A stretch of 64,000 nt of DNA from Lingula anatina (lineage: Eukaryota > Animalia > Brachiopoda): contig CM120641.1 in the NCBI GenBank assembly GCA_051362555.1, positions 37,144,401 through 37,208,400 on the forward strand, read 5' to 3'. The notes below the pieces were generated by a model, which saw nothing but the letters and a program-made list of their open reading frames with translations, was not told the DNA's origin and made no database searches. Position 1 is the stretch's first letter; every line of letters starts with the position of its first letter. Of the stretch, positions 1 to 64,000 are shown piece by piece. A program made the translations under genes and the position numbers.

Positions 1-1336
1 TTAATTGATCGAAATGTTACAGTCATAAATGTTAATCAATCACAAAGTTTCTCACTTTTGCCTTAAAGTATGACAATACTTCACTGAGATATTTAAAAAT
101 ATCACTTTGCATCCTTTCTTCACAATTTGAACTAGTTATCAGCAAATATTACATTCCACTGCATAACTACAGTTGTTCTTCTTTGTAAAAGAAAATATGA
201 AACACCATTCTCAAAAATACAATGTATTTATTAGGTATTGAAAACAATTATATCAGTTGCAAAGAACAACGTATTGCAATTCTGTTTGAATAGAATAAAT
301 TTTTTCAGTAGTATGCCTTATTTATACCATTCAAAATAATACTGCTGAGTTCTGACATATCACGTCTTGGCAGCTGTAAGTTTCAAAACCATAACTGTGT
401 ACTTCCATGTAATCTAGAATACCACAACAAAATTATGCTTCAAGAAAGTAAAATATTATTACCAAATATATTTCAAATCCATTCTAATGTTTTTGATAAG
501 TACTTTTTATACTTAATACATACAGTGACCTTTTGCAAATTTCACTTAGAGAACATTCCACATTTTGTGTAATACAGAAAATCCATGATAACAAAAAAAA
601 AAGTATTCAATGGCACATTTAAAACTTATAGTTTCTTGATGATTAGAATTTTAATTTATTTTCATACAACTCATACTTGTTATTTGAGGTTTTATACATG
701 TGATAAATATTTCTGAAAAACAATCACTGCAAAATAAATTGAAATACATGTGTGAATGAATCACAGATGGATATGGGACTCAAGTTCATGTGATAGTGCT
801 TCACCATTATCCTACTAAAAGTTTAATAACAGAGCAAAAATTTCATATTATCAGTGTATCTGCATAGTAAAATGACAGCTGGAGCCTTAATAAAGTCCAT
901 TCAGCATCTTAGAAGTGCGAAGTTTTATAAAGGTATGATTACAGAAAGCAACTTAAGCATAATATATTCACACATTCCCTCAACAACTAAACCCCAAACT
1001 AGGGTCTCTATTTATTATGTGACAAAAATTAAGCAAGATGATATGAAACTAAGAAAGCCAACTCCTAATGTTTAATACCAGGATTACCCATCTAAAGTCA
1101 AACTGACTGTAAATGCATACAACTGTTGTATAAAGACTGTAATATTTCGATGTATTTGAAAGTGTTAAATTGAGAAGTGGAGACACATTAAAAATAAACC
1201 TCTTTAAGTGCAGTCTATTTTATTACATAAGAAGTTGACTTTGGCAGTAGCATCTATGGATGGAAGGGACATTCAATAAACAAAACAATTTACCTTCACT
1301 GTAATTGGAAATTAAAACTTCTGTGAGCTTATGTAA

Positions 1337-1368
<32 letters not shown>

Positions 1369-2040
1369 GCAGAAGAAGAAGAATAAAGAAATTTTGATTT
1401 GAGAATGTCCTAAAAGGCAACAGGTATAACTAAATTGTTTTGCTGTTGATGACAACTTCAGCTGCCTTATGTTGTTGACTTAATTTCACTTGAATACTGA
1501 TACAACAAACTAAAACTGTTTTCTTCCAACTAGCCATATATATGACTTGCTACAAAAATGGACATGGAACCACCCTAAAACTGGAACTGTATCACAAAGC
1601 ATCACAACCAGCTTTTAAGGCACACTGAGATTCTTAAATGAAAAGATTAACTGTTAAATGTATATATACAGTGCACTGTGTTTTTTAAAGAAATAAGAGT
1701 GTATCAAAGCTGAAATAAACTTTGTTCTTTGAGTAAAGAAAACTACCGTGAGGATACTGAAAATGTGACTTACACGTTAAATTCAATGAGTGTAACAATA
1801 CCAAGTGTCTCAGTTTATAAGTAGTGGCCAGTTCCCAACAGAGACTGCTTCAATCACAGTAGCGACCAGTTTCAGTCACTTTCACATAGGCTTTGAACAT
1901 CATAGCTCCATTGCATGACGTGCTACAAACTTAATGATCCATTTACCCCCAGCTAATATGATATCAAATAAACAAGCCTCCTTCCAGTGAAGTGAAATAA
2001 AATCAGTCATCTTGGCTACTGACCGTCAAGACTGGCTTTT

Positions 2041-2086
<46 letters not shown>

Positions 2087-3104
2087 GCGGGAGGGGTTAT
2101 ACACTGGAGGAATTGTCCATTTCTTTGTTTTGGAATTTGGTAAGACCTGTTTAGACCAGAGAAAATGAATAAAATGGTTAACAAGCAACACCAACCCTAA
2201 GTTTGAGAAAATCAGAATTTTTCACGCTTAGTTATTATAATTTTTTCACATGGAAAAAAAGCATGGGGTTAAGGATTGATAAGTGTGGTTAATTTACAAT
2301 CAAACCTAACAAAAATCTTTATGCTGTTGTTTTTATGCTCTCAAAGCACTGGTACTATTGATTTGACACTGAACAACCACTCTTGAATTTTTTTGTCTAA
2401 GAATCCTGCTTAAGGAGAAAGCTGCTTGTCCACCAACAGGTTTTTTAAGGCCAATAAGGCCTTTTATTTTAGATATTGGAATCACCATGTGTACACAACG
2501 CCAAGTAGGTTTGCCAAAACATGAAAGGCAGATTAAATTCACTCCTGCCATGGTATTGGTGGAACCCCATTCCATCCACTTCAACCTCCAAGTATACCTA
2601 TACCATAAATGCAATTCATGGCTCACAAAATAATAAAGATAAGTGGTTTTCACAATAACAGGTGAAGAACTACGCTAAAATGGCACTCTAAACACATCAG
2701 TGCACCTGAGCATCTGTATATTGGTTAAAATTCCATAAATCATGTTATGCCACCTCGTGAATGAATGTTGCAAGCTATTAAGATGCACTAGGGGCTCATT
2801 CCCATAGAAACTATATACGGACACAGATTGATACAAGTCTGCAAGGACTTTGGCTAAATGCAATCAGTTTTACTGATTAACAGAAAAGCTGGAGATTATA
2901 TCAGTATGTTGGAAACAAGAGGCAGCATGTTAATCTATTGATCTGTTAAATCGATAATTCTGAAAAAAAAAAACTCATCTTTGGCTCTATGAGTTGAAGT
3001 CATAGTTTTGCTGCAAAAAGTAAACTTATGCCATTACATCAATGTTTATCAAGTGTTTGTCAAGTGACAATTCACTAGTTACCTATCTTTTCAATTTTTA
3101 CAGA

Positions 3105-6100
3105 CTATATTTCAGTAGCCGTTGCCCCAGCTATTCTGTCCACAGTGTGGATTTCACTGCCCAGTTGTGTGTGGTGATGACCTGATATCGTTTCCATTGT
3201 CTCATCCTCACTTGGACGCACAGACCTCAGGAAAAGTGCTACCACAGTAAAAGTTGCAGCATTTACTGGAAAGGCCCTTAGTAGAGTAGAGTTTAGCCCA
3301 GTCCATAAGCACCCATGCCCTTCAGCTTTAATAGATTTTTGGAAACAGTCATAAGCATTTTTATACTGATTTGGACCATTTGCCCCATCAGCTTGTATCC
3401 GAGACTTGATAACATCAACAGGGTAAGTAGCAATCCATGAAGCCATACCACTGAAGCCCCCTGCCATTAACAACCCTAACATACTCACATCATCATCAGG
3501 TTGCTCTACCATCTTTCTACACAAATACTCATAAGTAGCAAAATAAATTCCAAAACTGGGTGTTTCTCTCACAACGGTGAGAGTAAAACCTTTAAACACC
3601 CCAGGAATCCCATGTGCTTTGTAGATCTTCCTCAGGCAATCAATTGGACCTGTATACAAATGTTTTGTGGTTTTGAACTGTGTTCTTGATTCACCCTGCC
3701 CTTGAATCTGCATCCTTGTTTTGGCCAGTTCCATGGGACTGCACACTACACACTGTACAAGGCCAGCTGTAGCCCCTGCCAAGAAGTGGCTCTGTAGTGT
3801 ATCTGGATTGGCCATTCTTCTCTGAACATTTCCTTGGACTCCAAAGACTATGGCATTGATAAGTGCTAATCCGTAAAGTGGAGAAGCCATCCCCTTGTAT
3901 AATCCAAGTGCCTAAAAACATACCATGGTTCACAAATTGTATAATTTCCAAAGAAAAAAAAATGCATGTACATAGCAATATCTCAAATGCTGATTAAAAG
4001 AGTTATTGGTATTTTGTGATATCATAGTGAAAACTCTGAAGGCATTGCTGGAAATTTGGATCAGCTAGAATCTATATGCTGTTGATCCTGTCAAAATATT
4101 GTCGACCCAAATATTTTTTCGTTACACATCACATAAAACATTAATTTTAATTCAATAGTACTGGAACATGATTACAGTTATTAAAACAATTTCTTTCACA
4201 AATATATATTTAGTAAGAGTAAGATATAAAGTCCAACTTAATAAATCTGTGTTCATTAAAAATCATGAATATACTTTTAAGTATATTCATGATTATTAAT
4301 GAACATGATTTTTAAAAAGTGAAAACTATTTGGACATGCAAAGGGAGTTAAAAAATATTGCAGGTTTACTGTCTATTTGGTCTAATAAATGCATGAATTT
4401 TACCAAAACTGATGGCGTGACCTCATCAGTAAATAAAGGTATGGCAGGGCTGGAGCAAATGTGACCCAAATATTTTATTGCACGGCCCTCATTGAATCAA
4501 CCCTCTGACCACAGGTGTTGCAAGTTATCTTTTACAAACCCTTACTAGCAAAACATCAGGCCTGTTGCTGCAAATTCATAGTGAAATTGTAGCAAATTTG
4601 CTTGCAATATAGCTGCAAATTAACAGAAATAAATTTTTTCTTGCAAAATAGTGCACACTCGTTGCTACAACCAGATGTGCCATCCCCACAGGGGCCTTGC
4701 AATTAAACCCTGAAGCCAAGATTTAATCCATGTGGAGGCTCGGAGACCATTAGGAAATTACGTGGGGTCTGTCATATTCAGTCAGCAGATCGGTTAGTCT
4801 GTGGATCATCTGTTTTGAATATGACCTAAGAGTAGACAAGATGATCATCTCAGTTCCCACAGGGTCTCTTCTTCAATTTTGTACACTATACTAGAGACCC
4901 CTGTGATATCAGAGGATACATCAAATCCCAGTAAAGATCCTATTTAAAGCTGATGTGTATGCTACTGTAGGCTTAAAAAACTCATAGGTTCAGGCCGTTT
5001 ACTAGCACTACCTGCAAATCTTTGAGCACTTACACCTGTATTAACCACCTAACCCACAAATTAACCAGCACTACTAAAGCGGATAAATGTTAGTGCTAGC
5101 TATCCGTTTGTTGGTGCTAAATAATTGTAAGGTGTGCTGGTTCATTCGTGGGTTTGGTGGTTAATATGGGTGTTTGTAGTAAAAGTGGGTAGCGTTAGTA
5201 AATGCTTAAACCATTTATAAGGTCTAGGGTTATTATCAATATCAACATAAACTCACAGATTCTTTTGCTACAATGGTCCTGAAGCATTCAAAAGTCCCTT
5301 TATAAAGACGTTTTGCTGGATCTTGTGTTTGTAGCCGTACCTGAAATAAATAAAACAACTCTTATCTAGACCAGACAGGATGTTTGTTGTCAGTTATCAA
5401 GTATTGAAGATCTTTACAAGCCTGTGTGAAGTTGTGAACCCGTGACATTGCTCAGTAACATGTTCACTTGTTATTATGCAATATGATACCACCATTCTTA
5501 GACCCCATTCCCATACCAAGATCTCCAAGGGGATTGTCGCAAAATTGCATTCAGATTAAGCATTTTAGGTGTCTGGCATTCCTACTGAAGCTGCATAACG
5601 ATAGTTAATTGCTCCCTAAAAGCTTCAGTAGGCGTGCTGGACATCATAGCCGCTTATGGTGCTTGTAATTTAGGGAGAAACCCCTTTGAGATTAGTTAAT
5701 CCTGCTAGATCGATCTAGATATGGGAATGGGGTCACAGAGAAACTTCAAACCCAAAACATACTTGACTTTAAAAATGAAACAAGTAGACCGACAGACAGA
5801 GAGACAGACACTGATTAGCATGCAAATTCTTAATTATCATTCTGGTGATTATGTCAAGATCAAAGGAAACACGACCATTTCATGGTCCAGCTATAGAAAA
5901 CCCTGACACAATGACAGTGTTTTCCAAACATAACATGGGCATTATTCTGATGTAAATGCATTCACATTTGATAGACTCTCATAATCCACAAAGGAATAAT
6001 ACTTCTGTCGCTTATGGCTTCTCATCACATTCCAGAGTATTTAAATTATAGTCCAGGCCCAGTTTCATAATACATAATTATCTTACACAAAGTCCACTCT

Positions 6101-7346
6101 AATTCTTTTGCTATTGAGCTGTGTTTTGAATCTTTTTGAGTCCATCAAATTGCACAACAGTTTGTTATTCAGAACACTAATATAATTTACCTTCACAGTA
6201 TCAAATGGATGGCCAACCAGAACCCCAGCACACCCTGTAACAATAAACATGCAATGACCACAAAGAACCAGGGGTATTCACAGTTACAAAAATACAATTT
6301 TTTGTTACATATACAAGATGGAAATACATGACATCTACAAATAAATTTTAAAGAACTCAGTTTATGCGGCTAGCTTAATAAACACAAATGCATGCATCCG
6401 GTTCATAGTTTATCGTAAGTGGTATTTGCATTCAGACTAACACTGATTACTCATACAACTAGTGGCTGTTCTATTATATTGGTAGACAAAATCACTTTTG
6501 TTTTTGGTATATGCTGGTATATTATAGAGTCACTTGTGTAGTGTTATATGGTTGTAGCAGCTAAAATTCAGACTCGGTCATGATCTTTTTTGGGGGGTGG
6601 GGGGAGGGAGGGGATGTTGAATCCAAAATTTGGGCTATTTTTGAGCATAAAAATGGACTCAAAACAGCAGCATCAAGATTCTTCCTGGGGTCAAGATTTT
6701 CCGATTTATTTAAATTAAAAACAAATTAGGGTCAGCAGCACCTATTGATCAGATTATTAATTGTTTGTCCTAATCAAAATTAAGTTTTAAAATTGACTTC
6801 CATGCAGTAAACAGAACAGGAGACACTGACCCCACATCTTTCACATAAATCAATGCTAAGAACTCTAACATTAAAGCTATCTGAATATCCTATCTGCATT
6901 TTCACATTTGGGAGGTTTGGTAAATAACAAATAATACATTGATAGCTGATGCAATACCGATTGTCATTGTGAAAAAAAAAAAAAAAAAAAAGGAAAAACA
7001 GCCCATTAAAACATTAGGATAGAACTGAAGTGATGCTTCTAAATCAGTTGTTTGTGTTTGCATGGCAATTTTTTGACAAGAACAAAGTAATTCCACACAA
7101 TTTCTCCCAAAACAAAACAATATTTTAATCAACATTATCTCAATATTTTTTCAATAAGATACAATCACGTTTTTTTTTAGTATGCAAAAAAGGGGGGGAG
7201 GTAATATCGACGACCTCTTAACTGTTATAAACCGTGCTGCGTATATACTACATGATCTTCTTTTAAAATTAAAACATAATACGCATTAAATAGTACTAGA
7301 AAATATATGTACCTCCAAGGCAGCCCGCCACAAAATCCAGCGCCAT
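3105..7346 (-). CDS. SLC25A29: Mitochondrial basic amino acid carrier, SLC25A29-like (4 coding exons, ~322 aa)
   Basis: Exons 7313-7346 (MALDFVAGCLG), 6191-6234 (GCAGVLVGHPFDTVK), 5257-5340 (VRLQTQDPAKRLYKGTFECFRTIVAKES) and 3105-3911 (ALGLYKGMASPL...stop). All introns are GT-AG and phase-compatible. Three carrier signature motifs: PFDTVK, PMELAK, PVDVIK. The N-terminus matches the recalled human MALDFLAGCAGG. Confidence 0.92.
4250..4305. repeat. Near-perfect AT-rich hairpin in SLC25A29 intron 3
   Basis: GTTCATTAAAAATCATGAATATACTT-TT-AAGTATATTCATGATTATTAATGAAC: 26-bp arms, one mismatch, 2-nt loop. Confidence 0.85.
4990..5215. mobile_element. Degenerate palindromic MITE-like element
   Basis: Imperfect inverted arms, e.g. 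ATTAACCACCTAACCCACAAATTAACCAGCAC versus GTGCTGGTTCATTCGTGGGTTTGGTGGTTAAT. Boundaries are approximate. Confidence 0.6.
5500..5735. mobile_element. MITE of the GATCGATCTA family (PIF/Harbinger-like)
   Basis: Termini GACCCCATTCCCATA...TATGGGAATGGGGTC with an internal palindrome CCTACTGAAGC...GCTTCAGTAGG. Close relative at 8771-9023. Confidence 0.75.
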
Positions 7347-7910
7347 AATTCCCTGTTTTCTGCTAAATGCTCGACCACATCACCCTTATTCGCTTCTCTC
7401 GATCCTTCACTTTCAGATGCACTTGAGATCAGTAGTTGTTTATCTCAAGATATTGAGTCACATCTCAAATTTTTATCTACGACCTTGTACTCCAAACTGG
7501 ATTGGCAATGACGCTAGTTCAGGCTGCTGCAGGCCAAGGTCAGATGTCTTTGTTTTCAGGGCAGTTATTGGCTAAGATTTCTGATATGGAGGTGTGTCCG
7601 CACGGATTAACCACTTGTGTTGTCTTTCTTTTATGGGATAAGAGTACTAAAGACGTGCTAAAACTAAGATTTGAGAGCATAAAACTTATCGAAAATATAC
7701 CCCCTTTGCTATAACTTTTCAACAGTTATCATTCCATATTTGAAGGATTTGTTCATAATCGTTTCACGAGTCAAACGATTTTCGTGTTTCATAATTTCGG
7801 TGTTCCACGCTTGCCGGTTTCGGAGGCGGAGACAAGCGAATACACACGAAAGTCAGCGAGCCACAGCAACCGGGAGGTCAGTCAGTCTATCCACCGGCAA
7901 ACTGACCTGG
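7347..7910. promoter_or_regulatory. Probable bidirectional promoter and non-coding first exon of the SLC25A45-like gene
   Basis: A relatively CpG-rich stretch lies between the SLC25A29 ATG (7346, -) and a + strand donor CTGG|GTAAGG at 7910/7911. Confidence 0.5.
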
Positions 7911-8049
7911 GTAAGGTTGTTAAGTACATTGTAGAGCATCCGTAAATGGTACATATACACACTGCATTTAAGCATGATTGTCACTATTTTTTGCCTACTG
8001 ATTTGTCTGTTTGTTTTGATGAAGATAAGAGACGCACGACTCAAACATA

Positions 8050-8223
8050 CCGGTGTAACGAAACGGAGGGTCCCTGTAACAGAAAGTTCGCCCTCCATTT
8101 AGTTATAATGGTTAGGGTTAGCCTGACCTACTGTAAGTGGGTCAAAATTTAGGTCGAGACTTACCTGCACAAATGAATGGGAAGCGGACTTTCTGTCATG
8201 GGGACTCTGTCACGTTACACCGG
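8050..8223. mobile_element. MITE with TA target duplication
   Basis: TA|CCGGTGTAACG...CGTTACACCGG|TA, with longer imperfect inverted arms and an internal GGTTAGGGTTAG. Confidence 0.75.
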
Positions 8224-8462
8224 TATATACTGGTATAATAATTAAGTCACTTGTGAAGTTATGACATAGAATCTACCGGTATATGTATAGGCAAACGTGA
8301 AGTCTAGACTGGATATGCAACATTTTCATTCTGAAGTCTAATAATAGGTGCTTGGTCTTTATTTCAGGATCATTTCTGTTTTACACATATTTTAATTTAT
8401 TACTTTATTATTATTATTATTATTGACGTTATTATTTGTTACATAGATTTTATTTCTCCCTA

Positions 8463-8682
8463 AGCCGATTGCAGTCTGATCCATCTCTGTGGGAGATTCT
8501 CCCTTAGAGCAATCATGTGAAAATCCCCTGCAAAGCTGGATCAATCCAGGTACAATGTTTGACATTTTACACAGTCATAAACTTTTACGAACCCTCTGCA
8601 TGAGGCAATGCATGCCATAGGAGTATACATGTAAATGCTTTTGGAGAATCTCCCACAGAGATGGATCAGACTGCAATCGGCT
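8463..8682. repeat. Perfect 40-bp inverted repeat with 140-nt spacer
   Basis: AGCCGATTGCAGTCTGATCCATCTCTGTGGGAGATTCTCC at 8463-8502 and its exact reverse complement at 8643-8682. The right arm runs into a MITE end. Confidence 0.9.
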
Positions 8683-9621
8683 GACTGCAATTAAGCGTGA
8701 ACCCCAGGGAGATAGGGCGATCTAAATCTTAATTTCTGGATCGATCTAAATCTCTGGGAATGCAGCCTTTGAGACCATTTCCAGAGCCTATCGTACTAAC
8801 TTTGGATCGATCTATTTCCAAGGGGATTCTCACTAAATTGCTATCAGGTTAAGCAGCTTAGATGTCTTGCATGCCCACTGAAGCTGTTAGAGGGTAATTA
8901 TCTATCATTTAGCGGCTTCAGTAGGCGTGCCAGACATCTAAGCTATTTAAGCTAAAAGCAATTTAGCGAGAAACCTCATGGAGATGGGTTGATCCTGTTA
9001 GATCGATCTAGGCATGGGAACCCAGTCTTTATTTGCCCCATACCCAATTTTGTATCTGGTCAATACAAACTTGATCTGGGGCAGTTGGTACTGATTATCG
9101 TCTGCAAGTATGCATCGAATTATGAACAGAAAAGGGAACAGTTTATAATGTGCCTGTCTACTATACTTGTGAAGATGCTGAAGGGATAACCAGCTATGAC
9201 CCCATTTTAATTCACACCAACAATCTATGTAAATCAATCCAGGGACTGCCCAGAGTGCAATCAGCTTATCTGAATGACACACCTCCTTATGTATCCAACA
9301 TACTCATGTAATCACCAGCTTTTCTGTATTCTACTTCATGTCAGGAGGAGGCATGTAAATCTGTTAATCTGATTGCATTCAGCAAGAGTCCCTGCGGTGT
9401 TGGATAACACCCCATTTCCATAGATTAGATCGACCTACTTTGGATCGACCTAACTCCCTGGGGGTTTGCGCTGAATAGCTGTCAGCTGGGCGGACACGAA
9501 AGTTAATTGCCCCTTACGGCTTGTAGTGAGCGGGGACGGACACTTAAGGGGGATTATCTGACGGTAGTCTGGTGAGACTCCCCGCGGTGATAGATCGATC
9601 TAAAGTTGTGGGAATAGACCC
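8683..9621. mobile_element. Cluster of GATCGATCTA-family MITE copies (about 8683-8768, 8771-9023, 9409-9621)
   Basis: Shared CCATT(T/C)CCA...TAGATCGATCTA...TGGGAAT termini. The 9409-9621 copy is similar to 59540-59766 and to the reverse of 42353-42569. Confidence 0.75.
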
Positions 9622-10272
9622 TTACTTCACATAGACCAATGATGTCTATGGGAATGGGCCTCTGAAATGTAATTTATTTTGGCAAAATAGATAATAAGTA
9701 AATGTGACAAATAAATAAATGTAACTTGCTTAAATTATGAAAAAAATATATATCAAGTAGGTATCAGTATAAATTTTATACCAGTAGACCTTGCAATGTT
9801 GTATTTAAAACAAGAGTATATATTAGGGGAGAGTAGAGTAGCAGGCAGGGGTACATCAGTCATAAGAAATCCTTCTTCAGATAAGATACTATACCCTGTA
9901 CTCGATGTTCCCACAATGTTTCAGTGAACATGTGCTCTATGTTCTGCTGCACAAACATTCTTTATAATGGAAGTCAAATGGCTTTGGAAATACCAAACTT
10001 GTGAGCATGATTGTGTTATTTTAATCCAGATTTTAAGTTAAAACGAGTTGTAATAACATATCTGCCAAGCAGTTGGTTGCTGCATAGGTCAAGTACAAGG
10101 TGCTGATTTGACTTTTAAGGTTGTTATATTCTCTCATTGCTTTCTTTCAGATATACCATCCAGTTTTTTATGGGTTGCATTTTGGTGATGTATGAAGTAT
10201 TTCAAAATGACTGTTTTGTTTTCCAGAAAATGCCCTAGGTAATATTGGATTCAACAGAGAGCAATACTTGGG

Positions 10273-13200
10273 ATGGATGCCACTGGTGGTGTGAACGATT
10301 ACATAGCAGGATGTTTAGGCGGTAAAATACCTGATTATACAATCAATTTGGGTAGATGATGTAACTTCACCAAATAGTTTTATTTTAGATGCTATTTTTT
10401 CAGTTGAGTGTAGGATATTATTAGTATTTAAGACTTTTTTTAAATATAACTTGCTTGTCAAAAGATTTTGAAGCTGTTTGTTTTCTAAATTTGGAAAATA
10501 TGTGTATTAGTATAGATGCCAATAGTAAAATGAGGTAAAATGGTGAAAATTTTTATCTAGAAAATATATTTGGTTGCTTTTTCTGTAGTCCTAGGGCTTC
10601 TAAACACTGCTGTTTTAGGGTTTGGTTTCCTAGTACGGTTGAAGTTCATTGTATTAGAAGAATAGTTGCTTTCTTTGCGTTCATTATTATTTGTTTTTAT
10701 TTAGGAATAGCAGGGCTTGTTGTAGGGCATCCCTTTGATACAACTAAGGTATACTCAAATTTTCTCATAGTAAATTGGTTAAATTTTTATTTTTATACAT
10801 CCTTTTATTTTTTATTATTCATCATTCTTTATATAATTTTTCTTTGCAACTATAATTTTTAATCATATTATTTTAATTAGTGATGAGAGACCTTTTTTTC
10901 ATCAAAAGATCAAATGTTGTGAAAGCAGTGTGTGTGTGTATGCGTGCATGCTTACTTGCCTTTTGTCAAAAGCATACCAAAGTGTGAATTTTTTGTTAGG
11001 TATATCGACATAGGTTTATTGCTTTTCTTTTCATTTTCACTGAAACTTCCACCTTTGTATGCTTCAATAAAGGTCAATGAATTTGTTATTTTATAAGTGA
11101 AGAGAAGAAGAAGCAATTTTTTTGGACAAACTTGTAAAACAAAATGAACCAATATGGTGCAATTCCAACTATGCCGAGTAAAATATCTATTCTCAACACA
11201 GATATCTTTGAATTTTGAGTACAGTAAATTGTCTGCATCTGAATTGTTCTTGTCTGACAGAAAAAAGATCAAATGAAGTCCTTGAAGTATTTTGCAATAT
11301 ATATAGTATTTGTATTAAGACTGTGTTGTTTAAAATGGCTTCTTTTGTATGTTATTAGGTTCAGATGCAAACCCAGCTGGCAGGCCATCATTACAAAGGT
11401 ACATGGGATGCGATCAAGAACATCTATCATCATGGGCTGGTAAGATGTGATAGAAATTTCTTGAACTATGATAACAACCATTTAATTCACACATTCTGAA
11501 AAATTGACTTGTCCAAATGGAATTGTACTGACTATGGGTTTTGGACCAGTGGCTAAGTTCGCAGACTGCATACTTTTCATTCTTAGACTTTGTTTTCATC
11601 AACAAGAAGGGCCACCTATTTCAAAAAATGTTTTAATCTATTTTATCAACAAATGGTATTTTTGAAAAAAAGAAAAAAGATGGGGTTTTGTAGTTCTTTT
11701 GTGTGCCTCATAGGTGATTTTTTTTTGGGGGGGGAGCAGAACTGAATCCATCAATTTCCTTTGGATCCACCTATGAACGCAATTCAAAAAGTGTGAGATA
11801 TCAGTTTATTTGCTATACAAGGAGCATTAACCGTTACTTTAAAGACGGACAATAAAACATTTTTTCAGGGAAGGGGCTTCTTCCGTGGGCTTTCATTTCC
11901 ATTGGTTTCATATGGGGCTATTAATTCAGTCTTCTTCGGTGTGTATGGAAACAGTCTCCGTTGGTTGCATCCAGACACCACAACTCAGCCTTCCTATAGA
12001 GACATTTATATAGCTGGATGCATCGGGGGTACTGCCCAGTTGGCTATTGCTTGTCCCGTAGATGTAGTAAAAGTGGTGCTGCAGTCTCAGATACCACACG
12101 GTAACGGTAAGTAGCCAGTGGCTCCATGGCCAAGCTTATCTCAAAATAACATTGAATGGTATAGCTTTTTTTTATTTATTATTTTTTTTATTAATGGTTA
12201 ATATTGTCAGCTAAAAGAAAGAATTAACTTCCTTTTACATAGTTCGGTGTTGTCTCTTTATTTTGTGATTACTGATAATGCAGGGGCGGATACAGAGATA
12301 TTTTCTGACAGTCTTCCAAATTATCTTTGATGATTCATCCTCCATTTTTGACTGTCTTCCGACAGAAAAATTAGATATTCGTCACGGTAAACTTGAAAAT
12401 CTGATCGTCTTCCAAAAGACCCAGAAGACAGTCTCAATCTGCCCCTGTTATAAATAGTAATCTTAGGATATACAAATTTTAGTACTAGTAATTTATCACA
12501 AGTATGATATATAATGCATTTGACTAATTTGTCTCTTGGGCCATATGTTTCTGGATGTTATAGTTACAGTTAGTTGAAATTACCTTGGAATATCTAAATT
12601 ATTTCTATGTACATGTTAGGTCTGATAGATATATGTATTCACACTGCAAGTCATTTTTTTTATCAAACATAATGCAATTCATTTTCAATGCCTAATTATA
12701 AATGTACACTCTAAGTGACATTTTGACCCTCTGACCAACTTTTTTTGTTTCAGTAGTCGTTAATAGTAAACAAGAAATGCTTCATCTCAAAAATAATACC
12801 AACACACTGGGCAAATAAAGCTTGGAAATGGCTATTGCCTGATTTTCTTGTTTCAGTTATTATTGCAAGCAAAGAAAAACTTCTTTTTTGGGTGGTTAGG
12901 GGGAGTAAATGAAGGAGAAAGTAGATGGTTTTATTATGCAGGAATGTTACAGGCTCTCTTTATTGCATAAAACATCTAGTGATACTAAATTGATTGAAAA
13001 GGAAAAAAGAAACAAGGACATGGATCTTACTTCTTTGGCTGTTACTGCAATCAGCACATACTTCAGGGGCGGATTTAGGGCGTCTTCTGGGTCTTCCGGA
13101 AGACGGTCAGATTTTAAAGTTTACATTGACAGGTATCTAATTATTTCTGTCGGAAGACGGTCAAAAATGGAGGATGGATCAACAAAGATAATTTGGAAGA

Positions 13201-15836
13201 CTGTCAGGAAATAACTCTGGGTCCGCCCCTGTACTTGGCTGATTAATGTGCATATGGAAAGAAAATTAGTAAGTAAAATTATTAACTGCATGGATAATTC
13301 TTACACTTGATAAACTAACATTGAATTTGTATTCATGTATATATTCTAATTACCTAGCTTATCCAAATATTCTTTGTTGCTGCCTTTGCTCATCAGGTAC
13401 ACATTTGCTCCCTAACTGACATACTGTGTTTCTGATTTATTGCTTATTTTGTTTTTGAGGGTATTAGCATGTTTTTTTTTAAATTCTATTCTCAGTCATT
13501 TGAATGCACATGCACACATACCAGTAATACCAGTACACTATGTATATTCAAATAGGGTGTGCTGAAGTGAAGATTGCTGAAATTTTCGGGAAAATTTATT
13601 CTTTGTCTAGTTGACTGGTTCTCCTACATGTACCTTGAAATTATATTGCAAAATTTAATCGTTTGACTGGGTATCCCACACTTATTGTTGAGGTTAAGAT
13701 TTTTTCATCAAAACATTAAAGTCCCAAGTGGTTGTTTAGATAAATTGTCTTTATCATTGTGTCAATTAATGTATGTGCTTGTTACATCCACAGGGTTGCA
13801 CCAGTACTTCAAAGGTCCAATAGAATGCATGAGAGCCTTGTATAAACATGGAGGAATACAAAGTCTGTATCGTGGAAACTGCATAATGTTTATGCGGGAC
13901 ATTCCTGCTCAGGTTCTGTACATGGGAACTTTTGAGGGAATGCAGGATGTTTTGCATGTCTACGATATCATAACCCGTGGTGCTGTGTTGTCGCACTTGC
14001 TCTCAGGTGGAATGGCGGGTGTGATCAGCTGGTTGGCTATAATGCCAGCAGATATTGTAAAAAGCCGTCTACAGGCAGACCACAGTGCACACACCAAGAT
14101 ATACTCTGGAACTTTGAACTGTATATCTAAGATGTATGTGGAGGGTGGACTGAGAATTTTTTACACCGGGTCTTTGGTGACTGCCATTAGAGCTTTCCCT
14201 GTCAATGCAATAATCCTAGCTGTGTATAGCCAATCACTGATTTATATGAAGGGAAAGGAGAAATGATACTTGAACAAACTTTGAACAATATTTAAAGCAA
14301 GTGTAATATTGTAGTGCCCACTTCTATCAAAGAAAATGTTCTTAAGGACTTAATTTGGTTGAAATTAGTCATATTATCACATCTTACAAATATTACAAAA
14401 TAAAAGTTATATGTCTTAATTTAATTGATAGGAAGAAATGTAAAAAAAATTACTGATCTTTACCATTTTGGATCTATGTAGAGCTATATATCACTCTTCC
14501 TCTCACATGCCTCCCCACTTGTCGTCCCTGCAGAGGCACAGTTTACACTTGGATATTTTCTAAACACCAATATTGAGCTATCTGATCTTACTAATAAACT
14601 TCTTTGCATCAGTCAGATGAAATTTCTTTGTGGTCAATAAAAGAATTGCATAGAAGATTACCTAATTACAAGAACAAAACAAATCAAGACCTGAAGTTGA
14701 AAGCCAGTTGCACAACTTCTTGTATGTATTAAAACTGCATCAGATATGTTTTCTTGTTTACAGTGAATGGAGTGGAAGTTAATATTAATACCAGTTATGC
14801 ATGTGGTTAAACTTGAGATCCCTTGATTCCTATGACGAGTATCTTTAATCCAGTTTTGTGGAATATTGTTTTGTAATTCTCCCAGGGTTAAACAGTCCTG
14901 AGAAACAATAATTGCTGTTTGTGACTTGGATCCTGGGGTTTGTGATTGCGATCACCGATTCAAGATTTCACGTTGATTTCCTGTTGTGATCAAAAAATGT
15001 TTGTTGCAAGCACCACAATATAAACCGCGAATGATTTAGCCAGCTTTTATCCAGGTCTCTCACTGTTTACATAAGGGTTCTTTTTCATGAGCTTTATGTG
15101 CTGACAATAATCTGTGGCATATACAGAACATGCCGAATGGGAAGGTGCCAAATGCACCATGAAATTACATTTTAAGTCATTTATTCTGTGATCACAATCA
15201 CAAATCTGCTGTTTAAAGTAACAAACAGTAATTTCATTTATATGGCCTGTTAAATATATCATGATATGAAATTGAGCTTAGAATTGTGGTCTTTTTTTTT
15301 TAATTTTAGAGAAGACTCGTTCTGGGTACTTCAAGGGGCCTTTGGAATGCATGAGCAGCATATACAGACAGTGTGGCATAAAGGGCATGTATCGTGGTAT
15401 GTACAGCATGGCATGGAGAGACATTCCAGCTTATGGGCTTTATCTTCTTGTCTATGAGGCAATGTACGATGGTATGCAAAGAACACAGTGGTTTGACAAG
15501 CATGGAATTTTTGCTAGTCTTTTTGCTGGTGGATGGGCAGGGGTCATATCATGGTCAGTCATCATCCCTTTTGATGTGATAAAAAGTCGCATCCAGGCAG
15601 ACATGCATGGCCTGGTTTATAAAAGCACCACTGATTGTATACGGAAGACATACCAAGAAGGAGGGTATAGAATTTTTTTCACAGGGCTAGTTGTAACTGC
15701 CATTAGAGGGTTTCCTACTTGTGCTGTTACATTCCTAGGGTATTCACAAGCTTTAAGGTACCTAAACCAAATCCACGCAGAACCAGAAACCATTTGTCAT
15801 CAGCCAGAGATTGTTAGTGCTGAGGTTGTCAAGTAA
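10273..15836 (+). CDS. Mitochondrial carrier, SLC25A45/47/48-like, with two alternative terminal exons (isoforms ~294 and ~312 aa)
   Basis: Shared exons 10273-10321 (MDATGGVNDYIAGCLG), 10705-10748 (GIAGLVVGHPFDTTK), 11359-11439 and 11869-12106 (GRGFFRGLSFPL...QPSYRDIYIAGCIGG...PVDVVK, ending in phase 1). These join either 13794-14266 or 15310-15836. The first two intron positions match the SLC25A29 neighbour. Confidence 0.88.
12281..13231. mobile_element. Two ~167-bp MITE copies in inverted orientation (12281-12447 and 13064-13231)
   Basis: Both have CAGGGGCGGA...TC(C/T)GCCCCTG termini, and their interiors are reverse complements of each other. The second copy is flanked by a 5-bp TACTT duplication. 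Confidence 0.85.
13794..14266 (+). CDS. Alternative terminal exon A of the SLC25A45-like carrier (helices H4-H6)
   Basis: Phase-1 acceptor CCACAG|GG TTG. Open frame YFKGPIEC...MRDIP...PADIVKSRLQAD...IRAFPVN...stop. AATAAA at about 14399 and 14593. Confidence 0.85.
15310..15836 (+). CDS. Alternative terminal exon B of the SLC25A45-like carrier (helices H4-H6)
   Basis: Phase-1 acceptor TTTTAG|AG AAG. Open frame YFKGPLEC...WRDIP...PFDVIKSRIQAD...IRGFPTC...stop. AATAAA downstream (about 16125 and 16423). Confidence 0.87.
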
Positions 15837-18672
15837 AAAATTGCCAGCTTAAGGAAAACATTACTATGTCGTTTTTTGATAGCTATAAAATACCGGATTC
15901 ATTGTTCAGCAGATTATTATTTTTGGTGTTTCAAAAAAAAAAAAAAAAAATTGAAGAAAAGAAAGAAAAAGAGAGCTAACCCCATGCACATCAATTGATT
16001 CCATTGATATAGGTGTTATGGCAGCCTTTAAATTACAAACTCAGGAAATTTTAATGTTATATATAAACAGCAGCACGTAGTAAATTTTTTCTTCTTCCTA
16101 AATGATTAAGATTACTTGGAGGTAAATAAATTAGTTTAGATATGTTGAATAAGTGTTTCAATCAACTTTTGTTTACATGCAAGAAGTAAGTTATTTAGTT
16201 ATAGAATTATTTTATGAACAATTCATGAGATTAACTTCTTCATGACATGTACAATCATTAGAATAATAGTATGTTTAATTTATAAATATTTTATCATCAT
16301 TATGGCATTCTTTAAGGAGGAATATGATATTTGTTCTGCTAAAATGACAGTAGATTTGAAGTATGTTTTGTAGTTTGTATTTTTTAAGCCCATTAGTAGT
16401 GTAGTTTCTATGTTTATTGGTCAATAAAATGCCATTTTTATTGCATTTTTATGTATTACATTGCCATAATATATGTATTTCATGTTACATTTTTACAAAA
16501 GGAAATGCATATGATTACATGCATTTAAAAGTTTTCAAGAATTCTTTATAAGTGTAAATGTGGGTTTCACATAACAAACACACCAAAATATGCGAGTACC
16601 AGTCATCTCACTCCATTCTGTGGTATACATTAGTAAGTGGGTGAAATATTGACAACAGCAGACTAACATATCCGGGGATCAAATGTGGCTGACCCAATTG
16701 AAAGCTTGTTGCATTATCCCTGCGGAGAATCTATTCATCGTCAATTATGGGATTTATGTGGCAAGCTTTTAAGTGGGTTCCCATTTTTAATATGCGGGTC
16801 TGTAAGTCTGCTGTTGTGAATTCAGCCAATGTGACCCACCAGTAGAGACCAGGTATGACCAGGGTTTACTGTGATAAATCGCATAATTCACTGTCTCTGA
16901 GGGAAAATTAGGTCTGTGCAAACTGAATTTCTTGTGGGACCAAAGAAAGGGGCTTTGTATAATGTTGGGTATTGCTCTGGCAATTCTATGATAACACCTA
17001 AAGAGTGCCATGGAAATATTTGATGAATTTTATGAGTTAAAAGTCATAGCATATATGTCTACACATGCACATTTGATAATGTTATGGAAGTCCAAATTAA
17101 AGGCTTGGTTAAGACATACTTAACCAAAGATATATAAATATAAACATACAAAAACACTAGTTTGCTCAAATTACTAATTTCCCTTAGTATAGATCTTCCT
17201 TTATTACTATACAGATATTTAGATTCCGTAACAGCACTTTTTATGACAAAAGAAGTTGTTACCATTCTTCTTTTAACAGGCATGAAAGACCTGTTTTAAA
17301 GTTTTCAAGTCAGTAATGTTATGCTTTAATGCTTTTTCTTGCTAGAACATTTTTGAGTTGACAGTATAACTTGTTTATTTTAGAACAAATATCAGATGAA
17401 CATGAACTGAAGCAACCAATAAGGCTGCTAGATTTTGTTCCCATTATTATTTAATAATTAATTATGTGGTAATAAAAATAACTTTATTTGCTTATTTTTC
17501 TAGCCTAGCATATGCTTTTTCTTTGGTTATTTGATATTTATTGAACAATTTGCACATGCTCAGTATATGGAATATGATATGATATACAAAAATATTGTTG
17601 ATCTTATGAGATTATTTTCAAAAATTAATGCAAAAAGTTTCTTTATTTAATATATTATATGCACATTTCTAGTGAATGAAGTCACATTTTCTGCCAAATA
17701 TTACTTGACTTTTAAAAGTGGAAGAATGTTTTTATTATTATTATTATTATTTTTTTTTTTAGTTTGGAAAGGTTATTCAGGTATCTTAAGTTTGTTCATA
17801 TTACATGAGATGACATGAATTGCCAATTACAGAATCTGATGTTAACTGTATAAAATCCACCAAAGCATGACTTACCAATGAACATAATATTTGAACTACA
17901 GCATTTTGTGTTTCATTTCAATTGCGTAATAAATGGATATCTGTTAACTGGAAATTTGATATTGTTATTTGTTATACAAAAAAATTAATTCACTTATTGT
18001 GCCATGTAAAGAATTATGATTCACTTAAAAGCTTACCTTTAAATAAAAACGATTGCAAAAATTACTTCTTAGTCAATGCTAAACCTCCACTATTTATTTT
18101 GTGAAATTAGAATGTCATGTGTTCCTTTTTTAAATTAAATCTAAACTTCCAGAGCACACTAACAACTTACCAGATAAATAATCATTATTGGTCCCATCAC
18201 TATCATTTCTTATTAAAATGCTTTTGGCTTATATTGTTACATCAAATATCACTTTTCATACACCAGTTGCTACTAGGCGACTTTTCTCACCAGATTCATC
18301 ATGTCCAATGAGTGTTCTATCTTTCAACCTGCTGGAATTCTTCTTTTGTCATCCTTCTTATGCCCGTTAGGGTGTCGAGGGGAGAACTAAAAATGCAGTT
18401 TCCACAAATATAGCTTCACAGAAAACGGGCATGACATAACATTAATGTTGACTGCACTACTATTGCTCATGTAAGTCGTGTCATGTTACAAAAAAGTTGT
18501 TGTTAGAAATGATCCAAATACAGGTATTCCAAATGTACAAAGGCCATAAATGGTTTCTGCATAATTATTTTTGCAAAATCTGAATCTCAACCCTCTCCTT
18601 TGTTATTTCATTCCTTTAAGTCATACTGCATAGATGTCACTTTTGAGAAGAACATATCCTCATGAGATGTAG

Positions 18673-21054
18673 TTATAGAAATATAGTATTTTCTCCATAA
18701 AAATACAAATATCCTATAAAGACTGAGGTAAATAAAATTACTGATAACAGCATTGTTTTTCTGTTTTCTTTTCTTAAATTTGCCATGTCCTTGTCTGAAA
18801 TGGAAAGAAAAAAAACGGAAAATAAGACTTTCACATTGTTGAATATTAAGGTTTTTTTTTTTATTTGAGGTATATGATATCAAAGAAAACAAAATATAAA
18901 TAAACTGCAATAATGATGATAGTAATGTACATTGTGGAGTTATTGTGCTTATACCCACCATACTGAGCAATTGTTTTCTTTAGGACTTTTTCTTCCGCAA
19001 GTAAACTGTTTCTGAAAAGATAATTGAGGTATGCTAAAAAACAGGGCAAACATCAAGAAATTACTGAGATTGAGAGACATTTTATGATTGTTTTATATGT
19101 AAAAGTTTAAGTCTTGAGAAATATGCAAAAAAAGCATAGTTCAAATGTCATTACATTCTGATCCATTCACCATTATTACACATGCTTTGTAACATGATGA
19201 AACACTCAAATTCTGAACTTCGCTTACAAAGTTAGCTTTTTTATCACTTCTATTTCTGTTTTCACCAAGTGTCAAAATTAAGGGTCAGAGAAGCACAAAA
19301 TGAGTGTGTTTGTATAGTGTAGTATCAGAAACTGTAAATAGGAGTACTAACGCATAAATTTTGTGATAGGGTCAGAGCAGAAACTATGAACATAAGCCGT
19401 GAATTATGCAAGTTTGTAACTGTTATATAGCCAGGTTAATAGATGCAGGGACCTGGCAGATTCATGCAATTAACCAGGTGTTATTGTTTCTACAAGTGGA
19501 TGGATTTACTAAATTGAAGATATCTTAATTAGAAGCAAAATGCAGTGCCTTTGCAACAGTGTCAGACAACTTGTAAAATTGAGGGAAAAGGGGAAAATTG
19601 ATCCAAAGCTGCACTGGCTATTGGAGAACATTTTTCAGTTACCTTAAACTCTTTCGTTCTGACCCAAAACCAACAGTGAATAGGAAAATAAAAACAGAGG
19701 GCCTAAGGTAGCACGAAAACTCATGCGTTAGCACTCCTATTGATGATTCTGATATGTATTGGCTGTGCAATGCTGTGCCAGTACATTTCAAAATTGTCGA
19801 TAGGAGTGCCAGTACATATCAGAATCGTCAATAGGAGTGCTAACGCATGAATTTTCGTGCCAGGCCTAAGGCTGATTACTCATACTATGAAACCTTGCCT
19901 TTCGTTATCTGCCAACTCTTCCAACCTTAACAACCTCTCTATTTTATCTAATCTATGTTCACATTCTGCGACATTTGCTTGCACTTGCTCCAGCTGCAAA
20001 TAAAAAAATAAATTCTGTCAAATGTTTGAATCAATGTTAGGTAGATCACAATCCGCTAGGGGCGCTACAGTCGTAACTGTCCACGGGTAGTGAAGTGTAA
20101 AACTGAAGTCGGCCTGCTGACAGTTCGCCTATGGAACCCCTTTTTTAAATCTCTCTTTTAGAGCCGCGTAAAAAAAACTAATACAAGCCATTAACTAAAT
20201 AAGTTGTAAATCAAAGAGTAAAATCTGGTCACGTGATTTTCCCATGTTGCAGTCTTTGACAAGTTTCGGTTCTGCTTGTTTTAAGCTTTGCCTCTACAAA
20301 ATGCTAAAAAATTTCAGGCAAGTGCTGGTATCATCTTTTTGAAATTTATATCCAGCAAAGTTTATGAAATTTGCTATATTATGTAGAAAAATCATGAAAT
20401 TTGAAGGTTGCGAAGTATAGTTAATTTAATCCGCAATATTACATGATGTGAAAATTATCACAGGGAAATAGCTTTGCCCTGATTAGTCACAGGCTATGTG
20501 AGCCAGACAATAGGCTGAGCACACAAAGACACACAGGGTGCTCTGCTGCGCCTGAGTGATCACTGCTGGTGAGTGGGCACAGGTTTTGAGCTGAGAAGTG
20601 TGGACACTTTTGGTGGATTTTTGCAGTTAAAAAACTTCAATATCTTTGTTGCTTGTAGGAATATTTAAAAAATTCCAAATGATTTCATCCGGTTTTTGCA
20701 TTACCTTTCAGATGATATAAGTATTTTAATTTTCTGATCAGTTTGAAAATTTTTCTGATATACCTATCAATGTGCCGAAACTGATTCATATACTGGTAAC
20801 TCCGCGGCGAAGTGATATGAAGTAAACATGACAACAGTAACCTTAAAACGTTAAGTTCCACTTTGGGGAATTTCAACAGATAAGTGATTTACCAATCATG
20901 ATGCATGTTTAATATTACATTAGCACAATTTGGATGGTAAATTAATATAAATGTACTGACATTGTATTTTGAACGTTTTTAGAAAATTCTTTTGATATCA
21001 TTTAGAAATAATCTTTAAAAATTCACTTTTTACCTGTTGAACGATAGTTGGCAT
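18673..21054 (-). CDS. CCDC167: Coiled-coil domain-containing protein 167 (~96 aa, C-terminal TM); not in the ORF track as a whole
   Basis: Exons 21034-21054 (MPTIVQQ), 19899-19993 (LEQVQANVAECEHRLDKIERLLRLEELADNE, GC donor), 18959-19011 (RNSLLAEEKVLKKTIAQY) and 18673-18794 (DKDMANLRKENRKTMLLSVILFTSVFIGYLYF...stop). LRKENRKTMLLSV matches the recalled human LRQENRKNMLLSV. Confidence 0.85.
19709..19862. mobile_element. Foldback MITE with ~55-bp arms and a 9-bp flanking direct repeat
   Basis: GGCCTAAGG|TAGCACGAAAACTCATGCGTTAGCACTCCTATTG...CAATAGGAGTGCTAACGCATGAATTTTCGTGCCA|GGCCTAAGG. A partial copy lies near 19337-19366. Confidence 0.75.
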
Positions 21055-22234
21055 TCTTGAGTTTCCAAATAAATAACGTTATAAACATCAATTGTATAAA
21101 CAAGTAAATGCAGGCTCCCAAAATATTTCAAATCGGTTTGTTTTGAAGATTTCCCCATACACGTGTCCATTTGTGTGGTTTACTTTCCTGTCTCTAATGA
21201 TAAAAGAGCGTATCGCTGTCCAGATAGAAGCTGGTCAAGATCCATGTTATGTCGTTCGTTATTTTTGTAGCATTGTCAACATATTTGAAAATACAAATGC
21301 TACGTGGAATTTTACTATCAAATAGCAGACTGCATTTCTATGCGAGAAAAGAAGGCAATTTCTCGTCAAGTGAGTCGTCCTCTTTGATGCCACCTGGCGC
21401 CTCTATGAGATACTAATATGCAAGGACAACACTTTGAACAAAAATTCAGGTAACCTCTTTTAGTTTCATAAGTGTCGGTAGCACTTTTTATAAGACTATT
21501 ACTATTTGCTTATAGAAATAGAACATATGTATTTGCTTTGGCACTCTTTATATCACACCTAATAGCAATTCATATGCATGCTTGTCTCGGCTTTTTAACT
21601 AGTGTCCTCATGTACACTATTTGATGTACTTATCTTGTACTACAATAGTAATGCAGGGATTCCACTGTGCAACCAAAGGTCGTGCATGTATCCATGACAA
21701 GGAAAACTTGTACGTAGACTGTTTAGAGTGTCTTACCTAAGAAGAATACTTAGGGAAAATGAAAAACTAGTGATATGTTTGCCAGTGCAATGTACTGTAG
21801 TTGTGTAAACATTAACATGCTGTCCATACAAATGATTTAAGGATTTGAAATCAATATTTTAACTTTTCAACCTGTATTAGTGTACACACTAATATCGATT
21901 TTGCCACTAGTGCCTGTAAATGTTGTATTGAATGTTTCTGTCTATGTGACCTTATATACTGATGCTGGGGTGTAATATTGACCTGACCTTAACCACAACC
22001 AACTTGAAGGTGAAGGTTTGAAATGCCATCTCAAATTGGATTTAGTAAGAATAACAAATCTCGGAAGAGTTTTTTACAAAACAGCTCAAAAGTAAATGAA
22101 TTGAGAAATCATGAATTAGAGAAATCAGAAAAAATTGGTTTCTGCAATGATTTGAGTGAAAATAAAAATTAAAAGAACAAATTTCCAAGATGTAATAAAG
22201 ACAATATGGATGAAGTTAAATATTAGATTATATA

Positions 22235-22912
22235 TTACTGTACATAACACAAATTTTTTGGAGAATTAAAAATGTGGGTTTTTAAAAGAGATTTAAAATG
22301 GTCAAAGTCTTCTGTTTTTGTAATAAAATTTGGTAGGGCATTCCACACTTTTGGGGCGTAGATTATAAAAGCACGATCTCCATAACTTTTGAGGCACCCC
22401 TTCTCTAAAACAGAATGTTCTAAAATAAAATCATTCTCAGTATTAAAATGTGTGGACCGCCGTGGTAAGTTAAAACAGATAAGATCAGATAAATATAATG
22501 GTCCTTGTGAATGGATCGCCTTAAAAATAATACAAAGTACTTTAAAATCAATCCTCTGCTTCACAGGCAGCCAGTGTAATTCTTTCAGAATGGGATTGAT
22601 ATGGTGTGTACTATTGCACTTAATTTGACAAACCAGTCTTGCAGCTGAGTTTTGAATAACTTGTAACTTTTTAATCTGATAGTCACAAATACCAAAGAGG
22701 AGACTGTTGCAGTAATCTAATCTTGATGATATAAATGCATGTACTAATTTTTCAGTGGTTTTGTTATCTAACACTTTCCTTATTTTTCCAATGCGCCATA
22801 GTGCATAAGATGCTGATTTACACACTTCAGATGCACGCTTCCCCATAGTGCCATTTTCATCGAGGGTAACTCCCAGATCTTTTACAGAACTAGATGGTTT
22901 TATAAGAATTTA
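22235..22912 (-). mobile_element. 5'-truncated non-LTR retrotransposon (CR1/L2-group) ORF2 C-terminus
   Basis: Reads VKDLGVTLD...HAFISSRLDYCNSLL...LQVIQNSAARLV...LKELHWLPVKQRIDFK...YGDRAF..APKVWNALP..FKSLLKTH, which is the typical post-RT region of L2/CR1-group LINEs. Confidence 0.9.
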
Positions 22913-22915
22913 GCT

Positions 22916-23182
22916 GTAGATCGGACCACACTACCCGTTTTCAAGGTGTGCATCAGTATGCGCTTAGAAGTATCAGACACAACCCTGCTCTTGTCTAGTA
23001 CGAGATGTGATAGTGATGATTCTCAGCAGGGTTGGAAAGTATTGCATCACCACTCAAAATTTGTTCAGGGTATGATTCTGTGAAATGCGTACTGACGCAC
23101 ACCTTGAAAACGGGTAGTGTGGTCCAATCTACTGGTGAATTTGGGATCATTCGGTCCTGAGTCTGGTAGTTGGGTAGGCCTG
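22916..23182. mobile_element. Left-truncated copy of the CAGGCC-terminal palindromic MITE
   Basis: Matches 50012-50272 (GGACCACACTACCCGTTTTCAAGGTGTG...CTGGTAGTTGGGTAGGCCTG). It abuts the truncation point of the LINE. Confidence 0.85.
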
Positions 23183-24004
23183 AAGAAGATGTTCACTGTA
23201 CCTTAAGCTCAGTGCATCTTTGTAATAGAAACAAGCTTAAGGCCACTCATATGTTCTGGTTTAAATGTCATTATTATCATCATATAAAATGTCAGGAGTC
23301 AAAAATATGATGCAGTCGTGACATATGTGTCAAACACATGTTTTGATATCACACTGCCATAGGTATGTTTCATCTCATGCCAATATTAATTTTATGTCTC
23401 ATATGAATTGAGTTTGATGACCTTATTGATTTTTCACACAGTCTATGCAGCCAGAGGTACAGTGATCTGCGAATGGCTTGTCATGATGGATTACGAGTAA
23501 ATGTACTAGTATCCAAGCAATAAAGTGGGAGAGAAAAAATCCAGGACTGGAGAAAAAGGATGAAGTTAGATCCCCAGTATTTCTACTCAGAAGTGTTTAT
23601 GTGTAAGTATAGACACATTCGCAACTATTGTTGAACAAACAGCTGTATTATAGAAGTATTCATCCCTTTGTCATGTTATTGATTAACTTGGTGTGGTCTT
23701 GTACTGGGTAGCTTTCCCAGAAACAGCAGTAGGATATTGCCTGCCAATCAGTGGCAATATTTTTTTTTGAGGTAAGGTGTATGATTATTTAGTTTGTTGC
23801 TCTGATCATGACATTGAAATTTTTTTATATGAAAATGTTGTCTTTCCTGATGCATTTGTGTAAAATTTTGCACAAACTGATCAAAAATAGTATAAATAAT
23901 GACAGTAATGCTCTCTTTGCTGTGTTGCTAAAAGGTATGGGGGTAGATCTTTGTATCAAAACAGTTCAAAATTTATTACAGCGATTGCTAATTTGTCTCA
24001 CTGT

Positions 24005-27000
24005 TAATTGTACCACCAGCGTTAGCGCTGGCGGTACACATGGTTTCGGTCCCGTCCGGATCGTTCCGCCGGCTCCGCCGGCTCCGCCGGACGGCTACCG
24101 TTACCGCTTCTCCTCCTAGACGGTAAGGGCCCCCGTACCCATCTCATGGATTTAGGTCACCTATAATCTCAACTCGTTCCACGTAAAATTTGGGCTTTGT
24201 CGGTATTGGGGTCTGGGTGTGGCACTCATTGCAATGCACCCTTGTCTAAAAATGGCAAAATTAAATGCTAATTATCTACCCTACGGAAGGAGTTATGGGA
24301 AAAATTTCTATAGACGGCTTTCCAAAAGTCATATGTGTAGATTTCAAATATACTCTTGGATTTGACCTTTGACCTTTACTTCAAGGTCAAATGGGCCAAA
24401 ATTTTCAAAAAAATTAAATTTTTTACGAAAAATTTTTTTTTTGCCCTGTTATTCAGACACCACACAGACTTAACCAATAATATTATTGGAAGGTGTTACC
24501 CTTCAGGTCATCTTTCATCTCCATGAATTTGGGGTCAATCGGTGCATTTTCACGGGAGTAGCGGCCATAAGAAACCGAAACTGAAAACTGTCTCTAATTC
24601 GGGAACCGTTAATGCTAGAGACCCATTCTTTTTTGCATTTTGTAGAGCATGTAAAGCCCAACACTGGAGGTGGTCTCGGTTTTTTTGTATTCCATACGGT
24701 TTTCGAGTTACGCTGTATCAAAAAGTACATATTGGTGGTAAAAGCAAAATGTGCAGTACTGTAATGGATAATAAATTTTGAACTCTGGAAAAATAAAACA
24801 TAAGGCTTGGCAAAGCAGACAACTTGTGTTAAAAAATGACATTATTTCATCAAATTTGAACTTCTGAAACTTCAGAGCACCTCCTATTTCAAGAATTTTG
24901 ACCAAAATGACATTTTCTTTATTTTAATTAATTTTTTCTGTACGAAATTTAAGGCACATTATGGTAACTCCAAAATTATAACATTTAGTTCCTTATATCT
25001 CCAAAACTGGCAGAGATAGGTCCATAGCTACTATTGAAGTTGAATAGGAAGTCATATACTGGCAATCTTACTATGACCTTGAAAGTGACCTTTGACCTAC
25101 TTTTCACCATGAACTGAACTTTGCAAATTTTTCTTCCCTTTTATCTCCAAAACTGGCAGAGATAGGTCCATAGTTACTATTGAAGTTGAATAGGAAGTCA
25201 TATACTGGCAATCTTACTATGACCTTGAAAGTGACCTTTGACCTACTTTACACCATGAACTGAACTTTGCAAATTTTTCTTCCCTTTTATCTCCAAAACT
25301 GGCAGAGATAGGTCCATAGTTACTATTGAACTTGAATAGGAAGTCATATACTGGCAATCTAAATGTGACCTTTAAATTGACCTTTGACCTACTTTTCACC
25401 ATAAACTGAACTTTGCAAAATTTGCTTCCCTTTTATCTCCAAAACTGGCAGAGATAGGTCCATAGTTACTATTGAACTTGAATAGGAAGTCGTATACTGG
25501 CAATCTAAATGTGACCTTAAAATTGACCTTTGACCTACTTTACACCATGAACTGAATTTTGCAAATTTTGCTTTCCTTTTATCTCCAAAACTGGCTGAGA
25601 TAGGTCCGTAGTTACTATTGAACTTGAATAGGAAGTCATATACTGGCAATCTAAATGTGACCTCAAAATTGACCTTTGACCTACTTTTCACCATAAACTG
25701 AACTTTGCAAATTTTGCTTCCCTTTTATCTCCAAAACTGGCAGAGATAGGTCCATAGTTACTATTGAACTTGAATAGGAAGTCATATACTGGCAATCTAA
25801 ATGTGACCTTGAAATTGACCTTTGACCTACTTTTCACCATGAACTGAATTTTGCAAATTTTGCTTCCCTTTTATCTCCAGAACTGGCTGAGATAGGTCCA
25901 TAGTTACTATTGAAGTTGAATAGGAAGTCATATACTGGCAATCTAAATGTGACCTTGAAATTGACCTTTGACCTACTTTTCACCATGAACTGAACTTTGC
26001 AAATTTTGCTTTCCTTTTATCTCCAAAACTGGCTGAGATAGGTCCGTAGTTACTATTGAACTTGAATAGGAAGTCATATACTGGCAATCTAAATGTGACC
26101 TCAAAATTGACCTTTGACCTACTTTTCACCATAAACTGAACTTTGCAAATTTTGCTTCCCTTTTATCTCCAAAACTGGCAGAGATAGGTCCATAGTTACT
26201 ATTGAACTTGAATAGGAAGTCATATACTGGCAATCTAAATGTGACCTTGAAATTGACCTTTGACCTACTTTTCACCATGAACTGAATTTTGCAAATTTTG
26301 CTTCCCTTTTATCTCCAGAACTGGCTGAGATAGGTCCATAGTTACTATTGAACTTGAATAGGAAGTCATATACTGGCAATCTAAATGTGACCTTGAAATT
26401 GACCTTTGACCTACTTTTCACCATGAACTGAACTTTGCAAATTTTGCTTCCCTTTTATCTCCAAAACTGGCAGAATTAGGTCCATAGTTACTATTGAACT
26501 TGAAAAGGAAGTCATATACTGGCAATCTAAATGTGACCTTAAAATTGACCTTTGACCTACTTTACACCATAAACTGAATTTTGCAAATTTTGCTTTCCTT
26601 TTATCTCCAAAACTGGCTGAGATAGGTCCGTAGTTACTATTGAACTTGAATAGGAAGTCATATACTGGCATTATAAATGTGACATTAAAATTGACCTTTG
26701 TCCTACTTTTCACCATAAACTGAACATTGCAAATTTTGCTTCCCTTTTATCTCCAAAACTGGCAGAGATATGTCCATAGTTACTATTGAACTTGAATAGA
26801 AAGTCATATACTGGCAATCTAAATGTGACCTTGAAATTGACCTTTGACCTACTTTTTATCATGAACTGAACTCTGCTAATTTCTTTCTCTTTTAACTTCA
26901 AACTTGACAGAGATAGGTCCATAGTTACTCTTGAACTTGAATAGGAAGTCATATACTGGCAATTTACTGTGACCTTGAAATTGACCCTTGACCTACCTTA

Positions 27001-27203
27001 CGAAGAACTTAAATTTGATTGTACCATATATATTTTTTGCAATAGTTTAAAAATTCTTGTTGATTGCATTTTTACAGCTTGTCAAGCACAAAACTGGTGG
27101 CTATGTCCCTTATTTTGTGTATGTGGGGGTCTATACGAATGCGCTTGCTCCAGCTGGTGGTACAATATTCGGAGGCGGTATGGCCTCTCTGATCCTCTAG
27201 TTA
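24005..27203 (+). mobile_element. Non-autonomous Helentron-like (HINE/DINE-1/pearl-type) element carrying a satellite array
   Basis: 5' TTGTACCACCAGC, then a short palindrome and a GC-rich microsatellite (CCGCCGGCT)n. Its 3' inverted partner GCTGGTGGTACAA (about 27153-27165) is followed by a small hairpin GGAGGC...GCCTCT and ends CTAGTT. An isolated 3' end of the same family lies at about 40963-41015. Confidence 0.75.
24995..27000. repeat. Tandem array of ~14 x 146-bp units
   Basis: The unit start TTATCTCCAAAACTGGCAGAGATAGGTCC recurs at 25141, 25287, 25433 and onward with a 146-bp period. Each unit contains TGACCTT..AATTGACCTTTGACCT. Confidence 0.95.
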
Positions 27204-27312
27204 ATACTTGTTTGTATTGCAACATTCATTTGGTCCCCTGTGCCCTTTACAAGACACAATATGCATGATATTTGAACTAAATTCACTAGTATACTTATGT
27301 TTTAGGTAAGCC

Positions 27313-30300
27313 ATGATGGCTGTTGTTTCTACATTGATATCACACCTTGCGCTAGATCAGATTTTCTTCAGTGGTGATATAAAAACAACTACGGTGGCAA
27401 TAGCGATCACAGGATCATTGTGTTGTTCCATCGTATGGCTTATTGTGCATTTGCTGGTCACCCTCAACCCAGAGTCTACTACATTTAGAGCAAGGCGGAA
27501 AAGCAAAGGAGATTCAGTTGCATCATTCCACATAAAGAGAGCCAGTAGTCTGGTAACTATTACACACTAGATTTTTTGCTCTATTTGCAATGTATTGTAT
27601 ACGATAGCTGTGGGAAGAATTATGCAGGTGTTATTTGAAGTTCAATCAATTATTGTTGGGCAAGAGATTACATTTGTAATGGGTATATGAAACTTGCTTA
27701 CATTAGCATGTTCTGATGACATGGATATTGATTTTTTAGCACCTTGCAAGAGAATAATTTTCTTTGCATTATCTCCCACTAGTACATGTAAATTGATGAT
27801 AAATTAATTTTGATATGATAATGTATATTTTAGCAAAATAGAAAGAATCTTCAAAAACAAAGTTCAAGTCAAAGGAAACACTTGAGGCAGGTCCTACACC
27901 GGGACAGTCTCAGTGTTATCTGCATAAGGTAATTTGATTCAATGTTATTTAAGTATAATAAATTGAAGTATTTGACATTAAAAGTTAAAACAGAATGCAC
28001 ATGTCATTTTTAACTACATATTAATCAGATATTTTTGATATGTTTTTTAAAAAAAAAAATGTACACTTCACAATTAATATATTCATTGAAAAGGGAGGAA
28101 AAAGGGTACCAAAAGAAAAAAGTGCAGGTGTTTTTGTATGTCTGCAATAAAATTGAATGTGTAAACATGCATTAGCATGTTAAACCACATCCAATGAATG
28201 TTGAAGCAAATAAATAAAAGCACTTAGACACCTGTGTTATTCAGGTACACTGAGCCACGTATGTACTTAATGTTTGTGCAACATTATTAGGGCACATTCA
28301 GATTTACACTTTATACATTGTACTAGCTGGGTCAGTCCAACTCTGTAGGGAATTCCGGCTAAAGTGCAATTAGTGGAATCAGCTTATTCAGCACACAACA
28401 GTTAATTACCTAGCATTCAAGGTGTGTCAGACAGTTAAGCTGATTCCACAGATTGGACTTTGGCAAGATTCCCCCAGGGATTTTGACCGACCAGTTATTA
28501 CTATGTATGAATATGAATGCAGCCTTAGTCTTCAGTGATTTTTGTGACTTTTAAGTGACCCCTTGGCTGTCTCACCCTTGATCAGTTATATAATGTTGCA
28601 GTAAATGGAAGTCATTAGCTGTATAACATAAGTGTGTGTGTGTGTGTGTGTGTGCAAATATATATTTCTGTTTGTTGTGACTGTCGTGTTATTTTATGTT
28701 GTCAAACTTTGAAAAAAATCAGTGGTTTAATTCAGAAGACTAATAATTGTTATGCAATCATACTGCAATTGGATTTTTTTTTCAAAATCACATTCAGTCA
28801 CTTTCCTCTTTTACAAATCTTAATATTCTTGAGATATAAAATTTCTTTGATATGTTGCATTTCTGTGGGTTTTTATTTGTCTATGCCTTATTTCACACTG
28901 CATTGTAGTTCTATCTGAATGCCAACATAGGTTTTAATCTTTAAACTTTTTAATTATTTCATATTTATCTGATACCTTATTTCAAATATTATTTTGTCTC
29001 CTTGCAAATGGTTTGTCTGTACATGCTCTATTTGAGATTTGGTCATGGTAAGACTTTTGGGACATACAGACAAGCAACATTAAGAAAAAAACGCAATCAG
29101 GTTGCAGTTGCACAGCAACGAATTCCTCGCTTAATGTGTCAGACGTTCTTGTTTCCAGGCCTGCCATTTAATATAACTGAAACATAATTACAACCTTAAA
29201 TGTCAGCTTATTGCTTATTGTATGTCTGTCCTTGCATGTATTTTAGTTGTGGTCTTAATGAGGCTCACTGGACATGCCGGCTGGTACTGTGTGAAACTTG
29301 CTGCCTTTCCAGTAAATATACTACCTGTGACTTGGGGCTGGCAGACATTGATGCCAGAGTCAAAGTAAGCAACCATGATGTGAAGAAACCTAAAGAAATT
29401 GACTTAAGGTAAGCTCGGGGCTATTGGACAATTTCCAAGTTATTTCTTATTTCTAGGTCTAGTGACTTGTCATTTATGTAAGAATTTCAGTATGCAAAAA
29501 AAAGTTAGAGAGAAGAATTGATTATTTTTTCAAGTTCCACCAAAGATGTTCTTGAAGTGTTTTAATTCTTTAGATCTAAAGAATTTTATTTGCAAGCATA
29601 TCTTATATATTTTCCAGGATTGACAAGTCTGTATTTCTTACTCTTTTCAGTTATTTTCAACTGACTTCTTGTCCAAGTAGAATAGGATATGTGGGAGCCC
29701 AGCTAATTGTTTTGAATCTGTCCAACAACTGTTTGTCCGACCTTCCCAAAGAGATTGGATTTCTATTAGGCCTAGAGGAGCTGTACTTACAATACAATGG
29801 TTTGAAGGAATTGCCAGTAAGAAGCTACATTGTAAAATTCTTTAATCACAAAGGAATATTAAGATTTAATCTTTTTTCTCAAGATGAAAATAACAATTAA
29901 TGTATTTAAGTCTGTATTTTATTTGATGAAAAAAGTGCTCATTTAATAACTTGGAATTTACTTGCCCCATATAATAACCTCAAAATAAAAGGTGATATCG
30001 CTATTCACAATCCGTGATGCTTTCAAGTTACGGAGCCCTGGTATGCTGGCATGACCCCAGTCATACTTCACAATCTACTGATTGTGGTTATAAATAGATC
30101 ATGAATAGTCAATTTATCTGAACAGTATTCAAGAACTTCGGAGGTGCAAAACAAGCCAGGCCAAGTTATTTTTTACCTACTTCTTTCATTTTGTATCTCA
30201 TACCATGTACACACAATAGACATCTTTTTTATTTACAACTGGTTTTGTGCTAGCTCACCTAATACTAGAAATATGATACTTTTTCTTTTGTCACCAGGAC

Positions 30301-33300
30301 AACATTGGCAATCTGTCAAAGTTAACTGAACTAGATGTGAAACATAACAGCCTGACAAGTTTACCAGGTGAGAATTAAATATTGTGAACTCCCACTGACA
30401 ACTTTGTCGTCAGATTGATAAAAGCTCTTCTTTTCTCTGAATGATAAAACTTTCACATAATCAGTATTATATTTGGTGATTATCTCATTGGTCAATATTC
30501 AATTTTCTCAGACCTTGAATTCCTGGATGATAATCTGTGATAATTATTGAATGATAAATTGTAAAACTTAGGTTGATTTAAAACTTTGTGTCTGTAATAT
30601 TAATTGATATAAAAAATGGTGCTTGCCTTTATTTTGTTTTAATATTGGATATAAAAAGTTATTTTAAAAAATAAATCATTGATGTCAATGTTTTTGGTGT
30701 TTGTAAAAAAAATCTATATTAGAATTTTTGTTAATTCTTTTTTCAGATTCCATTGGTAACTTGAGCAGTTTAAACGTGTTAAATTTAATGAACAACAAAT
30801 TGGTATCTTTGCCACAAACAATTGGGCAGCTAACATCATTAGAGGTTTTATATGCAAGGTGAGAAAAAATGCCCTAGACTGATTTTTAAAGTTAACAACA
30901 TTGATCTATAATTTAGACTGAATATTAAAAGCTGTACATAGAATAATTATGGTATGACACAATTCATAATTCTTTGGTATATGTTTTCTAATTTCCAGTA
31001 AAAAATAGATTTTAATCTCATATTTCAGTAACAATAATCTAATATTCTTGCCAGAAGAGTTATGTGATCTTAGCCAATTGAATGTAAGTATGTGGTAGTT
31101 GAGTGTCATACAGAAAATATAATTTTACATGGGAGTGTTATTCTAAATAGTTATGTTGTGCTGATCTTTTTCAAAAGAATAGACATAGGAAATAATACAA
31201 TTGTATTTTGACCTTGAGTAAATCATTGTTTACGTGAGTGATGAGCAGCATTTTAATTGGAAGTGCATGATTTTGTTGTGTATCACAGTAAACAAAAACC
31301 TTTTGAGAATGTCTTGGAAATATAGTTTAAACCTTTTTCTCATACATTAGTCTCTGCACCTATGTGGCAACCAGTCTTTGTCAATCTTGCCAGAGAACAT
31401 GGGGAACCTTGTACGTCTTGCAGAGTGTGATGTCTCAGACTGCAACCTCATTCATCTCCCCAACTCATTCTCAAAGTGCAGAGCTCTGGTCAAGGTGTGG
31501 TGCAGCAATAATAGGTTAGTTGGTCTAAAAAAAACAATACTGTATGCAAATGTGTTAAATGAGAGAAGGAATCCCCCTTCTGTAACTGTACCCTCCGATG
31601 TTACAAAATTTATGTTGATCCATAACAATTATTACACGTGCCTAACATGTAGATTGTCATTCGCTTTTGTGCAAAATGTTTTATATGCTTAATTCAGACA
31701 CGTTTTATGCCACATTAAAAAATATTTAGTTAGAATATCATTATTCAGATATCATTATTCAGAATATTTTGAGAATAAAAATAAAAGTGACTTTCAAAGC
31801 CATGATCTCAACATGACTATTTTGTTGCTTTTTTACATTCCAATTTTTAAATTGGAATGTAAAAAATACAAAACAGTGACAGATTTTCTATGTCATAATC
31901 CATTTCTAGACTGATCAGTTTGCCAGAACACATAGGACAGCTCCACCAGCTCAGGGAATTACACATCAGAGACAACAATTGCCAGCACCTGCCAGCCTCA
32001 ATGGTCCATCTGGACCTGTATGTATTTAGTGGTAAGTGCCAACATCTATAGGCTCAGGATTCTCTGTAAGGTGAGATCACTCTGATCTTTTTTCAAAACC
32101 ATGCCCCTTCCATCTTTATTATCTCTCAAATTCCTTTAAAAGAGAACAAAAAAGTGATGTTTTTGAAAATAATGCCAGTCTTAATTTAAGGAATATTTTG
32201 TGGGTGAGAGATCTGAAAAAATTCTTTCTTGTAATATGTGATTTGATGTATATTCCAATGTATATCCCATTGTAATTTTGCACAAAAGAGCAAAACATCA
32301 ATACATATACATTTGGACATTATGTTTGTAGTTTCATTTGAAAAGTTTCACTTGTAGCCATGCACAATCCACTATATGAAGAAAACCACAAGGAGATCAT
32401 GCAGACCTCCCAAAAAATGCTCCATCCAGCTCCAGTTGCCACCTTGGTGGAATTGGCTGCTAGGTTTATCACCATTAGGAAAATTCCTTGGGACCATGAA
32501 AACTTACCTGCTATTTTAAAAGGTAAAATATAAATGTAACATAAATGTAATTTTTTTGTGTTAATAATTCAGCGGAGAAATTAATTCTTAATATATTTGT
32601 CTGTAAACCTTATTAACATTTTCAGGAGCATATAAATCAAATTATTGAACTTGTGTGGTAAGATTCAGTGACAAACCAGTGTAGTGGTCTCACCATGAGG
32701 CATTTTACTAATGACCTATCATCAGTGTCATATGGCCAAAAATCCTGTCCAGCGTTTCTTACCAGGTGTGAAAGAAAGACCTGAGACTCCCTTTTATATG
32801 TAAAGTGTAATATTTTCCACCTGCTTCCAAGTAGCCCCTTTGATGCTTTGTTTACTCCATTTTCCATTAAAAGTGTAGTTATTTTTTTCTTTTAAGTGAC
32901 AAGTGCCACAGATGTGAAGATTAATAGCTGGGTTTTGGCGTTCATTGGTAAAGTGTCTTGTATGTTGATTGACTGTTTTGTTTTTCTTGTGTAAGTTTCC
33001 TAGCAGTCACTGGTGCTACTCACAGCACCTTACACATTATTGGACTGCTTTCTTTCTTTCTGCATTGGTGATGCTTGGAAGTGGTAGTTTGGTATTATGG
33101 ATGGTTTTGAGTTTCTGTCATAACTAATTAATGACTTTCTGTCATTACTAATTATCAACTTGAGTTGATGGATTCAGTTTTTTAAAATATTAAAATACAG
33201 CAGACTGTGATAAGTTCAGCATCGGGTGGTTTCATGGATATTATTGCATAGTGTAACCCTTTAACTGCAAGATGATATATACAGAACAGTGGGCTTAACA

Positions 33301-36035
33301 ATGGCTGAACTTTTCAAGGCTGCTCAGGACCGGGACTGTTGGAGGCGTACTGTTGCATGTGCCACGGCAAGTCAGCCTTGACCCTTCCGTCTCTGATGAT
33401 GAACCCTTTAACAAGGAAGTCTCATCAGACAAGTTTTTGACTCACATTGACACTTCCAGCATGGTCTCTGCTGCTTTACCCTAGGTTCTAGATTCCGGTA
33501 TTGCCAGCTCGATCTTGATTTCATATATAACCCATATCAGCAATACCAGTAAAAATGACTGCAAGGTATATTTAATATTTACAAGCTAATTTTTACGTTG
33601 CTCTGACACTCAGGGTATGCTGCTTTAGATTCCTATCAGACTTCATCAGAGTCCGCTTATGAAACTTTGGTCATTTGGTCATTTGAGCTTTTGCAGGAGC
33701 ACTTATATTAACTGCTTGTATGCTTTCTGCATTTCATAAGATACTATTAGCATTACATCCTTTTAAATTGCTTGAAAGTTCAATATTTCATGGTGTTCAG
33801 TTAAATGCTCATAGAGACATCTCAGGTTTAAGGGGTCTAGGATATTAAAAATACGTCTAAAATTCGATTTTTAGTTTTTTATACGTTAGAAATAATCAAT
33901 TTTGTATCTAATACTCAATTAAGTTATATTTGTGAAACACGGACTAAAAATATACATTTGGACGAGTTTTTCTACCTGTCCTGACTGGTACGGGTGGCAG
34001 GCTTTAGGCTCCGCCTCCGTTGTCAAGCACCGTTACTATGGGGGACGGGGCAAGAATGGTTGTCTAACTTCTTAAGCTGTTACGCGTGCCCTGGCAGCTC
34101 ATAAGTCTTACGTCAGCTAAGCAGAACACAGTTATATACACAGTCATGGGAAGAAAGAAAGTCGTGAGAAAACGGATGAGCGAGGAAAGCAAGAGAATTT
34201 TGAAAGAGAGTGTACGATATATTAAATTTTCTCCTATAGCGTCTAAATACACGTCTAGGTATAGACTCGAGATCACACTTGAACTGCTGAGTATTCGTAC
34301 AACGTCTGGGGTTGTCAGAAAAAAATCGTTAGGCAATCATTTTATGCACAATAAAGATTGTAATAAGCAAGCAAGTTTTTAAGTAATATTGCCACCCAAA
34401 ACATTTTCAAATTCGCATATTTCGGTCTTGGCACTCTGTGGCATCATGGCATATGAGTACCCACATTCGGCCATTTCTCGGAGTAAATCTTGCTTTGCTT
34501 TCTCAATTTTTGCGTCTTGGTGTGTAGAGCGGCGTCCACGCACGACGGGTGGCAAATTCCCTCTGCTGGCACACCAAGTAATCCTCTTTTTGTTTGTAAG
34601 CGCTTCCTTAGACACTTCCTAGACAGTGCACAGACTCCTACTGCGTCAGGCACAATTATGATTAATTACGTCAGTGAAACGAGAGAAGGTATACCTACTC
34701 AGCTGTCAATCATTTCTCAGGGAAGAGCGGCTTTCGTGGTACAAATAAGTTTGCGTACAAAAGTAAGATTTTCTGGCATCTAGATAGAAACAAACAACCT
34801 AATTTTAACACGTAATGGTGTATAGACCTTCCCGATCAACAAGATGATAACAGGTAAGGTGGAGGTGCAATTATTTTGCTTAAATAGCCCAATTACCTGA
34901 GCAAAATGGTTTAGGAGCGATTTCTCAGCTTTGAAGATTGATAACATAGTCTAAACTTCAATACCCATATCTCATTCTGTAACTGTCAGATTGACATGAA
35001 ATTTGATGTGTCTCTGTTTCAGTATAATATCTAGTCAACTGAGTCTTGGTTTTTGGATTGACCTTTTTTTTTTGAAGTTATTAATACTGAAATTGGAAGG
35101 TCCATATATATTTCGTAAAATTCACGTTTTATCAAAATAAAATCAAAAGTAAAAATAAAAAGAGAAAATCCTGACAGAGTTCACTGGAGTTTGTGCTAAC
35201 TTTTAGATAGCTATTTCAATCGTATTAATAGGGCTTTTTGTTTAAGAGAAATTCTTGATTAAAAAAAAGACAATTTTAGCCTCAAAACGCTGATATTACG
35301 TCACTCGTGTTACACTGTGACTACAAACTTTGAAAAATTGTTTGGCTTGCTAGACCTTATCTTTAAGTTAATAGGAAATTTCATTAGCTGCATTAGTTTT
35401 GGACTTTTTCGTTAATATCCTAGATCCCTTAACCTAAGGTAATAAGGATTGCTCACTACAATGTACCTTCCTAGTTGTATTTTCAAAGGTTTAAGGATGA
35501 GATTTTGGTGTCTGTGCCATCAGTTCAATTTGTCATTGAATTTTACTTCTCAAGTTCAAAGATTTTTTAAACATATTCTTGATTCTAATTTTCCTGGATT
35601 ACTAAGGACATTTGGTCATGAATGACCTTATGTCTTTAAGATTATACATAATCTGTTTGTATATATGCAGTTTCATGAAAATTTCAAAAATATTATTTTA
35701 AACATTTTGCTTGACTAATTATAGTACTGGTATTAGGATTCAGTCTAGTTCATCAGATTTTATATGAACAATAGTAGGAAAATATTATTATTATTATTAT
35801 TATTAGTATCTCATCTAGAATTTTGAGTTAATGAGAATCATTTTCCTATCCAGACTTGTTGCTCAGCAGGCGGAATTGCTCAATGTGTGAATGCCCAGTC
35901 TTTGAACACTTCTTCTTGGAGCTGAAGTTTCAAACGATCAGTATAGCGCAGCGAATTCCAGTACATACACAATTGTGCGAACAGTGCTTTCAAGTTGGAA
36001 GAAAGAAGACAAAAACTGATATCTCTCCAGACTGA
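27313..36035 (+). CDS. Leucine-rich repeat protein with C-terminal BC-box-like and CxxC...CxxC module (LRRC28/58/69-like), N-terminal hydrophobic segment, ~510 aa
   Basis: Phase-consistent GT-AG exons: 27313-27552, 27834-27928, 29247-29408, 29651-29816, 30298-30367, 30747-30858, 31029-31083, 31351-31514, 31910-32031, 32358-32522, 35854-36035. About nine LxxLxLxxNxLxxLP repeats are followed by PVATLVELAARFI..LPAILKDLL and CSMCECP...LCEQC. The first exons are less certain than the LRR exons. Confidence 0.8.
28289..28525. mobile_element. Degenerate Harbinger-like palindromic MITE
   Basis: GGCACATTCA...TGAATGCAGCC termini with internal inverted GTGGAATCAGCTTA / TAAGCTGATTCCAC. Confidence 0.6.
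33266..33401 (+). mobile_element. 5'-truncated RTE-like LINE 3' end with target-site duplication
   Basis: Reads LTMAELFKAAQDRDCWRRTVACATASQP* (AQDRxxWR motif) with a (TGA)n tail. It is flanked by an 11-bp AACCCTTTAAC duplication (33255-33265 and 33402-33412). Confidence 0.8.
33832..35428. mobile_element. Non-autonomous DNA transposon with TTAA target duplication, Kolobok-like
   Basis: TTAA|GGGGTCTAGGATATTAA...TTAATATCCTAGATCCC|TTAA: 17-bp TIR with one mismatch and RR..YY ends. The interior is CpG-rich with short convergent ORF remnants. Confidence 0.8.
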
Positions 36036-36372
36036 TACTAATAGAAGATTTAGAGTCTTCTTTCTCTGGTGCTTACATTTGTGATGCCCAAGATCAACTT
36101 ATCACTTTTCTTCATTGGCCTTTATCAAAACTATATTTAGTAAACGAGTGATGCCGTTTGTCATCAAATGTTAATGGGAAAGTTTATTTTCTTTTCATGA
36201 ACTCATCCAAGGAAACATATCGATTGTACAGTTTATATAAAAATTGACTTGTTGTCTTGTAACCATTTCACAGTCATTTCGTTAATTTCAAGAATTAGAA
36301 TGTTCTTTCTTAACAATTGATGCTACATTTATTTATGACATTGTAGGAAAAACAGATACAAAGAGTTTGTAT

Positions 36373-36600
36373 TTAGACGTCTTTCATTGATCTACCAATA
36401 ATTGGTCCATGAGATAAACTCATCTTTTACACTAATTTTTTACTATTAATGTAAAAGCAGAACCATTGAAAATGGTTTCTGGTCTTTGTTATTAGACGTC
36501 TTTCATTGATCTACCAATAATTGGTCCAAGAGACGAACTCTTTTTTACCCTAATGTTTTACTATTTATGTAAAAGCAGAACCATTGAAATTTGTTTTTGG
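36373..36600. repeat. Two-copy ~119-bp tandem duplication downstream of the LRR gene stop
   Basis: TTAGACGTCTTTCATTGATCTACCAATAATTGGTCCA...GTAAAAGCAGAACCATTGAAA at 36373 and 36492. Confidence 0.9.
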
Positions 36601-36962
36601 TCATTTTTAATAGTTTATTTTCAATATTGTATTTTATCTCTTCATGTCAAGGCAGTTCTTTTACATGTAATTCTGTGAATGATGTACTGTGCAGGTAATA
36701 AAGTTGAACTTCTTAACAAATTTTAATTCAAATAGTAAAGACATAAAATTTGCACAAGTGTCATTGAGATTGGTCTGCTTTTTAGACAACAATGATCAGA
36801 ATGAACGTAAAATATATACAAACACAGTGACTCATTTTAGTGTAAAGTAATGACTGTTTAATCTTTTTAACTTTTTTTCAGGATGTTTGATTCACCTTCC
36901 ATAATTCAGGGATAGTTTAAGTGATGACAATCACTTTGCAACAAAATACAATTATTAATTCA

Positions 36963-36993
<31 letters not shown>

Positions 36994-37061
36994 TTAACTG
37001 CAATGTCCTGCCTCACATTTTAGAAAAATTGCACTTTTCTTTTATAGTTCAAAATTTAATC

Positions 37062-37590
37062 ATTTACAATTAGAATCATGCTCTCTGGCTTAAATCTTAT
37101 TGTTTGGCTATATTTTGGATAAAAACACAAAAATATCCCATTTTGTTCTTGCAGCTTTTCAAGAATGAAGACTAATGCAGTTTAGAAATATATGCTTTCC
37201 CTCATTCAACACTTGTTTAATTCAAAAAAAAAAAAAAAAAGATGAGTACATGACTGAACTGAGTAAAATTATTATGAATCCAGGTTTTCAGCCTCCGTAA
37301 ATGTAACAAACGATCTTTTTTGCTACGGTCATGATGAGATAGAATTTGAATACTTGCAAATATCTGCAATCAGACACAACTGATAGTAAATAAGAACACA
37401 GATTCAGCTTGAAACCTAATGGTTGTCACTCCCCTGCATTCTAGTCATCTCTCAGGGAACAACTTCATGCTATTGCAAACTCTGCCAGCAGGTGCCAGAG
37501 GGAGGTCGAAGATTTACCTCCCTTCTATTGCTGACATTCAGTCATCAACCACATTTAAATTATCTGGGTCCGTAGACCAGCTAGCACTCA
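37062..37590 (-). pseudogene. Duplicated fragment of the JKAMP last codons and 3' UTR
   Basis: 37062-37220 resembles 41013-41170, and 37440-37590 resembles 41210-41358. It translates TDPDNLNVVDD* versus JKAMP TDPDNLNVVDG*. Confidence 0.85.
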
Positions 37591-38321
37591 GCTCTTCTCA
37601 TTCTGAATGGCCCCTTTCATTCTGAATGGGGATTTAGAAGAGAAGCACAATTATGTACTTGTTTTTAAAGGGAAGAAAATGCTAATTTAGGTGGATTGCT
37701 ATATATAACTATACCAAGGGATTAAAGTGCAAGGGTTTAATTTTGATACCATCATTTTTAAGATTGGGTAACTCATGACTTTAAGGTAGTACATGTTCCG
37801 GTTCTTCAAACATGATCATAAAAGCAGAATGTGTGAAATGGATAATTTTTGACTTGCATCAGTTGAAAGTTATTGATGACCTGTCACCTTGTTCTTGTCA
37901 GAAATACATTAGGGTGATTGAAAATGCTATGCTGATATCCTGGAGCAATCTGCAGATGTTTAATAATTTAAATGCACTTTTATTGTTGTATTGCATTAGG
38001 ATTAGATGTAGCTGTAGCAATGAACTAGACAGCTCATTGTCTGTAGTAACACAATAAGATGTTCCCTGACATGATAATAAACTCAGATTGTATTAGAGCC
38101 GAGTTATAGAGTGGGTGAAATGGATTTTCAACGAGAATGTGCGCAGCTTTAACAGCTATGGCTAGTTTTGCTGCCTAATGCTAAAAAATACAGGGGTTTA
38201 GATTTTAGTGGAGAATATTCATTGAGTGAGTATCTGAACAGCAGGCCTTTTTACCTACTGAGAGGTAAAGAAAGCTGCAACTGGTGGTATATACTTCCAA
38301 AGGGATAACAAGAACCTGATA

Positions 38322-39311
38322 ATGGTACCAGTTAATGGGACTGAGGATGACTTTTATTTTGCAGATAACAATACTGAAGATGAAAATGGTCCATACTATT
38401 ACCAGACAACATTATACAAAGTATTGGTTGTGTTTGCACTTGCGCTAGTCATGGTCATCATATGTTTTGGAAATCTGTTGGTCATCATCACCTATGCATG
38501 TGTGCAGAAACTGCAAACACGTGGCAATATTTTCATAATACATCTAGCAGTGGCAGACTTGTTATTAGGATTCCAGATAATTTTTCAAATCGTATCAATT
38601 TTTATACCTCTCAAGTCTCTGACCCTATGTATCTTGCGATACTCACTGTTGGTTTTCCCTTCAAGCGCTTGTAATTTAACACTGTTGGTTCTAACTGTGG
38701 AGAGATATTATGCTGTGTTCCATCCTCTGAAGTATCATACTTGTGATATGAAAAAATGGTTTTATGGCATAACTGTGTTAATTTGGATCCCTGCATTCAT
38801 ACTTGGATTTCTGTTACCATTTATGTGGCACAAGGATTGGACCTTTGAAAAATCCCATGGTTGTGAATTTTCTGTAATTCTGAAAGAGGATTTTATTACT
38901 TGGGTTATATCACTACCGTTCATCCTGTCAACAGTCAGCATTTTGGTTCTATATACCAAAATTATAAAGGAAATCGGAAAACAAATGAACAGAATTGGAC
39001 TTCAAAATGACAACGGAATACTGACACCTCATCAATCTATTGACAGACATACACAGATTTCTTCACAGAAAATAAAACTCTGTAAGACTGTTGCTCTCAT
39101 TGAGATTTGTTATTTGGTTTGCTGGGTCCCTTTTATATTATTTATAGCAATTCATGCACTAATGCAGTTGGAATACACAGTTATTGCTATAAATGTTCGC
39201 TTCTGTTTGGGAATTCTGCTTGCTGTTAACTCTGCATTGAATCCATTTATATATGCTGTACGAACGCCAGATTTTCGTAAGGCCATTCGAAAAGCAGTAA
39301 CTAGACAATGA
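38322..39311 (+). CDS. Intronless class A (rhodopsin-like) GPCR, copy 1
   Basis: 329-aa ORF with seven hydrophobic segments and GN, LAVAD, ERY, CWVP and NPFIY motifs, plus N-terminal N-glycosylation sequons. Position 3.32 is Leu, not Asp. Confidence 0.92.
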   Translation: MVPVNGTEDDFYFADNNTEDENGPYYYQTTLYKVLVVFALALVMVIICFGNLLVIITYACVQKLQTRGNIFIIHLAVADLLLGFQIIFQIVSIFIPLKSLTLCILRYSLLVFPSSACNLTLLVLTVERYYAVFHPLKYHTCDMKKWFYGITVLIWIPAFILGFLLPFMWHKDWTFEKSHGCEFSVILKEDFITWVISLPFILSTVSILVLYTKIIKEIGKQMNRIGLQNDNGILTPHQSIDRHTQISSQKIKLCKTVALIEICYLVCWVPFILFIAIHALMQLEYTVIAINVRFCLGILLAVNSALNPFIYAVRTPDFRKAIRKAVTRQ

Positions 39312-41308
39312 TGCCAAAGCCAAAAACTTTAGGATGATGCCAGTATAGACATTAGTTTATTCTAGCATAAATTTATAGTTTAAATTTGCTGTGGGTGTCA
39401 AACTGAAAAACTTTTGTTGAGATGTACAGTTGTTTGTGTATCTGTTGGATCTTAGTAAAATACTCATGCAAAGACAGCGGATTTCTTTTGATTCACCCAA
39501 CAACCACAAAAGAAATTGTGGATTTAAGGCAGGACAACATACCTGTTACTCTAATGAAATGCTTTGCCAAACCGTTTTATATACAGACACTGTAATTAAG
39601 TGTCTGTATACGTTCTGATTGGTCTGTCTGTCCATGTCGTCGCCGTTGCTGTCGTACACATGACATTCGCCCGATATCTGTATTTTTGTTTCACCTAAAA
39701 TTTACCGAGTTGCTTTGTTTGGTAAAGAAGCAGGTTGCTTTCGAAAATCGGCATGATCCGTTCACATTAACCTCACTCCAACTCTGCTCAGCGTCATCGC
39801 TATCACATCACATACCAGGTGGGTGCCTCGTCTGATACTTTGAAGCGTGCACTGATAAACACCTTGAAAGCCAGTAGCGTGATCTGACCTACCAGTGAAT
39901 TTTGGACCCTCCGGTGCCGCGTTTGGTAGTCTGGTAGTCCTGACCATGAAAGCAATATTATCGTTATACCTTATTTTTAAAAGAGCTTAATCATCATCAT
40001 CATCATCCCTGGTGCATCCATGATATAAGGAAGGGGAGGGGGAGAAGAAAAATCTGAGTTATAGCAAAACAAACTGATTTGTTTTATACATGATATTGAA
40101 GTAATGCAGAACACATTAGTTCATGGCAATCAAATTAATTCTAATAATAAAAAGGATACTGCAGCTAAAAGTTGGATTGTACATGTACTTAAAGAGAGTG
40201 ATGAAAGTAAACTAACACTGAAAACAAGCAAAATAATTCTGTGATGAAAATAGTAAATCTATCAACTTCTTTAGAATAGTTTAATGCATTTCAGGTCACA
40301 CATTAAAAGTTTGGAGTATGCAGGGGATTCGCATCTTGGCAAATCTAGCAATACAAAGTTTTGGAATGTTAAAATTCGTAGTGTGCCTCAATTCTGACGT
40401 GCGAGTATTTTTTCACTTTTGGCAAATTAATGCACTGCAAGTGGTTCACTTAATGTCCCCTATAACTTTCAAACATTTAACAACATATAGATCATCATGC
40501 CTGCTTTGTAAAGTTACTAACTTTGCCATTTCTAATTAAGGCTTTTATGAAAGGGATTTCTGGCTATCATACACTGTTTGTATTCGCTGTGTATTAGCCA
40601 AATAGCACTGCAACAAAGCATATGAAATAAGCCATGCAGAACACCTTGTCATTTATGTCACCATCTTTATTCAAATACTCATTTTGGATAACCTGTCATG
40701 TTTGTAGACAAAGTAAATTCATTTTCCAAAATTAAATCTGAATTATTTAAGGGAAACCAAGTCGATTCATTTCAATTTTATACATGAAGTAATACCAAAA
40801 ATTAGGTCCATATACTGAAAGCATGGGAGTGACTTCTGGTCTAAGGGCTTAATCTGTCATTTCATTTTGGGTGGTGTGCATGTAACTTGGAGGGGGGCAC
40901 TTCATACTTTACAAGCACAGTTGTGACCCTTTTTTTGTCGTTTTCCATATGAATGCACTTATTCCAGCTGGTGGTACCTTACCCTAAGGCGGTATCACCT
41001 CTCTGATCCTCTATTTAACAATTAAATTCATGCTCTGTTGGTTTAAATCTCAGTGTTTCTCCATTTCAATAAAAACACAAAAATATCCCTTCTTGTTCTT
41101 GCAGCTTTTCAAGAATGAAGACTAATGCAGCACAAAAATATTAATCTGCTGCCCCTCATTTAACACTAGTTCTGCTGGAAACTTAACAGTTCTGTCTCTC
41201 TTCTGTATTCCAGTCACCTCTCAGGGGAACAGCTTCATGTTAATTGCAAGCCCTGCCAGCAGGTGCCAGAGAGAAAACGAATATTTACCTCCTTTCTATT
41301 ACTGACAG

Positions 41309-44300
41309 TCAGCCATCAACCACATTTAAATTATCTGGGTCTGTAAACTTAGCAGTCAGTAAGTAATACAGTGTTGGCAATGGCACCAAGGCCAGAAGTG
41401 GGCCATGTAACCATGGCTCTCTCATTTCTGTGATGGATACTATTCCGTATGTGTGTAACAACCAATGTCCTACCAGCACTGCCAGGTTACGAGGAACTGT
41501 GAAATTGGATTTGACCAAGGATTTGATATCCTGGAAAACAATGGTTTAGATGAGTTATATATATATTTATAACAAGAAGCATGGGAGATGTCACATTTTT
41601 AAAAAAATGAATCTTACATACACGTCTCATCTCTCATGAATACCCATCTTTCAGCACAAAAAATGTTATTTTGTATATCATATAGCAATATCTTGTGCAA
41701 ATGGACAACTACATTACCTGATCTTCAAATGATGCTAGATGCAGGGCCAGAGTTATTAGGGACACAACTACCAATATGTATGGAAATGAATAATCTGCAA
41801 GGCAACATGATAAATGAAGTAAAAACAAATTATGTTTTCAACTTGCAGATAACAAAATAACTCCCATTTTAACACCGAGTAGCAATTAAGAAGCATTTGA
41901 AGTAATAAACATAAGTAATGACAAGTTACCTTTAGTTGGCATATTGTATTAAAATATATCTACATGTAAACACCTCCTTGGCAAAATGCTGTCTACTTAA
42001 GTCTCACATACTCTTCACTGCATAAAAAGCTCATTACGAACATTCAAAAATGCACTTTTATATACTGCAAATTTGAAATCTTACACATTAAGCCACCTAA
42101 CACTGCCTGTATAACGACCAATGAAGGAATGAAATATAAAGCTGCATATATGGACTTTGTTCCTTTTCCTCCAACAAGTTTTGCTGAGATCACAGGCCTA
42201 AAAAGCATCATGAAGACCAAACAGAAGGCGTAGTATATCATCACTATGGTGTACCTATAAAAAAAGCAGAGATAAACATTACAATACAATAAAATCTTTG
42301 TCCCCTCCTCTACCATGAAGTTATATATATACATCTCAACAGCAAGTATCTAAGGCTGTATTCCCAGAGCTTTTAGATCGATCTATCCCCGCGGGGAGTC
42401 TCACTAGATTACTTTCAGATAATCCGGCTTAAATGTCCGTCCCCCCTACTACAAGCTGTAAGGGGGTAATTAACTTTCGTGTCCGCTCGGCTGACAGCTA
42501 TTTAGCGTGAACCCCCAGGGAGTTAGGTCGATCTAAAGTAGATTGATCTAATCTCTGGAAATGGGGTCTAACAAGGTGATCATGGAGGGATAACCTAGCT
42601 AAATTTCAAAAGTTTTGGCTGAAAGCCAATAGCAATTGCTGTGATATATTACAATACTAACTAGTAAGAGAATGAGAAACTACATTATGTTACAAACATT
42701 AAAATAGATTAAAGAGAGAGAAGGACACAGAAACATTGTTCTGTCCTGCTTACAATGGGTACACTGCCTCTTGTGTACAGTGGATAGTAGTGGTGTAGTC
42801 AATCTTTGGGTTTTCCAGCATGGTGTACCAGTCACTGAGTCTCTCTACATGGCATGACGAGATACTGAGCCTGCCTCGAGGCTGAGAGACCAGCAAAGTC
42901 ATGACGGCAGCTAAAAGGGATTCCAAAAAGGCCGAGATGTGCAACACCAAGAGACCATGTCTGAAACAAGTATACAATGTGGCATGAAATTGTAAATAAA
43001 ACATGTCTCTAATTTCAACAATCTAAGCAACAAAACACCACAGTTTGTTTGACAATTGATATCAATACACAATTATATATATGCACATGATACATCTATG
43101 TATATTGCAGTTGTGATTGGGATATTTTATTTGTATTCTATCATGAAAAATTTGGATTAAAATCAACCAAACAAAAATTGTTCAATCTGGCTGAACTTAT
43201 ATCAAAAACTTATATCAGAATACAAATCAACTCACTCAATCATCCACTTGTCTTAGCCAAAATTTGAAATTATTGTCATAATAAATACCAAATGATAATT
43301 CGACTAAATAAAGCTATCACTTTCTATTTTATTTAAGTGGAGGTAAGCTGGCATGAGCTCATATACACACTTACACTTTCCTAGCATTGGTGAAGTCTAT
43401 GAAGAACCAATGCAAGACTAAGGGGGCTATGGCCATGAAGCCTAGATACAACCAGTCATACAAAGGTGGAGTGTTCTCACAAGGTGAACACACTGAGTTG
43501 TTGGGTCTCTGGCCATGAGGGCATGCCTGAAGAAACCAGAATGATGAAATATTATCCAATTGATGTTTTAACCATCACTATGATCAGGCCCATAGCCAAC
43601 AAATTCAAAAGGGGGTTAAAACTGAAAAAGTGGACCATTTACTATGAAACTTTTGTGTACCTAGATAAAATTTTATGCAGAATGGGCCATTTCCTGACAA
43701 AAAGGGTGGTTCTTTTGACCCCCTGCCCCCTGGTTACAGGTCTTAGTTTTAAGTACCTCTAAAATACTGCCTAAAATACAAAGGCAGCATTCATATGAAA
43801 ATTCTATTTTCTAAAAATCTATTTGCGGTATGTTGTGATCACGGTCTGTGCCCTGAATACCCCACGGCGTAATTACGGGCAGCGCGAGCTGGTTACTTCC
43901 AAAGCTGTAATTAATTCTTGGCACTGCCAGTAATTAGGCCGCGGGGTATTCAGGGCACAGACCGTGATCACAAGATACCGCAAATAGATTTTTAGATTTT
44001 TAGAATATAGATTTTTCATGTGAACGCAGCCTAAGAAAATACATGTACCACAAAAACTGACAAGGGCTTGATTTCTGTTATAATAATGAATGCTTCAATT
44101 TCATTATATAAAAAAAAAAATGATATATAAGCTTTTCATCAATACTCTGCTCTAGGATTTCATGCAAAAACAGAAAACATATATGACAAAAAAACCAGTA
44201 AAATCAGGGTTATACTCGGCTCTGTTAAAACTTACTCCACAGTCACCAAATGACCCATCTTCATGTCGCACTCTTCCACAGTAAAGCCCTCGACATGGAG

Positions 44301-44625
44301 CTGGGATTACATCTGAAAGAATGACATTAAAATTATCAACATAACTCTGATTAAGACAGGTAAATTGGTTTAATTGTTAATATTTTCAAAGAAGACAACT
44401 ACTCAGAAAGCTGCATGACCCGACACCCGTTCTGACTGATTCTCTTCATTTCAATGTCAAACACAATAAGTCTCGATATGCTTTTATATGTTTACAGGAA
44501 ATGGATCGTGCTTTTTAAATTGGGTTAGAGCAGACATTACCTGCTTCAGTGCTTACACAAGTCTGTGATATAATTGAAACCAATGCTAGACGAAAACAAA
44601 CTCCCCACAGCATCCTCGGCATCAT
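41309..44625 (-). CDS. JKAMP: JNK1/MAPK8-associated membrane protein (7 exons, ~329 aa)
   Basis: Exons 44541-44625, 44236-44312 (CRGLYCGR...DCG), 43375-43526 (ACPHG...LYDWLYLGFMA), 42754-42960 (LSDWYTMLENP...HCTQEAVYPL), 42085-42254 (KSIYAALYFIP), 41718-41794 (YYSFPYI) and 41309-41530 (HWLLHTYGIVSI...FTDP). All phases are compatible. The start ATG could instead be 44640 or 44622. Confidence 0.92.
42353..42569. mobile_element. GATCGATCTA-family MITE in a JKAMP intron
   Basis: Reverse-orientation homologue of 9409-9621 and 59540-59766. Confidence 0.8.
43783..44031. mobile_element. Long-arm foldback MITE (Harbinger-like GGC(A/T)GC termini)
   Basis: About 100-bp inverted arms, including CTAAAAATCTATTTGCGGTAT.TTGTGATCACGGTCTGTGCCCTGAATACCCC and its reverse complement. 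Confidence 0.85.
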
Positions 44626-45717
44626 TGATGTTAATCGCATCAAGAGGAGATACAGCGACGTTTTTATATTTCCATTAATTATGTTTGCGTCAAACCCGGG
44701 CACAAACAATGCTGGTGATGAGACATTTAATGAAATAGTAGAAAGTATTAAAATTATGTCAAAGAAAGTGATTCACTGATTATATTTGACAAAATTTACT
44801 TAAATTGCTTAAGCCTGTCTTGTTTCATACAGCTCTTCTGACATAAATGTTTCTGCAAAACAAACTTTGCGCGATAACGAGGTTTAGACGTGGAGAGCGG
44901 TAAATTAGAGGGAGTATCACAGAAAGTTGCATATGGCTTTTAATGACGAAATTAACCCATTACAGTGACGTCATATTTGCTCCGTAACACTAGTCCCGCG
45001 GCCATGCTGGAGGGAATGAACGACAGGAATAGTAGCGGTAATATAGGTGAACCAAATAAAATAAAATAAACTTCATATCGCGATCAAGTACACCAAAGGG
45101 AAAAGGGTATATACAAGCTGAAGCTTCAGCTGCTCAGCAGGATCGACCAATATGAACTCAAGACCGTCTAAAAACATGAAATCCTACCAAATGCTACTTA
45201 TATATCCAACATCGTGTTGTCAGAAGAAAGTTCAGTTATCTTGTACTTCATTTTTCTTGTTCATTGGGTAATAACAGTTATAGTTTGAGAGAGTTTAATG
45301 TGTAATCATAAGTTTAACCTTACATAGAAGCAACTTTTTTCATAAAGGATAGATATAAGGAGAAATTTGAGCTGATCATCAGGATAAACCCTTGTGGACT
45401 CAAGGAAGAATGTATGCAGGATTGTCATAAAGTATGACATGAAATATTGCTGTCAGTTATGACTTATCTCTACATCGTGAGGCTGTCAGAAATTATTTCA
45501 ACATTCTTGTACTTCATATTGGTTCATTAGAAAGTACATGTAACAAGATTGTTGTTTGAGAGAGTTTATTATTCACCATGCAATCATTCATATAAGCAAC
45601 ATGTTAGGATTTTATTATTATTCAGTCATTCACAGAAGCAAGGCATTTTTCACACTTATGTATTTATGATGTCCAATGTAAAATAACAATAATTCAGTTC
45701 ATGAATTGATCTTCATA

Positions 45718-45755
<38 letters not shown>

Positions 45756-46685
45756 ACTTGCGTCCAATCAGTGTGGCTTGGTGGGAAATGCCAGTCAATT
45801 TCCTAAATGTAAATTAATAGAAAGATGACAATAGTGATTTTTATTCGTATTGTAACTTACAACATTACAGTTGAAAGGAGCAGAATTTAACATTTTTACA
45901 GAGGAAAGTGCAAATTCATTGCATGAGGTTATATGTCAATTACACCTGAGGTAGAATTTACTTGCAAAATAAAATTACTCTTATCACTACACCAAATCGA
46001 AAATTAAGCCACTAACTTCCAAATGCCCCTCATACAGGTTATTGATTTAATTGGCCCAGCTCAGCTGTGTACAGTACAAATATAGCCTTGACACTAATTG
46101 GCAATAATGCTAACCAGGTATTAAAGAGGTAGGTGACAGCCGATAAAATCTAGAGAGCACCGTAACTGATAACAAATTACACCCAAGGCAATAGGTGAGT
46201 CTTCATTATAAAAGTCGAAACCCTGCCTGGGTATTTCCACTCGTTTTAACTGATTAACACACTCTCCACCCAAACTTTTTGGGCACTACTTTAAATATAT
46301 ATGTAGTGTACGTGCGCCCCAAATGTACACACCTAGGTCTTTGGTTTTCTACTGTTTTTTCTTTTATGGTAAAATCTGCACCGCTGGCTCTTCATTCTTT
46401 GCTATAAAATAAATTAGTTTTATCCTTTACTTTTCCGAAGAGTCTTGATTCAAAGCCACCTCGCCGTCTCTCCTTCGTTTATGGTTTTAGTTCCTTCACC
46501 ATGGATTGTTACCACTGCAGGCAGCCTGTGAACGCTTGTAAAGTTAGTTATCTTCTCTCGATCAAATAACCTGCAGTAATTCATCATTTTGCTCGGTTAA
46601 ATATCAAAGAAAATACAGAAAACGAAAACTGAACTACAGACATGGCTTGTTCATGCGCAGCAGACGATTCCGGTCTCCCTCCAGA

Positions 46686-49152
46686 ATGGCTGCCGTTTGT
46701 TTTGATGACGCAGGCTCTAATGGGTCAATAGCAGTTATGAATATATCTGATCTAGTCATTAAGACCACAGAAATGCATACAGGTGGGGAGCCACTCAGAA
46801 TTGTAGAATCTGGGTATCCGAAAATCTCAGGAGAAACTATATTAGAGAAACGAAAATTCGTAAAAGAAAATTTGGATTTTTTGAGAAAGTTTCTCATGTT
46901 TGAACCAAGAGGGCATTTCGACATGTATGGCGCGCTTCTCATAGAACCAGACAACCCTGAAGCAGATATGGCAGTTTTGTTTATGCATAATGAAGGGTAT
47001 AGCACTATGTGTGGCCATGCAGTGATTGCATTGGGGCGCTATGCTCTTGATAAGGGGCTTGCAAGGCATAAACCGTCCCCTCCCGAGACTGAGGTGAATA
47101 TCCAATGTCCATGTGGCCTGGTGAAAGCCTTTGTTGAATGTAATCACTTAGGAGAAACTGGGCGAGTGAGGTTTCACAGTGTGCCCTCCTTTTTATTTGC
47201 TGCAGGTAAAATTGTCATTCTTGCCATTTTCTTCAAAATATAATTTCTTTCATGATTTTATACAGTACCTGAAATTGACACACAATTCTCAAAAGGGTGT
47301 TTAATGGTTCCCAAGTTCTGCCATTCCAAGGGACTGTTGATCTGGGGGTCCACTATTCCCAAGCCATACGAATGAGTAATTAAAAATAATAATTGAGAGA
47401 ACTTGGATTTTTTTCTCATTGCTTTTATATCAATTCCATGGGTCCGTATATATATATATATATATATATCAATTATCATCGTCTTTCCCAGATGTTAAAG
47501 TGTCTGTCCCAGGTTATGGTGAACTCCAGGTGGACATAGCTTATGGAGGAGCATTCTATGCATTCGTTACCACAGAAGTATTGGGTCTCAACTTCCAAAC
47601 AAACAAAACTTCTGAAATAGTTGATGCAGCCTCAAAAGTTACAGGTAATTCTTTTTCTTACAAAGTAGTCTTTGTTTATTACTATAGAAATACATGTCTG
47701 TTGGTTGGATTTTATTTATTTATTTATTTTTTTCATTTTGACCAACTGTACCTGTAGAAGGCCATTCAGTATGCATTAGACTAGTTATTGATTGAAATAA
47801 TTATGGTTGGCAATAAAACTTAAAGATATGGACCCCAATGACAGAAGTATTGAAAAACTCACATTCAATAAATATTATAATGTTTTATATATGCCTATGT
47901 TGTAAGTAGGATTTCAAGTACAGTAGTTCAAATAAGACAACTTTAAAAAAATTTTAACACTGTCATCATTTTTCTTTGAAATTTATTATGAATTTTACAG
48001 AAGCAGTAAAATCCACTGTGAAACTCCACCACCCAGATAGTCCTGACCTGGCTTTCTTATATGGAACCATTGTCACTGATGGCAAGGAAGAGTTTTCTCA
48101 GGAACCAACTGCTAACATTTGTGTCTTTGCTGACAGACAGGTAAGTATTATATAATTACGTGTTTCTTGATCGCTATTCAAAATAATTTAAAAAATGAGT
48201 TAACAAAATTTTCTGCATAGTAACCATTGCATATCCCAAGCCCACTGGTTATAGATTAGTATATTCGATATTGTTTATTATGTTACAGGTATCAACTACA
48301 TCTTTGGAAGTAAATGTTACAAATACCTATGTTAAAAGTCTGGTAAAAGGCTCTAGATTGCACATCCATCTTTCTGTGTTGCTGTCTGTTCATTCATTTA
48401 TTTATGGCATTTTGTGTGTTTTTTTTTTTTTTTTTCAGGTAGACAGATGTCCTACTGGTTCTGGAGTAACAGCACGTATTGCTCTTCAGTTTGCCAAGGG
48501 CCTGATAAGTATTGACCAAGAGAGGGCGTTTGAAAATGGTTGTACTGGGTAAGATATAGACAAATTTAATGGTAAATTATTAAAGTATGAAACATGCTAT
48601 TGATGCCAAGCTGGGAACTCTGGGCTTAATGACATTTAATGTCCTCAAAATATCCTTTCAGAAAATAATAATCTTGTTTTTTTACTTAAGAGTCTTTCAA
48701 TTATTTAAATTTCATTTCAGTTGACTGTTGTTCTTGTCATTTGCATCGCCACACATTGCAAGGTACAATCCTCCTTGTTTATGGACCTATCTGAGCCATG
48801 TATGGCCTTGACTGGACCAGAACTTACTAAGATGGTGAATGCTGGCAATGGTCAATGTTCCACTTAATTGGAGGAAGGCAGCAGATGATGATGATGATGA
48901 TGACTTACTGTGATTGCTACACAGTCTTTCATACATCATAGTAACCAAGCACAAATGTTACCTATTATATTTAAAAACTCTTTATTTTATGTTTTCAGGT
49001 CTAGATTTACTGGCAAAGCTATACGTAGTTGCAAGGCAGGAACACATGATGCTGTTGTGGTGGAAGTGAGTGGCAATGGATATTATACTGGATCTTGTAC
49101 CTTTATAGCAGAGGCAAAAGATATGCTGAAAGAGGGATTCATTCTGAATTGA
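46686..49152 (+). CDS. L3HYPDH: Trans-3-hydroxy-L-proline dehydratase (proline racemase family), ~358 aa
   Basis: Exons 46686-47205 (EMHTGGEPLRI...EPRGH.DMYG...STMCGH), 47492-47644 (DIAYGGAFYA), 48001-48140 (DLAFLYGTI), 48439-48548 (VDRCPTGSGVTAR) and 48999-49152. The Cys/Thr catalytic pair indicates a dehydratase rather than a racemase. An alternative in-frame ATG lies at 46653. Confidence 0.93.
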
Positions 49153-49957
49153 AAAAATAGCTGATTGTAGTCTTGACTCAATTATAATTAATTGGCCGGT
49201 ATCATAATAATACAATATTAATTTGTTTTTAAGATCAAGATGTCAATATTAAAAGGAGTTGTGACAGTAGAAAATGCCTTACAACAATGTAATGATGATG
49301 ATCAACATTGTGGAGATTATCCATCCGTATTTGACTTAAGTTTTGCTCATTTATCTTAGAGTTGAAGTGAACATAATTATCTCCATCCTGAACATGGGAT
49401 TTTTTTCTAATTATGTGCTGATACAATTGAAGGGATTTAAGGTAAAGCTTGAAAACAGCTATTCTGTGATATTTAATTATTATTTTTTAAAAATTTTGAT
49501 ATTTTAACTAAATAAAATATACACATCAATATAGCATATTGAAAAATATGTATGTTAGATGAGAGCAATGGTGCTGTTACATTGTAAGGCATTTATTATA
49601 TTTACCTAGAGATGTTTTGTGACTGACCATGGTGATATACGCTTTATTCATTGATTTTTGATTTTTGGCTAAATGCAAATGCTGGCTATATGTCATTGTG
49701 TGGGTGTGTGTGTGTGAAATTTTCATTTTTCACACATTAGCATTTTCAGTGACTTGTTTATCCAATGGAACTGCATCACTGACTAGTTTTTCAATGTCCA
49801 TGTTACCTGTGGTACATAATGCAAGAGAGTAAGAATGATTATGCTATTTTAAAGCATTATGTTATAGTGAATCGAAATTGGCCAAACATTATTTTGTGCA
49901 CTTTTTTTATGTGAATTGTCTGTACATTTGACAGCTTTGCTGCCTTGTTTCCTATAT

Positions 49958-50272
49958 CAGGCCCACCCAACTACCAGACTCGGCACTGAATGATCCTGAA
50001 TTCACCGGTAAATCGGACCACGCTACCCGTTTTCAAGGTGTGTATCAGTACGCATTTCACAGTATCAGACGCGACACCGCTCTTGCCTAGTATGCGATGT
50101 GATAGTGACGATTCTCAGCGGGGTTGAAAAGCATTGCATCACCACTCAAAATTTGTTCAGGGTGTGATACTGTGTAATGCGATCTGACACACCTTGAAAA
50201 CGGGTAGTGTGGTCTGATCTACCAGTGAATTCAGGATCATTCGGTGCCGAGTCTGGTAGTTGGGTAGGCCTG
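49958..50272. mobile_element. Full-length CAGGCC-terminal palindromic MITE with 5-bp target duplication
   Basis: Inverted arms of more than 100 bp: CAGGCCCACCCAACTACCAGACTCGGCAC...GTGCCGAGTCTGGTAGTTGGGTAGGCCTG. Flanks are TATAT/TGTAT, and an empty paralogous site lies at about 55852-55870. Other copies are at 22916-23182 and about 39790-39943. Confidence 0.9.
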
Positions 50273-50783
50273 TGTATGGTGTCTGGATATTTGCCAGCTT
50301 TGCTGCCTAGTTGACTTTGCATCAGTAGAAAGTTATTGTCACCTCTTTCTTGTTCCTATCTGTAATTCATTGTGCAGATTGAAAATGCTATTATGATATT
50401 CAGAGACGTTTTGCAGATGTTTAAGTTAATGCATTTTAGTTGTTGTATTGCATTAGGATTAGATATACTGTACTCTGTAGCAATGAACTAGTTAGCTCAA
50501 TGCCTGTAGTAATACAATCAGATAATCTCTGACACAGCAATTGACTCAGATTGTATAAGAGCTGAGATAAAGAGAAGGTGAAATTGATTTTCAACAAGAA
50601 TGAAAAAGTGAGCAGCTGTAACAGCTGTGACTGGTTTTGCTGCCTAATGCTAAAAAATACAGGGATTGAGATTTTAGTGGAGAATTTATTAAATGAATAT
50701 TTGAACGGCAGGCCTTTGTAACTACTGAGAGGTAAAGAAAGCTGCAACTAGTGGCACACTTACAAAGGAATAACTTAAGCCTG

Positions 50784-51776
50784 ATGATGATACCAGTGAA
50801 TGGGACTAGGAATGACTTTTATTTTGCAGATAACAATACTGAAGGTGAAAATGGTCCATACTATTACCAGACAACATTATACAAAGTATTGGTTGTGTTT
50901 GCATTTGCACTAGTCATGGTCATCATATGTTTTGGAAATCTGTTGGTCATCATCACCTATGCATGTGTGCAGAAACTGCAAACACGTGGCAATATTTTCA
51001 TGATACGTCTAGCAGTGGCAGACTTGGTATTAGGATTCCAGATAATTTTTCAAATTGTATCAATTTTTATACCTCTCAAGTCTCTTACCTTGTGTATCTT
51101 GCGGTACTCTCTGTTGAGTGTCTCTTCATTCGCTTGTAATTTGACACTGTTGGTTCTAACTGTGGAGAGATATTTTGCTGTGTTCCATCCTTTGAAGTAT
51201 CATACATGTGATATTAAAAAATGGTTTTATGGCATAACTGCGTTAATTTGGACCCCTGCATTCATATTTGGATTTTTGATACCATTTGTGTGGCACAAGG
51301 ATTGGACCTATGAAAAATCCCATGGCTGTGAATTTTCTGTAATTCTGAAAGAGGATTTTATTACTTGGTTTATTTCACTACCATTCATCCTGTCAACAGT
51401 CAGCATTTTGGTTTTATATACCAAAATTATAAAGGAAATCAGAAAACAGAAGAACAGAATTGGATCTCGAAATGCCAACAGGATACTGACACCTCAAAAT
51501 GCAATTGACAGACATACGCCAATTTCTTCACAGATAATTAAACTCTGCAAGACTGTTGCTCTAATTGAGTTTTGTTATTTGGTTTGCTGGGTCCCTTTTA
51601 TGTTATTTATTGCCATCCATGCACTTATGCGGTTGGAATACTCGGTTATTGCTATAAATGTTCGCTTCTGTTTGGGAATTTTGCTTGCTGTCAACTCTGC
51701 ATTGAATCCATTTATATATGCTGTACGAACGCCAGATTTTCGTAAGGCCATTCGAAAAGCAGTAACTGGACATTGA
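50784..51776 (+). CDS. Intronless class A GPCR, copy 2 (paralog of 38322-39311)
   Basis: Same motifs as copy 1 and mostly identical sequence. The first ATG is at 50784 (the ORF track starts at a GTG). The flanks 50370-50780 and 51776-52200 are also homologous to the copy 1 flanks. Confidence 0.92.
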   Translation: MMIPVNGTRNDFYFADNNTEGENGPYYYQTTLYKVLVVFAFALVMVIICFGNLLVIITYACVQKLQTRGNIFMIRLAVADLVLGFQIIFQIVSIFIPLKSLTLCILRYSLLSVSSFACNLTLLVLTVERYFAVFHPLKYHTCDIKKWFYGITALIWTPAFIFGFLIPFVWHKDWTYEKSHGCEFSVILKEDFITWFISLPFILSTVSILVLYTKIIKEIRKQKNRIGSRNANRILTPQNAIDRHTPISSQIIKLCKTVALIEFCYLVCWVPFMLFIAIHALMRLEYSVIAINVRFCLGILLAVNSALNPFIYAVRTPDFRKAIRKAVTGH

Positions 51777-52342
51777 TGCCAAAGCCAAAAACTTGAAGTA
51801 GATGCCAGGAAAGATGTTAATTTATTCTAGTATAAATTTACAATTTAAATTTGCTGTGGGTATCAAGTTGAAGAACTTTTGTTGAGATGTACACTTGTTT
51901 GTGTATCTGTTGAATCTTAGTAAAATATTTATGCAAAGATATAGAATTTCTTTTGATTCACCCAACAACCACAAAAGAAATTGTGGTTTAAAGCAGGAAA
52001 ACATAACTGTTACTTTCATAAAATGCTTTGCCAAACATTTTCACATATACAAGCGTATATGTGTCTGTATATATTTTGATTGGTCCATCTGTCTGTGTTG
52101 TTGCTGTCGCCGTCACAGTCGCCCCATAACTTTCAAACTGTATTTTGTTTTTACTTTAAATTCACTGAGTGACAAAGGGGCAGTTTGGTTTTATTTACAG
52201 TAATTATTCTGTTTTTTTTTTTTTTTTTTTGCACAATTTTGGTGATGTTTGCCCCATAACTGCGAAATAGTATTTTTGTTTTACTTAAAATTTTCTCAGT
52301 GCCTTTGTTTGGTAAAGAGGCAATTTATTTATACTATAATCT

Positions 52343-55300
52343 TTTTTTATGTACAGACACAGATGTGTCTGTACATATTGCCATCACCTGCGTCTGTCGT
52401 CGCCGTCGTCGCCGATGCCGATGGCGTCGCCGATGCCGTCGCCGATGCCGGCGCCGTGCACTTTCCTTGTTAACACGATAAGTGGAGGGCAGTTTTACTT
52501 TTTGGCTTTATATTTACAGAGCTGATGAATATTCATAAAACACAGGTCAAGTTCGAAAATCAGCATGATCGGGCCATTATTGTAGAAGTTATGCTGTTTT
52601 TTCACTTTTCAGCATATATGCAACCCTGTTAACACATTTTAAGGAAAACCGATAGGCCTGTTGTCATGAAACTCACAGGAGTAATCAATCTTACTAAAAC
52701 GCAGGTCAAGTTCGAAAATCGGCATGATCGGGCCACTATTTTAGTAGTTATGCTGTTTTTTCACTTTTTAGCATATATGCAACATTGTTAACACATTTCA
52801 AGGAAAACCCATAGGCCTGTTGTCATGAAACTCACATTAGTAATCAATCTTACTAAAACGCAGGTCAAGTTCGAAAATCAGCATAATGGGGCCATTATTT
52901 TATAAGTTATGCTGTTTTTTCACATTTCCTCAGATTCAATTCTTAGGCATGTTAACAGTCTCATTATTTAACTAATAAGATATGTAAATGTGTTTGTTTG
53001 ACATTTCCTGCAACTTTAAAACATTGTTAGTTGATTATGTAAAAATGATGGTAAACTTGTTATCATGTATTGTATAATAGAGTTTCAAAAATGGAAAAAA
53101 AACTCATATCATTGCAGTTTGTCAGATTAATTCATTCACTATGTTCAGAAACTCGGAATGGAGGAAATTGGACATTAAACACTGTTCTATTGATATTTTT
53201 CCCATGTCATCAATTTTCTTAGTTGATCATATAAAAATGGCAGTAAACTGTTAATTTTGTCATATGTTAAACAATTGTTAAAAATGGAAAAAAACACATT
53301 TCAGGACAGTGCTGTCTTGTTTACATTTTGGCATTTTCAAGGTGTGACTTTGAAGTTCCATGGGCCTGAAGACCTTTGCTTGTCACATTTTCTCAATATC
53401 CATGATACTAATATTTTATTATTAAAAATTGATGGTTATTATCCTGTTAAACATTATGTAATATTGCATCAAAATTTGAAGAAACCCCTATTTTGGACAC
53501 TGCTCCCATGATGACCATTTAAGGAAAACCATGTCACTTACTGTTCTCAAACTTACAGGAAAGAAACATGGGACTAAGATACAGTTTAATTAGGCAATGC
53601 AGTCTGTTTGGTAATTCTTTCTGGCAGTTAAACAGTTTTTTGTGAAAATTAAATTTGTCACATATTGGCATTTTCAAGGTGTGACTTTGAAGTTCCATGG
53701 TCCTGAAGACCTTTTCTAGTCACATTTTCTGAATATCCATGATACTAATATTTTATTATTATGTACAGACACAGATGTGTCTGTACATATTGCCATCACC
53801 TGCGTCTGTCGTCGCCGTCGCCGTCGTTGCCGTCGCCGGCGCCGTGCACTTTCCTTGTAAACATGATAAGTGGAAGGCAATTTAATTTTTGGCTTTATAT
53901 TTACAGAGCTGATGAATATTCATAAAACGCAGGTCAAGTTCGAAAATCAGCATGATCGGGCCATTATTGTAGAAATTATGCTGTTTTTTTCACTTTTCAG
54001 CATATATGCAACACTGTAAACACATTTCAAGGAAAACCGATTGGCCTGTTGTCATGAAACTCACAGGAGTAATCGATCTTACTAAAACGCAGGTCAAGTT
54101 CGAAAACCGTCATCATCAGGCCACTATTTAAGTAGTTATGCTTTTTTTCACTTTTCAGCATATATGCAACATTGTAAACACAATATAAGAAAAACAGACA
54201 GGCCAATTGTCATTAAACTCACAGGAGTGGTCAATCCTGCTAAAACACAGGTTGAGTTAAAAAAAAATCAGCATAATCGGGCCATTATTTTAGAAGTTAT
54301 GCTGTTTTTTCACATTTCCTCAGATTCAATTCTTAGACATGTTAACAGTTTCATTATTTAATTAATAAGATACGTAAAAGTGTTTGTTTGACATTTCCTG
54401 CATCTTTACAACATTGTTAGTTGATTTTGTAAAAATGATGGTAAACTTGTTATCATGTATTGTGTAATAAAGTTTCAAAAATGGAAATAAACTCATATCA
54501 TTGCAGTTTGTCAGGTTCAATCATTCACTATGTTCAGAATCTCAGAATGGAAGAAATTGGACATTTAACACTGCTCTATTGATATTTTTCCCATCTCATC
54601 AATTTTCTTAGTTGATCGTATAAAAATGGCAGTAAACTGTTAATTTTGTTTTATGTTAAAAATTGTTAAAAATGGAATAAAACATTTCAGAACAGTGCTG
54701 TCTTGTTTACATTTTGGCATTTTCAAGTTGTGACTTTGAAGTTCCATGGGCCTGAAGACCTTTGCTAGTCACAGTTTCTGAATATCCATGATACTAATAT
54801 TTTATTATTAAAAATTGATGGTCATTATGCTGTTAAACATTATGTAATATTGCATCAAAATTTGAAAAAAACCTATTTTGGGCACTGCTCCCATGATGAC
54901 CATTTAAGAAAAACCATGTCACTTACTGTTCTCAAACAGTACAGTAAATATGTACAGATGTGTCTGTACATATTGCCATCACCTACGCCTGTCGTCGCTG
55001 TCGCTGTCGCACTTTCATTATAAACACGATAAGTGGAAGGCAGTTTTACTTTTTGGCTGCTTGGTAATTCTTACTGCCAGTTAAACAGTTTTTTTGTGAA
55101 AATTTAATTTTTCACATATTGGCATTTTCAAGGTGTGAGTTTGAAGTTCCACAGGCTTGAAGACCCATGCTAGTCACATTTTCTGAAAATCCATGATACG
55201 TATATTTTATTATTAAAAATTGACGGTCATTAGGCTGTTAACCATTATGTAATATTGCATCAGAATAGAAGAAAACACAATTTTGGGTGCTGCTGCCATG

Positions 55301-55890
55301 ATGACCATTATGGGAAAACCATGTTACTTATAATTGCCAAACTTTCAAAAAAGAAATACAGGACTAAAATGCAGCCTGAGTTGGAAAAGTAGTCTAATTG
55401 GCTTCTTTTTCTGGAAGTTATACATTTTCAAAGTGTGAACTTGAACTCCCATGGGCCTGAAGCCTTATGCTTGTTACACATTTTACTTACATTGGTATTA
55501 CCTGTTGAGCATAATTAAAATTTGATGTTGAATTTGCAGTTTAACATAATGTACTTTTGCATCAGAATTGACAGTAGCCTATTTTGTGCATAGTTATTTC
55601 CTGTTTTTTGTCTGTACATTTGACAGCTTTGCTGCCTTGTTTTTGTGTGTGTATTTTTTTTCACATTTTCAGTGGCTTTTATATCCCATGGAACTGAAAC
55701 ACTTGCTAGTTTCTCAATGCCCATGTTACCTGTAGTACATAATGTAAGGAGGTAAAAGTGATTAATCTGCTTTAAAGCATTATGTAATAGTGCATCAAAA
55801 TTTTGTGCAATATTTTTATGTAAAGTCTGAACATTTGTCAGCTTTGCTGCCTTGTTTCCTGTATGGTGTCTGTATGTTTGCCAGATTTTC
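52343..55890 (+). mobile_element. Tandemly reiterated Helentron/HINE-like repeat complex
   Basis: The 5' module ATGTACAGACACAGATGTGTCTGTACATATTGCCATCACC + (GTCGCC)n recurs at about 52349, 53761 and 54949. Internal ~156-bp units (CAGGTCAAGTTCGAAAATCAGCATGATCGGGCC) occur three times per copy, and a second unit (CCATGGGCCTGAAGACC) is repeated at least five times. Confidence 0.75.
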
Positions 55891-56084
55891 ATGGGTTTAT
55901 CTGTAAATTGGGCACATTCTCTTTAACTGAGAGCTTTTGCCATAGTAAAAAAATATATGAGTTAACATTCTACCCCTGAGATACTTCCTTATTGTTTACA
56001 GTCTTTCCCATAAAAATAACTGTTATACCTTTTTTTAAAGATTTTAATGACCATTCATGGTGCATCCATACCCTCTACCAGGCT

Positions 56085-56085
56085 G

Positions 56086-56130
<45 letters not shown>

Positions 56131-56137
56131 GGGGGGG
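56085..56137. repeat. (GT)n followed by a long G run
   Basis: Directly visible simple repeat. Confidence 0.9.
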
Positions 56138-56459
56138 CGCTTCCTATTCTTTCAGGTTATGATTATTTTCCACTTATGTTATTAGTATTATTATTAGTAA
56201 TAAGGGCTTAAATATTTCTGTTTGGAAAAAAAACCGGAAACAGAGGGAGGCGTTTCCTTTGTCAGAAACTGCATGTGTCTTATCATGTTAACAAATAACT
56301 TTTATAAATAAAATAAATAGATATACCGGTACTCCCGTATAATGTATGTTACGATAGATCTAACAGTTTTTTGCTCTTGGGAAAATGCAAACATCAACAC
56401 TAAGGACACTGCGAAATGCGACGCGCGGGAGTCTATATATTTCGTTGTTATAGTCTATA

Positions 56460-56585
56460 TTGGCACTACTAGGGCGGAATAAAAAAACTGTAGACTACAA
56501 AACGCAATGCGAGCGCCACAACAAACACACTAGTCTGACGTCACCATTGTGCCAGGAAGGGGCGTTAAGTCCGCCATATTGGATA
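56460..56585 (+). promoter_or_regulatory. Housekeeping-type promoter of Rab11
   Basis: Clustered GGGCGG, ACTACAA (ZNF143-like), TGACGTCA (CRE, 56536-56543), CAGGAAG (ETS) and CCGCCATATT (YY1, 56571-56580) about 200 bp upstream of the ATG. Confidence 0.6.
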
Positions 56586-56771
56586 AGGAGTTTTGTTTTG
56601 ATTAAGAAATCGTACAAATCATCCAGTATTTGAAACCATCCGGCACAATTTATATACGAAAGTGGGTGTATACATCAAGAAGAAATACTAATAACCACCT
56701 TTCTGGCTATTGTGAGACTACACATCACAGACCAAGCGATATAGCCCCTCGGAGGCTTACAGGAAGTAGAA

Positions 56772-61394
<4,623 letters not shown>

Positions 61395-62827
61395 AGAAAC
61401 TGGTGACCTTGAATATTTGACTGTAAGCGTGCACGAGAACTGATACGTTATCAAAAGTCATTGTAAGAGCAGTGGTGCATTGAGGCAGAACATTGGAATT
61501 ATATCACTAAGTGTATTAAACGGACATTTCAAAACCATGTAAAGAACAACAGACTGTTCTGTGATCAAGCTAAATTAATGAGCACAGTTTAATTTAATTT
61601 TAGCTCATTTCTATCTAAAATTGCCCGTGGTTTAGCAAAACAAGTTGATTGAATGATTGAGAAAATATTTGGTTGTCATATGGGTTGCAGTCCATTCTCT
61701 TATAATATTCACATAGAAGTTGTCTTCAATGCTTCTATAAATTAAAATTTTCAAACATTGTTACACCATCAGTTAATGAAAGTCACTTACAAAGGAATTG
61801 ATCATAGGCTATGCTGGTAGGATGAGATGGACAGAAATATCAAAATATTTTAACTTATATGTATTAAATTTATTGTACAATTGCTGCAGCAGGAAACAAA
61901 ATGGTGTTTGATATCTTTTGTATTCTGCTTGCATGTGCTATAAATGTACCAGAGTTGCAGGAGCAACGATTATTTCAAAAACCCTGCAGAGAAAAGGCCA
62001 TTTGTTTAATATGTCATCCATGAAAGGATTATTTTTGCATGTAGATAAATTAAAGTTTGCAGTTCCTTTTTTGAAATGCTTAGTAAACTGCATGTTCAGA
62101 TCAAGTGCAGGGAATCTTTTCTTGGTTTTTGTACAGGATTGGAATTATTTTGTAAAGCAGTGTACAGAATAGATATGTTAATCATTACGGTTTCATCAGT
62201 CGGAATAACCAGCTTCTAAACAAACTCTGATGATCGATGAATGGGATTTGGTTGTGTTGTAGTTGATAAGGGGAGTTTGTAGGAACTGGCATACTAAAAA
62301 TCCTTTTTCATCCTCTCAAACCATTACTTATTGATCCATATGTAACATAGTAAGGGGGTTAAAGTCAGGCTTTTGTGAACTATGTGTAATACATTAGATC
62401 ATATAATAGCTTATAACATAATGTATAAATTGTCTAATAAAAGAACTCATATTGTATTACAAGAGTTTCCTTGGCCTTGTCAATATCATCTTACACAACA
62501 GTGATGTTTTGGGATATCTTTGACAATTAATGGAAAACCATATAAAACATAATGGGTCATCTTAACTGAGAGACTCCAGGATTATGGATGAATTATAATT
62601 GAATGATTAGGAATCTTCCAGATGTCTTTGCAATATTTTACATGCAAAGTTTTATTTGTACTGAACCTTACAGTAACTGATTTTAAAATTTATATTATTT
62701 TGCTTCTCAAAATTGCACTAACTGCTAGCAAAGTAACAATGAAAGCTTGTGAGCAATAAATTATTGCACTTCATAAATGTCAATAGTTATACAATTAGTG
62801 TCATTTGCTGAAATAATGCTCTGAAGC

Positions 62828-64000
62828 TTAAAACCCACCAGGAACATTTTTCTTGGAGACCATTATCCTAATACAGACATATCATAAAATCTAAAATCAA
62901 AGGTTAAATTGAAATCTACTAGCCCAACTGAAAAGTGTATCATTCTCACATACAGGTGATATGATCTAGACTTAATTGTTATTTAGGCATTGAAGTATTG
63001 TCTGTGTTCCTTGATAAGTGATATGGTAATCTACCTTACAGGTCTTCTCTTTATACTGTCTAAAAATAAGTTGACACCTTTACAGTACAATTGGTTGCAG
63101 GTATTAGGAATAGATGCAATTACAGCACATATTTATGTCACTGTACAAAGGAACGTATTGTTCTCATAATGCATAATTGCAATCAAGTTAATATCATGTT
63201 TAAGCTTAAAATTCAGACATGTAAATAGCTGATACATGAAAAAAATGCATGTTAAGCAAAACTTGAATCTGCCAGTGACTGCTTGGTGGATACATAATGC
63301 CCTGATACAAGGGCAGATTTTCCATAAAAATAGACTTACTATCAAAACTGCACACTGAGAAAATGAAAATATATACCATTATATCTTTTCTTTACATGTC
63401 ATATACTGTTTGACTGGACTAATATCAGCTGTGTTTTGGAGATAATATAGAAAAAAATCCTACTAGAATCTTGCCTTTTCTTAAAGTAAATGCCAATTTT
63501 AATCTGACTAACTGGCATGTGTTACGAGAACTAAATGTAATTTAAGTTGGCCTTTGTGCTTTAAATTTTGATTATTTGTAAACTTAATTTCCCTAAGGAA
63601 ATAAATTAAGTAGACAGGGCTTAACAAAAAGACCTGCAAGGTTTGAGATTAACGAGAACAGATTGGTTACCTAAAAATGTTGCACAGAAATATGTTAATT
63701 ACATATTATATGTTTTTAAAATATTCCCATACAATTTAGATGGATGCCAACTAAGGAACAAAATTATTGCAAGTTATTTGATAAAAAGTTTCATATCTAA
63801 AACATGTTAAGTTGATTACAATAATATAAAAAAAAATTCAAATTGAAATCAATTACATTTAAAAATAAATAACTGCCTAAACAAAAAGATTAAATAGCCC
63901 ATTTTAAAGCATTTGCTTTGATTTAAAAATTGAAAATTAATGTGAATTATGTATATGAGGTAAACCTTTCACCTGGGTCATAAAGCAAGCCCTGGTATAT
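62828..64000 (-). CDS. Possible 3'-terminal small exons of an unidentified convergent gene entering from the right edge
   Basis: Candidate exons 63973->64000, 63035-63059 and 62828-62867 have GT-AG boundaries and join in frame as IYQGLLYDP-DSIKRRPVR-IMVSKKNVPGGF*. No family is recognised, and this could be chance. Confidence 0.3.

What the first reader, a model, noticed from the sequence alone, without database searches (positions are those of the whole stretch)
11869..15836. Mitochondrial carrier with a swappable C-terminal half: two duplicated, intact, mutually exclusive terminal exons
Seen in sequence: one set of N-terminal exons (H1-H3) ends in a phase-1 donor. It is followed by two homologous but strongly diverged exons (13794-14266 and 15310-15836), each with a phase-1 acceptor, an uninterrupted frame for H4-H6, its own stop codon and downstream AATAAA. 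I see no second copy of the N-terminal exons in the 1 kb between them, so this looks like one gene rather than two. Established knowledge: in SLC25 carriers, substrate contact points 2 and 3 lie on H4 and H6. Both exons keep the amino-acid-type RD (MRDIP/WRDIP) and the H6 Arg, but the neighbouring residues differ (AQVLY/AYGLY, RAFPVN/RGFPTC). Inference: alternative last-exon choice yields two transporters sharing half of the binding site, with different specificity, kinetics or tissue use. Both frames staying open despite deep divergence argues for selection on both.
Basis: partly seen in the sequence, partly recalled or inferred. Interest (0 to 1): 0.85.

Follow-up and report, generated by a model that had tools for sequence, protein, structure and literature searches.

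The report
Mitochondrial carrier with swappable back half
A lamp-shell gene for a mitochondrial transporter splices its front half onto either of two old, duplicated last exons, so one gene codes for two transporters that share one half and likely differ in how fast or how tightly they carry related amino acids.

Summary
Confirmed. Four shared coding exons (10273-12106, helices H1-H3) join either exon A (13794-14266) or exon B (15310-15836), each encoding H4-H6; the two are 46% identical. RNA reads show both joints: 15 reads to A in 7 of 8 runs, 40 to B in 6 of 8; no A-to-B joint is listed. The gene matches Lingula anatina SLC25A45-like records, where RefSeq already models both forms automatically. 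dN/dS between the exons is about 0.3, with A evolving faster. What differs is the upper cavity and cytoplasmic gate. There, relatives fall into an aromatic and a small-residue class, mostly as separate genes; Lingula makes one of each by splicing, and RefSeq models suggest an independent case in the acorn worm Ptychodera. The event type is known (77 human C-terminal swaps; SLC25A3 among carriers); swapping half a carrier barrel was not found in my searches. Transport differences are untested.

The parts
10273..10321 (+). Shared coding exon 1 (from the ATG), start of H1
   Evidence: joint 10321-10705 read in 8 of 8 runs
10705..10748 (+). Shared exon 2, H1 signature motif; skipped in a minor form
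   Evidence: skip 10321-11359 in 6 reads, 2 of 8 runs; matches RefSeq isoform X3 of 279 aa
11359..11439 (+). Shared exon 3, matrix helix of repeat 1
11869..12106 (+). Shared exon 4, H2 (contact point I) and H3; phase-1 donor used for both last exons
12281..12447 (.). Short high-copy repeat (MITE-like; label inferred) in intron 4
   Evidence: inverted to 13064-13231 at 82-92%; high read depth with loose ends
13064..13231 (.). Second copy of the repeat, opposite orientation; likely absent from some alleles
   Evidence: joint 13058-13232 skipping 173 bases with non-splice ends, 7 reads in 2 of 8 runs
13232..13268 (+). 3' end of an extra exon with a GT donor at 13269, spliced to exon A; its 5' end was not found; no in-frame route
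   Evidence: 12 reads in 4 of 8 runs; 0 of 40 and 0 of 29 candidate AG acceptors keep the frame
13794..14266 (+). Last exon A: H4-H6, gives a 294-aa protein (RefSeq isoform X2 type); small/polar class at H4
   Evidence: joint from 12106 in 15 reads, 7 of 8 runs; model pLDDT 92.6
14399..14641 (+). Candidate poly(A) signals after exon A (AATAAA at 14399, 14593, 14636); use not mapped
15310..15836 (+). Last exon B: H4-H6 plus a tail of about 20 residues, gives a 312-aa protein (RefSeq isoform X1 type); aromatic class at H4
   Evidence: joint from 12106 in 40 reads, 6 of 8 runs; model pLDDT 77.8 from a shallower alignment
15837..17500 (+). Likely 3' UTR of form B (AATAAA at 16125, 16423, 17471); end not mapped
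   Evidence: sense-strand depth in stranded runs

Best explanation
One SLC25A45-like mitochondrial carrier gene splices four shared exons (helices H1-H3) to either of two duplicated last exons (helices H4-H6), predicted to give two complete carriers that likely bind the same class of cationic amino acid but differ in gating, and so likely in rate or affinity. Shown: the layout, both splice joints, open frames, intact carrier motifs, and selection on protein sequence since the duplication. Inferred: the single-exon back half was duplicated in tandem long ago, probably on the brachiopod line; the choice is made by competition between splicing to the nearer, weaker acceptor A with cleavage after it, and skipping to the stronger acceptor B; B keeps the ancestral aromatic residue five places after contact point II, while A lost it, lost the H4 tyrosine brace and changed a likely hydrophobic-plug residue on H6, as paralogs in other phyla have done.
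For: Both joints read, both within the same run in 5 of 8 runs; no A-to-B joint listed. RefSeq lists both forms at two scaffolds. dN/dS about 0.30; identity by codon position 58/67/38%. Of 28 columns at least 90% conserved in 67 relatives, A and B each depart at one. The A form models as a six-helix carrier (pLDDT 92.6; TM 0.81 to UCP1). All 10 front-half positions named for human SLC25A45 (contact point S65 plus the nine cavity positions L17 to K124 of the trimethyllysine docking model), mapped through a frog ortholog, fall in the shared exons; R173, D174 and R268 are the same in A and B (PMC12594208; bioRxiv 10.64898/2025.12.16.694762). Differences: H4 R+5 Tyr/Gln, R+6 Gly/Val, R+12 Tyr/Phe; H6 R+5 Cys/Asn, R+8 Thr/Ile, R+9 Phe/Leu (B/A). 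The C-terminal parts of H4 and H6 are the gate elements (PMC12410006); R+5 matches R187 of the ADP/ATP carrier, which lines the upper cavity (PMC9046947); changing the cytoplasmic network changed Vmax far more than Km there (PMC4674015). Acceptor B has 16 pyrimidines in 20 bases, A has 12.
Against: No transport, protein or 3'-end data. A looks less constrained: it departs from the majority residue where B keeps it at 29 columns against 14 the other way (p 0.03); among the read variants shown, A had 2 synonymous and 2 amino-acid changes, B 9 and 0, shared exons 8 and 0 (the variant tables were cut, 351 and 284 rows not shown). 12 of the 27 reads entering exon A come from a donor that cannot keep the frame. 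No close relative of exon A was found outside Lingula, so conservation of the pair is unshown. Both forms lack the basic residue of the cytoplasmic network motif on H4 and H6, so the brace loss may matter little. The origin is unresolved: A+B sisters in 162 and 543 of 1000 bootstraps in two trees.
Confidence: 0.6

Rival explanations
1. The swap changes which substrate is carried (for example methylated lysine or arginine against choline, betaine or a carnitine precursor), through the aromatic or small residue in the upper cavity and the linked H6 residue.
For: Aromatic at H4 R+5 goes with Phe at H6 R+9 in 57 of 67 relatives (37 both, 20 neither). Molluscs, Owenia, Lineus and Glandiceps hold both classes as separate genes. 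The label needs 7 changes on the back-half tree. The Ptychodera pair differs at this same site (Phe/Ser). PMC13385207 proposes that the H4 region helped set specificity in this subfamily (passages).
Against: Contact residues are identical and the modelled side-chain pocket is shared. The classes were picked after looking at the alignment. The Ptychodera site is 1 of 26 differing columns.
Confidence: 0.2
2. Exon A is a weakening spare copy: it is transcribed and spliced, but its protein adds little, and its use mainly lowers output of form B.
For: Faster evolution of A, amino-acid variants between haplotypes (2-3 differences from RefSeq copies over 155 residues against 1 over 174 for B), a frame-breaking donor into A, fewer reads (15 against 40).
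Against: An open frame with all carrier motifs after near-saturated synonymous change is unlikely without long selection. A departs at 6 of 42 conserved columns against a median of 3 and a maximum of 8 in relatives. A's joint equals or exceeds B's in 3 of 8 runs.
Confidence: 0.13
3. The two exons are the back halves of two ancient tandem paralogs (small class and aromatic class); one lost its front exons and now shares those of the other, or Lingula keeps an ancestral two-exon gene that other phyla split into two genes. This concerns origin only.
For: After B, exon A's best matches by identity are mostly small-class proteins. An AU test does not reject A plus the small class as one clade (p 0.18). 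In several molluscs and Lineus the two classes lie on contigs of the same length, likely the same chromosome.
Against: Without the five class-defining columns, A plus small class is a clade in 0 of 1000 bootstraps and A+B in 543. At the 11 other columns that separate the two mollusc paralogs, A and B score alike (6:3 and 7:3).
Confidence: 0.25
4. Two separate genes, or an assembly artefact.
For: RefSeq holds the locus on two scaffolds, which suggests haplotype duplication in that assembly.
Against: Reads join the same donor to both exons; no second set of front exons lies between them; the exons are only 46% alike and both RefSeq copies carry both forms.
Confidence: 0.01

Closest known systems
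Tandem duplicated exon substitutions at the C-terminus (77 of 236 human events; PMC9741552, PMC8373072, passages)
   Same: Consecutive homologous exons used in different transcripts, swapping one C-terminal region for another by alternative 3' ends; key ligand residues kept in both versions.
   Different: Those C-terminal swaps are described as enriched in tails, coiled coils and single helices and as tending to avoid ligand sites. Here the swap is about half of one transporter domain, with two of three contact points. Human events reach just over 250 residues, so size alone is not a record.
[quoted passage not shown]
   Same: A mitochondrial carrier with two homologous alternative exons giving two isoforms, tissue-biased in mammals.
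   Different: SLC25A3 swaps an internal exon near the N-terminus; here it is a last exon covering H4-H6 with its own stop, in the cationic amino-acid carrier group.
Human SLC25A45 (methylated amino acids, trimethyllysine) and SLC25A48 (choline)
   Same: Same subfamily by best hits; contact residues S65, R173, D174, R268 match S72, R, D, R270.
   Different: Lingula belongs to a lophotrochozoan group apart from the vertebrate and hemichordate branch; four modelled pocket positions differ from the human residues named in the papers (I66, V69, L73, L117 against Y, I, F, A), so the substrate cannot be carried over.
Ptychodera flava SLC25A45-like isoforms X3 and X4 (XP_070572164.1, XP_070572165.1; automatic RefSeq models)
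   Same: First 139 residues identical, then different back halves starting in the same loop; one aromatic and one small residue at H4 R+5.
   Different: Back halves 87% identical and sisters inside a hemichordate clade (956 and 978 of 1000 bootstraps): younger and independent. Its DNA and RNA were not seen; it could be a mis-joined model of tandem genes.
RefSeq models of this gene (XP_013384824-7, XP_013406144, -147, -148)
   Same: Both forms and the exon-2 skip are already listed as isoforms X1, X2, X3.
   Different: Automatic labels only; no paper on them appeared in my searches.

Membership tests
SLC25 mitochondrial carriers | Three Px[DE]xx[KR] motifs on H1, H3, H5 | tested here: met
   Present in both forms; Pfam Mito_carr above cut-off for exon 4, A and B
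SLC25 mitochondrial carriers | Six-helix, three-repeat fold | tested here: met
   Predicted models of the RefSeq A and B proteins; A matches UCP1 and ADP/ATP carriers, TM 0.64-0.81 for the 13 best-ranked chains. B was not fold-searched.
SLC25 mitochondrial carriers | [YF][DE]xx[KR] cytoplasmic network on even helices | tested here: inconclusive
   H4 has YE (B) or FE (A), H6 has YS in both; the basic residue is absent in both forms
SLC25 mitochondrial carriers | Transport across the inner membrane | not testable with these tools
   Needs reconstitution and localisation
SLC25A45/A47/A48 subfamily | Best matches and R[DE] at contact point II, R at contact point III | tested here: met
SLC25A45/A47/A48 subfamily | One-to-one orthology with vertebrate SLC25A45 | tested here: inconclusive
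   Vertebrate A45 and A48 group with hemichordates, apart from the lophotrochozoan set; only one A45 and one A48 were in the tree, no A47
SLC25A45/A47/A48 subfamily | Carries trimethyllysine, dimethylarginine or choline | not testable with these tools
   No assay
Tandem duplicated exon substitution, C-terminal type | Consecutive homologous exons of at least seven codons | tested here: met
   46% identity over 155 residues, E about 1e-43
Tandem duplicated exon substitution, C-terminal type | Used in different transcripts, never together | tested here: met
   Same donor to either acceptor; no A-to-B joint reached the listing threshold in 8 runs; A's stop also bars joint coding use
Tandem duplicated exon substitution, C-terminal type | Chosen through alternative poly(A) sites | tested here: inconclusive
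   Signals present, ends not mapped; low depth continues between A and B
Tandem duplicated exon substitution, C-terminal type | Conserved across species and tissue-biased (typical, not required) | tested here: inconclusive
   No other brachiopod sequence was recognised among the hits; A:B ratio differs between studies (7:34 against 8:6 reads, p 0.012) but tissues are unknown
Internal mutually exclusive exons (Dscam, MRP, SLC25A3 type) | Exons are internal and rejoin a common downstream exon | tested here: not met
   Each exon ends the frame with its own stop

The most novel reading that the evidence does not exclude
SLC25A45-like carriers of many animal phyla keep re-inventing the same two-state switch (aromatic or small residue above contact point II, linked to a plug residue on H6), which sets substrate choice or transport mode. 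Most lineages do it with two genes; Lingula and, independently, Ptychodera do it by swapping half the barrel at splicing. These natural chimeras with an identical front half would map a specificity element that current binding-site models place in the other half.
Probability: 0.22. Interest if true: 0.78.

Novelty: new variant of a known kind. Interest (0 to 1): 0.5.

Why it matters
How mitochondrial carriers pick their substrate is named as an open question in a 2025 review (PMC12410006), and a 2026 study argues that carrier subfamilies arose by recombining helix segments between genes (PMC13385207). This gene does such a recombination at the RNA level, in living cells: two carriers with an identical H1-H3 half and H4-H6 halves only 46% alike. 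The pair is a ready control for testing what the back half contributes to specificity and rate in a subfamily whose human substrates were found only lately. As a splicing event it is a known kind and is already in automatic annotation, which limits the surprise.

Tried and rejected
Run search: no RNA holder was listed by index; nine same-species raw-read runs were offered and 8 were laid, about 6% of six runs and 25% of two. No whole genome is held, so paralogs elsewhere in this genome were not searched. Ortholog of exon A in other species: none above 48% identity in a word-indexed search (9 hits) or among the best 150 of the 50% representatives; clustering at 50% can hide one. Other species with the same layout: 136 proteins, 9180 pairs; identical H2-H3 with a diverged back half only in Lingula, Ptychodera and one scallop pair, which proved to be orthologs of two species; only the best 120 of 262 hits were seen. 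Gene models with two back halves in a row: none among 34 fetched proteins of 345 aa or more. Shared docking or selector sequences beside A and B: blastn found similarity only in coding parts; the long inverted repeats are the two intron repeats, both upstream of A; a 54-base inverted pair between A and B (74%) was not followed. Age and origin by trees: front-half and back-half trees are unresolved at depth; AU tests reject neither A+B (p 0.24) nor A plus small class (p 0.18). No solved structure of this subfamily among 10 PDB matches. No complex prediction was made: nothing here claims binding. Earlier scan notes near this place or like this protein: none.
Full report
Observation. The window holds a plus-strand carrier gene with coding exons at 10273-10321, 10705-10748, 11359-11439 and 11869-12106, then two candidate last exons, A (13794-14266) and B (15310-15836). 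All borders are GT-AG, the donor at 12106 is phase 1, and both joins read open to a stop, giving 294 and 312 residues. A and B are 46% identical (71 of 155). A permissive tblastn finds no second copy of the front exons between them. Exon 4, A and B each pass the Pfam cut-off for Mito_carr.

RNA. Nine raw-read runs with the same species label were offered; 8 were laid, about 6% of six runs and 25% of two. The joint 12106-13794 (A) was read 5, 1, 1, 1, 0, 4, 1, 2 times in X1-X8 (15 reads, 11 start places, 7 of 8 runs). The joint 12106-15310 (B) was read 13, 8, 13, 0, 2, 0, 2, 2 times (40 reads, 35 start places, 6 of 8 runs). Five runs show both. No joint from A to B was listed (threshold: 3 reads at 2 starts). 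The ratio differs between studies: 7:34 in P1 against 8:6 in P2 and P3 together (Fisher p 0.012 on reads, 0.022 on start places); reads are not independent and tissues are not given, so this is a hint only. Two side forms exist: exon 2 is skipped in 6 reads in 2 runs, and a donor at 13268 joins exon A in 12 reads in 4 runs. None of 40 (or 29, without the intron repeat) AG sites between 12500 and 13260 gives that extra exon an open frame into A, so these molecules are likely non-productive or start inside the intron.

Identity. The front half is 100% identical, and A and B 98-99% identical, to RefSeq proteins named SLC25A45-like of the brachiopod Lingula anatina. RefSeq lists the B form as X1, the A form as X2 and the exon-2 skip as X3, on two scaffolds. 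So both forms are already in automatic annotation.

Selection. Over 154 codons dN is 0.54 and dS about 1.8 (pS 0.68, near saturation), a ratio near 0.3; identity by codon position is 58, 67 and 38%. A neutral copy of A stayed open in 0.65% of 2000 simulations at 0.5 substitutions per site. Of 28 columns at least 90% conserved among 67 relatives, A and B each depart at one; of 42 columns at 75%, A departs at 6 and B at 4, against a median of 3 and a maximum of 8. A has changed faster: B is closer to the relative in 56 of 70 comparisons, A in 11. Among the read variants shown, shared exons had 8 synonymous and 0 amino-acid changes, B 9 and 0, A 2 and 2; the tables were cut to the best-supported rows. 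AlphaFold2 models both RefSeq proteins as six-helix carriers (pLDDT 92.6 with 105 rows for A, 77.8 with 14 rows for B), and A matches UCP1 at TM 0.81.

What the swap changes. Human SLC25A45 imports methylated amino acids; S65, R173 and R268 are its proposed contact points, and R268A blocked the dependent metabolism (PMC12594208, passages). A docking model puts the carboxylate on Q113, R173, D174 and later R268, and the trimethyl group among L17, I66, V69, N70, L73, L117, F120 and K124 (bioRxiv 10.64898/2025.12.16.694762, passages; its supplements were not seen). Mapped through a frog ortholog used as a numbering proxy, all 10 front positions lie in the shared exons, and R, D, R are the same in A and B. 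A review proposes that contact point I on H2 separates substrates within a class, and that the C-terminal parts of the even helices are the gate elements with the tyrosine brace and hydrophobic plug (PMC12410006, passages). The A/B differences fall there. Counting from the contact arginine: H4 +5 Tyr in B, Gln in A; +6 Gly, Val; +12 Tyr, Phe (brace); H6 +5 Cys, Asn; +8 Thr, Ile; +9 Phe, Leu. If R-D matches G182-I183 of the ADP/ATP carrier (PMC13385207), +5 matches R187, which lines the upper cavity; F191 and L287 form part of the plug (PMC9046947, passages). That H6 +9 matches L287 is my inference from the distance to the gate tyrosine, partly recalled. In the ADP/ATP carrier, weakening the cytoplasmic network cut Vmax and mostly left Km (PMC4674015, passages). 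Hence the best reading: same substrate class, different gating. Against it, both forms lack the basic network residue, so the gate may be weak in both.

A recurring two-state pattern. Among 67 relatives, H4 +5 is Tyr or Phe in 39 and Ser, Asn, Ala, Cys or Val in 28; it goes with Phe at H6 +9 in 57 of 67. Several molluscs, Owenia, Lineus and Glandiceps have separate genes of each class. B is aromatic, A is not. I chose these columns after seeing the alignment. Without them, the small class is not a clade (0 of 1000 bootstraps, with or without A), A and B are sisters in 543 of 1000, the label needs 7 changes, and A and B score alike at the other 11 columns that separate the mollusc paralogs. This leans to a duplication on the brachiopod line with convergent change in A. 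It is not settled: an earlier tree with all columns gave A+B 162 of 1000, and AU tests reject neither A+B (p 0.24) nor A plus small class (p 0.18). Trees used 33 to 72 chosen named proteins; unnamed hits and most fragments were left out.

A possible second case. Ptychodera flava isoforms X3 and X4 share their first 139 residues, then differ from the same loop on; the back halves are 87% identical and differ Phe/Ser at H4 +5. They are sisters in a hemichordate clade (956 and 978 of 1000), so the event would be independent and younger. These are automatic models; I saw neither DNA nor reads. Among 136 proteins (9180 pairs) the only other candidate was a pair of scallop orthologs.

How the choice is likely made. 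A comes first and has the weaker acceptor (12 pyrimidines in 20 bases against 16) and AATAAA signals before B. Use of A with cleavage behind it removes B; skipping A reaches B. This is the route described for C-terminal duplicated-exon swaps (PMC8373072, passages). It is inferred; 3' ends were not mapped. No shared flanking element pointing to competing RNA pairings was found.

Known kinds and novelty. Tandem duplicated exon substitutions are catalogued: 236 in human, 77 C-terminal, often convergent, enriched in ion channels and membrane proteins, with ligand residues kept (PMC9741552, passages; PMC8373072). SLC25A3 is the carrier example, with an internal exon pair (PMC7226361, passages); it was the only SLC25 hit in the one supplementary file held for PMC9741552, which may not hold the full list. 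Searches for this gene or for a half-carrier swap gave nothing relevant by title and abstract start: carrier + mutually exclusive + exon duplication (4 papers, 2 listed), alternative last exon + duplicated + homologous + tandem (22, 19 listed), Lingula + alternative splicing + mitochondrial carrier (0), SLC25 + isoforms + alternative last + exon (11). The library lacks most subscription journals. PMC10027655 was seen as passages and added nothing on splicing. Earlier scan notes show similar duplicated exons in other invertebrate transporters; they are unchecked leads and suggest the kind is common.

Verdict. Real and expressed; a new variant of a known kind of splicing event, unusual in swapping half of a transporter barrel. 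Functional difference likely but untested. Interest 0.5.

Noticed in passing
window 3105-7346, minus strand: A second carrier gene lies head to head with this one, start codons about 2.9 kb apart; Pfam Mito_carr. It looks like the basic amino-acid carrier SLC25A29 (name from recalled motifs, not searched). A shared promoter is possible; human SLC25A29 and SLC25A47 are neighbours too (recalled).
   Followed up: partly
window 13058-13268: An extra exon ends at a good donor just behind an intron repeat that seems absent from some alleles, and supplies 12 of 27 reads entering exon A; its start is unknown.
   Followed up: partly
window 15982-16540 and 16544-17100: In runs X1-X3 depth nearly vanishes over 15982-16540 and returns on the sense strand over 16544-17100, with no joint listed: a divergent allele, an unlisted UTR intron or a repeat.
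   Followed up: no
P0059 and P0078 (Haliotis rufescens): Mirror pattern: back halves 98% identical, H2-H3 86%. Tandem genes with conversion, or alternative front parts.
   Followed up: no
window 38262-39311 and 50736-51776: Two closely similar intronless-looking GPCR frames on the plus strand (7tm_1 for the first) flank a JAMP-family gene (about 42-43 kb, minus) and a proline-racemase-family gene (about 46.5-48.5 kb, plus); the human counterparts JKAMP and L3HYPDH are neighbours too (recalled).
   Followed up: no
window 22235-22909 (minus) and about 25400-27000: A 224-residue frame without Pfam match that reads like the end of a LINE reverse transcriptase (recalled), and an array of related repeats near 25.4-27 kb.
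   Followed up: no
window 14910-14963 and 15180-15233: A 54-base inverted pair (74% complementary) between exon A's poly(A) signals and acceptor B; could be chance or a small repeat.
   Followed up: no
P0086, P0090, P0093, P0128 (scallops): A scallop paralog group has lost the proline after contact point II and carries a run of aromatic residues there, a third state of the same site.
   Followed up: no
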